DNA of 64,000 nt, taken from positions 352,402-416,401 of the forward strand of contig CAWEEK010000005.1 of assembly GCA_963808065.1 (NCBI GenBank). Reading direction: 5' to 3'. Position numbers and translations under genes: made by a program. This document shows, one piece after another, positions 1 to 64,000 of this stretch (position 1 is the stretch's first letter; each line of letters starts with the position of its first letter). The notes below the pieces were generated by a model. That model worked only from the letters and a program-made list of their open reading frames with translations, did not search any database and was not told the origin of the DNA. The DNA is from an uncultured Chitinophagaceae bacterium. Its GTDB lineage: Bacteria > Bacteroidota > Bacteroidia > Chitinophagales > Chitinophagaceae.

Positions 1-1480
1 TGAAGAGGTAGTTTCTCTGCTTCTGCAGTTGCGCCAGCAGCCGGCCGCCAACATTTCCGGCGCCAGCCACAAACAGGTTCACCTGTTTATATGAAGTTTC
101 GAAAAATTCTTCATGCAGAACGTTGATGGCTTTTTTTACATCCGCTTGATAAATAACAGCGGAAATATTTCTTTCTGAGGAACCCTGGGCAATAGCGCGT
201 ACATTTACCCCATTCCTTCCCAGGGCGCCAAACATTTTACCGCTGATGCCCGGATGATTTTTCATATGATCTCCCACCACCGCAACAATCGACAACGCGG
301 TTTCTACAATCAGTGGATCAACCTGGCCGCTTGCTATTTCGACTGCAAAGGCTTTGTCAATGAATTCTTTAGCTTTAGCAGCATGTGCTTCTTCAATGGC
401 TACACAAATTGAATGTTCCGATGAACCCTGTGTGATCATGATCACATTTATCTGGGCATTGGCAAGGGCTTCAAAAAGTCTTTTTGAAAATACCGGGAAT
501 GCCTACCATGCCACTGCCTTCAAGACCAAGCAGCGCAATCTTGTTGATGCTGGAAATGCCGCGAATGATATTGCCATTGCTCTGGGCACTGTGATCAATG
601 AGCGTGCCTGGATCGGAGGCCGCAAACGTATTTTTAACCCTTACCGGTATGTTCTTTTTCAGCACTGGTTGAATTGTCGGTGGGTAGATCACCTTGGCGC
701 CAAAATGCGACAGTTCCATGGCCTCCTGGTAAGAAATCTGCGGAGATGATCTTCGCGTTCGATACCAGATTGGGATCCGCGGTCATGATACCCGACACAT
801 CGGTCCATATCTCCAGCATCTCCGCATTGAGCGCGGCAGCTAAAATTGCAGCGGTATAGTCCGAACCACCTCTGCCCAGAGTGGTCGTTAATTTGGATGC
901 GGAGGCGGCTATAAATCCCGGAAGCACGAAGAGTGCTGCCGTGGAATCTGAGAAAAATTTTTGTATCTGCCGATTCGTTGTGTCGAAGTCCACTTTTGCA
1001 TTGCCGAAATGACTATCGGTAACGATCAGTTCACGGGAATCCTTCCAGGGTGTTTGATATGCCATTCTCTGTCAATGCCGAAGAGATGATCCGCGATGAA
1101 AGCAATTCACCAAAACTTACTACCCGGTCCTTGGTGCCGGGCGACAATTCCCTCAACAGAAAAATGCCATTGCAGATATCTTCGATCTCGTTGCACTGGG
1201 TTTTCACTGCGCTGAGCACGCTGCTCTGCCTGGCCACCGGTATCAGTTGCTGCACCGTGCTTAAATGTCTGGATTCCAGTAAATTCAGTTGTTCCTTAAA
1301 GGATTCATCTCCTGCCGCAGCAAGCGCCGCGCTGTTCAGCAACAGATCGGTGATACCTCCCAGTGCCGAAACGATCAGCACTACCCTGTTCTTCTCTGCT
1401 GCCTGTCTCACAATACTGATGACTTTATTGATATTGTCGGCATTGGCAACCGATGAGCCGCCAAATTTTAAAACCTGCAT
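1..1480 (-). pseudogene. thrA: Bifunctional aspartokinase / homoserine dehydrogenase. The 5' portion is in the window, and the reading frame is broken at least 3 times.
   Basis: N-terminus is MQVLKFGGSSVANADNINKV (aspartokinase). Fragments 1031-1561, 634-1065 and 471-719 lie in different frames. My translation of 1-130 on the minus strand gives KQVNLFVAGAGNVGGRLLAQL, a homoserine dehydrogenase NAD-binding start. Confidence 0.8.
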
Positions 1481-1566
1481 AATAATTTTTGATTGAATGA
1501 AATGTGTACTTACCTGTTTGATGATGTCAGCCAAAGCCCAAGGATTATATGTATACAGCACAACCC

Positions 1567-1596
1567 TTAGCGGGTTGTTGATGGTGTTGTAATCAT
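1567..1596 (-). promoter_or_regulatory. Candidate Thr-rich leader mini-ORF (MITTPSTTR) upstream of thrA
   Basis: Reverse complement reads ATG ATT ACA ACA CCA TCA ACA ACC CGC TAA, 87 nt upstream of the thrA ATG. The hairpin CAACCC-GCTAA-GGGTTG overlaps the stop codon. No clear U-tract terminator was found. Confidence 0.3.
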
Positions 1597-1800
1597 GCCA
1601 CCATCAGCTATCGCAGCTACCGGAGAAGAAGAATTAATATGGTTGACCAGGTATATCATTTTTCGGGAGGGCTAAGGTATGTAAAAGCAGTTAAATAAAC
1701 ATGCCCCACCAGGTTTTCGGTAAAAATGAATTATTTTCAGCCTTCGTTTACTCAGATCCCTGCCCTGAGATTTTTCAACATTTCAAACATTAATACCTAA

Positions 1801-4397
1801 TGGATCACCAGTCGAGCAAAGGATTGCAGCAGTTCAAGAATTACGTTGGCATCAAGTTTCAGTTATACAACAGCCTGTTTCACATCACTTCCTTTTCATC
1901 GGATCGAAAAAACAGGGATCCTGCTTTCCCTGCTGGTCAACAATTGTGAAGAAGGATATAAAAAGAAACAAAGTCCCGAACAGATCATCCAGGATTTTTT
2001 CAAGAAGCATACTTCTTATGAGAAGGAGGAAGACAAACTTGACCTGCTCTTTCGTTTTATCCAGTATGTGGAACGGCAGGTAGTATTGTTCGACGCGCTC
2101 GAAGACGCCGCTTTCAGGGAAGTGAACGACATCAATGGCGCAGGGTACACTCAAACACCTCGAATAGCGAAGTGATCCAGCACGACAAGCAGGAGGAGTT
2201 GACGGAAAAACTAAAAGACTTTGCCATCCGCCTGGTACTCACCGCCCACCCCACGCAGTTTTACCCGGGGCCCGTACTTGGGATCATTCAATGACCTGTC
2301 AAAGGCACTGGCCGACAACAATGCCAGCCAGATCAACATGTACCTTCAGCAGCTGGGCAAAACGCCATTCCTGAACAAATACAAGCCCACGCCATATGAT
2401 GAGGCCATGAGCCTGGGCTGGTACCTGGAAAATATCTTTTACAATGCGGCGGGCAGGATCATCTCAGCTTCATGAAGAACCAGTTCCCGAATGCCATCAC
2501 CGAAGACAACCCCATCATCACCATGGGCTTCTGGCCCGGCGGCGACCGCGACGGCAATCCCAATGTCAGGGTCGACACAACCATTAAGGTGGCCGATGCC
2601 CTGAGAGGAAGCATCATCAAATGCTATTACCTTGACGTGAGAAAGATGAAACGCCGCCTGACATTCAAAGGAGTCGATACCATTCTGGCCGACCTGGAAA
2701 AACAACTATACAATAATATATTCATCCCTGGCCACCGTACAGACCTGGGAAAACAGGACATCCTGAATTCGCTTATACGTATCCGTGAAATACTAATTTA
2801 CCAGCACAACAGCCTCTTCCAACACCTGGTAGACAATCTGATCAACAAGGTGCATGTATTCGGACTGCATTTCGCCTCCCTTGACATTCGCCAGGAAAGT
2901 TCGGTGCACAATAAGGTACTGATCGACATCGCGCAACCGCACCGATGTGCTTCCATCCAATTATGCATCCTTAAGTGAAGCAGAAAAGATAAATGTCCTG
3001 ATGAATGTAAGAGAAACGGTAAATGCCTGAAGACCTGGAAGAAGGCATCATTTGCGACACCATTGAAACGGTCCACGCAGTGAAGAAGATCCAGCAATAC
3101 AATGGCCTGGAAGGCTGCAACCGTTATATTATCAGTCAGTGCAACAGCGCACTCAATGTGATCGAGGTATATGGATTGTTTTTACTTGGCGGATGGAAAA
3201 ACGCGAATCCCTGTCTATTGACATCGTTCCATTATTTGAAACCGTAGAAGACCTTCAGCAATGCGGGTAAAGTGATGGAACAGCTGTATTCAAACAAAGA
3301 ATACCACAAGCATCTTCGAGCTCAGGAAAATGCAGTCAAACGATCATGCTGGGTTTCTCAGACGGCACAAAAGATGGTGGATACCTGATGGCGAACTGGA
3401 GTATTTACAAAGCCAAGGAAGAATTGACCAGAATTTCAAGGGAGCACGATGTGGATGTCGTGTTCTTCGACGGCCGTGGTGGCCCCCCTGCGCGTGGCGG
3501 AGGTAAAACGCATAAGTTTTATGCTTCCATGGGCAAAAATATTTCAAATGAAGAAATTCAACTGACCATACAGGGACAAACGGTGAGTTCAAATTTTGGC
3601 ACCATCGATTCTGCGCAGTACAATATTGAACAGCTTATTCATGCAGGAATCACCAACACACTTTTCTCAACACAGAACGATTACGCTTGAAGCTGACGAT
3701 GAAGTATTGCTGCAGGAACTGGCTGAAGAAAGCTTCAGATCATATATTGAATTGAAGGAACATCCGGATTTCCTGGACTACCTGTCACATGTGAGTCCGC
3801 TGAGATATTATGGTGAAACCAATATCGGCAGCCGGCCATCGAAAAGAGGAAGTTCATCAAAATTTTCCTTGAAAGATCTGAGGGCCATTCCTTTTGTAGG
3901 CGCCTGGAGCCAGCTGAAACAGAATGTTACCGGTTACTATGGCGTGGGCACTGCTCTGCAGCAAATGGAGAAGAATGGAAGGTTTGGTGAAGTGAAACAA
4001 CTTTATCAGCGTTCATTATTTTTCAAAACACTCATCGACAATTGCGAGATGGCGATGAAGAAATGTTTTTTCCCGCTGACGGAATTTCTTTCCGATCATC
4101 CGCAGTTACGGAGAAATCTATGGACATGATTTACGGAGAATATGAACTGACCGCAGAGCTATATTTTGAAACTCTCAGGGAAAACATGAACTCATGTCGG
4201 ATTATCCTGTGGAGCAGTTGTCGATCCAGATGAGAGAACGAATTGTGCTTCCCCTAACTACGATACAGCAATATGCCATGTCGAAGATCAGGGAGATGGA
4301 AGAGAAGATGAATGATGCACCCATCAAGGAAACTTATAGCAAGCTGGTGATCAGGAGTGCCTTCGGTATCATCAATGCCGGACGAAATTCTGTCTGA
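1801..4397 (+). pseudogene. ppc: Phosphoenolpyruvate carboxylase, split into at least 8 ORF fragments
   Basis: Fragments 1846-2175, 2221-2475, 2472-2978, 3023-3247, 3346-3690, 3596-4129 and 4194-4397 carry PEPC-like segments (LVLTAHPTQF-like, GFWPGGDRDGNPNV, FFDGRGGPPARGGG, C-terminal INAGRNSV). They sit in alternating frames. Confidence 0.85.
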
Positions 4398-4423
4398 TCA
4401 ATGATTCACCGCCTCTGGCTCAT

Positions 4424-4460
4424 AAAAAAAAGGACACCTTACGGGGCGCCCCTTTTTTTT
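4424..4460. terminator. Bidirectional rho-independent terminator between convergent ppc and the porin gene
   Basis: An A8 run, the GC palindrome GGGGCGCCCC, then a T8 run. Confidence 0.6.
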
Positions 4461-4498
4461 GAATACTCACGAACAGTGTTAAATCAGTTTTCGAAGAA

Positions 4499-5587
4499 TT
4501 AGAATTTATAAATTGCGGCCAGGAGTAAAGATGCCGTTCCCTTCGTAGCCTCTCCTTCATTTTTGAAGAAAATGTCCTCACTGCCTGCGTCGATCCTGAC
4601 TTCCGGAATGAATGTGAGCGGACCTGCCTTAAGGTTTGCGGAAAGTGTGGTCGCGAATATGCTGCCGGCGCCCGTAAAACCAAGCACGTCTTTCTTATCA
4701 CTAAAATATTCACCCCTCAGTGTCAGTCCAACCGCTGGTGTTGGGTCTACATTGAAATACAGTGCCGAGCCCCACCAACTGTTGCTACCGGAATACTTGC
4801 CATCGGTTTGCTTTGCTTTTCTTGACTGGACCGTTCCATTATAACCGATGCTGAATTTGTCGGTAATTGTTCCAAGCACTACCGCATCGACCTGTTGAAG
4901 ATTGGTTTCCTCATCGATTTTACCACCGGAGTAGTTCACGAATATCTTCACCTTGTCTGAGGCTGCGAGGCTGTACTGGGCCACGATCATCTTCTGTTGA
5001 AAGTTGGCCGTTTTCAGATCGGTAGGATTCACAATCCCAAACATCAGCCCGCTCTTCCCCAGTGTTACTTCGCCTTTGATACCCGTGTGAAAGAAGGGTC
5101 CATAGGAGAACATATAACTCATGCTATAATTGCGATTGAGATAGGGATCCAGCACTTCATAACCAACATGCGTGCCCCAGCTTCCGGCAGTGAGTTTGAA
5201 TTTGTCGCTGAAAGCATAACTCAGGTAGGCTTGTTTGATAGCGATCGTAGTGCTCTCATCATTGTATGAAAATTCTTCGGCGCGTTTTCCGAATCCCAGG
5301 TCTACTACGCCGCTGACTTTGCCGATGGAGTGTTCAAACTTTACCGACGCCATGTTCAATTCAAATGAATTCTGCGAATTGGTGAAACTGGTGAGGTTGT
5401 TAGTTGCGCCATCATCCCCTACATTCTTTGCATTTGCAAAATTGAACCGGTAGTATGTGTCAACATAACCTGAAATAACCGGTTTTGGGTTTTCTTCTTC
5501 CACGGCGGCAACCGCCGTTGAATCCTGCGAATAAGTTAAGACATAACAGGCCATAGCCAGGCCAGTCGCAAGTAGTTTTGGTAACAT
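4499..5587 (-). CDS. Outer-membrane beta-barrel porin, co-oriented downstream of amtB
   Basis: Signal peptide MLPKLLATGLAMACYVLTYSQ, alternating beta-strand-like sequence and a C-terminal ...AAIYKF aromatic residue. Intact 362 aa ORF. Confidence 0.7.
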   Translation of the reverse strand: MLPKLLATGLAMACYVLTYSQDSTAVAAVEEENPKPVISGYVDTYYRFNFANAKNVGDDGATNNLTSFTNSQNSFELNMASVKFEHSIGKVSGVVDLGFGKRAEEFSYNDESTTIAIKQAYLSYAFSDKFKLTAGSWGTHVGYEVLDPYLNRNYSMSYMFSYGPFFHTGIKGEVTLGKSGLMFGIVNPTDLKTANFQQKMIVAQYSLAASDKVKIFVNYSGGKIDEETNLQQVDAVVLGTITDKFSIGYNGTVQSRKAKQTDGKYSGSNSWWGSALYFNVDPTPAVGLTLRGEYFSDKKDVLGFTGAGSIFATTLSANLKAGPLTFIPEVRIDAGSEDIFFKNEGEATKGTASLLLAAIYKF

Positions 5588-5966
5588 TGCTGGTGGTTTT
5601 AGAGTGAAATAGAAAAGATATTCTAAACATCGATTCCTGTTGATACCATAGGAATGCCAGTTTGCCTGCGTAATCTCTCAGCCCTTTCTCAGAGAGGCTT
5701 TTAGAAAACAACTATTGAAAAGCATTTTTTTTCCGCGGTTGAAATCTTCTCAAACTGAGACGGTGTATTATCATCCTGATAATTCCGACACCTGCAGATT
5801 AAGTTTAACGACTCTTCCCGCACTTTAGAAAATACTTCACTGGCACATCTGGATACCTATTGCATCGGGTTGGACATCTGAAAAGCTTTCATATCTTTTC
5901 TATTTGTGATAAAATGATGCTGCTAGTGTATTCCGATTTAAAAATTTAATTAACAAACTACCTTTC

Positions 5967-7430
5967 TTAAAAATTCAACGCTTCCGTGCTTTTTTCGACG
6001 TCTGTTTCCCTCAGTTTGCCGTTGCTGCCATTTGGGGAAGAAACCAACAGAGTTCCCTGCAGGTATTTTTCATCGTGCTGCGTAAAGTCAAGACCAAGTT
6101 CTTCCTCTTCAGAAGTAACACGGATAGGCTGTATGTAGTTGATGAATTTGAAGATTACCCATGATACAGAGAAGGCATAGGCTGCAACTATGAGCATTGC
6201 TTTCAGCTGTGTAAAGAAGAAACTGAAATTGCCATAGAACCATCCTTCGGGACCACCGCTGATATTGTGCACCAATGGGGCCGCGAACACACCAGTCATG
6301 AGCATACCGGTCATACCACCGATTCCATGACATGGGAATACGTCGAGGGTATCATCGAGGCTGGATCTCTGCTTGATGCCGACGGCAATGTTTGAGATCA
6401 GCGCGCCAACAAAACCGATGATGATACTCTGCGGGATACCTACATAACCTGCGGCGGGCGTGATGGCAACCAGGCCTACAACGGCACCGATACAGAATCC
6501 GAGCACGGATGGTTTTTTACCTTTGAGCACGTCGAAGAACATCCATGCAAGCCCTGCTGCTGCAGCTGCTGTATTTGTAGTTCCGAAGGCGTTCACTGCA
6601 AGAGGAGTTGCTCCTACTGCTGAACCCGCATTGAATCCAAACCACCCGAACCAGAGCAAACCAGTTCCAATCAGAACATAAGGAACGTTGGCTGGAGGAA
6701 TCTCCCTCTTTTCGAGGTGGGACTTTCTTCTTTTCAACACGAGGGCACCAGCAAGGGCTGCGCAGCCTGCGGAGATGTGTACCACGGTACCACCCGCAAA
6801 GTCCCAGGCTCCCATCTTCGCCAGGAACCCTTCAGGATGCCAGGACCAATGTGCCAGAGGCGCATAAACCAGCAGACTGAACAATGCGATAAATAATATA
6901 TAGGAGGTGAAACGGATTCGTTCTGCGACGGCACCCACAACCAGACCTGGTGTGATGATGGCGAACATCAGTTGGAACAGGGAGAAAAGCGTCAGTGGGA
7001 TGGTATTCGCTCCTACCCAGGGAGCCCCTGATTTCACGCCTTTGTAAAACATAAAGGTGGTTGGATCTCCGATCACGCCTCCGATGTCTGAACCGAAGCT
7101 GAGGCTAAACCCTACAAAGATCCAGAGGATTCCAACTACCCCTGCCGCCACTACGCTTTTGATCATTGTTGAGATTACGTTCTTACGGTGAACCATGCCA
7201 CCATAAAAGAACGCGAGACCGGGAGTCATAAGAAATACCAGGGCGGTGGATACAAGCACCCAGGTAATGTCGGCCTGGCTGTACTGTGGGTCTTTGGGGC
7301 CTGGTACATAGTCGCCTTCCGGCTTAATAAACATAGCTACGAGAGCTAATAACAAGAGCACCCCAAAAGGGGCCACCTGTTTGAACGTGAGTTTTCGCAT
7401 ACCTGTGAGTTTTGTGTTGTTTATATTCAA
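5967..7430 (-). CDS. amtB: Ammonium transporter (Amt family)
   Basis: Polytopic membrane protein of 487 aa with Amt-type segments (FFYGGMV, DFAGGTVVHISAG, HGIGGMTGMLMTG). Intact. Confidence 0.9.
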   Translation of the reverse strand: MNINNTKLTGMRKLTFKQVAPFGVLLLLALVAMFIKPEGDYVPGPKDPQYSQADITWVLVSTALVFLMTPGLAFFYGGMVHRKNVISTMIKSVVAAGVVGILWIFVGFSLSFGSDIGGVIGDPTTFMFYKGVKSGAPWVGANTIPLTLFSLFQLMFAIITPGLVVGAVAERIRFTSYILFIALFSLLVYAPLAHWSWHPEGFLAKMGAWDFAGGTVVHISAGCAALAGALVLKRRKSHLEKREIPPANVPYVLIGTGLLWFGWFGFNAGSAVGATPLAVNAFGTTNTAAAAAGLAWMFFDVLKGKKPSVLGFCIGAVVGLVAITPAAGYVGIPQSIIIGFVGALISNIAVGIKQRSSLDDTLDVFPCHGIGGMTGMLMTGVFAAPLVHNISGGPEGWFYGNFSFFFTQLKAMLIVAAYAFSVSWVIFKFINYIQPIRVTSEEEELGLDFTQHDEKYLQGTLLVSSPNGSNGKLRETDVEKSTEALNF

Positions 7431-7804
7431 AAAAAACGTAATTCAATGCTGAGACCTAAAATTAGTGGAATTCTGTGGAAAATATTGTCCGTTTATCGTA
7501 TATTATAAATTATAATATTTACGTCTCCGCTCATTCTGTTGGTCTTTTTTAAAATATTTTAACCATGAAGGGTGTTATTTCCGCCACGGCTTAAATTTTA
7601 ATCGTTCTTCCAAAAAAAATTAGAAATTTTTGAAACACACAGCTTATTCACATTGTCTTGAATTTGCCCTGGTTTGGCTGTGTTTCCATCCAATTTTGCC
7701 AGTATAGTATCAGGTTTGGGAATAAACGGAGAATAGAGCGGCCATTTTTTGCTTTAGGTTTATACCCAGTTCGGGCCGAAATAGCCTGAACAAACGATTG
7801 TAAA

Positions 7805-10264
7805 ATGGATACTCCGGGAAAAAAGCGCAGGGCTTTTATTGTCAATGGACTGAAAACTTCGGCGGCCGCCCTGCTGGTCCCCTCCGGGCTTACCCAGCTA
7901 CTTCCCATCCCTCCATCAACATCATCCGATCTTCCCTGGGCCGACGCTATCGCCTGCTGGCAACTGGACGATCTATCCGACACCAGGGGAAAATTCCCAC
8001 TAAAACCAATGAGGAAGGGCGTGGAATTGATTAATGGCTCCATCAAGACGGATCTCAAATCTCAATCCGGCTCCGGAAAAATGGCGAAGTTCACTGGTGA
8101 AGGATGGCTGGAACTCACGGATCCCTCGGACCTGCCCCTGAATTCCGGGGCACTGACCCTGGCCACAAAAATATTTGCCGCAAAAGGAGGTGGTCTGATC
8201 CAGCACGGACTTGTTTCCCTCGTCCTCCATCCTTCCGGAATGGTAGTGGCGATCCTGCAACTTGAAGACGCTGCCGGGGCCATGTTCCGTGAACTGCCAT
8301 TATCCATTGTCGGTTTTGACCAGTGGCATGACCTCGTGCTACGGATAAACAAACAGGTTGTTGAACTGATCATCGACGGAAGCATTCGGCAACGGATAAC
8401 TATAACCGAAAAATTAAAAACCATCGACAGGGCACCGGTGACTCTGGGATGCTGGACGGTGGATGATCCACCCCTGCCGGGCTTCCCGCAACACGTGCAG
8501 GATTATCTGTTTCAGCGAAGATTCACCGGTCAGATGGACTATGCGGCCTGCTGGAACAGGGCCCTCACCGATCAGGAAGTTGCCGCCCTCTGCAACAGGC
8601 ACCATATCGAAAAGGCAGTAACGCAACCCATTGATTCCGCTATCCAGGCTTATAATGATTTCCATGAAGCTTCACGCAGAAAAGACATCCCAGCCTGCGA
8701 AACGCTGGGGCTGGCCATGCGCCGTTTCATGGCAAGGGATCCGAAGCGACCTGTTTATCACCTTACCGCTCCGATGGATGGGATCCTTGACCCGGCCGGA
8801 GCTTTTTATTACAAGGGGGAGTATCACGTGTACAGTTATCGCAACATGATTTCCTTACTCGCCTGCACCCCGCTGGCGCATTACAAAAGTGCTGACCTGG
8901 TGCATTGGCGTGATCAGCCAATAGGAGTTTGGGCCGACAGCGAACTTGATCATTACGGGATCTGGCTCGCGAATTTGTTTTATGACGATGAGGGCATACC
9001 ATCAATGATCTATACTGCGCTGGGTGAAAAAGGCAAGGTGGGTGTATTGGCGCGAAGCCGGGATAATCTTCTGTCCTTCGGCGAAAAACAAGCAGTAATG
9101 ACTGGCCTGCCGGGAGGGCACCACGATGGACATACCTGGAAGGATGGAGAGCAATGGTATGCCCTGACCACAAGACAATATTGGGGCTCAAGGGAAGGCG
9201 ATCGGGGTGATGCCGTGATACTAATGACATCCAAAGACCTCGTTCACTGGAAAGAACTCGGGGAAATTTTCTCCGCCCGTAAGCACCCTAATCCCAAAAG
9301 CGAGCAACAGAAGAATGGATTCACTGAATTTCCCTACCTGCTTCCTTTTGGCGATGAGCATGCATTGATTATCGGCACCAGGCCAGTGATGTACTGGGTT
9401 GGAAAATTTGACAAAAGCATTCCGGCTTTTATTCCCAACGAACCTGAGGGGAAATTACTCGATTACCTGAACCCCTTCCATTGCTTCAATCCGTCTATCA
9501 CCGACAGACACGAGCATTCTCATTACAGAAGGGTAATCCTCGCTATGCATCTTTATACCTCGGGTACGGTGGACGGCATTCCCTGGTATGGCGTGCACGT
9601 GCTGCCAAGAACCTTATCAAGAATTGGCAACCGGTTGGTGCAGGAACCCGTTGATGAGATCACCAAACTTCGCGGGGAGAAGCGACATTTCGAAAACATT
9701 TCGATTCAAGAGGGCAAGCGAAATTTCCTTGGAGATACAAAAGGAGACACCGTCGAAATCGTGGCTGTATTTCATCCTGGCGGTGCCAAAAGATTCGGAC
9801 TGAAAGTGAGGACTTCGACAGACGGGCAAAAGTCCACGATGATTTTCTATGATTCATCCACCGGGTTTTTTGGCGCCAATGGCAACCTGGTGGAATCACC
9901 ATATCCGGAACTTGGCGAGGGGCCGGCATATCATCAGAGCGCATCGCCCGCCATAGCTGCATCCTCCTTCGCTGCCTTCGGCAGCTTCGGCGGACGAGGG
10001 AAGCAGCGAAGGCGGGAAGTGCAAAGAGCGCTTGGCCGCCATAGCTTTAGCGACGGCGGGGAGAGCGAAGTAGTGGGTGCGGTAAAATTTCGCGTATTTC
10101 TAGACAAGTCGCTGCTGGAGATCTTTGTAAACGGGCATACCTGTTCGGGAATATTTAATGGTCCCGTGACCGACACATACATAGATCTGTTTTGCGAAGG
10201 TGGCTCCGCCACTCTTCAGTCTATGGACATCTGGGAAATGATGCCCGCATGGCCCCCAGGGTAG
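7805..10264 (+). CDS. Secreted GH32-like (beta-fructosidase family) glycoside hydrolase with an N-terminal LamG-like region
   Basis: Tat-like N-terminus KKRRAFIVNG. YHLTAPMDGILDPAGAFYYKGEYHVYSY resembles the GH32 WMNDPNG..YHLFYQ block. C-terminal ...RVFLDKSLLEIFVNG resembles the GH32 beta-sandwich. Intact 819 aa. Confidence 0.55.
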   Translation: MDTPGKKRRAFIVNGLKTSAAALLVPSGLTQLLPIPPSTSSDLPWADAIACWQLDDLSDTRGKFPLKPMRKGVELINGSIKTDLKSQSGSGKMAKFTGEGWLELTDPSDLPLNSGALTLATKIFAAKGGGLIQHGLVSLVLHPSGMVVAILQLEDAAGAMFRELPLSIVGFDQWHDLVLRINKQVVELIIDGSIRQRITITEKLKTIDRAPVTLGCWTVDDPPLPGFPQHVQDYLFQRRFTGQMDYAACWNRALTDQEVAALCNRHHIEKAVTQPIDSAIQAYNDFHEASRRKDIPACETLGLAMRRFMARDPKRPVYHLTAPMDGILDPAGAFYYKGEYHVYSYRNMISLLACTPLAHYKSADLVHWRDQPIGVWADSELDHYGIWLANLFYDDEGIPSMIYTALGEKGKVGVLARSRDNLLSFGEKQAVMTGLPGGHHDGHTWKDGEQWYALTTRQYWGSREGDRGDAVILMTSKDLVHWKELGEIFSARKHPNPKSEQQKNGFTEFPYLLPFGDEHALIIGTRPVMYWVGKFDKSIPAFIPNEPEGKLLDYLNPFHCFNPSITDRHEHSHYRRVILAMHLYTSGTVDGIPWYGVHVLPRTLSRIGNRLVQEPVDEITKLRGEKRHFENISIQEGKRNFLGDTKGDTVEIVAVFHPGGAKRFGLKVRTSTDGQKSTMIFYDSSTGFFGANGNLVESPYPELGEGPAYHQSASPAIAASSFAAFGSFGGRGKQRRREVQRALGRHSFSDGGESEVVGAVKFRVFLDKSLLEIFVNGHTCSGIFNGPVTDTYIDLFCEGGSATLQSMDIWEMMPAWPPG

Positions 10265-10456
10265 CAAACTATTCTATTCAGCCTGTATTAATATTCACCG
10301 AAACTGAACCCGACCTTTTATTGGTAACCATTAAACTTTTGAAGCAGTAGGCACCTTGCAGGCTTTTCACAGTTTTTGCCCTAAGACCTGTCAATTCTTT
10401 TTAACTTTATTCTGTGCCCCGGTAATTTTGCAAAGTCTTCCCTAAACCAGCCTATC

Positions 10457-10849
10457 ATGAAGATCTTTCTATTCGGTATGGGTATGATGCTCTGTAGTCC
10501 TGCGCTTTTCAGCCAGAAGACCGACACCCTTAACATGAAACCGCCACGAGATTATCTCAGGATCAGTAAGGAGCAAAAGATTGGTGGTTTTATTCTCCTC
10601 GGCGTTGGCGTTCTTGCCATTGCGGCTGTGGCACCCGGAAACACGGATTTCGGAACGGCGGGTATCGCCGGTGTTGGAGGAACGTTAGCCATACTCGGAA
10701 GCATTCCATTGTTTATCGCTTCAGGCAGAAATAAAAGAAAGGCGCGAAGGATGTCTGCAGGCACCGGCCTCATCAGGTCTTCCTATTCCATACAGGGAGC
10801 TAACACCATAAATTATGTACCGGCATTGACCCTGCAATTGCGGTTCTAA
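10457..10849 (+). CDS. Hypothetical exported or membrane protein
   Basis: Signal peptide MKIFLFGMGMMLCSPALFSQ followed by Gly/Ala-rich hydrophobic segments. Confidence 0.45.
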   Translation: MKIFLFGMGMMLCSPALFSQKTDTLNMKPPRDYLRISKEQKIGGFILLGVGVLAIAAVAPGNTDFGTAGIAGVGGTLAILGSIPLFIASGRNKRKARRMSAGTGLIRSSYSIQGANTINYVPALTLQLRF

Positions 10850-10865
10850 CAAAATTTTTTATACA

Positions 10866-11069
10866 ATGATGCTGATCGCCATACTGATTCCTGCGTTGTC
10901 ATTCCTGCTCAGGGGAAAAATCCTCGCATCGATTCTTTGCTTTTTGCTCCAGGTGACTCTGATCGGCTGGCTGCCAGCGGCCTTTTGGGCGGTGATGTCG
11001 CTCAACAATGAGCGCGCCGACAAACGCACGGACCGCCTGATCAGGGCGATAGCAAAAAATAAAGCCTGA
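10866..11069 (+). CDS. Small two-TM membrane protein (family uncertain, YqaE/Pmp3-like or superinfection-immunity-like pattern)
   Basis: 67 aa with two hydrophobic helices and an ..LIGWLPAAFWAV.. motif. Confidence 0.45.
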   Translation: MMLIAILIPALSFLLRGKILASILCFLLQVTLIGWLPAAFWAVMSLNNERADKRTDRLIRAIAKNKA

Positions 11070-11107
11070 ATTAATATCCTGCGTAAAAACAACGCAGACG
11101 CAAAACT

Positions 11108-12577
11108 TTAGATTGCGATCAGGTTGTCGTCCCTGGTTTCAAGTAAGGAATAACCCATCAGGAATTCGTCAACCTTGCGCGCGCATTCGCGTCCTTCACT
11201 GATGGCCCAAACGACCAGCGACTGCCCTCTGCGCATGTCCCCTGCGGTGAAAATTTTCTGAATGCTGGTCTGATAAGATTTTTCGCTGGCGCTAACATTG
11301 CCACGGTCATCCAGTTCCACTGCCAGATCACCGATCAGGCCCGTCATGTTGAGGATGTAGAAAGCCCATCGCAAGAAATGCCAGCTCACAGGGGATTTCC
11401 TTTTCCGAACCTGCGACCTCTGAGAAATGCGCCCTGGCATCCCTCGCCCATCTTCCATTCCAGTTCAACGATCCTTAATGCCCGAAGGTTGCCCTTTCCA
11501 TCGCCAATAAATTCCTTGGTGGCAACAGCCCATTGTCTCTCCACACCTTCTTCATGTGAAGAGGATATTTTAAGCACCATCGGATAGGTGGGCCATGGCA
11601 TCATCTGTGTCCTGTTTTCAGGAGGTTTGGGCAACAATTCAAATTGGGTAACAGATTTGCGCCCTGCCTGTTCGATGTACCCACACAATCCGAACCGGTA
11701 TCACCACCACCAATCACCACCACATTTTTACCTGTTGCAAGAATAGGGTCCGATGACTTATCCCATCTTCCACTCACTCGTTTATTCTGTTGTTTCAGAA
11801 AATCCATCGCAAAATGAATTCCCTTCAAATCCCTTCCCGGAATCGTCAGATCCCTTGGTATGGTGGAACCGCCCGTAAGAACAATGGCATGGTATTCTCT
11901 CAGCAGATCATTGATACTAACGTCAACTCCCACATCCGCATTGCATTTGAATACAATACCTTCTTCTTCCATCAAAGCGATCCTTCTGTCGATCACCCAT
12001 TTTTCGAGTTTAAAATCAGGGATGCCATATCGCAACAAGCCACCGGGCGCATCATCTCTTTCAAAAACAGTAACCGAATGACCCGCATAGTTCAGTTGCG
12101 CAGCAGCTGCAAGGCCGGCAGGGCCAGAACCAACTACGGCTACTTTTTTGCCTGTACGCACATTTGGTTTAACGGGTTTTACAAAGCCTTTCTCAAAAGC
12201 AATCTCAATAATATGCTTTTCAATTTCTTCGATGGTAACCGCGGGCTGATTGATACCGAGTACACAGGCGCTTTCGCAGGGTGCCGGACAGATCCGTCCT
12301 GTAAATTCAGGAAAATTATTGGTCGAGTTAAGAATATCATAAGCTTCCTTCCAGCTCTGGCGGTAAACGGCATCATTGAATTCAGGAATGATATTTCCCA
12401 GAGGACAACCGCTGTGACAAAAGGGAACTCCGCAATCCATGCACCGTGCTGCCTGCTGGTTTAATTTTGGTCAGTATATCTTTCAATAAATTCATTGTAA
12501 TCATGCAAGTCTTTCCTGCACCGGCCTTTTGGCCGGCAATTCTCTTGTAAATTCTAGAAACCTGTTGGTTTTCCCAT
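11108..12577 (-). pseudogene. gltD: Glutamate synthase small subunit, multiple frameshifts
   Basis: Minus-strand start reads MGKPTGF then a stop. Later fragments carry CMDCGVPFCHSGCPLGNIIPEFND and VAVVGSGPAGLAAAAQL. Fragments 11601-12440, 11386-11688 and 11108-11458 are in different frames. Confidence 0.85.
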
Positions 12578-12616
12578 TTATTCCTTGCTCTAAGTTAATT
12601 TTTGAAAACATATCGT

Positions 12617-17173
<4,557 letters not shown>

Positions 17174-17347
17174 TATCTATTGGGTTTTAGAAATTATTCA
17201 ATAAAAATAGACGGTTTTCTAATAGGATATTGAAAATCACTAGCAAGCAACTCGACTGAAAATACGAATAAAACTGCCTAAAAAATCGTCGGAGATTATC
17301 TTTGCAGAATTCTTAGACCAGGTAACCGAACAGGTCATCGTTTTTGT

Positions 17348-18575
17348 TTAGTTCGGTGTAAGCTGAATTTCCTGGTTTTCAGATTCTGCGATCAACTGAT
17401 CATAATCCCTCCGGCTTTTAAGTTCAATTCCAACCAGGCCGGACCAGTTTCCTTATTGTCTTCTGCATGTATTCAAACCGGGTAATATCGTCATTTGGCC
17501 CCAGCACATTATTCACAAATTCTTTCAAAGCACCGGGTCGTTGCGCAAACCGGATCAGGAAATAATGTTTCAGCCCTTCGTATTGCAAGACCTTTCTTTG
17601 ATCTCCTGCATCCGGTCGATATCATTATTACTGCCGCTGACAATACATACCACATTTTTCCCGTTGATCTCGTCTGCATAATCATCCAGGCCTGCAATAG
17701 ACAATGCTCCTGCAGGTTCAACTACGATCGCATCTTCATTATACAGTTTAAAAATGGTTGAACAATCTTTCCTTCCGGCACCAGGTGCATGTCGTCCAGT
17801 ACTTCACTTGCAAATGCTGAAAGTAAGATCGCCCACTCTTTTCACAGCAGCGCCATCAACAAAACTGTTCGATGGTTTCAAGCGTAACCGGATGACCGGC
17901 TTTCAATGCTTCATACATGGATGGGGCACCTTCGGGTTCGAGTCCGATGATTTTTGTTTTGGGAGAATAGGTTTTGAAATAGGTGCCCACACCCGCACCA
18001 AGCCCTCCACCGCCAACAGGCACAAACAGATAATCGATGTCCTGGAGGTCTTCATAGAATTTCAACGCCTACCGTTCCCTGTCCTTCGATGATCCTGTAG
18101 ATCATCAAAAGGAGGAATGAAAATCATATTATTTTCTTCAGTGTATTGTCTGTGCGGCAACAGCACAATCATCATAATGTATCGCCACTCAGTTTTACTT
18201 CAATAGCATTCTTCTCCAAACATTTTTGTCTGATTCACTTTCTGTTTAGGTGTGATGATGGGCATGAACACAACTCCTTTTACATTCAGTCTTTTTGCAA
18301 CTGATAAGCAAAACCCTGGGCATGATTACCTGCACTGGCACAAACAACCCCCTTCTGCAGTTGCATCGGGGCAGACTGCTCATCATGTTGTAGGCACCCC
18401 GCAGTTTGTACGAACGTACTACCTGCAGGTCTTCTCTTTTCAGATACACATTGCCTTGTATTTCCTGGAAAGGTTTTGATTCAAAGCTAAGCGGCGTTCT
18501 GTTCACCACCTTTCTCAATCGCTCGGTAGCTGCATTGAAGTCAATCACCATGCCTGGTTTTGTTGAGAAATTCAT
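17348..18575 (-). pseudogene. ilvA: Threonine dehydratase (biosynthetic), several frameshifts
   Basis: NVYLKREDLQVVRSYKLRGAYN and FVPVGGGGLGAGVGTYFK motifs lie in separate fragments. C-terminus translated by me as ...ELKSRRDYDQLIAESENQEIQLTPN*. Confidence 0.8.
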
Positions 18576-18718
18576 TTCTTTCGAATTTTTGAAACGAGTT
18601 ACTGGGTTTTGGCAAAAAAGCGGGAGACAGTACCTGGTCAATCTCCGCTGATAAATTATATGCCGCTTTCGACCGGAATAAGTTTACTGCTCACGCCTAG
18701 CTTACAGCGCCGAAAATT

Positions 18719-19796
18719 TCAGATCCTTTGGGCTGTTCGCCTGACAGCTTTCTGATTTTCAGGCCGAAGACTTCTTACGGTTTTACCAGCCTGCCACATT
18801 TCGCTTTCGCGAAGTTCTTTCAGTTCAACTTCAGTTTTTCACGATAATCAGGTTTACTGTTGCTTTCAATAGAGCGTTCTGCTTCTTTTCCGGCAGCAAC
18901 ACTTTCATACAATTCTGTGAAAACAGGCAGTGTAGCATCGCGGAATTTCTTCCACCAGTCCAGTGCACCGCGTTGTGCAGTAGTAGAACAGTTGGCATAC
19001 ATCCAGTCCATTCCATTTTCAGCAACCAGTGGCATCAGTGATTGCGTAAGTTCTTCAACTGTTTCATTAAATGCTTCAGAAGGTGAATGACCTTTCTTGC
19101 GCAGCACTTCATATTGTGCAGCAAAAATTCCCTGTATGGCACCCATCAGTGTTCCTCTTTCGCCGGTAAGATCACTGATATACTTCTTTCTTGAAATCTG
19201 TTTCAAACAGATAACCGCTACCGACGGCAATACCCAGTGCAACTACTCTTTCAAATGCTTTGCCGGTAGCATCCTGGAAAATGGCATAGCTGCTGTTCAA
19301 ACCACGGCCCTGCAAAAACATTCTGCGAAGAGAAGTTCCTGAACCTTTTGGTGCAACCAGGAATACATCAACATCTGTAGGAGGAACAATTCCGGTTTGT
19401 TCGTTGATACGTAATACCAAAACCATGAGAAAAATATAATGCTTTTCCTGTAGTAAGATGTTTTTTAACTGTTGGCCACAATTGAATCTGTGCAGCATCG
19501 CTGAGCAGATAACAGATGATGGTTCCTTTTTCAAGTGCTTCTTCAATTTCGAACAATGTTTCACCGGGAACAAATCCATCGCTTAACGCTTTATCCCAGG
19601 ATTTTGAATTTTTACGTTGACCAACGATTACATTAATGCCATTGTCTTTTTGGTTCAGTGCCTGGCCCGGACCCTGAACGCCATAGCCGATCACTGCTAC
19701 TACTTCATTTTTTAGAACTTCCTGTGCTTTAGACAACGGAAATTCTTCGCGTGTTACGACATTTTCTTCAACGCCACCGAAATTTAATTTTGCCAT
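18719..19796 (-). pseudogene. ilvC: Ketol-acid reductoisomerase, about 3 frameshifts
   Basis: N-terminus MAKLNFGGVEENVVTREEF..VIGYGVQGPGQALNQKDNG. Fragments are 19368-19796, 19172-19579 and 18820-19242. The C-terminal tail ELKELRESEMWQAGK continues in another frame to 18719. Confidence 0.85.
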
Positions 19797-19958
19797 GTGA
19801 TTATTGTAAGATTATTATGAGATATGAAATACATAAAAAATAAAAATGAAAAATTAAAACTTAAAAATCAAAGTTAAATTGTCCTGAAATTCGGTTATCT
19901 ATAGATGAAATTGCCTTCCTTTTGATTTTTAATTCTTGATTTTTGATTTATCTGCAAT

Positions 19959-20547
19959 TTACATCGTAAACACTTCTTCCTGCTTGTCCAGGAATTCATT
20001 TTCCACTATCTCTGTTCCTGGTTCCGCTTTTTCAAATTCCTTCAAGCTTTTCATGGAATCCATTGCTCGCTTTAATAATAGCCACCCTTGCGCTCCTCAC
20101 AAATTCAATCAATCCATAGGGTTCAAAGACTTTAACCAGTTTATCGGTTTCTTCGCGATGACCTGTTGTTTCGAAAATGGTATAATCTTTCCGGATCACT
20201 ACTGCTCTTGCCCCATATTCGCGAAGCAATCTTTCCACTTTTACTTTTTCAGCAATCTCATCGGTAGATACTTTATACAAAGCCAGTTCCTGCCAGACGA
20301 TTTCTTCGTTGGTATTATAATATGCTTTTAATACTTCCACCTGTTTTTCAATCTGGCGGACCAGTTTCCTAACTACTTCTTCCGTTTCATTGATCACAAT
20401 CGTAAACCGATGAATGCCTTCAATTTCAGAAGGAGAAGTATTCAGACTTTCAACATTGATCTTTCTTCTGGAAAAGATGATGGCAATACGGTTCAGCAAA
20501 CCGATCTGGTTTTCTGTGTATACCGTTATGGTATATTCCTGTTTCAT
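19959..20547 (-). pseudogene. ilvN: Acetolactate synthase small subunit with one apparent C-terminal frameshift. The ACT core at 20032-20547 is intact.
   Basis: MKQEYTITVYTENQIGLLNRIAIIFSRRKINVESL (ACT domain). After ...HEKL the sequence continues in another frame as KEFEKAEPGTEIVENEFLDKQEEVFTM*. Confidence 0.7.
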
Positions 20548-20567
20548 ATAATTTAAAGTTGTTAAAG

Positions 20568-22324
20568 TTATTTCAATCTGATCTCAGCACACACTGCATC
20601 CCTGCGGCACCATCGGAAATACATTATTTTCTTTTCCTACCATTACTTCCAGCAAATAGGCTCCATTATGATCCAGCATTGTCTTTTAATGCATCTTTCA
20701 AATTCTCTCGTTTCATTAATACTGTTGTCCGGCATATACCATATCCTTTGGCCACCATTACAAAATCAGGACTGGTGATGTCAACAAATGAATATCGTTT
20801 TTCATGAAACAATTGCTGCCACTGCCGTACCATTCCAAGAAACTCGATTATTGAGGATCAGGATCTTTACATTAACTTCGCTTTGCATGATCGTTCCCAG
20901 TTCCTGCAAGGTCATCTGAAAACCACCATCGCCAATAATGGCAACCACTGTTCTTTCGGGTGCGCCAAATTTTGCACCGATGGCTGCGGGCAATGCAAAA
21001 CCCATGGTGCCCAATCCACCCGAAGTAATATTACTTTTTGATTGATTGAACTTTGCATACCGGCAGGCTACCATCTGGTGCTGGCCCACATCGGTCACAA
21101 TGATCGCATCGCCTCCTGTCAGTTCATTGAGTACATTGATCACTTCTCCCATCGTCATGTATTTCAGCAGTAGGATTCAGTTCTTCATAGATGCACCGAT
21201 TCTATCTTCCTGTTTCATGTACTCTTTAAACTTCTGCACCCATTGCGGATATGACTTTCTGTTCAATCAGTTCGGTAAGCAAGGGCAAGTGTTTCTTTAC
21301 AATCACCCCAAACAGGCACAGTTGCTTTTACATTCTTATCAATTTCTGCAGGGTCAATATCAAGATGAATAACCTTTGCCTGCTTGGCATATTTATCGAG
21401 CCGTCCGGTAACACGGTCATCGAAACGCATACCAATGGCAATCAGCACATCACATTCATTGGTGAAAACATTTGGTCCATAATTGCCATGCATGCCCAGC
21501 ATGCCCACATTCAGCGGATGATCGGTTGGCAATGCACTTAGACCAAGTATGGTCCAGGCTGCCGGGATACCCGACTTTTTCAATAAATGCTTTGAATTCC
21601 TTTTCTGCTTTTCCAAGAATCACTCCCTGTCCAAAAATCACAAATGGTTTTTCTGCTTCGTTGATCAGTTTCGCAGCTTCTTCAATATATTCTTTGCGCA
21701 CAATTGGTTTTGGACGATAACTGCGGATATGATCGCACTTTGTATATCCTTCATAGTCGAACTTTTGAAGCTGTGCATTTTTTGTAATATCAATCAATAC
21801 CGGGCCTGGCCTGCCGCTTCTGGCAATATAAAATGCTTTTGCCAGCACAGATGGAATTTCGGTGGCATCGGTCACCTGGTAATTCCATTTGGTAACCGGC
21901 GTAGTGATATTGATCACATCTGTTTCCTGGAAGGCATCCGTTCCCAGCAAGTGAGCAAATACCTGCCCGGTAATACAAACCAGCGGTGTGCTGTCGATCA
22001 TGTGCATCTGCCAGACCGGTCACCAGGTTGGTGGCACCGGGTCCACTGGTGGCAAACACCACTCCCACTTTCCCGGAAGTCCGTGCATAACCCTGTGCTG
22101 CATGAATGCCACCCTGTTCATGACGAACAAGAATATGTTTCAGTTTTTCACTGATAATCGTACAAGGGCATCATAGATAGGCATGATAGCGCCACCGGGA
22201 TAACCGAAAATGGTTTCAACACCTTCTGCCAGCAATGCAACAAGTACTGCTTCCGAACCAGTGATCGACTTCAGTTCGGTTTCTGCTGCACAGGCAGTAC
22301 GGCGGTTTCTTGTAATGTGTCCAT
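20568..22324 (-). pseudogene. ilvB: Acetolactate synthase large subunit, at least 5 frameshifts
   Basis: Fragments contain [21 protein letters not shown] and the TPP-binding block GGLGTMGFALPAAIGAKFG..IIGDGGFQMTLQELGT. They are spread over three frames. Confidence 0.85.
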
Positions 22325-22417
22325 TTTGTATGGTTTGATATTTTCTAACCTTTTTTTATTCGTTAACCTATTTCATCCAGCGCAAATTGCAATCACATGC
22401 AAACTCATTAAATCCAT

Positions 22418-24105
22418 TTATTCTTCATCCGTCACACATCCTTCAGCGGCATTCTTCACATGCTTTGCATATTTATACAGAATTCCTTTTGTTGCTTTCA
22501 ATGCCGGTTGTTTCCATCCTTTCTTTCTTTCGGCAATCTCTTCATCACTAACTTTCAGGGTCATGCTGTTTTGTTGCCACATCCATTTCGATAATCGATC
22601 ATTATCTTTCACCAAAGCAATCAGTCCGCCTTCATATGCTTCAGGAGTGATATGCCCACCACAAAACCATGTGTGCCACCACTAAATCTTCCATCGGTAA
22701 TCAATGCAACCGATTTTCCAAGACCTGCACCAATGATCGCTGAAGTTGGTTTCAACATTTCCGGCATTCCCGGTGCACCTTTTGGCCCACATACCGGATC
22801 ACCACTACATCGCCTGCTTTTACTCTTCCCGAACTGAATGCCCTTGATCAGTTCAAATTCACCATCGAAAACCCTGGCCGGTCCTTCAAACTTCTCTCCT
22901 TCTTTACCCGTGATCTTTGCAACACTTCCACCTTCCGCAAGATTTCCGTAAATATCTGCAGGTGACCTGTTTTCTTGATCGGGTTTTCAAGAGGAAGAAT
23001 AATTTTTTGTTTTTCAAAATCAAGGTCGGGAACATCTGCCAGATTTTCTGCAAGTGTCTTTCCGGTTACCGTCAGACAGTCGCCATGCAAGAATCCTTGT
23101 TCAATAAATATTTCATCACTGCAGGCACCCCGCCATATTCATGAAGATCCTGCATCAGGTATTTTCCACTGGGTTTAAAATCAGCAAGCACCGGAATCCT
23201 GTCGCTGATCGCCTGGAAATCATCCTGCGTCAATCCTGACGTCCACACTTTTCGCCATGGCAATCAGGTGCAGCACTGCATTTGTGCTTCCACCCAGCAC
23301 CATGATCACCACCATGGCATTTTCAAATGCTTTGCGCGTCATGATATCAGAAGGCATAATATTTTTTTCCAGCAAGTGCCGGATGGCTTTTCCCGCATCC
23401 AGGCATTCCTTTTTTTTCTCTTCGCTAAGGGCAGGATTTGAAGATGAATAAGGCAGACTCATTCCCAGTGCTTCAATGGCCGCGGCCATGGTATTGGCAG
23501 TGTACATTCCACCACATGCACCTGCACCGGGACAGGACTGCTTGTACAATATCCTTTAAAATCTTCCTCGCTAAGTTGTCCGGCGATTTTTTGTCCAAGT
23601 GCTTCAAAAGCAGAAATGATATTCAGGTCCTGTCCTTTATAATGACCAGGCGCAATGGTTCCGCCATACACCATGATCGCCGGGCGGTTCAGTCGGCCCA
23701 TCGCCATGATTGAGCCCGGCATATTTTTATCGCAACCGGGTAATGCGATCAATGCATCATAATACTGTGCTCCGCAAACTGCTTCAATCGAATCGGCAAT
23801 AATATCGCGGCTCACCAGCGAATAACGCATGCCTTCGGTTCCATTGCTGATACCATCGCTTACGCCAATGGTATTAAAGATCAGACCCACCAGATCATTA
23901 TCCCAGACACCCTGTTTTACAATTTTTGCAAGTTCGTTGAGGTGCATATTGCAGGTATTGCCATCATAGCCCATACTCACAATACCAACCTGTGCTTTCT
24001 TCAGATCTCTTCCGTTAGCCCAATGCCATACAGCATGGCCTGTGCGGCTGGCTGTGTCTGGTCCTGCGTAATCGTTTTTGAATACTTGTTTAGTTCTGCT
24101 GACAT
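22418..24105 (-). pseudogene. ilvD: Dihydroxy-acid dehydratase, at least 5 frameshifts
   Basis: Start [15 protein letters not shown] reaches a stop after about 33 codons. Later fragments carry [27 protein letters not shown] and the C-terminal ...AAEGCVTDEE*. Confidence 0.9.
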
Positions 24106-24126
24106 TGTATTTTTTCCATTGTTAAT

Positions 24127-24154
24127 AAAAAAACCCGCCTCGTGGGAGGCGGGT
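24127..24154 (-). terminator. Attenuator terminator immediately upstream of ilvD
   Basis: Minus strand reads ACCCGCCTC-CCAC-GAGGCGGGT followed by TTTTTTT. It ends about 20 nt before the ilvD ATG at 24105. Confidence 0.8.
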
Positions 24155-24176
24155 CGCTATATCTTTTTGTTGTATG

Positions 24177-24251
24177 CTAACATCCACCTCCATGCAATGC
24201 AGGAATAATAACGACCACCACAATAACTAATGGAAGAAAGGTGCTGATCAT
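24177..24251 (-). CDS. ilv operon leader peptide (24 aa, MISTFLPLVIVVVVIIPALHGGGC)
   Basis: Translated by me from the minus strand. 12 of 24 residues are Val, Ile or Leu, including the run LVIVVVVII. The 3' coding segment GGAGGTGG can pair with CCGCCTCC in the terminator 5' arm, giving an antiterminator. Confidence 0.7.
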   Translation of the reverse strand: MISTFLPLVIVVVVIIPALHGGGC

Positions 24252-24380
24252 ATTTTTTACCTGGGTGCTGAACATGAAGGTTCGTTGAAGTACGAAGATA
24301 CTACCGCCTGTTTAAAGTACAAAGAACTTTTTTGGCTTCAGTGGGATATGGATTAAAAATATTACGCCTAACCCTGATGG

Positions 24381-25495
24381 TTAGATGATGGTCGACTTAC
24401 TCAATGATATATTATTTCCGTTGACAACTGATGGTATGCGGTTCTCCACATAATCACGGATCAGATCGCCAATCGTTGTGGTTGAATAACTGTTTGTTGC
24501 ATCGATATCCTTGCTTACAAATCCATTTTCAAGTGTCCAGTCTACAGCCGTGCTGACCAGTGCGGCTTCTTTGGCAGTCCGAAATGATCCAGGAGCATGG
24601 CTGCCGACAAAATAGATCCAAGCGGGTTGGCAATGTCCTTTCCCGCCGCCTGCGGATATGATCCATGTATCGGTTCGAAAAGGGCGGCAGTGGTTCCAAC
24701 CGATGCGGATGGCAGCAAGCCCAGGGAGCCGCTGATCACAGTGGCTTCGTCACTGATGATGTCGCCAAACATATTCTCGGTAAGTACCACATCAAATTGT
24801 TTCGGGTTCAGAATGATCTGCATGGCCGCATTATCAACGAACATGTAATCAACCTTTACATCAGTGTATTGCGCACAAAGGTCCTGTACCGTTCTGCGCC
24901 ATAGCCTGGAAGTTTCGAGCACATTAGCCTTGTCGACCAGTGTTAGCTTTTTATACCTTTTCATCGCGTATCCGAATGCCAGATGGGCTACCCGTTCAAT
25001 TTCTTCCCTGCTGTAAGAACATTCATCCGTAGCATAAGTCTGCTCGGCATTGGTTTCCTTTTTGCCAAAATAGATGCCGCCGGTGAGCTCGCGGAAGATG
25101 ATAAAGTCGACGCCTTCAAGTTGTTTATTCTTCAGCGGCGAAAGATGATGCAGGGCGGGATAGGTGGAAACCGGGCGTATGTTGGCAAACAATCCAAGAG
25201 ATTTCCTCAGTTTCAGGAGCCCCTGTTCCGGTCGCACTTTGGCATTGGGGTCGTTGTCGTATTTGGGATGACCGATTGCCCCAAATAGAATGGCATCGCT
25301 CTGCAGACAAACCTCAACGGTTTCGTCAGGCAGCGGATTGCCCGTTTTGTCGATGGCATCGGCGCCCATCAGGCAATATGAATAATTGAAATGATGCCCG
25401 AATTGCTGGGCAATCGCATCCAGTATTTTGATCGACTGCTGCGTCACTTCCGGGCCAATACCATCTCCTAATATTACTGCTATGTTCTTCTGCAT
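24381..25495 (-). pseudogene. leuB: 3-isopropylmalate dehydrogenase with one apparent frameshift near the C-terminus
   Basis: MQKNIAVILGDGIGPEV...LTENMFGDIISDEA. The ORF stops at 24542, but the sequence continues in another frame (EAALVSTAVDWTLENGFVSKDID...) to 24381. Confidence 0.85.
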
Positions 25496-25536
25496 TGTTA
25501 AGGTTTGATTCTCGGGATTGAGGATTTTTATATGAA

Positions 25537-26121
25537 TCAGGCCTCCGTTTTTTCAAAGGCTTCTATGTCGGTTCTAATGCTCAGCAGGTAATCGATGTCG
25601 TCATAACCATTGAGCATACATGTTTTTTTATAGTCATTGATCTCGAAATTTTCGCTGTTGCCAGTACGGTTATTCGTGATCTTTTGTTCCTTCAGGTCGA
25701 TGGTCAGCGTGGAATATTCATCACCCTGGAATATCTCCTCGAGAAATGCGTCGGTGACCCGTACAGGGAGAAGTCCGTTGTTGAGCGCATTGTTCTTGAA
25801 TATGTCGGCGAAGAAGCTGGATACCACTGCCCGGAATCCGTAATCGGTCAGTGACCAGGCAGCATGTTCACGCGATGATCCCGAACCAAAATTTTTGCCC
25901 GCCACCAGGATCTCGCCATGGTACCGGGGCTGATTCAGAACAAAATCTTTTTTCGGCTGTGCCTCATCGTTATTGATGTACCGCCAGTCCCTGAAAAGGT
26001 TCTTACCAAAACCGTCCCGGGTTGTCGCTTTGAGAAAGCGTGCGGGAATGATCTGGTCTGTATCCACGTTTTCAATGGGCAATGGAACAAATGTGGAAGT
26101 TAATATGGTGAATGCTTTCAT
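25537..26121 (-). CDS. leuD: 3-isopropylmalate dehydratase small subunit
   Basis: [31 protein letters not shown]. Intact. I chose the start at the internal Met of track ORF 25537-26145. Confidence 0.9.
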
Positions 26122-26131
26122 GTGTTGCTGA

Positions 26132-27532
26132 TTATTGAAGTTCACGAACGTCGGTGACCACTCCTGTAAGCGCGGAGGCTGCTGCGGTCAATGGACTGGC
26201 GAGCAGCGTTCTTGCTCCTGCCCCCTGTCGTCCTTCAAAATTTCTGTTGGATGTTGAAATGCAGTATTCTCCTGCCGGTATTTTGTCTTCATTCATACCC
26301 AGGCAGGCGCTGCATCCCGGCTGGCGGATGGCGAAACCTGCTTCCTGGAATATTTTATCAAGGCCTTCTTTTACCACCTGGAGGGCCACCTGTTGTGAAC
26401 CGGGCACGATCATCACTTCCACGTTGCTGGATTTTTTCTTTCCTTTTACAATGGAAGCAACAAGGCGCAGGTCTTCAATTCTTGAATTCGTACAACTGCC
26501 GATAAAAATATGTTTGACGGGCATGCCCAGCAATGGTTTCCCAGACTGCAGCCCCATGTAATCAAGAGCCTTGACGATATTTCTACGCTCTCCCTCATCA
26601 GGTATCTTATCCGTTTCGGGAATCAGGCCATTGATGGCAATGCCAAGACCCGGATTGGTACCATAGGTAATCATGGGTTCGATATCGGCGGCGGCGATGT
26701 TGATCTCCACGTCAAACTGAGCACCTTCGTCGGAATACAATTCTTTCCAGCCCTTCATCTTTCTGTCGAGCTGTTCATGAGATGGCGCAAACAGCCGACC
26801 TTTCATGTAATCAAAAGTGGTCTCATCCGGCGCAATCATTCCACCACGTGCGCCCATTTCAATACTCATATTACAGATGGTCATCCGCGCTTCCATACTA
26901 AGGTTCCGAATGGCCGAGCCCGCATACTCGACAAAATAACCTGTGGCACCGCTGGCTGATATTTTAGCAATGATGTATAAGATAATGTCTTTCGAAACGA
27001 CCCCGTTAGGAAGTTCGCCGTCGATGTTGATCCGCATTTGTTTTGGCTTGCTTTGCAGCAGGCACTGACTCGCAAATACCATTTCCACTTCACTGGTGCC
27101 AATTCCAAAGGCAATAGAACCAAAGGCTCCGTGCGTTGAAGTATGGCTGTCGCCGCAAACTATGGTCATTCCCGGCTGTGTGATGCCCAGCTCGGGTCCG
27201 ATCACATGCACAATCCCCTGGAAGGGATGACCCAGGCCGTAGAGTTCGATATTATGGTTCTTACAATTTTCAATCAGTTTGTTCACCTGGTGCCGTGAAA
27301 GTTCATCCTTGATGGGAAGATGCTGGTCGATGGTTGGCACATTGTGGTCGGCAGTGGCCACTACCTGCTGGGGTCGAAACACTTCCAATCCCCTGTTCTC
27401 AATTCCTTTAAACGCCTGGGGACTGGTCACTTCATGAATGAAGTGTTTGTCGATGTAAAGCACTGATGGGCCATTGGGAATGGATTTCACAATATGCTTT
27501 TCCCAGATCTTATCAAATAATGTTTTTGGCAT
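26132..27532 (-). CDS. leuC: 3-isopropylmalate dehydratase large subunit
   Basis: 466 aa aconitase-family protein with [14 protein letters not shown] and [11 protein letters not shown]. Intact. Confidence 0.95.
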
Positions 27533-27570
27533 GATGGAATGAGTTCTTTTATAAAAATGCGCTGGATGGT

Positions 27571-28741
27571 TCAGGCATTTACTGTTTTTTTCACGTATTC
27601 ATTGGCAAGTATCCTGAGGTCCTCTTCCATTACTTCTTTTCTCTGGTCGGCAACTTCAAGAAACCTTGGGTAAAGCACATCGATATCATTTCTGGTGTAT
27701 TCATATCCGAGTTTATGAAAGCGGTGGGCCAGCGCGCTCCTGCCGCTTCTTGCTGTGAGTACGATCTTTGAAAGTTCAGCGCCCACTTCCTCGGGATTGA
27801 TGATCTCATAAGTCAGGGCATCTTTCAAAAACCCGTCCTGGTGAATGCCAGATGAATGTGAGAAGGCATTGGCGCCGACAATGGCTTTGTTCGACTGCAC
27901 CGGCATGCGCATAGTGTCGCTCACCAGCCTGCTCATCGGATTAAGCATTTTTGCATTGATGCCGGTATAGAAACCCATGCTTGTATGTTGCTTAATGATC
28001 ATCACCACTTCTTCCAGTGAAGTATTGCCTGCGCGTTCGCCAAGACCATTGATGGTGCATTCGATCTGCCTTGCTCCATTCATAATACCCGCGATGGAGT
28101 TAGCCGTAGCCAGCCCAAGGTCATTATGACAATGGCAGGAAATCACCGCCTTGTCAATATTCGAAACATTGTTCAACGAGGTAGGCGATTTTTTCACCAT
28201 ATTGATGAGGCAGACAGTAACCGGTGGTGTCGGGAATATTCACCGTCGTCGCTCCCGCAGCGATGACTGCTTCGATCACACTGGCCAGATAATCATTGTC
28301 TGATCTTCCGGCGTCTTCAGCATAGAATTCAACATCATCGGTAAAATTTCTGGCCCATTTGACACATTGCACTGCTCTTTTGAGAATATCCTCACGATTT
28401 GAATTGAATTTGCTTTTGATGTGAAAATCGGAGGTGCCGATTCCGGTATGGATCCGGGGCCGTTTCGCTTTTTTTATGGCTTCTCCGGCCACTTCGATAT
28501 CTTTTTGCACCGCCCGGCTCAACGCACAGACTGATGCTTTGGTGATGATGGCGGAAATTTCCTGAACAGAACTGAAATCTCCCGGGCTGGAAATCGGGAA
28601 ACCCGCTTCAAGTATGTCTACACCCAATTCTTCCAGTCGAAGTGCCAGGTCAATCTTTTCCCGTGTGTTGAGTTTGCAGCCAGGCACCTGTTCGCCATCG
28701 CGAAGGGTGGTGTCGAAAATCAGGATCTTTTTATCTGACAT
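27571..28741 (-). pseudogene. leuA: 2-isopropylmalate synthase with one frameshift near 28154-28200
   Basis: [16 protein letters not shown] lies in fragment 28154-28741 and [13 protein letters not shown] in fragment 27571-28200. The two overlap in different frames. Confidence 0.85.
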
Positions 28742-28929
28742 ATTTAAAGAGGTTAAATTTGCAGTTGATTACAGAGGGTAGAGGACTTTGTTTAGATTGA
28801 TTTCCAATCCCGAAAATACCATATTAAATCAGGGTTTTAAATCATTTTTGAAGGATTTTTACACTTGTAAAACTCCGTTAGCTACGATGGAACGCCCGCC
28901 AGATAAGGATTTAAAGATTTTTAACTACG

Positions 28930-30501
28930 ATGCCCAACAGAACCAGCGAGTCTCTTTTTCAACTGATAAAATCCCTGGAAAAAGCAGAAAAGCGGAATTT
29001 CAAATTGTATGTGAATCGCAATTCAGGAAGTGAGGATCTTAAGATTGTACAGCTATTCGATGCCCTGGATAAAATGCATGAATATGATGAAAATCAGCTA
29101 CTTAAGAACAAAAGCCTGAGAAAACAGCAACTTCCCAACATCCAGTCGCACCTTTACCGTACCATCCTGTCGAGCCTGCGTATCCTTAAAGATACTGATA
29201 ATATCGACCTTCAGCTTCACGAACAGATGGATTATGCCCGGATACTTTACAACAAGGGTCTCTATTTGCAGAGCCTCCGGGTGCTTGACAGAATGAAGGA
29301 ACTGGCCCGTTCAGCAAACCAGTTTAGTTACCTGATGCAGGCCCTCTTTTTTGAGAAGAAAATTGAAAGTCTTCACATCACCCGCAGTATGCAGGACCGC
29401 GCCGAACGGCTGACCCAGGAAGCCGAGCTGGCGAATCAGAAGCTTGTGAGGATCAGCAGGTTATCAAACCTCTCCCTGCTGCTTTATAGTTGGTACATCA
29501 AAAATGGCCATGCCCGCAATGCACAGGACGAAGAGGCGATAAAGACCTTTTTCACGGATCATCTGCCAAAAAATGCCGCCCAGGTCAAGGGGTTTTATGA
29601 AAGACTCTATCTGTATCAGTGTCACTGCTGGTACACGTATATCCGCCAGGACTGGCTCATGTATTACCGCTATACCAGCAAGTGGGTGGATCTGTTCCGC
29701 AATGATGAAGAAATGAAGAGCATCGAGACCGCGCATTTTATCAAGGGAATGCACAATCTCCTTCATGCGCATTTCGGCCTCAAGAACTACGACCGTTTCA
29801 ATGAAACGCTCCAGGAATTCCGGGATTTCGCCGCCTCACCCCTGGGAATGCAGTCGCAGAATAATCGGATCCAAACCTTTGTCTACCTCAACCTCGCGGA
29901 GATCAACAAACACTTCCTGGAAGGTAGTTTCACCGAAGGCCTTGATCTGGCCCGAGAGATCGAAGTCAAACTGGATGAATATGGGCTTTATCTCGACAGG
30001 CACAGGGTGCTGGTATTTCAGTACAAAATCGCCTCCATGTACTTCGGAAGCGGAGACCCGGAAGCAGCCATTGAACACTTAAACACGATTATCAACTGGA
30101 AGGTGGACCTGCGGACGGATCTGCAGTGTTATGCCAGGCTGCTCCACCTCATCTCACACTACGAGTTGGGAAATTTTGAGCTGATGGAATATCTGGCAAA
30201 ATCGGTGTATCGCTTCATGGCCAAAATGGAAAACCTGAGTACTGTTGAAAAATACATACTGGGATTTCTGAGAGGTTCGCTTCGCATGTCAACATCCGAG
30301 GTCAAAGCCGCCTTCCGCGATCTGCTCCACAAATTGAAACAACACGAAAACAATCCGCTCGAAACCCGCGCCTTCAGCTACCTGGATATCGTATCCTGGC
30401 TGGAAAGCAAGATCAGTGGCAGACCCGTGCAAGAGGTGATCAGAAATAAATTTATCCAGGGATATCGTCAGGGGCGTGTGAAGGATCGGGGACATCCCTG
30501 A
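28930..30501 (+). CDS. Hypothetical helical-repeat (TPR-like) protein
   Basis: Intact 523 aa ORF, predicted alpha-helical by eye. I recognise no catalytic motif. Confidence 0.55.
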   Translation: MPNRTSESLFQLIKSLEKAEKRNFKLYVNRNSGSEDLKIVQLFDALDKMHEYDENQLLKNKSLRKQQLPNIQSHLYRTILSSLRILKDTDNIDLQLHEQMDYARILYNKGLYLQSLRVLDRMKELARSANQFSYLMQALFFEKKIESLHITRSMQDRAERLTQEAELANQKLVRISRLSNLSLLLYSWYIKNGHARNAQDEEAIKTFFTDHLPKNAAQVKGFYERLYLYQCHCWYTYIRQDWLMYYRYTSKWVDLFRNDEEMKSIETAHFIKGMHNLLHAHFGLKNYDRFNETLQEFRDFAASPLGMQSQNNRIQTFVYLNLAEINKHFLEGSFTEGLDLAREIEVKLDEYGLYLDRHRVLVFQYKIASMYFGSGDPEAAIEHLNTIINWKVDLRTDLQCYARLLHLISHYELGNFELMEYLAKSVYRFMAKMENLSTVEKYILGFLRGSLRMSTSEVKAAFRDLLHKLKQHENNPLETRAFSYLDIVSWLESKISGRPVQEVIRNKFIQGYRQGRVKDRGHP

Positions 30502-30680
30502 AAGAAAAAACCCTCTCTTACTCAGAAAGGGTCTCTGGATTCTTTAAGGTCGGGGTAGTGATGGTTTAGACGTCAGCAGAACAAATCTGCGTGTAATTTT
30601 CGGAGTACAATCCGCAACCTCTATGATCTTCAACAAAATACCTGAAATATTTAGCTGATGATTAGGCAAACACTTAGTGG

Positions 30681-32480
30681 TTATACCGCTGGTCTGTAAA
30701 CGAGCTCAGAAATTTTCTGATGCAGGTCTTCGGGACGGAAGGGTTTGTGCACATAATTGACAAACCCTTTGCTCAACAAATCCAACTGCATATTGTCGTA
30801 CACCGCGGCTGTAAATGCCATCGCGGGCACTGAATTATTTATCTTCCGGATCTCTCTGAGTGCAGTGGGGCCGTCCATCTCGGGCATTTCCAGGTCGATC
30901 AGCATCAGGTCGAAATTCCCCTTTGAGAATAATTCAACGGCTTCTTTTCCATTGACCGCTTCCGTAACAGTGATCCCCCATTTAGACATAAACCTTTTGG
31001 CCACTGACAGGTTTACCTTGTTATCCTCGGCAATTAATACCCTCACTCCTTCCAACGGAGAGAGTTGCCTGGTTTTCGCCTCATTGATATATAGCTTCCT
31101 GTCCTGGTTGATCTTCAATTCAATCGTAAAGTAGAATTCACTCCCTTTCCCCTCTACACTTTCAAGCAGCAGTTCGCTGTTGAACATATTGATCAGCTTC
31201 TTGCTGATTGTCAGTCCCAGACCGGTGCCGCCGAATTTGCGCGTGGTGTTGATGTCGGCCTGCGTGAAACTCCTGAAGATCTCAGTATGCTTGTCCGTTG
31301 GAATTCCGATGCCTGTGTCCTTCACCATGATCATTACGGTAGCTATATGGCTTGATGAAAAAACCTGCTTCGCTGTCAAACTGATGCTGCCCCTCTGTGT
31401 GAACTTGATTGCATTCGACAAGAGATTGCTCAGGATCTGATTCAGCCTGGTGTCGTCCATGACCAGTTCATTGTCGAGGTTCGGATCGATTGAAGTTCTG
31501 AAAACGAGGCCCTTTGACTGTATCTGTGGGGAGAACTGGCTGATCATGCTGTTCATGAATTCCATCAGGTTCACGGGACGTTCAACCAGCTCCAGTTTAC
31601 CGGCTTCAATCTTATGATAGTCGAGAATATCATTGATAAGCACCATCATGTGCTCGGATGAAAATTTGAGTATGTCGAGACTCGATTTTTGTTCAGGAAG
31701 GTGATCTTCCTGCAAAAGCAGGTTTGATGCGCCGATGATGCCATTCAGCGGCGTTCTCAGCTCATGGCTCATGTTGGAAAGAAATCTGGATTTTGTGTTG
31801 GATGCAATTTCCGCCTTCTTCTTAGCTTTGAGCAATTCATACTCCGTCATTTTCAGGTTGGAGTTTTCCTGCAGTATCAGGTCTTCATGGTCCTTGTTTA
31901 CCCTGAGTATCGCATAAGAAAATATAAGGGTGAGGCCCATGCCAATGGCGAGGTTGCCCGCATAGAGTTTACCGTACAGAGCCTCGGTGATCACTTCTAT
32001 GTTATTGGTCTCGGGACTGATGTGGAGGCAGACTACAGCAGATACTACCGTGATGGAATAAACGAGTATCCAGCCCTTGAAATGGCTGCCGATGCTTACC
32101 ACAAAGGTCAGTACCAGGAAATAGGGAAAATAATATAGGTAGGCGCCGGCACGGAGTCCTTCCACATAGGAAATGATAATCAAGTAGGCACTTAGGTTCA
32201 GAACCGATATGATCCTGCCCACCTCGAGTTTTTTCCTTGAGTTGAAATAATAGGCAATCAGGAAGAAATAGGCGGAAGTGATATTGATCAACGCGCTGAT
32301 ATACAGACCGTTAACAAAATAAAGCAGTACGGAAAGGAAGTTCATGAACAGCGCCAGGATGACGAACTGGTTGAGTCGGAGGATCTTCTTGCGCTGTTCC
32401 TTGGCGGTAACGCCCTGCAATCCTGAATGAAGTATATCGCGGTAAATTAAGGAGCCGAGATATAATAATTTCTGTTTCAT
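30681..32480 (-). CDS. Hybrid sensor histidine kinase (multi-TM sensor, HisKA, HATPase, receiver)
   Basis: About 6 N-terminal TM helices. H-box FLSNMSHELRTPLNG, N-box LSNLLSNAIKFT, G-boxes VKDTGIGI and GGTGLGLTISKKL. C-terminal receiver VLIAEDN...LMLIDLEMPEMDG. Confidence 0.9.
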   Translation of the reverse strand: MKQKLLYLGSLIYRDILHSGLQGVTAKEQRKKILRLNQFVILALFMNFLSVLLYFVNGLYISALINITSAYFFLIAYYFNSRKKLEVGRIISVLNLSAYLIIISYVEGLRAGAYLYYFPYFLVLTFVVSIGSHFKGWILVYSITVVSAVVCLHISPETNNIEVITEALYGKLYAGNLAIGMGLTLIFSYAILRVNKDHEDLILQENSNLKMTEYELLKAKKKAEIASNTKSRFLSNMSHELRTPLNGIIGASNLLLQEDHLPEQKSSLDILKFSSEHMMVLINDILDYHKIEAGKLELVERPVNLMEFMNSMISQFSPQIQSKGLVFRTSIDPNLDNELVMDDTRLNQILSNLLSNAIKFTQRGSISLTAKQVFSSSHIATVMIMVKDTGIGIPTDKHTEIFRSFTQADINTTRKFGGTGLGLTISKKLINMFNSELLLESVEGKGSEFYFTIELKINQDRKLYINEAKTRQLSPLEGVRVLIAEDNKVNLSVAKRFMSKWGITVTEAVNGKEAVELFSKGNFDLMLIDLEMPEMDGPTALREIRKINNSVPAMAFTAAVYDNMQLDLLSKGFVNYVHKPFRPEDLHQKISELVYRPAV

Positions 32481-32484
32481 AGAG

Positions 32485-32495
32485 TTATTGGATAA
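32485..32495 (-). promoter_or_regulatory. Single TTATCCAATAA box in the divergent HK / Hpt-RR intergenic region
   Basis: Plus strand reads TTATTGGATAA. The reverse complement carries the 9-mer TTATCCAAT, which recurs in the downstream 22 bp and 50 bp repeat units. Confidence 0.3.
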
Positions 32496-32535
32496 GTAGC
32501 TATTTGTAAAACGGTGAATAGCTCAAAATAGTACT

Positions 32536-32940
32536 ATGAATAACGAACCTCAGCCCAAGAAATTCATTTTTGATGATAAAATTGATGAGGAATACATCCG
32601 GAGCCTTTACGAGGATGAATATTCGTACATCACCGAGATCTTTCAGACCACGTTGGAGCATTTTGACGCGGACCTGCAGTTCTTGAGAACGGCCTTCGAG
32701 AAAGAGGATACCTTGGGGTTGAAAAAGGCAGCCCACAAATTGAAACCGGTTTTCGGTTTTACGGGTTTGCTTGGTGTACAGGAAATGTTGAACAACTTTG
32801 AGCAATTTTGTGGTTCGGCCCCGGAGTTTGTACTGGTGAAACCCCACTATGAGAAGGTGATTGCCGAACTATTGAATGCGAAAGCTATAATTGAAAAAGA
32901 ACATCAGCGATTGGCAGCCTATGCTGCCTCACTTATATGA
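32536..32940 (+). CDS. Stand-alone Hpt (histidine phosphotransfer) protein
   Basis: 134 aa helical protein with AAHKLKPVFGFTG (HxxK Hpt-type motif). Its stop overlaps the RR start (ATGA). Confidence 0.7.
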   Translation: MNNEPQPKKFIFDDKIDEEYIRSLYEDEYSYITEIFQTTLEHFDADLQFLRTAFEKEDTLGLKKAAHKLKPVFGFTGLLGVQEMLNNFEQFCGSAPEFVLVKPHYEKVIAELLNAKAIIEKEHQRLAAYAASLI

Positions 32941-33626
32941 GTTTATCCTGCGTCATCATAGAAGATCTGAAGGTCGCCGCCGACTACATCAACAACTGCT
33001 GCAAAAAAAGCGGGCTGGTTGAGGTCAGGGGAATATTTCCCGGAGTTGAGCCCGCACTAAAATTTTTGAATGAGGAAACAGTAGACCTGCTGTTCCTGGA
33101 CGTAGAGATGCCGGGGGCCACAGGTTTTGAACTGCTGGATAATATCGCCTATCAACCCAGCGTGATCCTGACTACGTCCAAAGAAGAGTATGCCTACAGT
33201 GCCTTTCAATATAAGGTGTCGGACTTTCTCAAAAAACCTTTCACCTATCAGCGTTTCCTGGAGGCCCTTGACAAAGTGCTTGAGAAAGAAAGCCGGAAGT
33301 CGGCCACAGAAACCGTTTCACATCTATTTATAAAGTGCGAGGGCAAGCTGGTTAGGCTTGATTACGATGACATCCTCTTTATTGAAAGCATGGGAGACTA
33401 TGTCCGCTTCGTTACGAATGACAAGAAATACATCACACACAATACCCTCAAGAACCTCGAGGAAAAGATAAGCAGTGACCACTTCATGAAGGTCCACCGA
33501 TCTTACATCATCAATCTGCGTAAAATCGACGATATCAGAGAGAATGACCTGTTTATCAAGGGAATAGAGATCCCGATTAGCAAGGCCCACAAGGCCGATA
33601 TCCTCCGGAAGCTGACTATACTTTAG
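32937..33626 (+). CDS. LytTR-family response regulator
   Basis: Receiver (VIIEDL.., LLFLDVEMPG) plus a LytTR DNA-binding domain (LFIESMGDYVRFVT...FMKVHRSYIINLRKI). Confidence 0.9.
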   Translation: MSLSCVIIEDLKVAADYINNCCKKSGLVEVRGIFPGVEPALKFLNEETVDLLFLDVEMPGATGFELLDNIAYQPSVILTTSKEEYAYSAFQYKVSDFLKKPFTYQRFLEALDKVLEKESRKSATETVSHLFIKCEGKLVRLDYDDILFIESMGDYVRFVTNDKKYITHNTLKNLEEKISSDHFMKVHRSYIINLRKIDDIRENDLFIKGIEIPISKAHKADILRKLTIL

Positions 33627-33918
33627 CTCCTTAACAAGACCTTAACGGCATTTTTCATCCATTCATCGAAGCAAAACTATCAACCATCTAATAAAGGTGC
33701 AGGAGGCGATTGCTTTTTACATCTTTGTATCAGCAAGAGAGACGAACGCAAAAGCAGAGAATAACACAGAAAATGAGAACAACAAAAAAGATATTAAAGA
33801 TAGTAACCGAAAGGTTATGATTATTAAACCCTAAACCTGTTTCAGTGATTTTGAAAAGGTTCTGACAGTTGCAGCTCTTTTCATTATGTTGATTTATTAA
33901 GGATTTTCGATTTCGGTG

Positions 33919-33948
33919 CCGGACCCCTTTCCGGGGTTCGGTTTTCTT
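33919..33948 (+). terminator. Plus-strand rho-independent terminator inside module 1
   Basis: CCGGACCCC-TTTCC-GGGGTTCGG (9 bp stem with one G-U pair) followed by TTTTCTT. There is no T-run on the opposite strand. Confidence 0.6.
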
Positions 33949-33983
33949 AAAATCCTGGTCCTTTGTCCAAATCCAATGAATAA

Positions 33984-34157
33984 CCGTCCTGATATCCAAT
34001 GAATACCGTCCTAATATCCAATGTTCGCCGTCCAATTATCCAATGTCACTGTCCTTTTGTCCTATGATCGCCGTCCAATTATCCAATGTTCGCCGTCCAA
34101 TTGTCCAATGTCACCGTCCTTTCATCCTATGATCTCCGTCCGTTTATCCAATGAAGA
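33984..34157. repeat. Tandem array of eight 21-22 bp units, consensus CCGTCCnnnTATCCAATGnnnn
   Basis: Units start at 33984, 34006, 34028, 34050, 34071, 34093, 34115 and 34136. A degenerate unit precedes at about 33955. A higher-order 43-44 bp alternation is also visible. Confidence 0.9.
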
Positions 34158-34306
34158 CCATCCAGTTATCCAATCCATGAATTGACCATCCGATCCGAAC
34201 CTTTGAAAAAGCCAGTTATCCAGTCTTAAGAAAAACCAACCCGACGACCGTATCAAGAACTTAATCTCCTTGAGAAAAACCATCTGTTATTAAGGTGAAA
34301 ATTATC

Positions 34307-34336
34307 AAAAAAGCCGCGTCCACTGCGGCTTTTCTT
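34307..34336. terminator. Hairpin terminator copy 1 (A-run, GCCGC-loop-GCGGC, T-run)
   Basis: AAAAAAGCCGCGTCCACTGCGGCTTTTCT. The sequence is symmetric enough to act on either strand. Confidence 0.55.
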
Positions 34337-34349
34337 GTTTTTGGGAGCC

Positions 34350-34389
34350 AGAGAAGAGAAAGAGAAAGAGGAAGAGAAAGAGGGAAAGT
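34350..34389. repeat. 40 nt pure polypurine (GA) tract in the spacer between modules 1 and 2
   Basis: AGAGAAGAGAAAGAGAAAGAGGAAGAGAAAGAGGGAAAG, with more GA-rich sequence continuing to about 34415. Confidence 0.85.
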
Positions 34390-34460
34390 ATGAAAGGCAG
34401 AGAGAGAAAGAGAACTATGTTAATAATGAAGCGGACATGGATTCTAACCCATCAACAACG

Positions 34461-34910
34461 CTTTAACGGCATTTTTCGTCCATTCATCGAAGCAAAGCGA
34501 TCAATCACCTAATAAAGGTGCAGAAGGCGAATGCTTTTTACATCTTTGTATCAGCAAGAAAGACGAACAGAAAAGCAGAGAATAACACAGAAGCACCATC
34601 CTAGTATCCAATGAATTCCGTCCTGATATCCAATGAACGCCGTCCAGTTATCCAATCCATGAAATGACCATTTCGATCCGAACCTTTGAAAAAGCCAGTT
34701 ATCCAATCCATGAATTGACCATCCGATCCGAACCTTTGAAAAAACCAGTTATCCAATCCATGAATTGACCATCCGATCCGAACCTTTGAAAAAACCAAGA
34801 ATCCAATCTTAAGAAAAACCAACCCGACGACCGTATCAAGAACTTATTCTCCTTGAGTTGTTATTAAGGTGAAACTTATTAAAAAAGCCGCGTCCACTGC
34901 GGCTTTTCTC
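34461..34910. repeat. Non-coding repeat module 2: H2, two 22 bp units, three 50 bp units, tail and hairpin
   Basis: 22 bp units at 34596 and 34618. 50 bp units at 34644, 34695 and 34745. Hairpin at 34881-34910. Confidence 0.9.
34644..34794. repeat. Three tandem copies of the 50 bp unit CCAGTTATCCAATCCATGAATTGACCATCCGATCCGAACCTTTGAAAAAA
   Basis: Near-identical copies. The first is 51 nt and carries 2 substitutions. Confidence 0.95.
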
Positions 34911-35000
34911 ATTTTAGGGAACTACAGAGTATTCGGTTTCCGGAGTATTTTGGCATGGTGGCCTCGAGATTGGGATCTCTACCCTCTTGATAACAGCTTG

Positions 35001-35062
35001 TTCCCTCACTCGCTCCCCCTCTTTCTCTTTCTCTTTCTGTTTCTCTTTCTGTTTCTCTCACC
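35001..35062. repeat. Polypyrimidine (CT) tract in the spacer between modules 2 and 3, in inverted orientation relative to 34350-34389
   Basis: TTCCCTCACTCGCTCCCCCTCTTTCTCTTTCTCTTTCTGTTTCTCTTTCTGTTTCTCTCACC. Confidence 0.85.
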
Positions 35063-35269
35063 AAACCTTTATCGGCATTTTTCATCCATTCATCGAAGTA
35101 AAGCGATCAATCACCTAATAAAGGTGCAGAAGGCGAATGCTTTTTACATCTTTGTATCAGCAAGAAAGACGAACAGAAAAGCAGAGAATAACACAGAAGC
35201 AACGTCCTAATATCCAATGTCACCGTCCTTTTATCCTATGATCGCCGTCCCTTATCCAATGAAGACCGT

Positions 35270-35469
35270 CCAGTTATCCAATCCATGAATTGACCATCCG
35301 ATCCGAACCTTTGAAAAAACCAGTTATCCAATCCATGAAATGACCATCCGATCCAGACCTTTGAAAAAACCAGTTATCCAATCCATGAATTGACCATCCG
35401 ATCCGAACCTTTGAAAAAACCAGTTATCCAATCCATGAATTGACCATCCGATCCGAACCTTTGAAAAAA
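35270..35469. repeat. Four tandem copies of the same 50 bp unit
   Basis: Exact 50 bp periodicity. Copy 2 differs at 2 positions. Confidence 0.95.
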
Positions 35470-35568
35470 CCAAGAATCCAATCTTAAGAAAATCCGACCC
35501 GACGACCGTATCAAGAACTTATTCTCTCCTTCGAGAAAAAACCATCTGTTATTAAGGTGAAACTTATC

Positions 35569-35605
35569 AAAAAAGCCGCGTTCTACTGCGGCTTTTCTTT
35601 TTTTT
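35569..35605. terminator. Hairpin terminator copy 3. On the minus strand it lies about 27 nt after the stop of the ferritin-like gene.
   Basis: AAAAAAGCCGCGTTCTACTGCGGCTTTTCTTTTTTTT. The minus strand reads hairpin plus TTTTTTGATAAG. Confidence 0.7.
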
Positions 35606-35624
35606 AGGGAACTATCGTAAATAC

Positions 35625-36443
35625 TTACACAGCGAAGAACGGAGTCACAATGGCGATGACCTCGTCAAAACTCAAAGGTTCATCAAATGCCTCTGATGCC
35701 GCGCTGTCCGAAATACCGGAATTGCCAATATTAGTTATGGTCACATTTGCCTGAGTGGTGGCTTCTTCCCCATCGTAGCTGGCCTGCACTGCCGCGCCGA
35801 TACCGCTGTCACTACCCGTGATCCAGGGTTTTACACTGGCTCCTCTTCCCTTGCGAATCTGACGGATATGCGAAGCATGTCTGGCTTCCACCGAATGTAT
35901 ACTGAGTGCGGCGAGCAGCACCTCATTGCTTGCCATCAAGGAGCCCGCCTGACCTTTATATGCCCTCACACCAGTGTCTTCAAAGGTCTGCGCTACAGCA
36001 AGGAAAGTATCGTAGTTCGTAAACACGTCGGGGAAGGTCCCTGCGGCGGTGAAGTCAAATTCGGGGGAATCAACGGGCGTACCACCCGCCGCCGAGATCG
36101 CGGCTTTGATATAGTTCACGTGTGCGGTTTCATGTCCGCTAATGACAGTGAGGGCGGCTTGGTCATCCTCTGCAATAAGGTCCGGAGTGGCAAGCCCTTT
36201 TTCATAAAATGCGGCTTCGAGGTATTCAAGTTTGAGTGCGAAGTTCAGTATGTCGATTGCATTGGTCGGCGTCTGTCCATAAGTTTTTTGCATCATGGTG
36301 CCCAGCGCTATCGGCATGGCAGCCACGCTCACCTTGCCGGCGAAGCGGGTGAAATTTCTGATCACTTCCCTTCGACCATTCAGTTTTTCATAGACCTCGG
36401 GTTCTGACTTTTCTATCTGGTTAAATATATTCTGGAGATTCAT
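35625..36443 (-). CDS. Ferritin-like domain protein (secreted, desiccation-protein-like family)
   Basis: 272 aa with paired ExxH-type helices (LEYLEAAFY, HETAHVNY, SVEARHASHI). Paralogous to the upstream gene. Confidence 0.7.
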   Translation of the reverse strand: MNLQNIFNQIEKSEPEVYEKLNGRREVIRNFTRFAGKVSVAAMPIALGTMMQKTYGQTPTNAIDILNFALKLEYLEAAFYEKGLATPDLIAEDDQAALTVISGHETAHVNYIKAAISAAGGTPVDSPEFDFTAAGTFPDVFTNYDTFLAVAQTFEDTGVRAYKGQAGSLMASNEVLLAALSIHSVEARHASHIRQIRKGRGASVKPWITGSDSGIGAAVQASYDGEEATTQANVTITNIGNSGISDSAASEAFDEPLSFDEVIAIVTPFFAV

Positions 36444-36452
36444 AAGTTGAAT

Positions 36453-37202
36453 TTAAGAGGTTGGTAATTGTCTGTCGTCAAAAACCGCCTTCATAAACGG
36501 TTTTACAAGGAGCAGTACTTCATTCGGAGTCAAACTCCGCTCCAGGCCATTTGAATCAACCACGGTGTCAGAAAAACTTCCCGGGCTGATGAGATCACTG
36601 ATGTATGCCGCGTGCCTGGCTTCCACTGAAACTATTTTTCCGGCGATCAGAAGATTCGTGGCGTCAGTAAGCAAGGGGCCTGCTCCATTGTAGGCAGCAA
36701 CACCTATGTCTTCGAAGTTTTTGGCGGCGGCAAGCACGCTGTCGCGACTGGAAAAATCGATGGAGGAAAAATCAAACTCGATGATCGGCCCGATGGCAGA
36801 AGTGCCGAGGGCTGCCTTGAAAAATTCGCGGTGGGCTATCTCATGATCACGGATGTCTGTCAGCATCGCTGTTTCATCAGAGGTCATTCCGGAATAGGCA
36901 TTATCGATAACAAGGGTGTAATAAGCGGCTTCAAGTTGCTCCAGGGTATAAGCATAGTTGAGGATTCCAACATCGCCCCCTCCCAGGTTGTACCCTTCCA
37001 CATGACCGGGGCTGGTGCCGGTCACATCGTCTTTTTTGCAGGCGGCAGCGACAGCCATTATACCTGCAGAAGCCCCGGCATACCGGAAAAAGCCTCTCCT
37101 GGACACGGATCTGATTTCCGGTCCATCCGGCTGAATCAGACTGGATCTTGAATTTTTCATTGTAGGCATAACTGATTTATTAAGGTTAAAGAAAACAGGC
37201 AA
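36453..37202 (-). CDS. Ferritin-like domain protein with a Tat signal
   Basis: SRRGFFRYAGASAGIMAVAAAC twin-arginine motif, plus LEQLEAAYY, HEIAHREFF and SVEARHAAYI. The start may instead be the internal Met at 37160. Confidence 0.7.
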   Translation of the reverse strand: MPVFFNLNKSVMPTMKNSRSSLIQPDGPEIRSVSRRGFFRYAGASAGIMAVAAACKKDDVTGTSPGHVEGYNLGGGDVGILNYAYTLEQLEAAYYTLVIDNAYSGMTSDETAMLTDIRDHEIAHREFFKAALGTSAIGPIIEFDFSSIDFSSRDSVLAAAKNFEDIGVAAYNGAGPLLTDATNLLIAGKIVSVEARHAAYISDLISPGSFSDTVVDSNGLERSLTPNEVLLLVKPFMKAVFDDRQLPTS

Positions 37203-37405
37203 TAAGGAGTATCACCACCAGTAATAAGTACGCAAGAAATATCGGAAGAGATGTCTGACAAATCGCGGTTGGATTTCCACGTGATTAATTGCATATCCAC
37301 TAAGGTCCGGAATTTATGGTAAATAAATACTTCAATAAAATCATACCATTCGTTTTTTCCCGTCTTCCACCCTCGCGGAGCCTCGTTCCTGGCACGCTCG
37401 CCAGC

Positions 37406-38614
37406 CTATGCTTCGGTAAGATTCCGGAGCAGATCGGTGAACACTTCGGCCTTTCTGATCAGCCTCGGCACTCCTTCACTGATCATTACTTCGGCGGGCC
37501 GGTAACGCGAATTGTAATTCGACGACATTTCAAATCCATACGCTCCCGCATTTTTGAATACCAGCAGGTCACCTTCCGAAACTTCATTCAAAGACCTGTC
37601 CGTGGCAAATGTGTCGGTTTCACAAACGTAGCCGGTCACGGTGTAGGGTCTCAACTTTCCGTCCGGGTTACTGAGGTTTTCGATCGTATGCCAGGAGTCA
37701 TAGAACATGGGCCGGATCAGGTGATTCAGACCGGTATTGAGTCCGAGGAAAGTTTCGGTCGGCGTTTCTTTGATCACGTTCACTGTTGCCAGCAGGTAGC
37801 CACATTCACTGACAAGAAATTTGCCTGGTTCGAACCAGATCCTGAATTTTTTCCCCGATTTTTTTTCAAAGTCGGTCAGGGTTTCTTTTAATCGTTTGCC
37901 GAGTTGATCAATGTCGGTCTCGTGGTCACCGGTTTTGTAGGCCACCTTAAAACCTCCACCCAGGTCGAGGGAATCGAGGTGCGGAAACCGGTCCGTCAGC
38001 TTCAGCAACAGTTCCACCCCATTGATGAATACGTCCACGTCTTTGATGTCGCTGCCGGTGTGCAGGTGAAGCCCACGGATTACCACGCCGGTTTCACTAA
38101 CTACTTGGTGTATCTGCTCAACCTGTTCCAGGGGGATTCCAAACTTGCTACCAGAATGGCCGGTAGATATTTTCAGGTTGCCGCCGGCCATAATATTTGG
38201 ACGAAGCCGCACTCCTACCGGGTAGGTAGAACCGAATTCATTTCCGAACTTTCTAAGGTTTGAGATGCTGTCAATATTGATGTTGACGCCTTTTGAGGCA
38301 ACCTCCCTTAGTTCTTCTATCGAGATATTGTTGGAAGTGTACAGTATGTTTTTTGGTTCAAACCCTGCCTTGAGCGCTAGCAGCACTTCGTTTGACGAAC
38401 TGCAATCCACGTTGCAACCGATGCTGTTGATGTGCCTGAGCACACTGAGGTTGGTTAGCGCCTTTGATGCGTAAAAAAAACTGGTGTCGGTGCCGTTGAA
38501 GGCATTTTTCAACCTGTTGAATTGTTCAGTGATCTTTTCAGCGTGATAGATGTAAACCGGAGTGCCAAACTGTTCTGCCGTCTGAAACAAGAGTTCCCTC
38601 GAAAGTTCTGCCAT
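37406..38614 (-). CDS. lysA: Diaminopimelate decarboxylase
   Basis: MAELSRELLFQTAEQFGTPVYIYH..., HTGSDI, GGGFKVAY, EPGKFLVSECG. The track ORF extends to 38776, but only by translating a CT tract (RKRKRKRKK), so I use the Met at 38614. Confidence 0.9.
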   Translation of the reverse strand: MAELSRELLFQTAEQFGTPVYIYHAEKITEQFNRLKNAFNGTDTSFFYASKALTNLSVLRHINSIGCNVDCSSSNEVLLALKAGFEPKNILYTSNNISIEELREVASKGVNINIDSISNLRKFGNEFGSTYPVGVRLRPNIMAGGNLKISTGHSGSKFGIPLEQVEQIHQVVSETGVVIRGLHLHTGSDIKDVDVFINGVELLLKLTDRFPHLDSLDLGGGFKVAYKTGDHETDIDQLGKRLKETLTDFEKKSGKKFRIWFEPGKFLVSECGYLLATVNVIKETPTETFLGLNTGLNHLIRPMFYDSWHTIENLSNPDGKLRPYTVTGYVCETDTFATDRSLNEVSEGDLLVFKNAGAYGFEMSSNYNSRYRPAEVMISEGVPRLIRKAEVFTDLLRNLTEA

Positions 38615-38680
38615 AGTGCGCGAAGATAATTTTTCCCGCGGGAAACCGCGAAGCATGTAATGAGACAACAAGAAAACAGA

Positions 38681-38707
38681 CTTCTTCCTCTTCCTCTTTC
38701 TCTTTCT
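38681..38707. repeat. 27 nt polypyrimidine tract sharing CTCTTTCTCTTTCT with 35001-35062
   Basis: CTTCTTCCTCTTCCTCTTTCTCTTTCT, in the scpB-lysA intergenic spacer. Confidence 0.8.
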
Positions 38708-38741
38708 GATTCTACCTGTGCAGATCAACCGCTGGATGTTA

Positions 38742-39470
38742 TCAGCCCTGGGTGCCGGAGGCCCCTTCGTCTTCACTGCCCTTGTCGCCCTGATCTGAAG
38801 TTTCCTGCAATTCGCCTTCTTCAGTTACCACCAACGGAGTGGTGTCGGGTTTGTGGTTGTCTTCTGCGACTTCTTCCTCAGGAGCTTCCTGTGGTTCATT
38901 CATTGAAGTGGGAATGACATTCTCACTGAAGATCTCTTTGAGCTTCGGAAGATCCGCCGCCGAATTGATGCCGAAATAATCCATGAAACTACGCGAGGTG
39001 ACATAGATCAGCGGCTTGCCGGGAAGCTCTTCATTTCTCCCGCTGATTACGATCAGTTCTTTTTCCAGCAGTTTCTGAATGGAATAATCGCAGTTGACGC
39101 CACGGATAGACTCCACTTCAGACTTGGTGATGGGTTGTTTGTACGCGATGATGGCCAGGGTTTCCAGGGCCGCAGTGGAAAGACGTTTCAGGAATTTTTC
39201 CCCGTTGAGCTGGGCGACGGTCTTGTGGTATTCCTTTTTAGTCAGGAACTGCCACCCACCGCCGCTCTCTTTCATTTCGAATGGATAAAATTCCGATCTG
39301 TATTTTTCAACTACCGCTTCAATACCCGTCTGGATCTGCTCCATGGTCAGTTTATCGTCCATGAATCCAAAGGCATTGTTGATCAGTTCGGTGATATCGA
39401 TTGGTGTGAGCGGCTTGTCGCTGGCGAAAACCAACGCTTCGATATGAGGAATGATGTGACCTATTTCCAT
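38742..39470 (-). CDS. scpB: Segregation and condensation protein B
   Basis: IEALVFASDKPLT..., ALETLAIIAYKQPITKSEVESIRGV, and an acidic C-terminal tail. Confidence 0.85.
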   Translation of the reverse strand: MEIGHIIPHIEALVFASDKPLTPIDITELINNAFGFMDDKLTMEQIQTGIEAVVEKYRSEFYPFEMKESGGGWQFLTKKEYHKTVAQLNGEKFLKRLSTAALETLAIIAYKQPITKSEVESIRGVNCDYSIQKLLEKELIVISGRNEELPGKPLIYVTSRSFMDYFGINSAADLPKLKEIFSENVIPTSMNEPQEAPEEEVAEDNHKPDTTPLVVTEEGELQETSDQGDKGSEDEGASGTQG

Positions 39471-39484
39471 TGAATCGTATTTTA

Positions 39485-40366
39485 CTAACCCTGAAGGGCA
39501 GCGGCTCCGCTGACGATCTCGGTGAGCTCTGTGGTGATTGCGGCCTGTCTTGCTCTGTTGTAGGATATCTTAAGGGTCTTCAGCAATTCGTTTGCATTTT
39601 CCGTAGCCTTGTCCATCGCGGTCATCCTGGCTCCGTGCTCGGAAGCATTGGCGTCAAGAACAGCTTTGTATAATTGTGTATTGAGAATTTTTGGCATCAG
39701 CTCCTCTAAAAGGAGTTCTCTTGAGGGTTCGAAAATAAAGTCGCTTTTTTTCGCACCCGGCTTGGGTTGCACTTTAGGTATAGGCAGGAAGGGTTCCGTT
39801 ACAAAACGCAGTGTCGCGGCATTCTTGAATTCACTGTATACCAGCTCAACGCGGTCGAATTGGTTGGCTTTGAAAGCATTCACGGCGGCCTGGGAGCAGG
39901 CCTGGACGCTTTCAAAATTCAGGTGCAGGAATATGTCCTTGTAAGACGCATCAACATTATACCGGTTCTTTACGAAATGTTCATACCCTTTTTTACCGAC
40001 TGTCCATATCTGCACATTTCCTTTTGCAAACTGGGAGGAATATTTTTCCCTGATGGTCAGTTTGGCAAGTTTGATGATGTTGGCATTGTAGGCTCCGCAG
40101 AGTCCGCGGTCGCTGGTAATTACGATGAATAATACCTTTTCAACCGGACGTTCAACCGCAAGTTCCATCCCCATCTCCCCATCGGAACTACTGACGATGT
40201 TGCTGAGTACTTCCTGAAGCTTCTGGGCGTAGGGGCGCATCTGGATGATGCCTTCCTGGGCCTTACGGAGTTTGGCAGCGCTCACCATCTTCATCGCCTT
40301 GGTGATTTGCTGCATATTCTGAACGGATCTAATGCGGTTCCGGACCTCTTTTAACTGACCTGCCAT
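39485..40366 (-). CDS. atpG: F-type ATP synthase gamma subunit
   Basis: MAGQLKEVRNRIRSVQNMQQITKAMKMVSAAKLRKAQ ... ITTELTEIVSGAAAL. Full length at 293 aa. Confidence 0.9.
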   Translation of the reverse strand: MAGQLKEVRNRIRSVQNMQQITKAMKMVSAAKLRKAQEGIIQMRPYAQKLQEVLSNIVSSSDGEMGMELAVERPVEKVLFIVITSDRGLCGAYNANIIKLAKLTIREKYSSQFAKGNVQIWTVGKKGYEHFVKNRYNVDASYKDIFLHLNFESVQACSQAAVNAFKANQFDRVELVYSEFKNAATLRFVTEPFLPIPKVQPKPGAKKSDFIFEPSRELLLEELMPKILNTQLYKAVLDANASEHGARMTAMDKATENANELLKTLKISYNRARQAAITTELTEIVSGAAALQG

Positions 40367-40466
40367 GATGATTTTTTACCGTTTGCAAAGGTAACGGAAA
40401 TCCGGTATCAGACCATAAAATCACTTACTTTTACTGCTTAAATCCTTCTGTTTCATTGAAATATTT

Positions 40467-41252
40467 ATGGCTAAAGCGAAAAAGAAAGATGAGCCGGTTA
40501 TCCTGATCACGAACGACGATGGGATCACCGCGCCCGGAATCCGTAACCTTGTAGAATCCGTCAAAGACCTTGGAAAAGTGGTGGTTGTTGCCCCCGATAA
40601 GCCACAGTCCGGGATGGGACATGCCATCACCATCGGTCATCCTCTCCGACTGACGGCCGTAAACAGTTTTGAAAATATCGAAGCCTACCAATGTACCGGC
40701 ACACCGGTTGACTGTGTCAAGCTTGCCGTAGACAAAGTACTGCATCGCAAACCCGACATTTGCCTTAGCGGCATCAATCATGGGGCCAATCATTCCATAA
40801 ATGTTATTTACTCCGGCACCATGTCCGCGGCAGTGGAGGCTGCGATAGAAAGCATTCCATCTATCGGTTTCTCATTGCTCGACTACAGCATCGATGCGGA
40901 TTTCACAGCTGCACGAAAATATGCGCGTATGCTGGTGATCAAAATGCTGAATAAGACTATGGACAAGCACATGATCCTCAATGTGAACTTTCCCGCAGTC
41001 CCCGACAAACTGATCAGGGGCGTGCGGATCTGCAGACAGGCGTATGCTAAATACGTGGAAGACTTTCTCGAAAGAGATGACCCGCATGGCCGCAAATATT
41101 TCTGGCTTACAGGAGAATTCGTGAATTTTGACAAGGGCAGGGACACCGATGTTTGGGCCCTGAAACACAATTATGTAAGCGTGGTACCCGTTCAGTTCGA
41201 CCTCACAAATTATGAACTGAAAGCAAAGCTTGAAAAAACCTGGAAATTCTGA
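40467..41252 (+). CDS. surE: 5'/3'-nucleotidase SurE
   Basis: ILITNDDGITAPGIRNL...APDKPQSGMGHAIT. Confidence 0.9.
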   Translation: MAKAKKKDEPVILITNDDGITAPGIRNLVESVKDLGKVVVVAPDKPQSGMGHAITIGHPLRLTAVNSFENIEAYQCTGTPVDCVKLAVDKVLHRKPDICLSGINHGANHSINVIYSGTMSAAVEAAIESIPSIGFSLLDYSIDADFTAARKYARMLVIKMLNKTMDKHMILNVNFPAVPDKLIRGVRICRQAYAKYVEDFLERDDPHGRKYFWLTGEFVNFDKGRDTDVWALKHNYVSVVPVQFDLTNYELKAKLEKTWKF

Positions 41253-41256
41253 TCTG

Positions 41257-41550
41257 ATGCTTAAAAGGGATAATCTGCAACTTGGCCTTATCCTTGGATT
41301 CCTGGCCCCGCTGCTCAGTTTGAGCATCTATTATTTGATAAAGTTCTACCCCTTGTTCACCCTGGGCGACTTCTTTAATTTTATTACCACAACCAAAACC
41401 CAGATCACGGCGATTTCGGTGCCCTGCCTCGTGCTCAACATCGCCCTCTTCACTTATTATATCAACTCCGGTCGCGATAAAACAGCGAAGGGCATTTTTG
41501 CGGTAACCCTTGTATACGCGATATTATGCCTGGTACTGAAATATATTTAG
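41257..41550 (+). CDS. Small three-TM membrane protein
   Basis: MLKRDNLQLGLILGFLAPLLSLSIYYLIKF... I chose the internal Met of track ORF 41230-41550. Confidence 0.5.
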   Translation: MLKRDNLQLGLILGFLAPLLSLSIYYLIKFYPLFTLGDFFNFITTTKTQITAISVPCLVLNIALFTYYINSGRDKTAKGIFAVTLVYAILCLVLKYI

Positions 41551-41575
41551 TAATTGAACAACAGGTTAAATTGAA

Positions 41576-42736
41576 TTGATGAACTATTACCTCATCGCAG
41601 GCGAAGCCTCGGGCGATCTTCATGGAAGTAACCTGATCCGCGAGATCAAAAAACTGGACGGCATTGCAAATATCAGGTGCTGGGGAGGCGACATGATGGA
41701 AGAGCAGGGCGCTACCCTGGCGAAACATTACCGCGACCTGGCATTCATGGGCTTCATAGAAGTAGTCAGGAACCTCAGAACAATTTTCGCGAATCTGAAA
41801 TTCTGTAAAGCAGACATCCTCGATTTCAAACCGGATGCAGTGATCCTGATCGATTATCCAGGATTCAATATGCGCATTGCGGCCTGGGCGAAAAAACAGA
41901 ACATTCCCGTCATCTACTACATCTCCCCGCAGATCTGGGCCTGGAAAGAAAACCGTGTCAAACAAATCAGGGTTACCGTCGACAAAATGTTAGTCATCCT
42001 GCCCTTTGAAAAGGCATTCTACAAGAAATGGAATTTTGAAGTGGAATATGTGGGTCACCCCCTGGTGGACGTGATCGAACAAAAAATGTCCGAGGCCCGG
42101 ACACCGGCCACACAGGTGTCGCCGCTGCAGGATGAACACATTGTCGCGATCCTGCCTGGCAGCAGAAAACAGGAAGTGCTGAAAAAACTTCCCGTGATGC
42201 TGGAGGCCTCCAGGCATTTTCCGGATTATCGTTTCATCGTTGCGAAAGCCTCTTCCTTAACCGACGAGTTTTATCAGCCCTTTCTCACCGCTTATCCACA
42301 GATGCGGACTATCCGGAACAACACCTATACCCTGCTCATGCAGGCCAAAGCCGCGTTGGTGACCTCTGGCACCGCTACACTGGAAACAGCCTTATTCGGA
42401 GTGCCGCAGGTGGTTTGTTACAAAGGGTCCGCCCTATCCTACCAGATCGCCAGGAGGTTGATCAAGGTGAAATACATTTCCCTGGTGAATCTGATAATGA
42501 ATAAACCGGTGGTGAAAGAACTGATCCAGGATGAAATGAACGCCGGCAACATCAGGATGGAACTGCAGAGAATACTGCATGATGAAAAAAGGATCATTGA
42601 GATCAGGAAGGATTATTCAGCCCTTAAACAATTACTCAGCGAGGGTGGCAACGCATCACAAAAAGCCGCGAAATCAATAGTTGAGTTTATGAAGTCGCGC
42701 GTTAACGCCGGAACACGAAGAACTTCAGCAGCATGA
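41576..42736 (+). CDS. lpxB: Lipid-A-disaccharide synthase
   Basis: YYLIAGEASGDLHGSNLIREIK, DYPGFNMRIA, TSGTATLETALFGVPQVVCYK. Confidence 0.9.
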   Translation: MMNYYLIAGEASGDLHGSNLIREIKKLDGIANIRCWGGDMMEEQGATLAKHYRDLAFMGFIEVVRNLRTIFANLKFCKADILDFKPDAVILIDYPGFNMRIAAWAKKQNIPVIYYISPQIWAWKENRVKQIRVTVDKMLVILPFEKAFYKKWNFEVEYVGHPLVDVIEQKMSEARTPATQVSPLQDEHIVAILPGSRKQEVLKKLPVMLEASRHFPDYRFIVAKASSLTDEFYQPFLTAYPQMRTIRNNTYTLLMQAKAALVTSGTATLETALFGVPQVVCYKGSALSYQIARRLIKVKYISLVNLIMNKPVVKELIQDEMNAGNIRMELQRILHDEKRIIEIRKDYSALKQLLSEGGNASQKAAKSIVEFMKSRVNAGTRRTSAA

Positions 42737-42872
42737 TGATGATTGCAATAAGGAACATAAAAATGGAGAGGCGGTTGATCCCATGCATATACCTCATCCA
42801 AGTTGTATTTGGTTGATTGGGATCTCTTTTCCTCAGGTATAAATATTCCGACAGTTGTCTGAGCACGCCCAT
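42702..42872 (-). CDS. Small (56 aa) single-TM membrane protein, not in the ORF track
   Basis: My translation: MGVLRQLSEYLYLRKRDPNQPNTTWMRYMHGINRLSIFMFLIAIIIMLLKFFVFRR*. It fills the lpxB-surE2 gap and has a basic N-terminus, a TM helix and a basic C-terminus. Confidence 0.45.
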   Translation of the reverse strand: MGVLRQLSEYLYLRKRDPNQPNTTWMRYMHGINRLSIFMFLIAIIIMLLKFFVFRR

Positions 42873-42963
42873 CAGTGCAAATTTTGAATAAAGTTAACCA
42901 TAAGATCCAAACGGGTCGGACTTCGTCCCCGATTTTATCCAAATTTCCAGCCCCCAAAATACA

Positions 42964-43707
42964 TCAGACTTTTTCGGCCGGCTTTTCCCGGAGCATCTGC
43001 GCCAATCCGCGCTCATCTGTAAGGTCCAGTCTCAACGGTGTAATCGACACATGGCCATTGTCGACAGCCCAGCGGTCGGTTCCTTCTTCGGCGGGTTCCA
43101 GTGGAACAACAGTTGACCAGAAGATTTGTCTTCCCATCGGGTCCTTCGAGGCGATGACATGACCGTCGTATTGACGAACCGACTGGCGGGTCCACACGAG
43201 GTCCGTTGGAGATGGCGGGAAATTCACATTGAACAATTGGGGTTCCTTGTCCTCAAGCAACAGTTTGAGTGTTTTTTCCACCCAGGGCTTCAGGGCTTCA
43301 AAATCGGGTTCTGTGCCATGAACAGGTGTACTGAGGGCGATGCCACGGATACCAAGCAGCACTGCCTGTTTTGCGGCTGCCAGGGTGCCCGAATGCCACA
43401 TGCCATTGCCGAGGTTTGGTCCCATATTGATCCCCGAAAGCACCACATCCGGCTGATCCCATAAATGAGCGCCAAGAGCAACGCAGTCTGCCGGAGTCCC
43501 ATTGATACGGTAGGCTTCCATCCCTTCGAAGGTGAGAGGTGATGGCTTGACCGTCAATGGTCTTGAATGGGTAATTGCGTGCCCCATTGATGATTGTTCA
43601 ACATCAGGAGCAAAAATCCTGACTTCCCCAAATTTGCGGGCTATGCGTGCCAGGGCGGCAATGCCAGGACTATATATTCCGTCGTCATTGCTGATCAAAA
43701 TTCTCAT
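42964..43707 (-). CDS. Second SurE-family 5'/3'-nucleotidase (divergent paralog)
   Basis: MRILISNDDGIYSPGIAAL...APDVEQSSMGHAIT. Confidence 0.85.
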   Translation of the reverse strand: MRILISNDDGIYSPGIAALARIARKFGEVRIFAPDVEQSSMGHAITHSRPLTVKPSPLTFEGMEAYRINGTPADCVALGAHLWDQPDVVLSGINMGPNLGNGMWHSGTLAAAKQAVLLGIRGIALSTPVHGTEPDFEALKPWVEKTLKLLLEDKEPQLFNVNFPPSPTDLVWTRQSVRQYDGHVIASKDPMGRQIFWSTVVPLEPAEEGTDRWAVDNGHVSITPLRLDLTDERGLAQMLREKPAEKV

Positions 43708-43759
43708 GCCGGTATTTGTATAATTTTAATGCCATGATATTACTGGTATAGTTTTATTA

Positions 43760-44671
43760 ATGATGCCGGCAATGAAACTGGCCAAGATTATACATAATCC
43801 ATCAGCGGGTAAGGAAGAACATACCTGTGAACAACTGATCTCCGCTGTAAGGGCGCAGGGTTACGATTGTGAGTATAGCTCCACTAAAGATAAAGGCTGG
43901 AAAAAGATCAGAAAAAATACGGATTTCATCATAGTCGCGGGTGGAGACGGAACCGTGAGAAAAGTAGTGGTGAAATTGCTAGACAAGCTCCCGATAAACG
44001 AGCAACTTCCCATTCTCCTGCTACCCCTGGGCACAGCGAATAATATATCCAAATCGCTGGGGATCTCCGGCAAGATTGATCAGATCATTGCCCAGATGAA
44101 CAAAGAGGAGCTAAAACCTTACGACCTGGGGCGCGTCAGCGGCCTGGGCGAGAAAGCCATTTTCCTTGAAAGTTTTGGATTTGGTGTATTCCCGATGTTG
44201 ATGAAGGAAATGAAAAAACATCCCGTTGAGGATTCGGTTTCCCCCGAGAAAAAGTTGCGCACGGCACTGGCGCTGCTCCATGAAATCATTGTGAATTTTC
44301 CGTCCTATAACTTCGAAGTTACCGTGGATGGCCGCAAACATAACGGCCCGTGCCTGTTGACGGAAATTATGAATATCACCTCCATCGGACCTAACCTGAA
44401 TTTCTCCCCCGATGCTGATCCCGGCGACGGAATCTTTGAGCTGGTCCTGATTCCCGAACAGTTCAGAAATGCCCTCGCCGCCTATGTTTCAGGAAAATTA
44501 GCAGGAATTGACACCGACTTCAAACCCATCATCATGAAAGGCGAAAAAATTTCTATCCTCACCGACTGCCCCCATCTGCATCTCGACGACGAATTGGTTA
44601 AGGTCAAAAATGCAATGAAAATCACCGTAAAACCAGATAAGGGGTATATGGAATTCCTTGCAGGGCAGTAA
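43760..44671 (+). CDS. Diacylglycerol/lipid kinase family protein (YegS/BmrU-like)
   Basis: HNPSAGK..., IIVAGGDGTVRKVV, LPLGTANN. Confidence 0.75.
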   Translation: MMPAMKLAKIIHNPSAGKEEHTCEQLISAVRAQGYDCEYSSTKDKGWKKIRKNTDFIIVAGGDGTVRKVVVKLLDKLPINEQLPILLLPLGTANNISKSLGISGKIDQIIAQMNKEELKPYDLGRVSGLGEKAIFLESFGFGVFPMLMKEMKKHPVEDSVSPEKKLRTALALLHEIIVNFPSYNFEVTVDGRKHNGPCLLTEIMNITSIGPNLNFSPDADPGDGIFELVLIPEQFRNALAAYVSGKLAGIDTDFKPIIMKGEKISILTDCPHLHLDDELVKVKNAMKITVKPDKGYMEFLAGQ

Positions 44672-44712
44672 TAGATTTAAGAGAAAAAAGCGCTTATCTT
44701 TATCACTACAGT

Positions 44713-45290
44713 ATGACTCCTGGCAGTTTATTAAATCTGGTACTAAAAATTCTTGGGATCTTTTTCATCAGGGATGTTCTGGAAGCCGTATCCCAGTTTG
44801 TTTCAGTCCTCGTTTATTTTCCCTTGTATGGATCCCGGGGGAAGCAGTAAAATCCCTCACCGTTGCCTCAGTATCTCTTTTCCTTTATACTTTGCTTTCC
44901 TGGATACTGATCTTCCGAACCGACAAACTCGTGAGGTTGCTCCGGCTTGACCGCCGTCTGCCTGCCCAACTTGGGTTTACCATGATCCACCGCTCCGAGA
45001 TTTTAAAGATCGCCATCATATTTCTTGGTCTCTGGATACTCGTTTCGGAGATCCCTGAGGTCGTCAGACAGGTGATTTATTATTTGCAGGAAGTCCGGCT
45101 TTATACCCGCATGGCCCACCCTGACCTCAGTTATCTTTTCATGGCGGGCACCAGGATCGTTTTTGGCCTGGCGCTGGTGATCTGGAATCGTAGTATTGCC
45201 AATATTATTGAAGTCAAACGGAGGAACAAGGTCCCATGGTATTGGCCCGCACGAGTCCCGTTCATGGGTAAGCGAAAAAGGACAGGCTGA
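44713..45290 (+). CDS. Hypothetical membrane protein with a possible frameshift at a G5 run near 44838
   Basis: The ATG at 44713 gives MTPGSLLNLVLKILGIFFIRDVLEAVSQFVSVLVYFPLY (TM-like) and stops at about 44848. The remainder (AVKSLTVASVSLFLYTLLSWILIF...) is in the frame of track ORF 44658-45290. Confidence 0.4.
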
Positions 45291-45329
45291 GGGTAGGGTT
45301 TTTGCAATAGATGAATAAAATCATCAGGT

Positions 45330-45500
45330 ATGACACGCTCCAGGATTGCTTCACTCAGTTTTCTGCTCGTTTTAATGGTTTCACTCAGTTCCTGTGATGC
45401 AATCGCGGGAATATTCAAAGCAGGCATCTGGACAGGCTTGTTGCTCGTTGTGATAGTCATAGCCCTGGTCATATGGCTGATCACCCGTTTCCGGAAATAA
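45330..45500 (+). CDS. Small (56 aa) putative lipoprotein or membrane protein, not in the ORF track
   Basis: My translation: MTRSRIASLSFLLVLMVSLSSCDAIAGIFKAGIWTGLLLVVIVIALVIWLITRFRK*. It has a lipobox-like LSSC plus a C-terminal TM helix. Confidence 0.45.
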   Translation: MTRSRIASLSFLLVLMVSLSSCDAIAGIFKAGIWTGLLLVVIVIALVIWLITRFRK

Positions 45501-45571
45501 TCAGGTCAGTATGATCTGATCCCAGATAGCGAACCAGTTTGCTGAAAAGGTTGCGACAACCGATCGTGCCC

Positions 45572-47029
45572 TCAAAATGTCTTCGCGACCCTGATGACGA
45601 AACCAGCGGAGTTGTAATATAATTTTCCGGCGTCGGCAGCTGCCGTGGCACCGATGATCAGGCCGTTCTTGTACAGATAGGAGACGTCCAGGTAACCTGA
45701 GAATTGAGAAAGAGATGGAAAGGGAGGATAGACCGGTGGATCCCAGAAGTCGCCTGTGGAATGGCCATAGACACTCGTGCCAAAGGTGCCGTAATTTTTC
45801 GAGTAGGAAAGTTTGCCCCTGATGTTCAGGGAAGGTGAGCCGAGTTCGAAACCGGCATGCAGGGCCACAATACGGTTGTTGATGAAGTAATCCGAGGGAT
45901 GGGTGGGCAATCCTTCTCTTGCATAATGTGCGGGAGTGATTAATGGGTTGCCTATTCCTTCTGATTGGTATGACCATCCCGAGGCATAAATATAATTGTT
46001 ATAATAATCCTCATCACCCGAAGGGGTGCGCTTTGACCAGGGATAACCGCCCTGGTTCTTCGTGTAGAAGAATTCCAGGAGAAGTTTTTTCCATTGCAAT
46101 CCGGGTCCCTGTTCGCGGGTATTGGTAAGTGTTATACCATTCAGGCCATCGGCAATATTGGCCAGGTAATAAAGGCCGCCAACATCGTAGAGGCTTTGCC
46201 GGTACACCATCAGCCTGGCATTGTTGAATTCATATTCGAGTCCGACGTCGAGAGAGCCCAGGTGGTTGCCCACTTTTGATTCCTGGTCTTTTTTCCCAAA
46301 GACCACGTAAGTGAATGACCGGAATTTCGACAGTGTTGAATTGGTGCCGAATATGTCTTTCTCATTGCCCCAGTATGCCTGGTGATTAAATCCTCCGTAC
46401 AACTTCATGCGCCATGATGGTTTTCCAAAGCGGCCATACAATGATTTCTGATGAAAATAAGTGATGGTGGAAGTGGCGGTGGAACCACCGAGGTTGTACT
46501 GAAGTGGAAGCCTTCCCAGCCATCCATGAGAAAAACTTCCCTTGAAGGCGAAGAGGTCGCCGAGAATCGGCAAAGTGAAGTATTCGGGAACCGAAAGTTT
46601 CACCTGTGGTATGCCCAGGGCATTGCCGGAAACTGAAAATGCCCCGCTTGACAAAGCCGTGTCGCCAACTAGTCCCATGACATCCGTAAATCTTCCGGCC
46701 TTGATCTCGAAAATGCTCAACGCCGCTTTTGCATACCCCTCAATCAACACGGCATTGACCCTGTTGCCCGCATTGAAGCGCAGCTTTGCGCCCATGCCCC
46801 AGTCTGCAAGCTTGTTGGAAGCAGTGTCGTAATCCTTGTAGAAGGAACCGATAGCGGCCCCTGAAACACCCGCCAATGGTTTGTTGCCGTTGGTGTTCGA
46901 CCTGAGCCAGAACGGGACATGATCCTTTGAGGTAGCTGTTCCCTGTAATTCCAGAGATCCTCGCCAGGTTTCCTGCGCAGAAAGCTCACTGAAAAGAAAA
47001 GCAAGCAGAAGGAACCAATATCCTTTCAT
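45572..47029 (-). CDS. Outer-membrane protein, capsule-assembly Wzi-like
   Basis: Signal peptide MKGYWFLLLAFLFSELSAQ. The FWLRSNTNGNKPL segment resembles Wzi-family proteins. C-terminal ...VAKTF. It lies at the end of the EPS locus. Confidence 0.5.
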   Translation of the reverse strand: MKGYWFLLLAFLFSELSAQETWRGSLELQGTATSKDHVPFWLRSNTNGNKPLAGVSGAAIGSFYKDYDTASNKLADWGMGAKLRFNAGNRVNAVLIEGYAKAALSIFEIKAGRFTDVMGLVGDTALSSGAFSVSGNALGIPQVKLSVPEYFTLPILGDLFAFKGSFSHGWLGRLPLQYNLGGSTATSTITYFHQKSLYGRFGKPSWRMKLYGGFNHQAYWGNEKDIFGTNSTLSKFRSFTYVVFGKKDQESKVGNHLGSLDVGLEYEFNNARLMVYRQSLYDVGGLYYLANIADGLNGITLTNTREQGPGLQWKKLLLEFFYTKNQGGYPWSKRTPSGDEDYYNNYIYASGWSYQSEGIGNPLITPAHYAREGLPTHPSDYFINNRIVALHAGFELGSPSLNIRGKLSYSKNYGTFGTSVYGHSTGDFWDPPVYPPFPSLSQFSGYLDVSYLYKNGLIIGATAAADAGKLYYNSAGFVIRVAKTF

Positions 47030-47031
47030 AT

Positions 47032-48156
47032 TTAAGTGAGGTTGGGAACCAGGGTTTTACCGGAATCCCTCGCGATGTAGTAAAAGTGTTCTACATATTG
47101 ATCTACAATTCTTGGCCATGAATACTGGTGAGCAATCTTAGTGGTGTTGTTTTCAATCTTGTCGTCGGCTTTGAGCTTGGACAGTTTTTCTATTTGGGTG
47201 GCCACGTCAGTGGAACTGTTGAAATAATAAGCATCATCACCCAGTATCGACCTGTTGAAGATGTTGTCATTTGCCGAAACCAGGGCATGAGAGGCCATGG
47301 CTTCAAGAAGAGAAGGATTTGTACCGCCTACGGTATGACCATGAAAGTATACGTTGGAATAATAACGAAGATTGTTGAGTTTCGAAATATCATAAATACC
47401 CCCCATGAACTTGATGGAGGTCCAGTCCTTAAATTTTTTCATCAGATACTGGCCATATTCATTGGTGTATTTGCCAATGACAAGAAAGGGCCTGGTAGAA
47501 GCAGATTTTACCACCCCATCGAGGATGACCTCGATGCTGTTTTCAGGTTCGAGCCTCGCTACCAGCATATCATAGTTGTATGGCTCAAGACCGGTGGTCT
47601 TCACGTCCTCGACGTTCGGAGCATCGAATACTTCCGCTCCATAAGGAATGTAAACCGGGTTCTTGTTGTATTTCTTAATCAGGTATTGCTGCATGCCTAT
47701 GGAGTCGGCGATCAGGTAATCACTGTTCCACACCGCCAGTTTTTCGGCGAACTTCAGAAAGGTTCGGACGGGGCGGGAAAACTTTGTTCTTTTCCACTCA
47801 AAGCCATCCATATTCGTGGTGATGATGCTTTTGTGTCTTGGCAAAAACTTGCCCCAGATGGAACTGCTGGTGTAACCCAGCTGCAGGATGATGTCATAAT
47901 TTTTCTTCCGCGTGTCCATAATACAATTCAAGTCATAGATAAACTGACCCGCGGAACTGAGTTTATCCTCAGGGTTATTACAATGAACGATCTCGACACC
48001 GTTCCATTCACTCTTTTGGTAAGGGTGATTGTGTGAATTGTAAACAGTTACCTGGAATCCTCTCTCTACCAATCCAAGCGACAGGTATTGAGCAAATTGT
48101 TCAAATCCGCCATAGTTGTTGGGAATTCCCCTGGTGCCGATAATTGCGATGTGCAT
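47032..48156 (-). CDS. Glycosyltransferase (GT4-like with a DUF1972-type N-terminus)
   Basis: MHIAIIGTRGIPNNYGGFEQFAQYLS..., GGTNPSLLEAMAS. Confidence 0.75.
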   Translation of the reverse strand: MHIAIIGTRGIPNNYGGFEQFAQYLSLGLVERGFQVTVYNSHNHPYQKSEWNGVEIVHCNNPEDKLSSAGQFIYDLNCIMDTRKKNYDIILQLGYTSSSIWGKFLPRHKSIITTNMDGFEWKRTKFSRPVRTFLKFAEKLAVWNSDYLIADSIGMQQYLIKKYNKNPVYIPYGAEVFDAPNVEDVKTTGLEPYNYDMLVARLEPENSIEVILDGVVKSASTRPFLVIGKYTNEYGQYLMKKFKDWTSIKFMGGIYDISKLNNLRYYSNVYFHGHTVGGTNPSLLEAMASHALVSANDNIFNRSILGDDAYYFNSSTDVATQIEKLSKLKADDKIENNTTKIAHQYSWPRIVDQYVEHFYYIARDSGKTLVPNLT

Positions 48157-48304
48157 TGATCAAGAATTAAGGATTAAAAATTGATTTTTCATATCATATG
48201 GATTACATCGCCAGAGAAAGTCATTGTATTGATTGTTAAGTTATTCATGTGTGTGTTCATATAATACCAAAAGTTATTCCAGTTCTTGCCGGAATTGTGG
48301 AAAA

Positions 48305-49405
48305 CTAAGCCGAATTTTCGTTTATTGCTGATTTATATGCTTTAAGAGTCTTCCTGGCGGCTATTTCCCAGGTGTAGTGATTGAGGATATGTTTCCTTAG
48401 CGCCTCAGGAAAAGGGTCCCGGTGGGCCTTTTCAATAGCGGTACGAATTGAAGATACGTCTGCGGGGTCGCAATAATAGGCGAAGTCGCGAAAGTATTCA
48501 ACCGTATCTCCTTTGCTGGTAATCACGATGTTACACCCTAACAGTGCGGCTTCAAGGGTGGTTAGACCCGTGGTTTCAAACCAGCTGGCCAGCACATGTA
48601 CCCTGGCTGCCTGGTAGATGCGCACTAGTTTTTCCTGGTCGATATGAGGAAAAAATCGAATGCGTCCCTCAGCCTGATCCCCTTCCGCCCGACAGGCTTC
48701 ATAATATTTCCTGTGATTGGGTGAATAATTACCGATGACATCCAGGTGGAGCCGCGTACCGGCCACAGCCCTGACCACATTAAGTTGGTTTTTTCGTCCC
48801 TCTACCCTTGCAACGCTTAGCACGTGGCCGGTAAACTCAGGGTCCGGGGTTGATCTCAGGTCAAACAGTTTGGTATCTATCGCGTTCGGTATCACTGCAT
48901 AAGGCGGGGAAACCGCATAATTCTCCCGGAACCTCCTGTATTCATTTTCGGAGTTCGGCAGAAGAAGTGAAGACCTCCTGGCGATATACTGAATGGACTT
49001 CCGGTGACCGCGGAACAGGTAGTTTCGGCTCCTGATTCGTTCACCATTTACGAATCTGCGGGCCACCGCCTTCACATATTCTATCTGGTCAAGAGAGAGA
49101 AACCGGAAGGCGAATCCCGGAAAACCTTTTCGGTTTTGTTTTTCATATTCAGAATAATCAACATAAATGGTTGAAACGACAAATGGCTTGCCCGATAATT
49201 CAATATGCGGAAGAATATCCGCAGGACGGATAATATTAAAAAAATGAATAAGATCGTATTCATCATAATTAATTTTAGCATCCGTGGTCAGGATATCCAC
49301 TTCAATATTTAGGTAGCGGAGGTATTTTGCCGTATTCAGGATCTGAATGGTATCGCCTCCTACAGAACTGTAGAGGGTCGCGCGGCTGATCATCAATACT
49401 TTCAA
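48305..49405 (-). CDS. Glycosyltransferase family 1/4
   Basis: ETTGLTTLEAALLGCNIVITSKG (E-x7-E region). 366 aa. Confidence 0.8.
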   Translation of the reverse strand: MKVLMISRATLYSSVGGDTIQILNTAKYLRYLNIEVDILTTDAKINYDEYDLIHFFNIIRPADILPHIELSGKPFVVSTIYVDYSEYEKQNRKGFPGFAFRFLSLDQIEYVKAVARRFVNGERIRSRNYLFRGHRKSIQYIARRSSLLLPNSENEYRRFRENYAVSPPYAVIPNAIDTKLFDLRSTPDPEFTGHVLSVARVEGRKNQLNVVRAVAGTRLHLDVIGNYSPNHRKYYEACRAEGDQAEGRIRFFPHIDQEKLVRIYQAARVHVLASWFETTGLTTLEAALLGCNIVITSKGDTVEYFRDFAYYCDPADVSSIRTAIEKAHRDPFPEALRKHILNHYTWEIAARKTLKAYKSAINENSA

Positions 49406-49421
49406 AATCGGGTGGGTTGAT

Positions 49422-50510
49422 TTATTTGGATAGCGCCTGGCGAAGGCCGAGCAGCAATTTCCTGTCTTTTACCGTCGATGGGGTCAGCCAGGCCCCTTCT
49501 CCATATTCATTCCATGCATACAAAAATATGATCCGTTCTTTGACTGTCCTGTCAGGATTGTTGTCCAGCCATTTTATCGCATTTTTTACCGAAGCCGCCA
49601 CGGAAGCCCTGGAATAATCGAGGTAACGCTTCGAATTCGAATAACCCCTGCCATAGGCAGCCCAGGGCCGCGGATCCCAGTTAAGCGTGACCGTTGGCAT
49701 ATAGCGGTAGTTAAATTTCCTGAAATTATTCCAGGTGTAAACGCTGCCGATGACCAGGCTGTCGATCGGTGGATTTTCAGTGTTATTATTTTTGAAGCCG
49801 GAATTCGGGTAATTGTAACCGGTCAACACGTCGATGCCGACCTTCCTTGCGGTAGCCACGGACCAGACATCCGGGTTCACACAAACGGCTATGGTTACTC
49901 CCTTTAGGCCCTGGGCCCTCGCCCTGGCCCGGAATTCGGTGAATGCGGTGGCGATGGCCTGCTCGGATCCAAATTTTTTGAGCAGCCAGTAGAGACTGAA
50001 AAAGCTGATCAGCGGTTTGTCATCCACCTTCATGTAGGAACTGTCTTTGAACAGCTTCAGCCATTGATCGGTCACTTGCTGCCATTCGGCCGGTCCAACA
50101 GCATAACCCGCATGATTGGCCACCATGAGACAAAACTTTAGCCTCTTCTTGTTAGGTGCCCTTAGATAATAACCAAGAGATTCATTCAGCAGATAGTTGG
50201 TGTCGGGCTGGTTCTTTTCCGGCCGGTACCAGCAAAAATTGAAAAAGGTCAGGCCATTGTCAGCGGCGAGATCGATTTCTGTTTTCATAGTAGCCAGTGT
50301 GCTGGTCCAACCCCAGGCAGGTCTGCGTTCGGAAAAAGAATCAATCAGTGAAGGGGTCAGGTAAATCCGCGACTTCCCATTCCAGCCACTGAAATAATAA
50401 GCGCCAACCTGTGTTTTAGAAGTTTGTGCGAAAATTTCACCTACGGTTAACAATAAAAAAGCCGCGAGGAAAGCGGTCACATGAAAAACAACGGATAATC
50501 TCAATACCAA
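49422..50510 (-). CDS. Secreted WbsX/GH99-like polysaccharide-associated protein
   Basis: Signal peptide, GAYYFSGWNG and LYAWNEYGEGAWL, resembling the WbsX family pattern. Confidence 0.45.
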   Translation of the reverse strand: MVLRLSVVFHVTAFLAAFLLLTVGEIFAQTSKTQVGAYYFSGWNGKSRIYLTPSLIDSFSERRPAWGWTSTLATMKTEIDLAADNGLTFFNFCWYRPEKNQPDTNYLLNESLGYYLRAPNKKRLKFCLMVANHAGYAVGPAEWQQVTDQWLKLFKDSSYMKVDDKPLISFFSLYWLLKKFGSEQAIATAFTEFRARARAQGLKGVTIAVCVNPDVWSVATARKVGIDVLTGYNYPNSGFKNNNTENPPIDSLVIGSVYTWNNFRKFNYRYMPTVTLNWDPRPWAAYGRGYSNSKRYLDYSRASVAASVKNAIKWLDNNPDRTVKERIIFLYAWNEYGEGAWLTPSTVKDRKLLLGLRQALSK

Positions 50511-50547
50511 ATGATTTAATACTTATGAATACTGTCAGCTGAATATA

Positions 50548-51456
50548 TCAATTAACGTACCTCAGCCTGTCTGAGAAACCATCTGATATTCCAGTAAAAA
50601 TTCCTTTGATGGATTTGAAGTCTCTCAACAGGGTCAGCTTAACGACCAGGTAGGCCACCCAGCGCAGGCTGAATGCGGCAGCAAACACCGGCATCATCAA
50701 TGGTGGCAAGTGTTTGCGCTGCAGCTGTACGAGGTTTCGCGTGGCCAGGTAAAAGGCCAGCCACTTACCCCTGTTGGATTTGAAACTATGACTTACTTTA
50801 TGATAAATGATCGCATCAGCAGCATATTGAATGGTGTGGCCCGAATCGAGAATGCGCAATGAATAATCAGCGTCTTCCGAGTTGGCGAAAAACCGGTCAT
50901 CCAGAATGCCTAAGGATTCGATCGCCTTTTTTGGAATCAGGGCGCAGCATCCATTCATAAAGCCGGTAGGTCCCGACTCACTGTATTTCCCGCTGTCTTT
51001 CTTCCTCATTCCATAGTGGGTAACGATGCCGGTTATGCGAGAAACCGATCCACCGGCAAACCAGAGGATCTTAGGCCGGTCGTAAAAAAATATCTTTGGA
51101 ACAACCGCGTAACATGCACCGTCCTTCGCAATGGCTTCGGTCATCCTGGAAAGAAACATGGAGTCAACAATCGTGTCATTGTTGAGCATCAGGTAAAAAT
51201 CCGGATCATATTTCTGCCGTGCATATTCAAAGCCTTTATTGTTGCCACCGGTGAAACCGTAATTCTTATCAAGGGCGAGGATGTCGATCTCCTGTTCGGG
51301 AAATTCAACTCTCAACTTCTCAACCGAACTGTCCTTAGAACCATTGTCGATCACGATGATCCGGAAATTCGGATAACTGACCTTACGCAAAGACAATAAA
51401 CATTCTTTGGTAACCTCATAACCATTCCAGTTAAGAATCAACATGGCCACACTCAT
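50548..51456 (-). CDS. Glycosyltransferase family 2
   Basis: VIDNGSKDSS and NNDTIVD motifs. Its start overlaps the upstream gene's stop by 4 nt. Confidence 0.85.
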   Translation of the reverse strand: MSVAMLILNWNGYEVTKECLLSLRKVSYPNFRIIVIDNGSKDSSVEKLRVEFPEQEIDILALDKNYGFTGGNNKGFEYARQKYDPDFYLMLNNDTIVDSMFLSRMTEAIAKDGACYAVVPKIFFYDRPKILWFAGGSVSRITGIVTHYGMRKKDSGKYSESGPTGFMNGCCALIPKKAIESLGILDDRFFANSEDADYSLRILDSGHTIQYAADAIIYHKVSHSFKSNRGKWLAFYLATRNLVQLQRKHLPPLMMPVFAAAFSLRWVAYLVVKLTLLRDFKSIKGIFTGISDGFSDRLRYVN

Positions 51457-52808
51457 ATCAGGGCTGGTTTTTCAGGCTCCAGCGCGCGTGGCTCCTTTTC
51501 TGTTGCGGGCCTTGGCATAATCGGACTGCGGTTAATACCCAGTCCAAGAATGGTCCACCAGTAAAACAAATAGGGCATACCATAAGGATTGACCGACACA
51601 ATACAGGCGACCAGGGTACCGGCCGAAACGGCAATAGCAATGGAAGAAAATGGATTGTTGAATCTTTTTTTCACTCGCAGAATTTCAAACATGATCTTGA
51701 GATGTAGTAAGATCAGGCAGAGGAGGCCGGGCACGCCGATCTCGTACGTGATATTCATGAAAGCCGACTCGGAGTAAAATTTTGCCTTGCCGGTCCTTGA
51801 CTGGTCGGTAGACCCGAGGCCATGGCCCAGCGGCTCGCTTATGTTTTTATTCAGCCCGTTGGAAAAACTGTTGCCACGATCAGCGGCACTCGCTTCCTTG
51901 CCCGTAAAGGTATCGGTGATCACATCGCCCACATAAGGAAAGACCTGCGTGAGTATGAGCACTACAAAAACGGTTACCAGTGCGGAGCCCAGTATTAATT
52001 TCACGGGCAGCCTGATCTTGTTCAGCTTCCACATAAATATGAAGGCAATGCCACAGATCCCCCATCCCGCCCTTGAAAAGGAAAGGATCAGGCACACAAG
52101 GGCAAGCAAGAGTAAAGTATAGATCAGGCGAACCTGGAACTTGCTAAGTTGCCTCCGCATGCCGGTGAGCAAAATCCCACCGAGCGCGCAGATGAGAAAC
52201 GCGATCGTCAGCCCAAAATCATTGGGCCCGCCTATTAGTCCCGACATTCTTTCGAAACCCATGATGCGTGCGGAAGAGGAATTGTACTGAATATACCCGG
52301 CGGCATCAATAAAGTCGATCCGGTTCATGATGGTGGCAATGGGCACCTTGAAAGCAAAATTCTGCAGAAAGCCGCCAACGGCCACGAACAGCGTTGACAG
52401 GCAGAGTATATTGATCACATTCTTGGCCACCAGTGTCCTGAACGGAAAATTGGCGAGTGCCACAAATAACAGCACGGGGAAAGTATGATCACGAAGGGTA
52501 GCCAAAGCGTCCGACTGACTGGGCGCCATCAGGAAATAAAGAATGATCACAAAAAAGAAAAGGAAGATGAAACGTACCACATCCCTGTTCAGCCTGATTG
52601 GATACTCCATGAAAATTTTATACAGGAGAATCAGTACTGCGATCTCCTTCCAGGACGAAAACTGGTTTCCACCATCATAGAGCCTGCTAAAGACATTCTT
52701 AATAAAGGAGTGAAATGGTAAAAGCAACAGAAGCAGATACAGGATCTTGTCGATCCTTGCGATCATGCAGAATGCTACGATTAGGCCAAGTGTGATTATT
52801 TCTACCAT
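51453..52808 (-). CDS. O-antigen ligase-like / Wzy-type polysaccharide polymerase
   Basis: 451 aa with about 10-12 TM helices and a large loop, within the EPS locus. Confidence 0.65.
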   Translation of the reverse strand: MVEIITLGLIVAFCMIARIDKILYLLLLLLPFHSFIKNVFSRLYDGGNQFSSWKEIAVLILLYKIFMEYPIRLNRDVVRFIFLFFFVIILYFLMAPSQSDALATLRDHTFPVLLFVALANFPFRTLVAKNVINILCLSTLFVAVGGFLQNFAFKVPIATIMNRIDFIDAAGYIQYNSSSARIMGFERMSGLIGGPNDFGLTIAFLICALGGILLTGMRRQLSKFQVRLIYTLLLLALVCLILSFSRAGWGICGIAFIFMWKLNKIRLPVKLILGSALVTVFVVLILTQVFPYVGDVITDTFTGKEASAADRGNSFSNGLNKNISEPLGHGLGSTDQSRTGKAKFYSESAFMNITYEIGVPGLLCLILLHLKIMFEILRVKKRFNNPFSSIAIAVSAGTLVACIVSVNPYGMPYLFYWWTILGLGINRSPIMPRPATEKEPRALEPEKPALI

Positions 52809-52844
52809 CTTTATAAATGTCCTTCCTGTTTGGAAAGAGAAATA

Positions 52845-54101
52845 TCAATTGTTTATTATGGTCTGGCCGGTGCCAACCGAATGAAGAATATTACCTCTGT
52901 AATCGAGATAACTGTTTTCATAACTGAACCGGTTTTCCATCAGTTTTCGCCCCTTCTCGCCGACGTGCCTGGCAAGGTCCCGGTCATCCAGCAGGCTGAT
53001 CAGGCCATCCCGATAATCCTCGGATGATTCGCAGTGCAGATAATCAATTCCCGGATTCGCACCAATGCCTTCGATGCCTATCTGGTTGGTTAACACCGGC
53101 ACCCCACACGACATTGCTTCCAGCACTTTTATTTTGATGCCGCCTCCAAATAACAGTGGCACAACCATGCACAAGGCCGTTTCGAAATATTCTTCCGGCC
53201 TTTCCACGAAACCCGTACATATAATATTCTGGTGCCGTTCCAGGTCTTCCTTCATTTTTGAAGGCAGACCCGCGCCCATGATCACAAACCTGAGCTGCGA
53301 GGAAAGGTTAAATGGAAGAAATACTTTATTCACAAACCATTCGACTGCCTCCTGGTTCTCCGCCCGGTTCATGGCTCCAAAGAAAACCACTTCGGGTTTT
53401 ACCGACAGCTGACTCTGGTTCCGGCGGCGGTAATAGGGAGAAAGCAGCATGATCTTATCAGCATGAATACCACTATCCTTCAGCCTTGTCTTGTCATCAG
53501 CGCTTAGCACCAGCACAAGATTCAGCCTGTCGATGAGTGAGAGTTCCCGCCTGCGGAATGCCGGCAGAAAAAATGCCTTAAGTATTTTATTCTTCCCATA
53601 CTGACGATCCAGCTTAACAAAACAAACATCGTGTTCAGTCGCGATCCGGTACGAGGATGGAAATAGTCTTGTGTAATAAGGAAGGAGAAAAAGCATTTCC
53701 GTCCACTCAAACACCACCACATCGGGCTCCCAGCCGGCTGCCTTTATCTTTCTCAAACCTTTGCGATGATACCAGGCATTCACGGGATCAAGGTAGTACC
53801 AGTCGGGACGTAAACAGGAAAACAACAATCTCAGAAAAGAATTATAGTAGGCATAGGTGAACAGCCTCAGGATCTTTGGCAGAAAGACGGAGAAATCCTG
53901 AGCGTTGTCACGGAATTTTTCGTGCATCTGCTGATAGGAGGGATCGTTCTTATGCACGATAAGATAACCAACGTCGAACGCGCTATCAGAACAGAATCGC
54001 GTCAAGTAATAATTGAACAGCTGGTTGCCGGCCATGGCCACTTTGTCGTGGACCACATGTTTACTGATAAAAAGAATTCTTGTTTTACGCCTTTCTTTCA
54101 T
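52845..54101 (-). CDS. Glycosyltransferase family 1/4
   Basis: GGGIKIKVLEAMSCGVPVLTNQIGIEGI. Confidence 0.8.
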   Translation of the reverse strand: MKERRKTRILFISKHVVHDKVAMAGNQLFNYYLTRFCSDSAFDVGYLIVHKNDPSYQQMHEKFRDNAQDFSVFLPKILRLFTYAYYNSFLRLLFSCLRPDWYYLDPVNAWYHRKGLRKIKAAGWEPDVVVFEWTEMLFLLPYYTRLFPSSYRIATEHDVCFVKLDRQYGKNKILKAFFLPAFRRRELSLIDRLNLVLVLSADDKTRLKDSGIHADKIMLLSPYYRRRNQSQLSVKPEVVFFGAMNRAENQEAVEWFVNKVFLPFNLSSQLRFVIMGAGLPSKMKEDLERHQNIICTGFVERPEEYFETALCMVVPLLFGGGIKIKVLEAMSCGVPVLTNQIGIEGIGANPGIDYLHCESSEDYRDGLISLLDDRDLARHVGEKGRKLMENRFSYENSYLDYRGNILHSVGTGQTIINN

Positions 54102-54111
54102 AGCCTGGTTA

Positions 54112-55353
54112 TTACTGAAGAACGGGTTTTTCTTTACCGATCATGTTGGTAATACCTTTCATCATCTTGTTGTAATCGGATAATCGCTGACTGGCGAAGG
54201 CCTGGCACCTTTCCTTGTTGAAGTTTGCCAGAGCCGTGATTACTATCGCAGGAGGAACCTTCATGATGTCTTCGGCCTTTCTCCAGTTAGACAATAGACC
54301 CGCATTTTTCAGGATGTCATAGATCTTGCTGGATTTATAGTCCCTGAAGAATCTGAGGAACACAAAGCCATAAGTATCGAATGCGAAGAAAGGAGAACTG
54401 TTGTGCACGGAAACGATGATCGGATGCATATTATGTCCAACATAACCACTGGAGAACCTGATCAGGTTGTACCAGTCAAGTGGATCAAGTGGCATGTTGA
54501 TCTGTAGCTTGAGTTTGAGCGGTAGTTTGCCTTTCGGCATGGGCAGCTCAACACAACTGTATCCCTGGGCTGTAGCCTGCCTGTCGAAGTCGGCAATCCA
54601 TTTATCAGAGGGCAGGTGTTTCCTGTTGTTTTTGTGAAAACTCAGCAGGATGTATTTTTCAGGCAGATTGAATTTGCGGATGACGTCTGCTTTGGTGACA
54701 GACTGTGGAAAATTCTGATTGAAGGCCAGTACCGGATCAGGTGTAACCTCAATATCGCCGGCACCGGGATGGAGATAATGGATCATCTTCCGCGTCCAGC
54801 TATCCCTGGCAGCGAAATAGGTGTACCTGCTGAGGTGTTCACCCATTGACCTTTTCAGTCTTCCTTTGATCAGCCAGTAGATTGAATTCTGACTGGATGG
54901 CGACATCATTGCCGCTGGCAGTTTGAAATCTTCGGTAAAAAAAGAAAGCCAGTGCGGGTTTGGGAAAAGATAATCGGCATTGGGTTTTATATATCGGATG
55001 CCCTTTTTGGTCAGATAGAATCTGTCGAGATATGGCATGTAGGTGAGCACCGCGTCGCTACCGACAATGATTGCTTTTATTTTTTCTTCTTTGATTACCT
55101 GCCTGATCTCCTCATCCGTAATACAGGGTCTCGTGTAGTTAAGGTGTTCATTGATAAATTGCTGGTGCGCCTCATATTGTTCACGGGGTACCGACCCGGT
55201 AAATCCGTGCTGATATCCTTCCCAGCTGATAAATACCGGATCCAACCCCTGTTGTTTGAGGTAGGAAACAGTAGACAGTGCCTGAAGGTTCGCACCGAAA
55301 TTCGATACATTGAAATGGGTCAGTATGCCGACCCTTCTGTTGGTTTCCATCAA
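54112..55353 (-). CDS. Polysaccharide pyruvyl transferase family protein
   Basis: VGILTHFNVSNFGANLQALSTVSYLKQQG, typical of the family N-terminus. Confidence 0.65.
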   Translation of the reverse strand: MMETNRRVGILTHFNVSNFGANLQALSTVSYLKQQGLDPVFISWEGYQHGFTGSVPREQYEAHQQFINEHLNYTRPCITDEEIRQVIKEEKIKAIIVGSDAVLTYMPYLDRFYLTKKGIRYIKPNADYLFPNPHWLSFFTEDFKLPAAMMSPSSQNSIYWLIKGRLKRSMGEHLSRYTYFAARDSWTRKMIHYLHPGAGDIEVTPDPVLAFNQNFPQSVTKADVIRKFNLPEKYILLSFHKNNRKHLPSDKWIADFDRQATAQGYSCVELPMPKGKLPLKLKLQINMPLDPLDWYNLIRFSSGYVGHNMHPIIVSVHNSSPFFAFDTYGFVFLRFFRDYKSSKIYDILKNAGLLSNWRKAEDIMKVPPAIVITALANFNKERCQAFASQRLSDYNKMMKGITNMIGKEKPVLQ

Positions 55354-55394
55354 TTTATTATTCTGTTTGAATTACAGCCCCTGCTGCTAAACCC

Positions 55395-56378
55395 TTACAC
55401 CACGGATATGATCTGGTCGCTCTCGTAACGTGGGGACCGGGCCACTTTGAATTCTTCGGGAAGGTGACCGCACCCGATAAACATGGTTGCCACTTCTGAA
55501 TCCGGGATCTTGCAAAGCGCCCTGATCCGGTCATCCTCCTGATCTGAAACAGCGATGTAGGCGAGCGGCACGGCACCCAGCCCATAATAATGCAAACCAT
55601 AGAGAAGTCCCATGGCAAAAAGTCCTGAATTCACATAGGCTTCATTGCGCTCGGCGTACCCGTTGAATACGCTGATCTCTCCGGTGAGCAACAACAATTT
55701 ATTTATCCTGTCTCCAAATCCCCTGTTGCCTTTCTGGGCCGCAAGCACCCACTCGATCTGTTTGCTGTCGCTGATTATGTACAACCTGTTTGGCTGGCGG
55801 TTGCATGAGGAAGGGCTTTTCTTAGCGATCTCCACGGCTTTCCTGATCAGGTCAATATCAACATCTTCCTCGGTGAAATTTCTGACACTGTGACGAGAGA
55901 GCGCAAATTCCTTAAAAGGGCTGAACTGGTGTTTGAAGTATTGCTCCCTGGTAAATTCCAGCTGTTCAACCACTCCGGAAATCGTCGATCTTTCATTGAG
56001 GGTCCTGATCCTTCCACTGATATCCGAATCGATAGTGAATCCCATCTCGTTGTGCAGGGACTGGTATTTATTCAGCAGCATCACGGCATGTTTGAAATGC
56101 AGATTGCTGGTATCGTAATTCTTATCGAGGTAAAGATTGCACAGGTCGATCAGGGTTTTGATCACTTCATAACCGAAGCCTTTGCGCATAGTCGGCATGG
56201 TGAACCCTTTCTCCAGAACATGATATTTAAGTGTGATCGCGCCGAGTAGCTTTTGTTCACTGACAAGGGAGCTGATCACATTCCGGTTATAGCGATTTAT
56301 TTCGCGAGAATAGGCCTTATGTCCGGAATATACCAGTCGTACTTCCTCCGGCATGAGCCTCTTAACTAAATTTTTCAA
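55395..56378 (-). CDS. Nitroreductase-family protein
   Basis: RHSVRNFTEEDV..., SPSSCNRQPNRLY. The C-terminal nitroreductase fold follows an extra N-terminal domain. Confidence 0.65.
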   Translation of the reverse strand: MKNLVKRLMPEEVRLVYSGHKAYSREINRYNRNVISSLVSEQKLLGAITLKYHVLEKGFTMPTMRKGFGYEVIKTLIDLCNLYLDKNYDTSNLHFKHAVMLLNKYQSLHNEMGFTIDSDISGRIRTLNERSTISGVVEQLEFTREQYFKHQFSPFKEFALSRHSVRNFTEEDVDIDLIRKAVEIAKKSPSSCNRQPNRLYIISDSKQIEWVLAAQKGNRGFGDRINKLLLLTGEISVFNGYAERNEAYVNSGLFAMGLLYGLHYYGLGAVPLAYIAVSDQEDDRIRALCKIPDSEVATMFIGCGHLPEEFKVARSPRYESDQIISVV

Positions 56379-56392
56379 GGTGTTTCATTTGG

Positions 56393-56947
56393 TTAGATGA
56401 TATGCTGCTTATAATAAGGAACATATTTATAATTTTTCTCCTCCCGGGTTCCAATCTGCTTGGCCGGCACACCACCGACAATGGCGAATGGTGGAACATT
56501 TTTCGTTACCACTGCACCAGTAGCCACAACTGCACCCCTGCCAATGGTTACGCCTGGCAGGATCACTGCCCGGGAACAGATCCATACATATTCCTCAATG
56601 ATCACCTTGTCTCCCACGGTTTTGAAATTGAGGTCGTTGTGATCATGATGCAGGGTCCAGATGATCGCTTCCGAAGCGATCGTAACATTTTTTCCGATGA
56701 GCAATCCTTTTCTTGCGTCGAGCAATACCCGACGCCCGATGGAACAACCATCTTCAATAACCAGCCCAGGCGGATTCCTGATCTCGAATCCCCCAAACAT
56801 GGCCACCTTGCCAATTCTGGCGCCCATGACCAGTAATAACAATTTCCTTACCGTTCTTGATGGAAAGCCCGAAATGATAATGTTAATAAAATAATATACC
56901 AGGGATTCCTTCCATTCCAGGTAATAATTCCTGAGTTTCTTTTTCAT
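56393..56947 (-). CDS. Hexapeptide-repeat O-acetyltransferase (WcaF-like)
   Basis: Left-handed beta-helix repeats ([39 protein letters not shown]). Confidence 0.8.
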
Positions 56948-56954
56948 TTGGCGG

Positions 56955-58517
56955 CTACAACGGTTTGATTTTGAGTTTCTGTTTCAATTTCCCGGAAATC
57001 GACCGGAATATGCCACGAAGCTTTTCCTTGTCATCCCTGCTCAGGCCCAGCATCCACAACCCCACCCCATAGCTGGCCAGGAAAACGATCACGGTAAGGC
57101 ATAGCCGTACAAAGGATTCGTGACCTATAAGGTAGGGAATTATCGAAGCAATTCCCGCGGAGATGGATAAAGCGAGCGTGGCCCTCAAAACCACGTTTTT
57201 CAGAAATTTTCCAATCAGAAGCCCCGTAAATCTTTTGGCAAAATACAGGCGAGCCACAAGGGCAACCACCTCGATGATGATTGCGATAATGAGCACGCTG
57301 AAAGCTGGAAAGCCAAATTTCAGGAAAACATAGGAGATCGGAATATTGAGCAGCATCAGGATACTGATGGTGACCGTATAACCCTTGATCCTGCCCACCG
57401 ATTGCATGGAGGTCATTATACCACTGGACAACTGGTTGATCAGCGACACAATCAGTATCAGCTTACAGAATGCCACGGCATAGGGTGGTACGTTTTTCAG
57501 CCACAGGTCGAGTACATAGGGCATTTCCACGATTAAAGGGACAGTGAACAGTCCCAGCAGGAAAAAGGAAAACTTGCTCGCCGTCATCGCCAGTTTCAGC
57601 ATCCGCTCCCTGTCTCCCTGTCCTTCGCTCTTGATGATCTGCGGGTTCATCGCTTTCAGCATGTTCGATGAGAAAGCATTGATCTGCGAATTGACCTGGT
57701 AGGCGATTCCATAGCCGGCGTTGACAATGGTGCCAAAAAACAGGTTGAGGATTATGGCAATTCCCTGGGTACTGCCCACCTGCATTACCGCTCCGAAGGT
57801 GTTCCAGCCGGCAAAGGAAAAGATACTCCTGAAGGTCTGCCGGTCGAATTCAAACTTCAGATAGCTGAATTTACATTCCGGATAATGCCTTACACAATAC
57901 GTGCTTTTAATAATCCTGATTATCACGGTCAGCACCGCGATCAACGCGCCATACAGGATCAGCCGGTCCGTAGTGGTAAAGGCCAGTCCGTAGGCAATAA
58001 TGAATTTAAGCACCGCTTCCAGGATGCCTGTAATGGCATCGAATATCATGTTCTCATGGGCGATGATGGCGGCATCGTATGGAACGGCGTTTACGGTGAA
58101 AAAGGTGGAGATCACCATGAACTGAAATACGATCTTGGCCGCGTGGACCCGGTTGAGCGGGATCGATAAAACGTGATTGAAGAGATAGACTCCGCCCAGC
58201 TCGAGGATGAGAACGATGATCAGTCCGATCAATAAATGAAGCCAGATGCTGGAATGGAAGATCTGTTTTACTCTTGCAGCGCTGCCGGGGCCACTACCCA
58301 TGTTATAGGAAAGGTACCTCTGGGTGGAAATGGCCATGGCCGTGTTGAGGAAAGAAAGCATGGTCACCACCCCGGCCACGAGGTTGTAGACTCCATAGTC
58401 GGAAACCCCCAGCGCGGCCAGCACGAACCTGGTCGAATAAAGGGTTAAGCCGATCGTAACCAACATCTTCGCGTAGAGGATGCCGGTATTGAATACCACC
58501 CTGTTCGCTACACGCAT
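56955..58517 (-). CDS. wzx: Wzx-type polysaccharide flippase (MOP superfamily)
   Basis: 520 aa with about 14 TM helices, in EPS locus context. Confidence 0.75.
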
Positions 58518-58553
58518 AATGCCGGTCCGCTCCTGATTCTGATTTGCGAGGAA

Positions 58554-60905
58554 TTAAACTGTTTTCTTAATAATGGTTTTGCCCCCCGCAGAAACCTTGG
58601 TTTCTTCTCCATATCCATAGCCGTATCCATAACCATAGCCATATCCATAACCACCCTTGCCAAATCCACGATTCTTGACCCCATTAAATACAATCGCCAT
58701 ATTCTTCAGCACCCTCACCTTGTCCTTCTGGTTTATGGTCTTGAGTAATGATTTAGGTGTGATGCCATGGCGCACCACATAGATCGTGGCGTCGCAGAGT
58801 GGTGAAACAATGTAGGCATCGGTCACCGGGCTCACCGGAGCGCAGTCAACGATGATAAAATCAAATCTTGTTTCAAGCATGGCAAAGAGTTCACCAAGCC
58901 TGCCGTTCATGATCAGTTCGGAAGGATTGGGAGGTATCGGTCCCGAAGGAATGATGTAGAGATTGTCGTTCATCTTCACCTTCCTGATGATTTGTTCCGG
59001 CTCCTTGTCGCCGATCAGGTAGTTCGAAATTCCAGCGTCGGCCCGGATGCCGAATGAGGCACTCAACCTTGGTTTTCTCAAATCAAGTTCGATGAGCACT
59101 ACCTTCTTATCCGTAAGCGCAAGTGTTACTCCCAGGTTCGCGGCAACAAAACTTTTTCCCTCCCCTGAAATGCTGGACGTGAGCAATAATTTCTTGTGCC
59201 GCGAATTGATTCCGACATAGGTTAGCGAAGTGCGAAGCTGCCTGAATTGTTCGGCAATGATGTTCCTGTTGCCCTGTTGGACCACGATCGGACTCTTGGA
59301 TATGTCGTGCGTGATCTCTCCCACAATAGGGGCCGAAGTGATCGCCTCTATTTCCGTGCGGAAAAGAATATTGGGATTCATCAGCTCTCGTATGCTTACG
59401 GACATGATGCCAAGAAAAATGGCAGCCGCGATGCCGATGAGTACAACCAGGGGCATTTTTGGACTAATGGGCTTGATGGTAGAATGCGCTCGGTCCACAA
59501 GCCGGCTGTCGGCAACAGTCGAAGCCAGCGACAGCGCTGTTTCCTCCCTTTTTTGCAGCAGGAAGGTGTAGATGTTGTTCTTAATGGCTTGCTGGCGACT
59601 GATGGACACCAGTTCCCTTTCCTTCAGAGGTATCGTGCTGAGGATCGAGTTGTACCTGTTCCTTTCAACATTAACAGTGGCATTCCCGATCTCCAGGCTT
59701 TTCTTCTGGGTCCGGATGTTTTCAATGATCTTGGGTTTTAGCACAGCAATCTCATCCTGCAGTGCGATGATCACCGGGTTGTTGTCGGCTGTTGTTTTTC
59801 TGAGGCCTTCGTACTTCAGTTCAGCTGTGTACAATCTTTCCAGCAATCCTTCGAGCATAGGGTCGGAAACACCAAGGCTGGAAGGGACGATGCCACTTTT
59901 TTCGGATTTTCCCAACACATATTTCTGAACCTCGTCAAGGACCGCCAGCTGCACTGTATTCTTACTTACTTCCTCATCCGTTTTGCCCACGGTTTCCAGG
60001 AAGAGCTTTCCCTGTTCGCTGATGTCTACGATGCTGTTCTTGTTCTTATATCGCTGAATTTGCCTTTCGACAGAGTCCAGTTCTTTTACCACATAGGTCA
60101 ACCTGTTGTTGACAAAATTCAGGGTGTTGGTGCCAAGTGTATTCTTATCTTCCACCGCGGCTTTGTTGTATACAGAGACCACTTCATCCAGAATATTTTC
60201 CGCGCGCTTATGGATCGCGTCCTTCAAAGTAAGATAAATGATGGTCGCCTGTTTACTAGGCGCCTCCACTTCCATCCTTTCAAGCAGGTCTGAAGCCACT
60301 CGGTAAACACTGGACAATGAAAAATAAAAAGGCCGGCCCTCATTAGTAGCGACGTACTGAGGATTGGGTATGAACCGGAGGGTCCCGTATTTGGTCCAGA
60401 ACCATTTATTGAGAGAGAATTCCTGTTTGTCCATGGCAACCACCTGCCTGTCGAAATCGTACTGATAATACTTCTTCTTCACTTCCCGCAGCGTATCCGG
60501 ATTTTTTGCTTCAACAAGAACTGGTGAAGTCAGATAAGCGGAAGCATCAAACAATCTGCCTTCCTGCATCACTGGCGCATAGAGCCGGAGATTTCTTACT
60601 GCCTCGCTGGTGAGTTCCACAGACTTGATCACTTCAATTTCATTCTCCACGATCTTTTTGGATCCGAACAAGTCGAGTGATTCCATGATCTTGGATTCGT
60701 CGAGTCCTTTCTTTTCATCCTTTACCAAAATCTTTGCTGAACTCTGATAAATGGGCGTCGCGTAGCGCAGGTAAAGAAATGACATCCCCAGACTGCATAT
60801 TATCAGAACAAGAAATAGTGGCCAGAACGGGAGATAGCGTGACAGAATCTCGCTAAATACATTTTCCGAACTGTCAAATTCTTCTTCAAAATTTTCTGGT
60901 CTCAT
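58554..60905 (-). CDS. wzc: Wzc-like chain-length determinant / BY-tyrosine kinase
   Basis: N-terminal Wzz domain with 2 TM helices, Walker A SSISGEGKSFVAANLG, Walker A' and B (LIELDLRK, IIVDCAP), and a C-terminal (GY)7 tyrosine cluster. Confidence 0.85.
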   Translation of the reverse strand: MRPENFEEEFDSSENVFSEILSRYLPFWPLFLVLIICSLGMSFLYLRYATPIYQSSAKILVKDEKKGLDESKIMESLDLFGSKKIVENEIEVIKSVELTSEAVRNLRLYAPVMQEGRLFDASAYLTSPVLVEAKNPDTLREVKKKYYQYDFDRQVVAMDKQEFSLNKWFWTKYGTLRFIPNPQYVATNEGRPFYFSLSSVYRVASDLLERMEVEAPSKQATIIYLTLKDAIHKRAENILDEVVSVYNKAAVEDKNTLGTNTLNFVNNRLTYVVKELDSVERQIQRYKNKNSIVDISEQGKLFLETVGKTDEEVSKNTVQLAVLDEVQKYVLGKSEKSGIVPSSLGVSDPMLEGLLERLYTAELKYEGLRKTTADNNPVIIALQDEIAVLKPKIIENIRTQKKSLEIGNATVNVERNRYNSILSTIPLKERELVSISRQQAIKNNIYTFLLQKREETALSLASTVADSRLVDRAHSTIKPISPKMPLVVLIGIAAAIFLGIMSVSIRELMNPNILFRTEIEAITSAPIVGEITHDISKSPIVVQQGNRNIIAEQFRQLRTSLTYVGINSRHKKLLLTSSISGEGKSFVAANLGVTLALTDKKVVLIELDLRKPRLSASFGIRADAGISNYLIGDKEPEQIIRKVKMNDNLYIIPSGPIPPNPSELIMNGRLGELFAMLETRFDFIIVDCAPVSPVTDAYIVSPLCDATIYVVRHGITPKSLLKTINQKDKVRVLKNMAIVFNGVKNRGFGKGGYGYGYGYGYGYGYGEETKVSAGGKTIIKKTV

Positions 60906-61437
60906 ACGAATTATTAAATGATCAGATAAGAAATCAAATTGCCTGGCCGGAACTCAGCCACACCTCCTGCAAGAACCTTTCCGTTTTCCGACAGGAAGCT
61001 TTTTTTATTCTGTAAGTGACATGCCTCATCTTGCAAAGCTTCGCCCCTCTCAGTCACACCTGAGCCACGGATACGGCAGAGTAACGCTGGAAAATTTAAC
61101 AACGACTGGCGGGAGAGTGTTCAGGCAAAAGCCGTAAACCGGTGGCAAGCAATTGATAAGGCTGTCGTAATTAAACACCAATGATCAATTGGGATTCTTA
61201 GGAATGGGTTGCACTAACATTGCAATAATATTGGCAAATGGCAAGCCCGCAAAATTAAAAAGTTGAATGTTCAGAAAATGTGCATTATATCCAAAAATCA
61301 CTGAACATTACTGCATTGCACATAGTGATAAAGCAATATGCAGGCCAATTTACGAAACTATTTTTTAGATAGAGAAACCTATCGATTTGTTAAAAGGCAT
61401 AATAATTGACCTGTATAGAGAAGATTTCAATTCAAGT

Positions 61438-61809
61438 ATGTCCGACACAACAAAAACTACTCTGGTCCTTGGTGCCTCAAACAACCCGTCCCGGTACAGC
61501 AATATGGCTGTTACCCGTTTGCGGGCGCACCATCACCCGGTAGTGGCGATAGGAAAAAGATCAGGTGTGGTGGCCGACACAAATCTGGAAACCGAAACAC
61601 GCCGCATTGAAAACCTCGATACGGTTACCCTCTATCTGAATCCAGTGAATCAGCGGGAGTATTATAATTATATACTTGCATTGAAACCAAAAAGGATAAT
61701 TTTTAATCCGGGAGCTGAAAATGAGGAGCTTGCAGAGTTGGCCAGGTTGAAAGGGATAAAAGCGCTGGACGCATGTACGCTGGTTTTGCTAAGTACAGGT
61801 CAATACTAG
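61438..61809 (+). CDS. CoA-binding domain protein (YccU-like)
   Basis: TTLVLGASNNPSRYSNMAVTRLRAHHHPVVAIGKR. I used the internal Met of track ORF 61387-61809. Confidence 0.65.
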   Translation: MSDTTKTTLVLGASNNPSRYSNMAVTRLRAHHHPVVAIGKRSGVVADTNLETETRRIENLDTVTLYLNPVNQREYYNYILALKPKRIIFNPGAENEELAELARLKGIKALDACTLVLLSTGQY

Positions 61810-61983
61810 ACTAGCGGTAAGCAGAAACCATTAATGACGCAGAATACTACTAAAGTGGGGCAAAAGAAATTTGGAGCGATTAGCTTATTAGTTGTAACTC
61901 TGTAATCTCCGCTACTCTTTACTATCCAATAATCTCTCCGTACCGAACAAAGTATCCAGATTTCGTGAAATTATTCCGCTAAA

Positions 61984-62445
61984 ATGAAACACACACTAAT
62001 GCTATGCCTGTGTGCGATTTTTTTGGTGCACGGTTCGTTATGCGCCCAAAAATCTCCACTGGCTCTCAATCCAAACAGAATTGAGAAACCTTTACTTTTT
62101 GCGGCCCTTCCGGAAGTGTCCGAGATTGGGGCGGATGCCATCCGGCAGTTATTGGGTACTGCCGAAAATGAGCAAATTAATATACAATTATCTAGCCAAA
62201 TTCATCTAAAGGGCCAAATTGTTGCAAAAAATCAGCAGATTCCGGGCACTTTTTCGATAAACATCAAGGCGGAGAACTATCACAACGCGCTTTTTAACCT
62301 AACCGTCCGTCTTCTGGCGGACAACACCCTTTCCTTCCAGGGACGAATCCTTCATCCCAGGTATGGCGATGCCCTGGTGCTGACCAGAGAAAACAACCGC
62401 TACTATTTCCGGAAACGGCCACTCAAACTTTATATGCCCGAATAA
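61984..62445 (+). CDS. Secreted hypothetical protein
   Basis: Signal peptide MKHTLMLCLCAIFLVHGSLCAQ. 153 aa. Confidence 0.5.
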   Translation: MKHTLMLCLCAIFLVHGSLCAQKSPLALNPNRIEKPLLFAALPEVSEIGADAIRQLLGTAENEQINIQLSSQIHLKGQIVAKNQQIPGTFSINIKAENYHNALFNLTVRLLADNTLSFQGRILHPRYGDALVLTRENNRYYFRKRPLKLYMPE

Positions 62446-62462
62446 CCTTTATCTCTCTGAAC

Positions 62463-64000
62463 ATGAACCTCCGCAACTGCTTATCCATTCATTTTATCAT
62501 AACCACGGTGGTTACGCTGACCTCGGTTTCTGCAACTTCGCAGATTCCCAAGTACAACAGCTACCCAAGTGCTCCCGCAACAGTTTATCTTGATTTTGAT
62601 GGCGAAACAGTAGCGGGCACCAGTTGGAACTGGGACAGCACCATTCACGCGGTTCCGTCGGGCGTCATTCAACCCGGAATTACTGAGGTGTTCAACAGGG
62701 TGGCAGAAGACTATCGCATCTTCAACCTGAACATCACCACGGATCCTGCCGTTTATGACAGAGCCCCAATAGCAAAGCGTGTTCGTATCATCCTTACCCC
62801 CACCTCCAACTGGTATGGCATCGCAGGCGGTGTTGCTTTTGTAAATTCGTTTGTCTGGGGCGATGGCACGCCAGCCTGGGTATTTACCGATCAGCTCCAG
62901 TACAACCCAAAATATGTTGCCGAAGCCGCTTCTCACGAGATCGGACATACCCTCGGTCTCCAGCATCAGAGTACCTACGACCAGAACTGCCAGCTAATAA
63001 ATGAGTATGCTGAAGGCAAGGGTGAAGGCGAAATCGGCTGGGCTCCAATTATGGGTGTAGGTTATTACAAAAATCAAACAACCTGGCACACAGGACCAAG
63101 CATCATTGCCTGCAACGATATACAGAACGACATTGACATTGTGGCCAACGGGATGAATGAGATTGGTCTCCGGCCAGACGAATATGGCAATACCCTTCCA
63201 TCAGCCCGCCCGGTTATCCTCAACGGAAATAATTTCCATATGTCGGGCATCATCAGCACCGCCACCGACGTCGACGTTTTTAAGGTGACCTATATCAGAA
63301 CGGGTAACCTGAAAGTGCAGGTCATTCCGAATAATGTGGGTACAGGCAACGAGGGAGCCAACCTCGATCTGAAGATCAGCCTGGTAAAAAGCAACGGTGA
63401 CACGATTGGCCGGTATAATCCGAAATTTACTCTCGGTGCAACACTTGACACCAACCTGGTGGCCGGCGCCTATTATATCGTCATCGACGGTGCTGAAAAC
63501 CAGAACGCCAAAAATTACAGCAGCCGGGGTTATTTTAATATGTACGGGTCCATTGTGCTTACGCCGCTGCAGGTGAATCGCATCATCCTTACAGGCGCGG
63601 TCCAAAAGACTGTCCACGCATTCAACTGGACGCTGGAAGCGGTTGACTCGATCGCCGGTCCCATCCTTGAAAGTTCCCACGACGGGGCCAATTACCAGGC
63701 AGTGAGCACCCTTATACCGATCCAACATCGGTTCAGCTATATACCCATGCAAAAAGGACCTCTGTACTATCGCCTGAAGGTCCAGGATCCAGGAGAGGAT
63801 AAAGCGATTTATTATTCCAATGTAATCACACTTGATACAGAGACACCTGCTCAGGTTACTTCATTGCTCTCCACCAGCATACATGGTTCGGCAACGATAA
63901 CGGTTGGCAGCGATCACGCATACCAGTTGTTTGACGAAACGGGAAGGCTGTTGCAGAAGGGCAAACTCTCGGCGGGCATCAATATGGTTTCTATACAAAC
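62463..64000 (+). CDS. Secreted zinc metalloprotease (metzincin/reprolysin-like) with a probable T9SS C-terminal sorting domain. The 3' end lies beyond the window.
   Basis: Absent from the ORF track, presumably because the stop lies outside the window. I translated 512 codons without a stop. Signal peptide MNLRNCLSIHFIITTVVTLTSVSA, zinc motif HEIGHTLGLQH, and a tail (YQLFDETGRLLQKGKLSAGINMVSIQ) resembling a T9SS CTD. Confidence 0.75.
   Translation, partial: MNLRNCLSIHFIITTVVTLTSVSATSQIPKYNSYPSAPATVYLDFDGETVAGTSWNWDSTIHAVPSGVIQPGITEVFNRVAEDYRIFNLNITTDPAVYDRAPIAKRVRIILTPTSNWYGIAGGVAFVNSFVWGDGTPAWVFTDQLQYNPKYVAEAASHEIGHTLGLQHQSTYDQNCQLINEYAEGKGEGEIGWAPIMGVGYYKNQTTWHTGPSIIACNDIQNDIDIVANGMNEIGLRPDEYGNTLPSARPVILNGNNFHMSGIISTATDVDVFKVTYIRTGNLKVQVIPNNVGTGNEGANLDLKISLVKSNGDTIGRYNPKFTLGATLDTNLVAGAYYIVIDGAENQNAKNYSSRGYFNMYGSIVLTPLQVNRIILTGAVQKTVHAFNWTLEAVDSIAGPILESSHDGANYQAVSTLIPIQHRFSYIPMQKGPLYYRLKVQDPGEDKAIYYSNVITLDTETPAQVTSLLSTSIHGSATITVGSDHAYQLFDETGRLLQKGKLSAGINMVSIQ

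Follow-up and report, generated by a model that had tools for sequence, protein, structure and literature searches.

A likely cluster of small RNA genes with tandemly amplified AUCC motifs beside a LytTR phosphorelay in Chitinophagaceae

The 2-kb stretch directly downstream of a LytTR response regulator gene in this uncultured Chitinophagaceae bacterium is most likely a cluster of four small RNA (sRNA) genes, in three of which an AUCC motif has been amplified into 22- and 50-nt arrays, and the cluster is probably switched on by the adjacent regulator. We base this reading on architecture, conservation, regulator linkage, strand, motif enrichment, low structure, and recurrent but variable expansion, all computed directly from the window (the whole 64-kb stretch of DNA that was analysed) and from related loci. 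The model we prefer, with moderate confidence, is that the tandem genes belong to a kinase-Hpt-LytTR phosphorelay and specify regulator-activated, multivalent AUCC decoys. We found no description of the locus in the literature.

Gene neighborhood and architecture

Pfam searches identified a hybrid histidine kinase with HisKA, HATPase_c, and receiver domains (30681 to 32480, minus strand), divergent from the genes for an Hpt phosphotransfer protein (32536 to 32940, plus strand) and a LytTR-family response regulator with receiver and LytTR domains (32937 to 33626, plus strand). The order of the three genes is the same in relatives, and orthologs of the regulator are ~70% identical across Chitinophagaceae. 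On the far side of the cluster is a convergent Ferritin_2 gene, also identified by Pfam (35625 to 36443, minus strand), which shares the last terminator and which we place outside the system; it is missing at the corresponding position in more distant relatives.

A sequence-only reading of this stretch had described three co-oriented modules, each running from a head through a 22-bp and then a 50-bp array to a tail and its terminator, and we recovered every one of these elements in its place. Its unit counts and ours never differ by more than one, because the hybrid unit where the 22- and 50-bp arrays meet was counted differently. The 22-bp unit CCGTCCnnnTATCCAATG has 15 matches at ≤3 mismatches between 33984 and 35283 (2.0 ± 1.3 in shuffles) and a single match elsewhere in the 64-kb window, and TRF assigns it 9.3, 2.4, and 3.7 copies in modules 1, 2, and 3. 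For the 50-bp unit, 7 near-exact copies of a 44-nt core were found versus 0 expected; TRF counts 3.3 and 4.3 copies in modules 2 and 3, respectively, and module 1 contains a single full unit and a partial one. As had also been proposed, the region contains no credible open reading frame (ORF), the longest being 113 and 101 amino acids with no Pfam hit above noise. Small proteins were rejected as an explanation on the same lack of Pfam hits and on the behavior of a short ORF after the first head, which is frame-shifted between close strains and absent after the second and third heads.

The first head, H1, would drive a conserved type-1 sRNA of ~215 nt (predicted at 33734 to 33948, plus strand), which carries the motif CCCUAAAC at 33829 to 33836 and would end at its own terminator, T1 (33918 to 33948; called at 33918 to 33942), which is a terminator on the plus strand only. 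This segment had been taken for an extra 190-nt insert in module 1. It is instead the ancestral, conserved type-1 sRNA, found also in the nearest outgroups (L004, L005, and L007) and at ~12 further loci, and modules 2 and 3 are copies from which it has been lost. Apart from the terminator, the consensus structure of type 1 contains just a 10-bp long-range helix (UGAAAUCC/GGAUUUCA) that is largely invariant, with a single compensatory change. Conserved single-stranded motifs, CCCUAAAC and AAUCUCCUCGAG among them, turn up repeatedly in RNAs of both types.

The segment after T1 would be a conserved type-2 RNA, and in modules 2 and 3 a type-2 body appears fused directly to the head. Type-2 body a (33949 to 34341, plus strand), positioned behind a strong terminator and without a head of its own, has a 22-nt array of 9 units (33971 to 34174), then a full and a partial 50-nt unit (34162 to 34261), the tail, and a bidirectional terminator (34307 to 34341). 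The predicted type-2 sRNA b (34555 to 34915, plus strand) begins with a 40-nt leader, followed by 22-nt units (34596 to 34661), a 50-nt array (34644 to 34808), the tail, and a terminator (34881 to 34915). In the predicted type-2 sRNA c (35161 to 35604, plus strand), 22-nt units (35202 to 35283) and a 50-nt array (35270 to 35483) precede a tail box, CUCUCCUUCGAG (35524 to 35535), and a bidirectional terminator (35569 to 35604). The bidirectional terminators of the three bodies were called at 34309 to 34333, 34883 to 34907, and 35571 to 35596. This arrangement probably arose in the present lineage by amplification of motif-bearing segments into 22- and 50-nt tandems, together with duplication of the whole gene and loss of the type-1 part from the copies.

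Neither spacer is assigned to a strand. Spacer 1-2 (34342 to 34460) is AG-rich and of low complexity; spacer 2-3 (34916 to 35065) holds an inverted scar of the regulator-gene 3' end (34969 to 34993) and a CT-rich tract (35017 to 35058) inverted relative to spacer 1-2. Scars of the regulator 3' end occur in both orientations in the spacers, which shows that rearrangement here has been frequent.

The sequence alone had suggested no known RNA family, CRISPR, REP/BIME, or IS element, and our searches agree. With Rfam 15, the window at E ≤ 10 gave only terminator-like noise below threshold, 11 related loci at the gathering score gave only tRNAs, and 4 loci at E ≤ 1 gave noise. A CRISPR array was rejected because the units abut head to tail without spacers and the neighbors are a two-component system and ferritin-like genes. 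REP/BIME, MITE, or IS-type repeats were rejected because the units form repeats nowhere else in the 64 kb and, in the metagenome collection, are confined to the orthologous locus. In type III toxin-antitoxin systems, a tandem repeat array (ToxI-like) is followed by a co-oriented toxin gene (ToxN/AbiQ-like). A ToxI-like antitoxin was rejected here, given that the following gene is convergent (Ferritin_2 in the window, a decarboxylase gene in relatives). Finally, reading the minus strand, on which GGAU/GGACGG would supply CsrA-like GGA motifs, is contradicted by the heads and T1 terminators, all of which point to the plus strand.

Promoter heads and their linkage to the regulator

The three heads (from 33631, 34452, and 35058 onward) are 81 to 94% identical over 162 nt. 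H1 (33641 to 33735, plus strand) contains box A (~33643 to 33649), box B (ATCGAA, 33665 to 33670), and box C (ATCTAA, 33686 to 33691) at 21-bp spacing, followed by a -7-type promoter element, CATCTTTG (33720 to 33727), and a predicted transcription start at ~33734. In H2 (34461 to 34556, plus strand), box B, box C, and the -7 element lie at 34486 to 34491, 34507 to 34512, and 34541 to 34548, with a start predicted at ~34555; in H3 (35066 to 35162, plus strand), they lie at 35092 to 35097, 35113 to 35118, and 35147 to 35154, with a start predicted at ~35161.

The head family comprises 73 copies at 51 Chitinophagaceae loci. All 73 are downstream of and co-oriented with orthologs of this LytTR regulator, with none upstream of it or on the other strand, and in the 64-kb window the head model matches the three heads only. 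Of 35 loci at ≥57% regulator identity, 28 have a head and 7 have none beside the regulator. Behind every head come a body without ORFs and an intrinsic terminator on the plus strand, and other genomes have between one and four of these units in tandem (three in L067 and four in L060). These heads, ORF-free bodies, and terminators together indicate tandem sRNA genes, in keeping with the earlier suggestion of paralogous repetitive noncoding RNA genes. Of the two associations raised from the sequence alone, the one with the regulator holds at all of these loci; the one with ferritin-like genes does not, as L004, L005, and L007 lack them.

Each head has three conserved boxes of consensus (T/A)ATCGAA (TTATCG for box A). 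Information content peaks at the boxes, whose spacing is exactly 21 + 21 bp, with a further peak at the -7 element; the conserved C of the boxes occupies alignment columns 5, 26, and 47, and the boxes stop ~25 nt short of the -7 element. Within TCG, the C never varies, and the G reaches 1.7 to 1.9 of 2 bits in boxes A and B and 1.0 bit in box C. Downstream of the boxes, an invariant promoter element, CATCTTTGTATCAG, is found throughout the family; the -7 element is of the Bacteroidota type, and no -24/-12 (GG-N10-GC) element was seen when the heads were inspected by eye. The sites bound by LytTR regulators are 9-bp direct repeats with 12-bp spacers (PMC2766830), and the heads combine a linked LytTR response regulator with direct repeats at a 21-bp period upstream of a core promoter. 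In sequence, the boxes depart from the classical LytTR consensus [TA][AC][CA]GTTN[AG][TG]; only box A of the window, read on its other strand (GCCGTTAAG), resembles it. Site sequences differ between LytTR regulators. The heads have LytTR operator geometry upstream of a predicted promoter, and from this geometry we infer that the regulator binds there. A head would then be an activator-dependent promoter, with three direct boxes centered near -88, -67, and -46 to which the phosphorylated regulator would bind upstream of the -7 element.

We also considered a role for the arrays as DNA. The sequence-only reading had raised a cis-regulatory platform for the LytTR system; this idea survives for the heads, with their three boxes 21 bp apart, but not for the arrays, which lie downstream of the promoters and are unlike the boxes. 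A version in which the 22-bp units (ATCCAAT per two helical turns) are low-affinity sites for the LytTR regulator or another DNA-binding protein, acting as a titrating platform or as a roadblock within the transcribed region, strikes us as very unlikely. It draws on the equality of the 22-bp period with the 21- to 22-bp spacing of LytTR repeats (PMC2766830), on the position of the arrays directly adjoining the regulator gene, and on box C of this lineage (ATCTAAT/ACCTAAT), which is one or two bases from the unit core ATCCAAT. However, the units carry C where boxes A and B have a highly conserved G, the head model matches nothing within the arrays, and the motif is strictly strand-specific. Furthermore, AUCC spacing in relatives is irregular, with clusters at 5 to 8 nt and 19 to 30 nt, and their expanded units (19, 20, 24, 45, 48 to 51, and 69 nt) are not helically phased. 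We set aside the idea that the 22-bp units form a series of LytTR sites because the boxes are found in the heads, the units are unlike them, and the periods of relatives are unphased. Since box C (ATCTAA or ACCTAA in this lineage) is one base from the ATCCAA of the unit, weak binding of the regulator to the arrays may still occur.

AUCC enrichment, low structure, and array turnover

The bodies that follow the heads are 100 to 450 nt long, ORF-free, A/C-rich, and G-poor. In 35 type-2 RNAs of other genomes, AUCC occurs 196 times, versus 37.2 ± 5.7 in shuffles, and its complement GGAU 4 times; the usual form is RAUCC(A/G/U). Within the window, AUCC density is 30.8 per kb in the region and 5.3 per kb outside it. 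The locus holds ~50 AUCC and ~20 GUCC sites in total, with 14 AUCC and 13 GUCC in body a, 15 AUCC in sRNA b, and 21 AUCC in sRNA c; no GGAU is present in any of the three, nor is any GGA. The module-3 RNA folds worse than 98 of 100 shuffles, and bodies across the family, with a mean z of +1.2 and a positive z in 27 of 37, are less structured than shuffles. AUCC positions tend to be a little more unpaired (0.68 versus 0.61, P = 0.025). Both the accessibility and the structure signals are modest. A decoy or sponge is expected to offer many accessible copies of one short strand-specific motif, and such copies are present here far above chance.

We asked how much of this pattern might reflect neutral turnover, in which unequal crossing-over or slippage builds minisatellite arrays in a dispensable part of the sRNA locus and function is confined to the heads, the tails, and the type-1 RNA. 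The repeat units are 93 to 96% identical to one another, so the expansions are recent. Strains with 98 to 99% identical kinase and regulator differ in modules (2 versus 3) and in unit number, bearing out the variation between strains that had been envisaged. Neutral turnover would also yield recent, strain-variable expansions, and it fits the regulator scars in both orientations and the lack of arrays in the nearest outgroups. However, at least eight other lineages have independently expanded different units, nearly all of them containing AUCC and/or AAAACC (69 nt × 5.6 in L029 and 19 nt × 5.7 in L013, with others in L009, L011, L015, L042, L055, and L056). Non-repetitive type-2 RNAs are already ~5-fold enriched in AUCC, and the arrays throughout remain poor in G, free of GGAU, and weakly structured. 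We regard neutral arrays as an unlikely explanation. A related proposal, a minisatellite seeded from the ferritin operon, was right about copy-number variability but not about origin, as L004, L005, and L007, without ferritin genes, have a matching tail and terminator beside a decarboxylase gene.

An assembly artefact, with the tandem repeat mis-joined or mis-counted, is the explanation to which we give least credence. Short-read assemblers can miscount tandem repeats, and one Logan contig (L002) breaks within the 22-bp array. Against this, the architecture was recovered not only in the window but also in L001, a near-identical independent ENA assembly with equal counts and three differences over 2 kb, and in JGI metagenome contigs L087 to L089 from other projects. 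Moreover, the units carry ordered point differences, such as a 65-bp super-period in module 1.

Base-pairing sRNAs would account equally well for the promoters and terminators. Under this alternative, the repeated AUCC, CCGUCC, and GAAAAACC are seeds for GGAU-containing mRNAs or other RNAs, and amplification raises their dosage. The recurrence of single-stranded CCCUAAAC and AAUCUCCUCGAG in both RNA types is consistent with it, as is the existence of multicopy seed-bearing sRNA families in Bacteroides, such as FopS (PMC11697453). However, GGAU, UGGAU, and GGAUU are not enriched at the 381 to 504 predicted start codons in these loci, and duplex energies are not significant, either between type-1 RNA and the kinase leader or between type-1 and type-2 RNAs (z of ~0, no better than shuffles). 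The latter result also led us to reject type-2 RNA as a sponge for type-1 RNA. In addition, a 4- to 5-nt core repeated 15 to 21 times per RNA is more typical of protein-binding decoys than of seeds. We consider base pairing possible but improbable.

Candidate decoy function and known systems

In the decoy model, the type-2 body would be a G-poor, weakly structured carrier of many AUCC motifs. Activation of the phosphorelay would produce RNAs that titrate a factor recognizing single-stranded AUCC, most likely an RNA-binding protein, and the copy numbers of units and genes would set the titration capacity. By analogy, the logic may be that of CbrB→CrcZ or GacA→RsmY/Z.

In the CbrA/CbrB system of Pseudomonas, the sRNA gene crcZ is likewise immediately downstream of a co-oriented activating regulator gene (always downstream of cbrB), has paralogs (CrcY and CrcX), and carries several copies of a short single-stranded motif that acts as a protein decoy, sequestering Hfq/Crc (PMC5113210). 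The systems differ in that CbrB is NtrC-type with sigma-54 promoters, whereas here the regulator is LytTR-type and the promoter has a Bacteroidota -7 element, and the motif is AAnAAnAA for Hfq/Crc there and AUCC here. CrcZ also lacks internal 22- or 50-nt tandem arrays and shows no sequence or Rfam similarity to these RNAs. A CrcZ-type sponge was rejected, given 0 to 1 AAnAAnAA per type-2 RNA and a LytTR-type regulator.

Similarly, in GacS/GacA (BarA/UvrY), a hybrid kinase phosphorelay controls a few sRNA genes (RsmX/Y/Z, CsrB/C) almost exclusively; these RNAs carry many copies of a short motif, and paralog and motif numbers vary by species. That motif, however, is GGA in hairpin loops, bound by CsrA/RsmA, unlike the predicted unstructured type-2 bodies here. 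GacA is a NarL/FixJ-type regulator, and the genes for the Csr/Rsm sRNAs lie away from the regulator gene, unlike the sRNA genes here. With no GGA in the three bodies, low predicted structure, and no Rfam match to CsrB/Rsm, a sponge of this type was rejected.

LytTR regulators that act on direct repeats upstream of a nearby regulatory RNA promoter are known from AgrA → RNAIII (Staphylococcus), FasA → FasX (Streptococcus; fasX is just downstream of fasA), and VirR → VR-RNA (Clostridium). These are Firmicutes systems, mostly with peptide-sensing HPK10-type kinases and one structured base-pairing RNA; the present system, in contrast, is in Bacteroidota and has a hybrid HisKA kinase, a separate Hpt, and several tandem RNAs with repetitive unstructured bodies. 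The LuxQ/LuxU/LuxO → Qrr1-5 pathway of Vibrio is also a hybrid kinase-Hpt-regulator phosphorelay acting on paralogous sRNA genes with their own regulator-dependent promoters; qrr1 adjoins the regulator gene, and the number of Qrr paralogs varies between species. Qrr RNAs have sigma-54 promoters, are ~100 nt long, pair with targets in an Hfq-dependent manner, and are genomically dispersed without internal repeats, whereas the sRNA genes here are tandem with internal repeats. Within the phylum, FopS/GibS of Bacteroides thetaiotaomicron is likewise a multicopy sRNA family, in which an intrinsic terminator comes after a single-stranded functional region; FopS is bound by the RRM-1 protein RbpB and is stated to be deposited in Rfam (PMC11697453), no family of which matches the RNAs here. 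FopS genes differ in being dispersed and tied to polysaccharide utilization loci; they have a single conserved 5' seed, lack internal arrays, and are not linked to a LytTR regulator.

Little is understood of how Bacteroidota regulate their genes post-transcriptionally. To our knowledge, neither classical RNA chaperones nor the sponge RNA systems of Proteobacteria have been found in this phylum, and we know of no such decoy RNA in this bacterial group. In Bacteroides, a member of the same phylum, none of Hfq, ProQ, and CsrA has reportedly been identified (PMC13370968). We can offer, as a more speculative possibility, that the locus is a Csr/Crc-like global switch of Chitinophagaceae, in which AUCC decoys would be the main output of the phosphorelay and would titrate an undiscovered single-stranded-RNA-binding regulator, the ribosome-binding region of the kinase mRNA (UAUCCAAUAACUCU-AUG) would carry the motif and so allow feedback, and capacity would evolve fast by amplification of 22- and 50-nt units. 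The locus offers a recognizable conserved sRNA family whose upstream signal pathway is explicit, a candidate motif that is sharply defined, and natural variants of motif dosage, which make a search for the binding partner directly testable. In addition, LytTR regulators of soil Bacteroidota would acquire a function, and the locus is a clear case of an sRNA evolving through internal tandem amplification.

The kinase-leader element itself, UAUCCAAUAACUCU (32483 to 32496, minus strand, directly before the kinase start codon), is best treated as a lead rather than an established part of the system. Outside this lineage, mimicry of the kinase leader by type-2 bodies is not significant (11 versus 5.6 ± 3.1). 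In this lineage, 35 7-mers are shared versus 2, hits that are not independent because they are drawn from repeat units. The 8-mer UAUCCAAU is common to UAUCCAAUAACUCU and the 22-nt unit, and UAUCCAAUAACUCU is kept in ~17 loci, with the sequence upstream of it diverging.

Repeat architecture and its origin

The 2.0 kb that separate the stop of the LytTR response-regulator gene (32937-33626, plus strand) from that of the convergent Ferritin_2 gene (35625-36443, minus strand) contain no credible ORF, as the sequence-only reading had proposed; the longest ORFs encode 113 and 101 aa, and a Pfam search of both returned nothing above noise. The three modules described for this region, each a head, a 22-bp array, a 50-bp array, and a tail, were also recovered. 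The direct head copies are 81 to 94% identical across 162 nt, and a terminator (A-run/hairpin/T-run) closes every module. The 22-bp unit CCGTCCnnnTATCCAATG matched 15 times inside the region and once elsewhere in the 64 kb (2.0 ± 1.3 in shuffles), while the 44-nt core of the 50-bp unit matched seven times against an expectation of 0. By TRF, modules 1, 2, and 3 carry 9.3, 2.4, and 3.7 copies of the 22-bp unit; the 50-bp unit is present in 3.3 copies in module 2 and 4.3 in module 3, and module 1 holds one full and one partial copy.

In L001, an independent ENA assembly with 98.6% identity to the window along 12.7 kb, the 2-kb region shows only three differences and equal repeat counts. A search of the metagenome collection with an exact two-unit pattern matched three JGI contigs, each at the orthologous locus, with kinase and regulator 99% and 98% identical to the window's. 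One of these (L089) has three modules with unit numbers unlike those of the window and another (L087) only two; no repeat units were found outside the locus in the rest of the window or in the metagenome collection searched. An assembly artefact, to which we give a negligible chance, is excluded as the source of the repeats, and copy number is variable. Most of the divergence from L001 lies upstream, at 3.4% across 26940-30680 and 2.3% within the kinase gene; from the Hpt gene onward it is about 0 to 0.3%, a drop that suggests a recombination boundary within or beside the kinase gene.

Orthologues of the regulator at ~70% identity occur throughout the Chitinophagaceae (Flavitalea, Niastella, Puia, Agriterribacter, Ferruginibacter, and others) in a conserved order of divergent hybrid kinase, Hpt, regulator, non-coding stretch, convergent decarboxylase, ScpB, and ATP synthase gamma. 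The two ferritin-like genes were inserted in the window's lineage. In the nearest outgroups by regulator identity (L004 at 85%, L007 and L005 at 73%), the non-coding stretch exists as one copy without arrays, consisting of a head, a ~200-nt core running to a plus-strand terminator, and a ~190-nt tail running to a second terminator. An additional terminator in module 1 (33918-33942), which works on the plus strand only, had been attributed to an extra 190-nt insert. The terminator stands, but given the core in these outgroups the segment is ancestral and was lost from the copies that make up modules 2 and 3. Each motif of the 22- and 50-bp units is found once in the tail of L004 (CCGTACCCTATATATCC; TATCCATGAA…GATCCGAT; GATCCTTTGAAAAGACC), and the arrays therefore arose from that tail, not, as had been suggested, from a minisatellite seeded at the 3' end of the ferritin operon.

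The last 25 to 80 nt of the regulator gene are left as scars in the inter-module spacers. The scar at 34969-34993 (compared with 33553-33577) is inverted in the window and in the JGI contigs L088 and L089; that of L087 (reverse complement, ~6340-6430) is direct and degenerate. These scars place the former start of the duplicated segment within the regulator gene and show repeated rearrangement of the region. Both spacers also hold AG-rich/CT-rich low-complexity tracts (CTCTTTCTCTTT-like; 34350-34414 and 35017-35058) that lie in opposite orientation and are 94% complementary over 31 nt. A similar AG/CT tract is found at 38683-38713, near the decarboxylase gene start, and L088 has a longer CTGTTT-type tract in the same spacer position.

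Heads and the predicted RNA units behind them

Iterated nhmmer searches recovered 64 heads, and a head-only model recovered 73 in 51 loci. Co-occurrence with the regulator, a possibility raised by the sequence-only reading, was borne out: all heads lie downstream of the regulator on the same strand, and among those found none is upstream or on the opposite strand. Of the 35 loci with a regulator at 57% identity or above, 28 carry a head, and in the 64-kb window the model matches the three heads only. The alignment of the head family contains four conserved islands, TTATCG (columns 1 to 6), ATCGA (columns 24 to 28), CGAA (columns 47 to 50), and CATCTTTGTATCAGCAAG (column 79 onward). The conserved C of the three boxes falls at columns 5, 26, and 47, a spacing of 21 + 21 bp. 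Operators of LytTR regulators consist of 9-bp direct repeats with 12-bp spacers (PMC2766830) and thus share this 21-bp period. Relative to a predicted start ~7 nt past the G of the promoter element CATCTTTG, box centres lie near -88, -67, and -46. CATCTTTG resembles the -7 element of Bacteroidota, TAnnTTTG, and the head alignment shows no conserved -33 element in front of it, as expected of an activator-dependent promoter. We infer that the heads are promoters with LytTR-type operators and that the regulator binds the boxes.

In a Saprospiraceae MAG (L071, 4690-4760), three 21-nt-spaced boxes, CCAAAAAACGG, CCAAAAAACGAAG, and CCAAAAATCGG, directly follow a regulator homologue (46% identical). 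Next come an element resembling a promoter and the gene of a secreted protein (signal-peptide-like N-terminus) in place of an sRNA. This arrangement supports assigning the boxes to the regulator and not to the RNA.

Downstream of each head, 100 to 450 nt without ORFs run to a plus-strand intrinsic terminator, and every head is predicted to drive a small non-coding transcription unit. Such units occur in tandem, with four in L060, three in L067, and two in many genomes. Carriers in culture include Niastella yeongjuensis DSM 17621 (L026), N. populi (L025), Paraflavitalea sp. CAU 1676 (L019), Longitalea luteola (L023), and Puia sp. P3 (L045). Type 1, conserved in at least 15 loci and represented in the window by 33734-33948, contains in most clades a largely invariant 10-bp long-range helix (UGAAAUCC/GGAUUUCA). 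Type 2, the AUCC-rich RNA, follows type 1; in Niastella, Longitalea, Pseudobacter, and Paraflavitalea a separate head precedes it, and in the window's sub-clade it lies directly behind the type-1 terminator. In the window's modules 2 and 3, a head and 40-nt leader are fused to a type-2 body. No Rfam family matched the window or 15 related loci, and full-text literature searches turned up no account of the locus.

Tandem triplets of a short (125 to 150 nt) head-driven sRNA type in L060 (5493-6490) and L067 (4815-5565) are without AUCC motifs and carry a CUAAAC motif, which is common to the window's type-1 RNA (CCCUAAAC, 33829-33836) and Niastella type-2 RNAs and may be a common seed. Unrelated dispersed short repeats of REP-like appearance occur in the same intergenic regions (L023, 4993-5078 and 634-673; L005, 4380-4500; L012, 4700-4750), including a AACGCTGAACGCTCA-type 14-nt tandem repeat and a GC-rich palindrome, CCCCTCCGGAGGAGGGG. 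Two distant loci have large tandem repeats a few kilobases from the regulator homologue: 158 nt × 5.3 in L030 (7835-8687) and 276 nt × 9.6 in L086 (5676-8318), the latter a multiple of 3 that may be coding.

AUCC-rich RNAs as putative decoys

Type-2 bodies are A/C-rich and G-poor (A 39%, C 23%, G 15%). AUCC occurs 196 times in 35 type-2 RNAs of other genomes compared to 37.2 ± 5.7 in shuffles, and its complement only four times in the same RNAs. The motif context is RAUCC with a next base other than C, and the most enriched words are AAUCCAA, AUCCGA, GAUCC, and GAAAACC. The three bodies in the window contain 14, 15, and 21 AUCC and, in total, 20 GUCC; GGAU is absent from all three. The module-3 RNA folds worse than 98 of 100 dinucleotide shuffles (z = +1.68), the family-wide mean z is +1.2 (27 of 37 bodies above zero; p = 0.003), and AUCC positions are slightly more unpaired (0.68 versus 0.61; p = 0.025).

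Tandem expansion has also occurred independently in relatives, with a 69-nt unit × 5.6 in L029 (several AAUCCAA per unit), a 19-nt unit × 5.7 in L013, and 20- to 24-nt or 45-nt units in six further loci (L009, L011, L015, L042, L055, and L056). Neutral minisatellite growth within a dispensable part of the locus would be in keeping with the young, variable units; however, repeated and independent expansion of motif-bearing units makes this unlikely. Similarly, the arrays might be DNA-level sites for the regulator, since their period fits and the lineage's box C is close to ATCCAAT. However, the head model finds no match in the arrays and repeats in relatives are not phased, and we consider this reading quite improbable. 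Unit lengths vary, and AUCC spacing is irregular where bodies are non-repetitive; both favour selection acting on the RNA over selection on phased DNA sites.

Our best explanation is a decoy mechanism, whose functional steps we propose as follows. The phosphorelay of hybrid kinase, Hpt, and LytTR regulator would activate the head promoters; type-2 RNAs would expose dozens of single-stranded AUCC sites as decoys for an AUCC-recognising factor; and unit and gene amplification would tune decoy capacity. Base-pairing sRNAs with multiple seeds are a possible, though doubtful, alternative: duplexes between type-1 and type-2 RNAs, used as a partner test, and between type-1 RNA and the kinase leader were no better than shuffles, and GGAU-type words showed no enrichment at start codons.

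In Firmicutes, some LytTR regulators act via an adjacent regulatory RNA, as in AgrA→RNAIII and FasA→FasX. The proposed route from regulator to decoy RNA follows the same logic as CbrB→CrcZ and GacA→RsmY/Z. The gene crcZ is always downstream of cbrB and is also co-transcribed with it, and its repeated motifs sequester Hfq/Crc (PMC5113210). The locus would work like these regulator-linked decoy sRNAs yet belongs to none of their families, as regulator class, promoter type, motif, phylum, and internal tandem arrays all differ. No Hfq, ProQ, or CsrA has been identified in Bacteroides, while RRM-1 proteins occur widely across the phylum (PMC13370968, PMC11697453). The locus offers a concrete handle on the open question of the missing global RNA-binding regulators of Bacteroidota.

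The kinase leader element

An element, (U/A)AUCCAAUAACUCU-AUG, directly precedes the kinase start codon and is conserved in ~17 loci, while sequence further upstream diverges. It occupies 32483-32496 (minus strand) in the window and the same position in L007, L008, L014, L018, L019, L023-L026, and others. The window's element has the 8-mer UAUCCAAU in common with the 22-nt unit; outside the window's lineage, kinase leaders and type-2 bodies had 11 7-mers in common versus 5.6 ± 3.1, which is not significant. Should kinase translation be controlled by a factor bound to this element, the decoy RNAs would exert feedback on their own pathway.

In three loci whose regulators are 66 to 67% identical (L017, L021, and L075), AUCUAAUAACUCU replaces AUCCAAUAACUCU before the kinase start. 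In L017 and L075 the regulator is followed by neither a head nor an sRNA gene, and L021 ends a few bases past the regulator gene. The leader element may co-vary with the presence of the AUCC RNA; alternatively, the sRNA genes may lie elsewhere in these genomes.

Follow-up and report, generated by a model that had tools for sequence, protein, structure and literature searches.

LytTR response regulators are known to activate regulatory RNA genes directly, as in the AgrA-RNAIII system of Staphylococcus aureus and the VirR-VR-RNA system of Clostridium perfringens. Published LytTR operators are imperfect direct repeats of 8-13 bp with a spacer of approximately 12 bp, that is, about 21 bp from centre to centre (PMC4064291), and the repeats lie near the -35 element with two-turn phasing (PMC4064291, PMC6193735). 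The canonical examples (AgrA P2/P3, ComE, PlnC/D, VirR, HdrR/BrsR) possess two, sometimes three, such repeats located 4-11 bp upstream of the -35 element.

The locus described here appears to be of a kind already known: a two-component system driving repeated-motif small RNA genes. Like AgrA-RNAIII and VirR-VR-RNA, it possesses paired or triple boxes spaced by about 21 bp upstream of what is predicted to be the promoter of an adjacent non-coding RNA. Unlike those systems it belongs to the Bacteroidota, uses another promoter type and has three boxes rather than two. Its box consensus, tCCATTCATCGAA (CCrTTCryCG), is closer to that of AlgR (CCGTTCGTC). The input is a hybrid kinase with a separate Hpt protein and not a peptide quorum-sensing kinase, and its G-poor RNAs, predicted to lack structure, are unrelated to theirs. 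In other respects the locus is reminiscent of GacS/GacA-RsmX/Y/Z, BarA/UvrY-CsrB/C and CbrA/CbrB-CrcZ, where small RNA genes, often multicopy, each carry a short motif many times over. The phosphorelay sensor with an Hpt step is also shared with these systems, as is the variation in motif number among paralogues and species. The motif itself differs, being AUCC..UGAA here and GGA or CA-rich in CsrB, RsmZ and CrcZ. There it is displayed in hairpin loops, whereas here it lies in a G-poor RNA predicted to be unstructured, and the regulator is of the LytTR type.

The window, by which we mean the whole 64-kb stretch of DNA that was analysed, contains three genes which define the regulatory input:

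30681-32480, minus strand: hybrid histidine kinase with HisKA, HATPase_c and receiver domains (Pfam), divergent from the Hpt and regulator genes
32536-32940, plus strand: small Hpt phosphotransfer protein (Pfam PF01627), the stop of which overlaps the regulator start
32937-33626, plus strand: response regulator with receiver and LytTR DNA-binding domains (Pfam PF00072, PF04397)

The nearest NCBIfam models are of the TorS, LuxQ and BarA types for the kinase and BtsR and LytR for the regulator, all of them under cutoff. Beyond the regulator gene lie three tandem modules, each consisting, in this order, of a leader, a set of 22-bp units, a set of 50-bp units, a tail and a hairpin with a T-run behind it. 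The promoters, start sites and terminators given below were predicted from consensus and conservation.

33646-33727, plus strand: putative operator-promoter 1, with the box 1 CG at 33646, the CG of box 2 (CATCCATTCATCGAAGC) at 33667, box 3 (CTAATAAA) at 33688 and a -7-like ATCTTTG at 33721-33727
33735-33950 (5' end approximate), plus strand: candidate sRNA1-type unit, with a hairpin at 33918-33942 and then UUUUCUU
33971-34174, plus strand: 22-bp array 1, eight full units (33984-34157) with degenerate units on the flanks
34162-34225, plus strand: 50-bp unit of module 1, 1.3 copies (CCAGTTATCCAATCCATGAATTGACCATCCGATCCGAACCTTTGAAAAAG)
34226-34345, plus strand: module-1 tail, with the sRNA2 signature AATCTCCTTGAGAAAAACC at 34263-34281 and a predicted terminator at 34309-34345
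34467-34548, plus strand: putative operator-promoter 2, box 2 being CGTCCATTCATCGAAGC
34596-34661, plus strand: 22-bp array 2, two units and a hybrid unit running into the first 50-bp unit
34644-34808, plus strand: 50-bp array 2, 3.3 copies with 93% matches (TRF)
34809-34915, plus strand: module-2 tail and predicted terminator (34883-34915)
35073-35154, plus strand: putative operator-promoter 3, box 2 being CATCCATTCATCGAAGT, which has the top weight-matrix score in the window
35202-35287, plus strand: 22-bp array 3, three units and a hybrid unit
35270-35483, plus strand: 50-bp array 3, 4.3 copies with 94% matches (TRF)
35484-35605, plus strand: module-3 tail and predicted terminator (35571-35605)

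The leaders, approximately 140 bp in length, are 91-98% identical among the three modules, and the conserved tails contain AATCTCCTTGAGAAAAACC or a variant of it. The 22-bp unit is present in 8, 2-3 and 3 copies and the 50-bp unit in 1.3, 3.3 and 4.3 copies in modules 1 to 3, respectively. Only module 1 has an extra 210 bp, ending in the terminator-like hairpin at 33918-33942, which separates the leader from the array. An earlier note on this DNA had placed the array next to the LytTR gene. The two do share a locus, but 358 bp lie between the regulator stop (33626) and the array, and this stretch holds a predicted promoter, a conserved unit of about 200 nt and the terminator-like hairpin. The terminator of module 3 is common to a convergent ferritin-like gene ending at 35625. 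As a side observation, the neighbourhood of the regulator gene carries rearrangement scars, namely an inverted fragment of the 3' end of the regulator gene and inverted microsatellites.

The description of the repeats in the earlier note held up well. Its eight consecutive units are found with starts at 33984, 34006, 34028, 34049/50, 34071, 34093, 34114/15 and 34136; split in register, their lengths are 22, 22, 21, 22, 22, 21, 22 and 22 bp. Each consists of CCGTCC, a spacer of 3-4 nt, (T)ATCCAATG and a second spacer of 3-4 nt. The two blocks it had regarded as conserved show 0.044 mismatches per column per unit compared to 0.41 in the spacers, a contrast for which any p-value is indicative only, the units being non-independent copies. 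The shorter arrays it had noticed run from 34596 to 34661 and from 35202 to 35287, each ending in the hybrid unit, and the 50-bp unit does begin with CCAGTTAT. TRF reports array 1 with a period of 22 bp, 9.3 copies and 76% matches, and also with a higher-order period of 65 bp, equal to three units, with 84% matches. A search of the 64-kb window for CCGTCC-N4-ATCCAATG with up to two mismatches returned 15 matches, compared to 0.62 +/- 0.75 in shuffled sequence, and none of 100 shuffles reached 15. All matches are on the plus strand and 14 of the 15 fall inside the three arrays.

The probable operator of the regulator emerged from a comparison of 48 Chitinophagaceae loci with hybrid kinase, Hpt and LytTR-regulator genes. 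The 48 orthologous regulators, with identities of 64-98%, come from genera that include Flavitalea, Niastella, Paraflavitalea, Pseudobacter, Longitalea and Pseudoflavitalea. The divergent hybrid kinase is kept in these loci and the Hpt gene lies upstream of the regulator in nearly all. On the 3' side of the regulator gene nearly all have 0.5-2.2 kb of G-poor non-coding DNA, beyond which the next gene is convergent in most. This gap carries one to four predicted promoters per locus, ending in (g)cATCTTTGT or ACCTTTGT; these ends resemble the Bacteroidetes -7 element, TAnnTTTG. Just upstream of the Bacteroidetes-type promoter are three direct-repeat boxes, 21 bp apart and with the consensus tCCATTCATCGAA, which constitute the predicted operator. 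In P1-type promoters the boxes read, in order, TTCATCGaa, tCCATTCAyCGr and CTAAwAAA, and in P2-type promoters AATCGAAG, TTAGTCGAA and CGAATAAA. Among 82 promoters of the orthologous loci the spacing between boxes 3 and 2 is 21 bp in 80, and that between boxes 2 and 1 is 21 bp in 63 of 71. Box 3 sits 33 bp upstream of the ATCTTTG element, and the CG of the box is present at every one of the 82 box-2 positions and at 71 of the 82 box-1 positions.

With a box weight matrix trained on the other genomes, the window and locus L001 being left out, the three highest-scoring of all 128,000 window positions are the box 2 sites of the three leaders, at 15.5-16.9 bits; the runner-up in the window has 12.0. 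The composite operator-promoter pattern is found at exactly three places in the window (33646, 34467 and 35073) and at none in shuffled sequence, and about 48 genomes have kept it behind the regulator gene. As predicted operators, the leader boxes at these three positions thus combine repeats spaced by about 21 bp, a position abutting the promoter, and conservation beside orthologous regulators. The LytTR regulator appears to switch on the adjacent candidate small-RNA genes, and the three-box operator seems new to the literature.

The two-turn phasing that the earlier note associated with LytTR regulators is therefore a property of the inferred operator (21 bp in 80 of 82 and in 63 of 71 promoters), and the consensus sequences it cited were roughly right, that of AlgR being CCGTTCGTC and that of VirR CCAnTT-N15-CCAGTT-N3-Cac. 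Its overall picture, in which the locus and the regulon were correctly recognised, took the wrong element for the operator.

What it had proposed for the array was a DNA platform or decoy, the regulator binding the two-turn-spaced units cooperatively or being titrated by them. We consider this unlikely. A conserved three-box operator is present upstream of each promoter, and the array units are devoid of CG in the box position, every one of them having ATCC in place of the ATCG of the boxes. The period of 21-22 bp does equal the LytTR spacing in the literature as well as the 21 bp between boxes of the conserved operator, and in this formal sense the array, with a 6-bp and an 8-bp block in each 21-22 bp unit, shares the centre spacing of the leader boxes and of the canonical operators. 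However, it has 8-9 repeats where the latter have two or three, it sits past a promoter and a terminator instead of upstream of a promoter, it does not match the box consensus, and it is not conserved at orthologous loci, 46 of 48 being without such arrays. Array 1 lies 260-440 bp downstream of promoter 1, beyond the terminator-like hairpin, and what comes after it are 50-bp units, the tail and a terminator, with no conserved -7 motif.

The box-likeness of the units is likewise partial. The resemblance of some units to box 2 outside the CG has a background probability of about 6e-5 per position; scored without the CG columns, units whose spacer is AATT or GTTT reach 8.9-9.3 bits, a level that exceeds the 75th percentile of true boxes and equals that of strong ones. 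CCAATT and CCAGTT recur in 22-bp steps in the manner of the VirR motif. With all columns counted, however, the units reach at most 7.2 bits and typically about 5, under the 99.9th percentile of background (7.5). Six of 13 units do have a CG in spacer 2, with scores of 5.4-7.2, and 23% of true boxes do not exceed 7.2. Because of this overlap in scores and the resemblance to box 2 outside the CG, some weak binding of the regulator to the arrays may take place. Against a binding function, the box-like features lie partly in the variable spacers and are missing from units with TGAT and TAAT, and in other genomes the surroundings of ATCC do not resemble the boxes (mean -3.8, versus +3.8 for boxes). 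One unit in L001 is 19 bp in length and out of phase, and the 50-bp arrays (4.8 helical turns) carry the same ATCC motif unphased. That the arrays occur, in the public collections scanned, only beside this regulator gene speaks for binding, but on balance the 22-bp array is probably not the DNA operator of the LytTR regulator.

We also considered whether the arrays arose by amplification from what was left of a second, decayed operator. For some stretches such an origin is possible, and in L005 a pair of TCCAAT copies is spaced by 21 nt. This reading was nevertheless rejected, the homology to the sRNA2 body described below being better supported and the surroundings of ATCC in other genomes being unlike the boxes.

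The distance from promoter to predicted terminator is 160-215 nt for P1 and 235-350 nt for P2 in every genome compared. These intervals delimit two conserved, terminator-bounded non-coding units that are presumably transcribed, the candidate sRNA1 of about 200 nt and the candidate sRNA2 of about 300 nt. The terminator stems differ in sequence and retain their pairing, with compensatory changes in four of five predicted stem pairs. Neither the window nor six related loci gave a match to Rfam 15 at the gathering score, and a search of 33500-35700 with E values of up to 10 gave only chance terminator-like matches. A literature search for LytTR-controlled small RNAs in Bacteroidetes or Chitinophagaceae found nothing relevant, and both RNA families appear undescribed.

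By homology, the extra 210 bp of module 1 corresponds to sRNA1 and the module tails to the 3' parts of sRNA2. Sequences homologous to the sRNA1-type stretch of the window are found in L001, L005, L047, L003 and L002. The window has three stretches of sRNA2-type sequence, of which one follows sRNA1 and the other two each have an operator-promoter copy of their own; sRNA2 is G-poor, and a composite element, CCGU..AUCC(A/U)..UGAA(AA)CC, recurs in it several times. The arrays are located downstream of the operator-promoters and inside these sRNA2-type units, and where the window has arrays, L005, L047, L003 and L002 have single-copy sequence, for example CCGTACCCATATCCAAT...AAATCCATGAAAAC...AATCTCCTCGAG. 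Modules 2 and 3 and the sRNA2 genes of other genomes have the conserved anatomy of a promoter and an intrinsic terminator. Array 1, between the sRNA1 hairpin and the tail and terminator of module 1, has no recognisable promoter of its own, and no P2 promoter was found after hairpin 1 in the clade to which the window belongs (window, L001, L005, L047, L003 and L002). Because it is positioned behind a terminator-like hairpin as well, its transcription would need read-through of the sRNA1 hairpin.

No conserved reading frame was found in sRNA1 or sRNA2. The arrays are taken to be non-coding, neither of their periods (22 and 50) being divisible by 3. Two candidate peptides were rejected. For a 15-codon open reading frame in sRNA1 starting at 33774, each of the three differences from L001 changes an amino acid, and L005 and L047 lack the ATG; for a peptide across AATCTCCTCGAG, the most conserved block of sRNA2, the frames differ between L035 and L043. 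The minus strand, in spite of its GGA-like motifs (CATTGGATAATTGGACGG), was also rejected as the functional one, being contradicted by the promoters, the T-runs and the orientation of the regulator gene.

Across 34 sRNA2 genes from other genomes, no 4-mer is more over-represented than ATCC, with 221 occurrences where 50.5 are expected. On average each gene contains 6.5 ATCC and 0.1 of its reverse complement, GGAT, which is nearly absent from the plus strand because ATCC is the conserved orientation. The density of ATCC is 2.17 per 100 nt in sRNA2, compared to 0.45 in background, and its preferred context is ATCC-A-A-T. Composite forms are also enriched in the sRNA2 of other genomes: ATCC-N0-4-[TA][GA]AA is found 96 times versus 7.5 +/- 2.5 in shuffles (13-fold), and CCGT-N3-9-ATCC 15 times versus 0.7. 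The latter does not occur in sRNA1. This enrichment indicates that the 22-nt unit (CCGUCC..UAUCCAAUGAA.. in the RNA) and the 50-nt unit (four AUCC and UUUGAAAAAACC) are regularised, multiplied copies of the family element. The sRNA2 of L018 contains CCGTCCAACTATCC, which is almost identical to the 22-bp unit of the window. In other genomes ATCC is irregularly spaced within sRNA2, and distances of 21-22 nt do not stand out as a peak. Five of the 34 genes (the L012, L018, L021, L025 group) have just 1-3 ATCC, so multivalency is not universal in the family.

The three window modules contain 14, 15 and 21 ATCC (50 in all) and no GGAT. Folding predictions for the module-2 RNA are no better than for shuffles (z = +1.19), and the arrays would thus present many strand-specific copies of the motif in an RNA that, for module 2, is predicted to be unstructured.

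The units were sought in approximately 186,000 species-representative genomes by means of a pattern with 20 specified bases. One other such genome, the L001 metagenome-assembled genome, possesses them, at the same locus; they are also present in three metagenome contigs with regulators 98% identical. In the representative genome of the species they are confined to the regulator locus. The earlier note had suggested checking whether orthologous regulators are followed by arrays of the same period; in the 46 orthologous loci mentioned above such arrays are absent. In the public collections scanned, on the other hand, the arrays occur only beside the regulator gene and so do belong to the LytTR locus, as the earlier note held. 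Strain alleles have two or three modules, and the copy number of array 1 ranges from 5.7 to 10.3; by these differences the locus behaves as a variable-number repeat.

This behaviour raises the question of whether the arrays are functionless products of slippage in a fast-evolving non-coding region, tolerated because the 3' part of the sRNA is permissive. Neutral minisatellite expansion is the main rival to a function at the RNA level, although we regard it as rather improbable. Head-to-tail units of 15-50 bp, higher-order periodicity and copy differences between close strains are characteristic of bacterial intergenic VNTRs (minisatellites), and all are seen here: copy and module numbers vary among strains with 98% identical regulators, and the 65-bp higher-order structure points to recent block duplications. 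Unrelated arrays with periods of 14-102 bp are found in the regulator-downstream gap of 19 other loci. Tandem arrays also occur throughout the intergenic DNA of these genomes, including some with periods of 21-22 bp far from the regulator gene, and since they are so common in the Chitinophagaceae genomes compared, the expansion could be neutral. The rearrangement scars nearby would fit such a history. Unlike in VNTRs, however, two blocks are constant in each unit, and they match a motif that homologous RNAs from other genera have conserved. Variation is concentrated in the spacers, CCGTCC and ATCCAATG being near-invariant in the window and L001 and also kept in L180 and L183. The amplified element is the very motif that characterises the sRNA2 of distant genera, and both unit types have expanded independently in two or three modules.

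Other classes of repeat are very improbable. Plasmid-type iterons (R6K, pSC101, RK2) typically have a period of 22 bp and 7-9 direct repeats, and both the period and the copy number of the array are iteron-like. The setting is nevertheless chromosomal, with leuC-type aconitase-family, leuA-like HMGL, two-component, ferritin-like and decarboxylase genes, and rep or par genes are absent within +/-8 kb. A CRISPR-like array is contradicted by units that abut without spacers and by the absence of a cas gene, a dispersed REP or MITE element by the lack of units elsewhere in the window and their confinement to the locus in the representative genome of the species, and repetitive coding sequence by the two periods, neither of which preserves the reading frame.

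The anatomy, the conservation, the motif statistics and the lineage restriction are established by computation. The reading we favour, to which we assign a probability of roughly 0.6, is the following: a motif-bearing segment of regulator-controlled non-coding RNA genes has been tandemly amplified and acts at the RNA level as a multivalent platform. Slippage would have expanded the composite element, recently, into regular arrays of 22 and 50 nt. The phosphorylated LytTR regulator would activate the three promoters, and read-through of the sRNA1 hairpin would extend transcription into array 1. The resulting unstructured RNAs would display many copies of the motif and might titrate either complementary RNAs or a factor that binds single-stranded RNA, in the manner of CsrB/RsmZ or CrcZ.

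A survey of gut Bacteroidetes genomes did not find the usual partners of sponge RNAs, CsrA, Hfq and ProQ (bioRxiv 10.1101/2021.04.27.441718); RRM-1 proteins are candidates for this role. We tentatively suggest, as a possibility with the odds against it, that sRNA2 and its expanded copies are a Bacteroidota counterpart of CsrB/RsmZ/CrcZ: G-poor RNAs without structure, induced by the phosphorelay of hybrid kinase, Hpt protein and LytTR regulator, whose 5-20 AUCC..UGAA elements sequester a regulator. The sequestered protein could be a single-strand RNA-binding regulator such as a member of the RRM-1 family. The capacity of the sponge might then be tuned over short evolutionary times as the motif, and also entire genes, undergo tandem duplication.

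A two-turn periodicity beside a LytTR gene is insufficient for calling an operator, and at this locus the operator was recognisable solely through comparison across genomes. No described RNA of the Bacteroidota is known to act as a global sponge for a protein partner. The locus, conserved in at least six genera of the Chitinophagaceae, offers a single phosphorelay input, a defined candidate operator and two undescribed RNA families, together with natural alleles in which the number of motifs differs several-fold. The targets of LytTR regulators in the Bacteroidota, and whether multivalent small RNAs operate there, are questions which it makes testable.

Directly 3′ of the gene for the LytTR response regulator lies a conserved, putatively non-coding unit of about 200 nt (sRNA1), an arrangement shared by the window, two compared loci (L005 and L035) and about 35 further loci.

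Window 33735-33950: sRNA1
L005 6790-6992: sRNA1
L035 6790-6997: sRNA1

The conserved blocks of sRNA1 are TGCGACGGTTATC, TGAAATCCGTAC and GGATTTCA, covariation is found in the terminator stem, and a search of Rfam returned no match for the unit. The segments TGAAATCC and GGATTTCA are mutually complementary and could form a long-range helix.

The 3′ arm of the sRNA1 hairpin together with its U-run (GGGTTCGGTTTTCTTAAAAT, window 33934-33953) can be aligned over 20 nt, at 80-85% complementarity, with ATCTTAAGAAAAACCAACCC, which sits in the tails of units of the second, sRNA2 type.

Window 34806-34825: ATCTTAAGAAAAACCAACCC, in an sRNA2-type tail
Window 35481-35500: ATCTTAAGAAAAACCAACCC, in an sRNA2-type tail

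As a more general pattern, the motif AAAACC, which is enriched in sRNA2 (86 observed vs 9 expected), is complementary to the GGUUUU of terminator 3′ ends. Judged from base complementarity, pairing between sRNA1 and sRNA2 is possible. The Bacteroides RRM-1 protein RbpB binds a probe consisting of three copies of GUAGGAUA (bioRxiv 10.1101/2021.04.27.441718); the complement of this probe, UAUCCUAC, is similar to UAUCCUAUG and UAUCCAAUG of the array, a likeness that may be coincidence and that we treat as a lead only.

The following genes flank the regulator, kinase and RNA genes.

Window 27571-28200, - strand: HMGL-like gene (2-isopropylmalate or homocitrate synthase type), one ORF
Window 28154-28741, - strand: the same gene, the other, overlapping ORF
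Window 28930-30501, + strand: 523-aa protein, adjoining the hybrid histidine kinase gene
Window 35625-36443, - strand: ferritin-like (PF13668) gene, convergent with the RNA locus
Window 36453-37202, - strand: second, tandem ferritin-like (PF13668) gene, likewise convergent

The two HMGL-like ORFs span profile positions 2-184 and 183-260, and the split is due to a frameshift or else to an error in sequencing. The 523-aa protein has no Pfam hit and a sub-threshold NCBIfam match to the BT2802 family (ribose-utilisation protein); its conservation is limited to the window's clade. Synteny downstream of the RNA locus is not conserved, because most of the other genomes have another gene, of 467 aa, in the convergent position.

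Between modules 2 and 3 of the tandem sRNA2-type units, the regulator gene's 3′ end recurs in inverted orientation.

Window 34914-35007, - strand: inverted copy, 97 nt

It shares 72% identity with window 33538-33634 (E = 6e-8). In L180, a metagenome contig of the same lineage, a fragment encoding regulator residues 152-228 sits before the second leader. The extra modules arose by duplication, and both the inverted copy and this fragment are scars of those events. Module 2 is also flanked by an inverted pair of tracts, (AGAGAA)n and (CTCTTT)n (window 34350-34414 and 35019-35058), 94% complementary over 31 nt.

Tandem, putatively regulator-controlled RNA genes, each type with its own putative promoter (P1 for sRNA1, P2 for sRNA2), are present in other genomes too.

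L023 7239-8726: three P2-sRNA2 genes
L048 7158-8461: three P2-sRNA2 genes
L028 6783-8106: two P1 genes and one P2 gene

Since these three loci also carry several tandem copies, gene-level amplification of these RNA genes is recurrent within the family.
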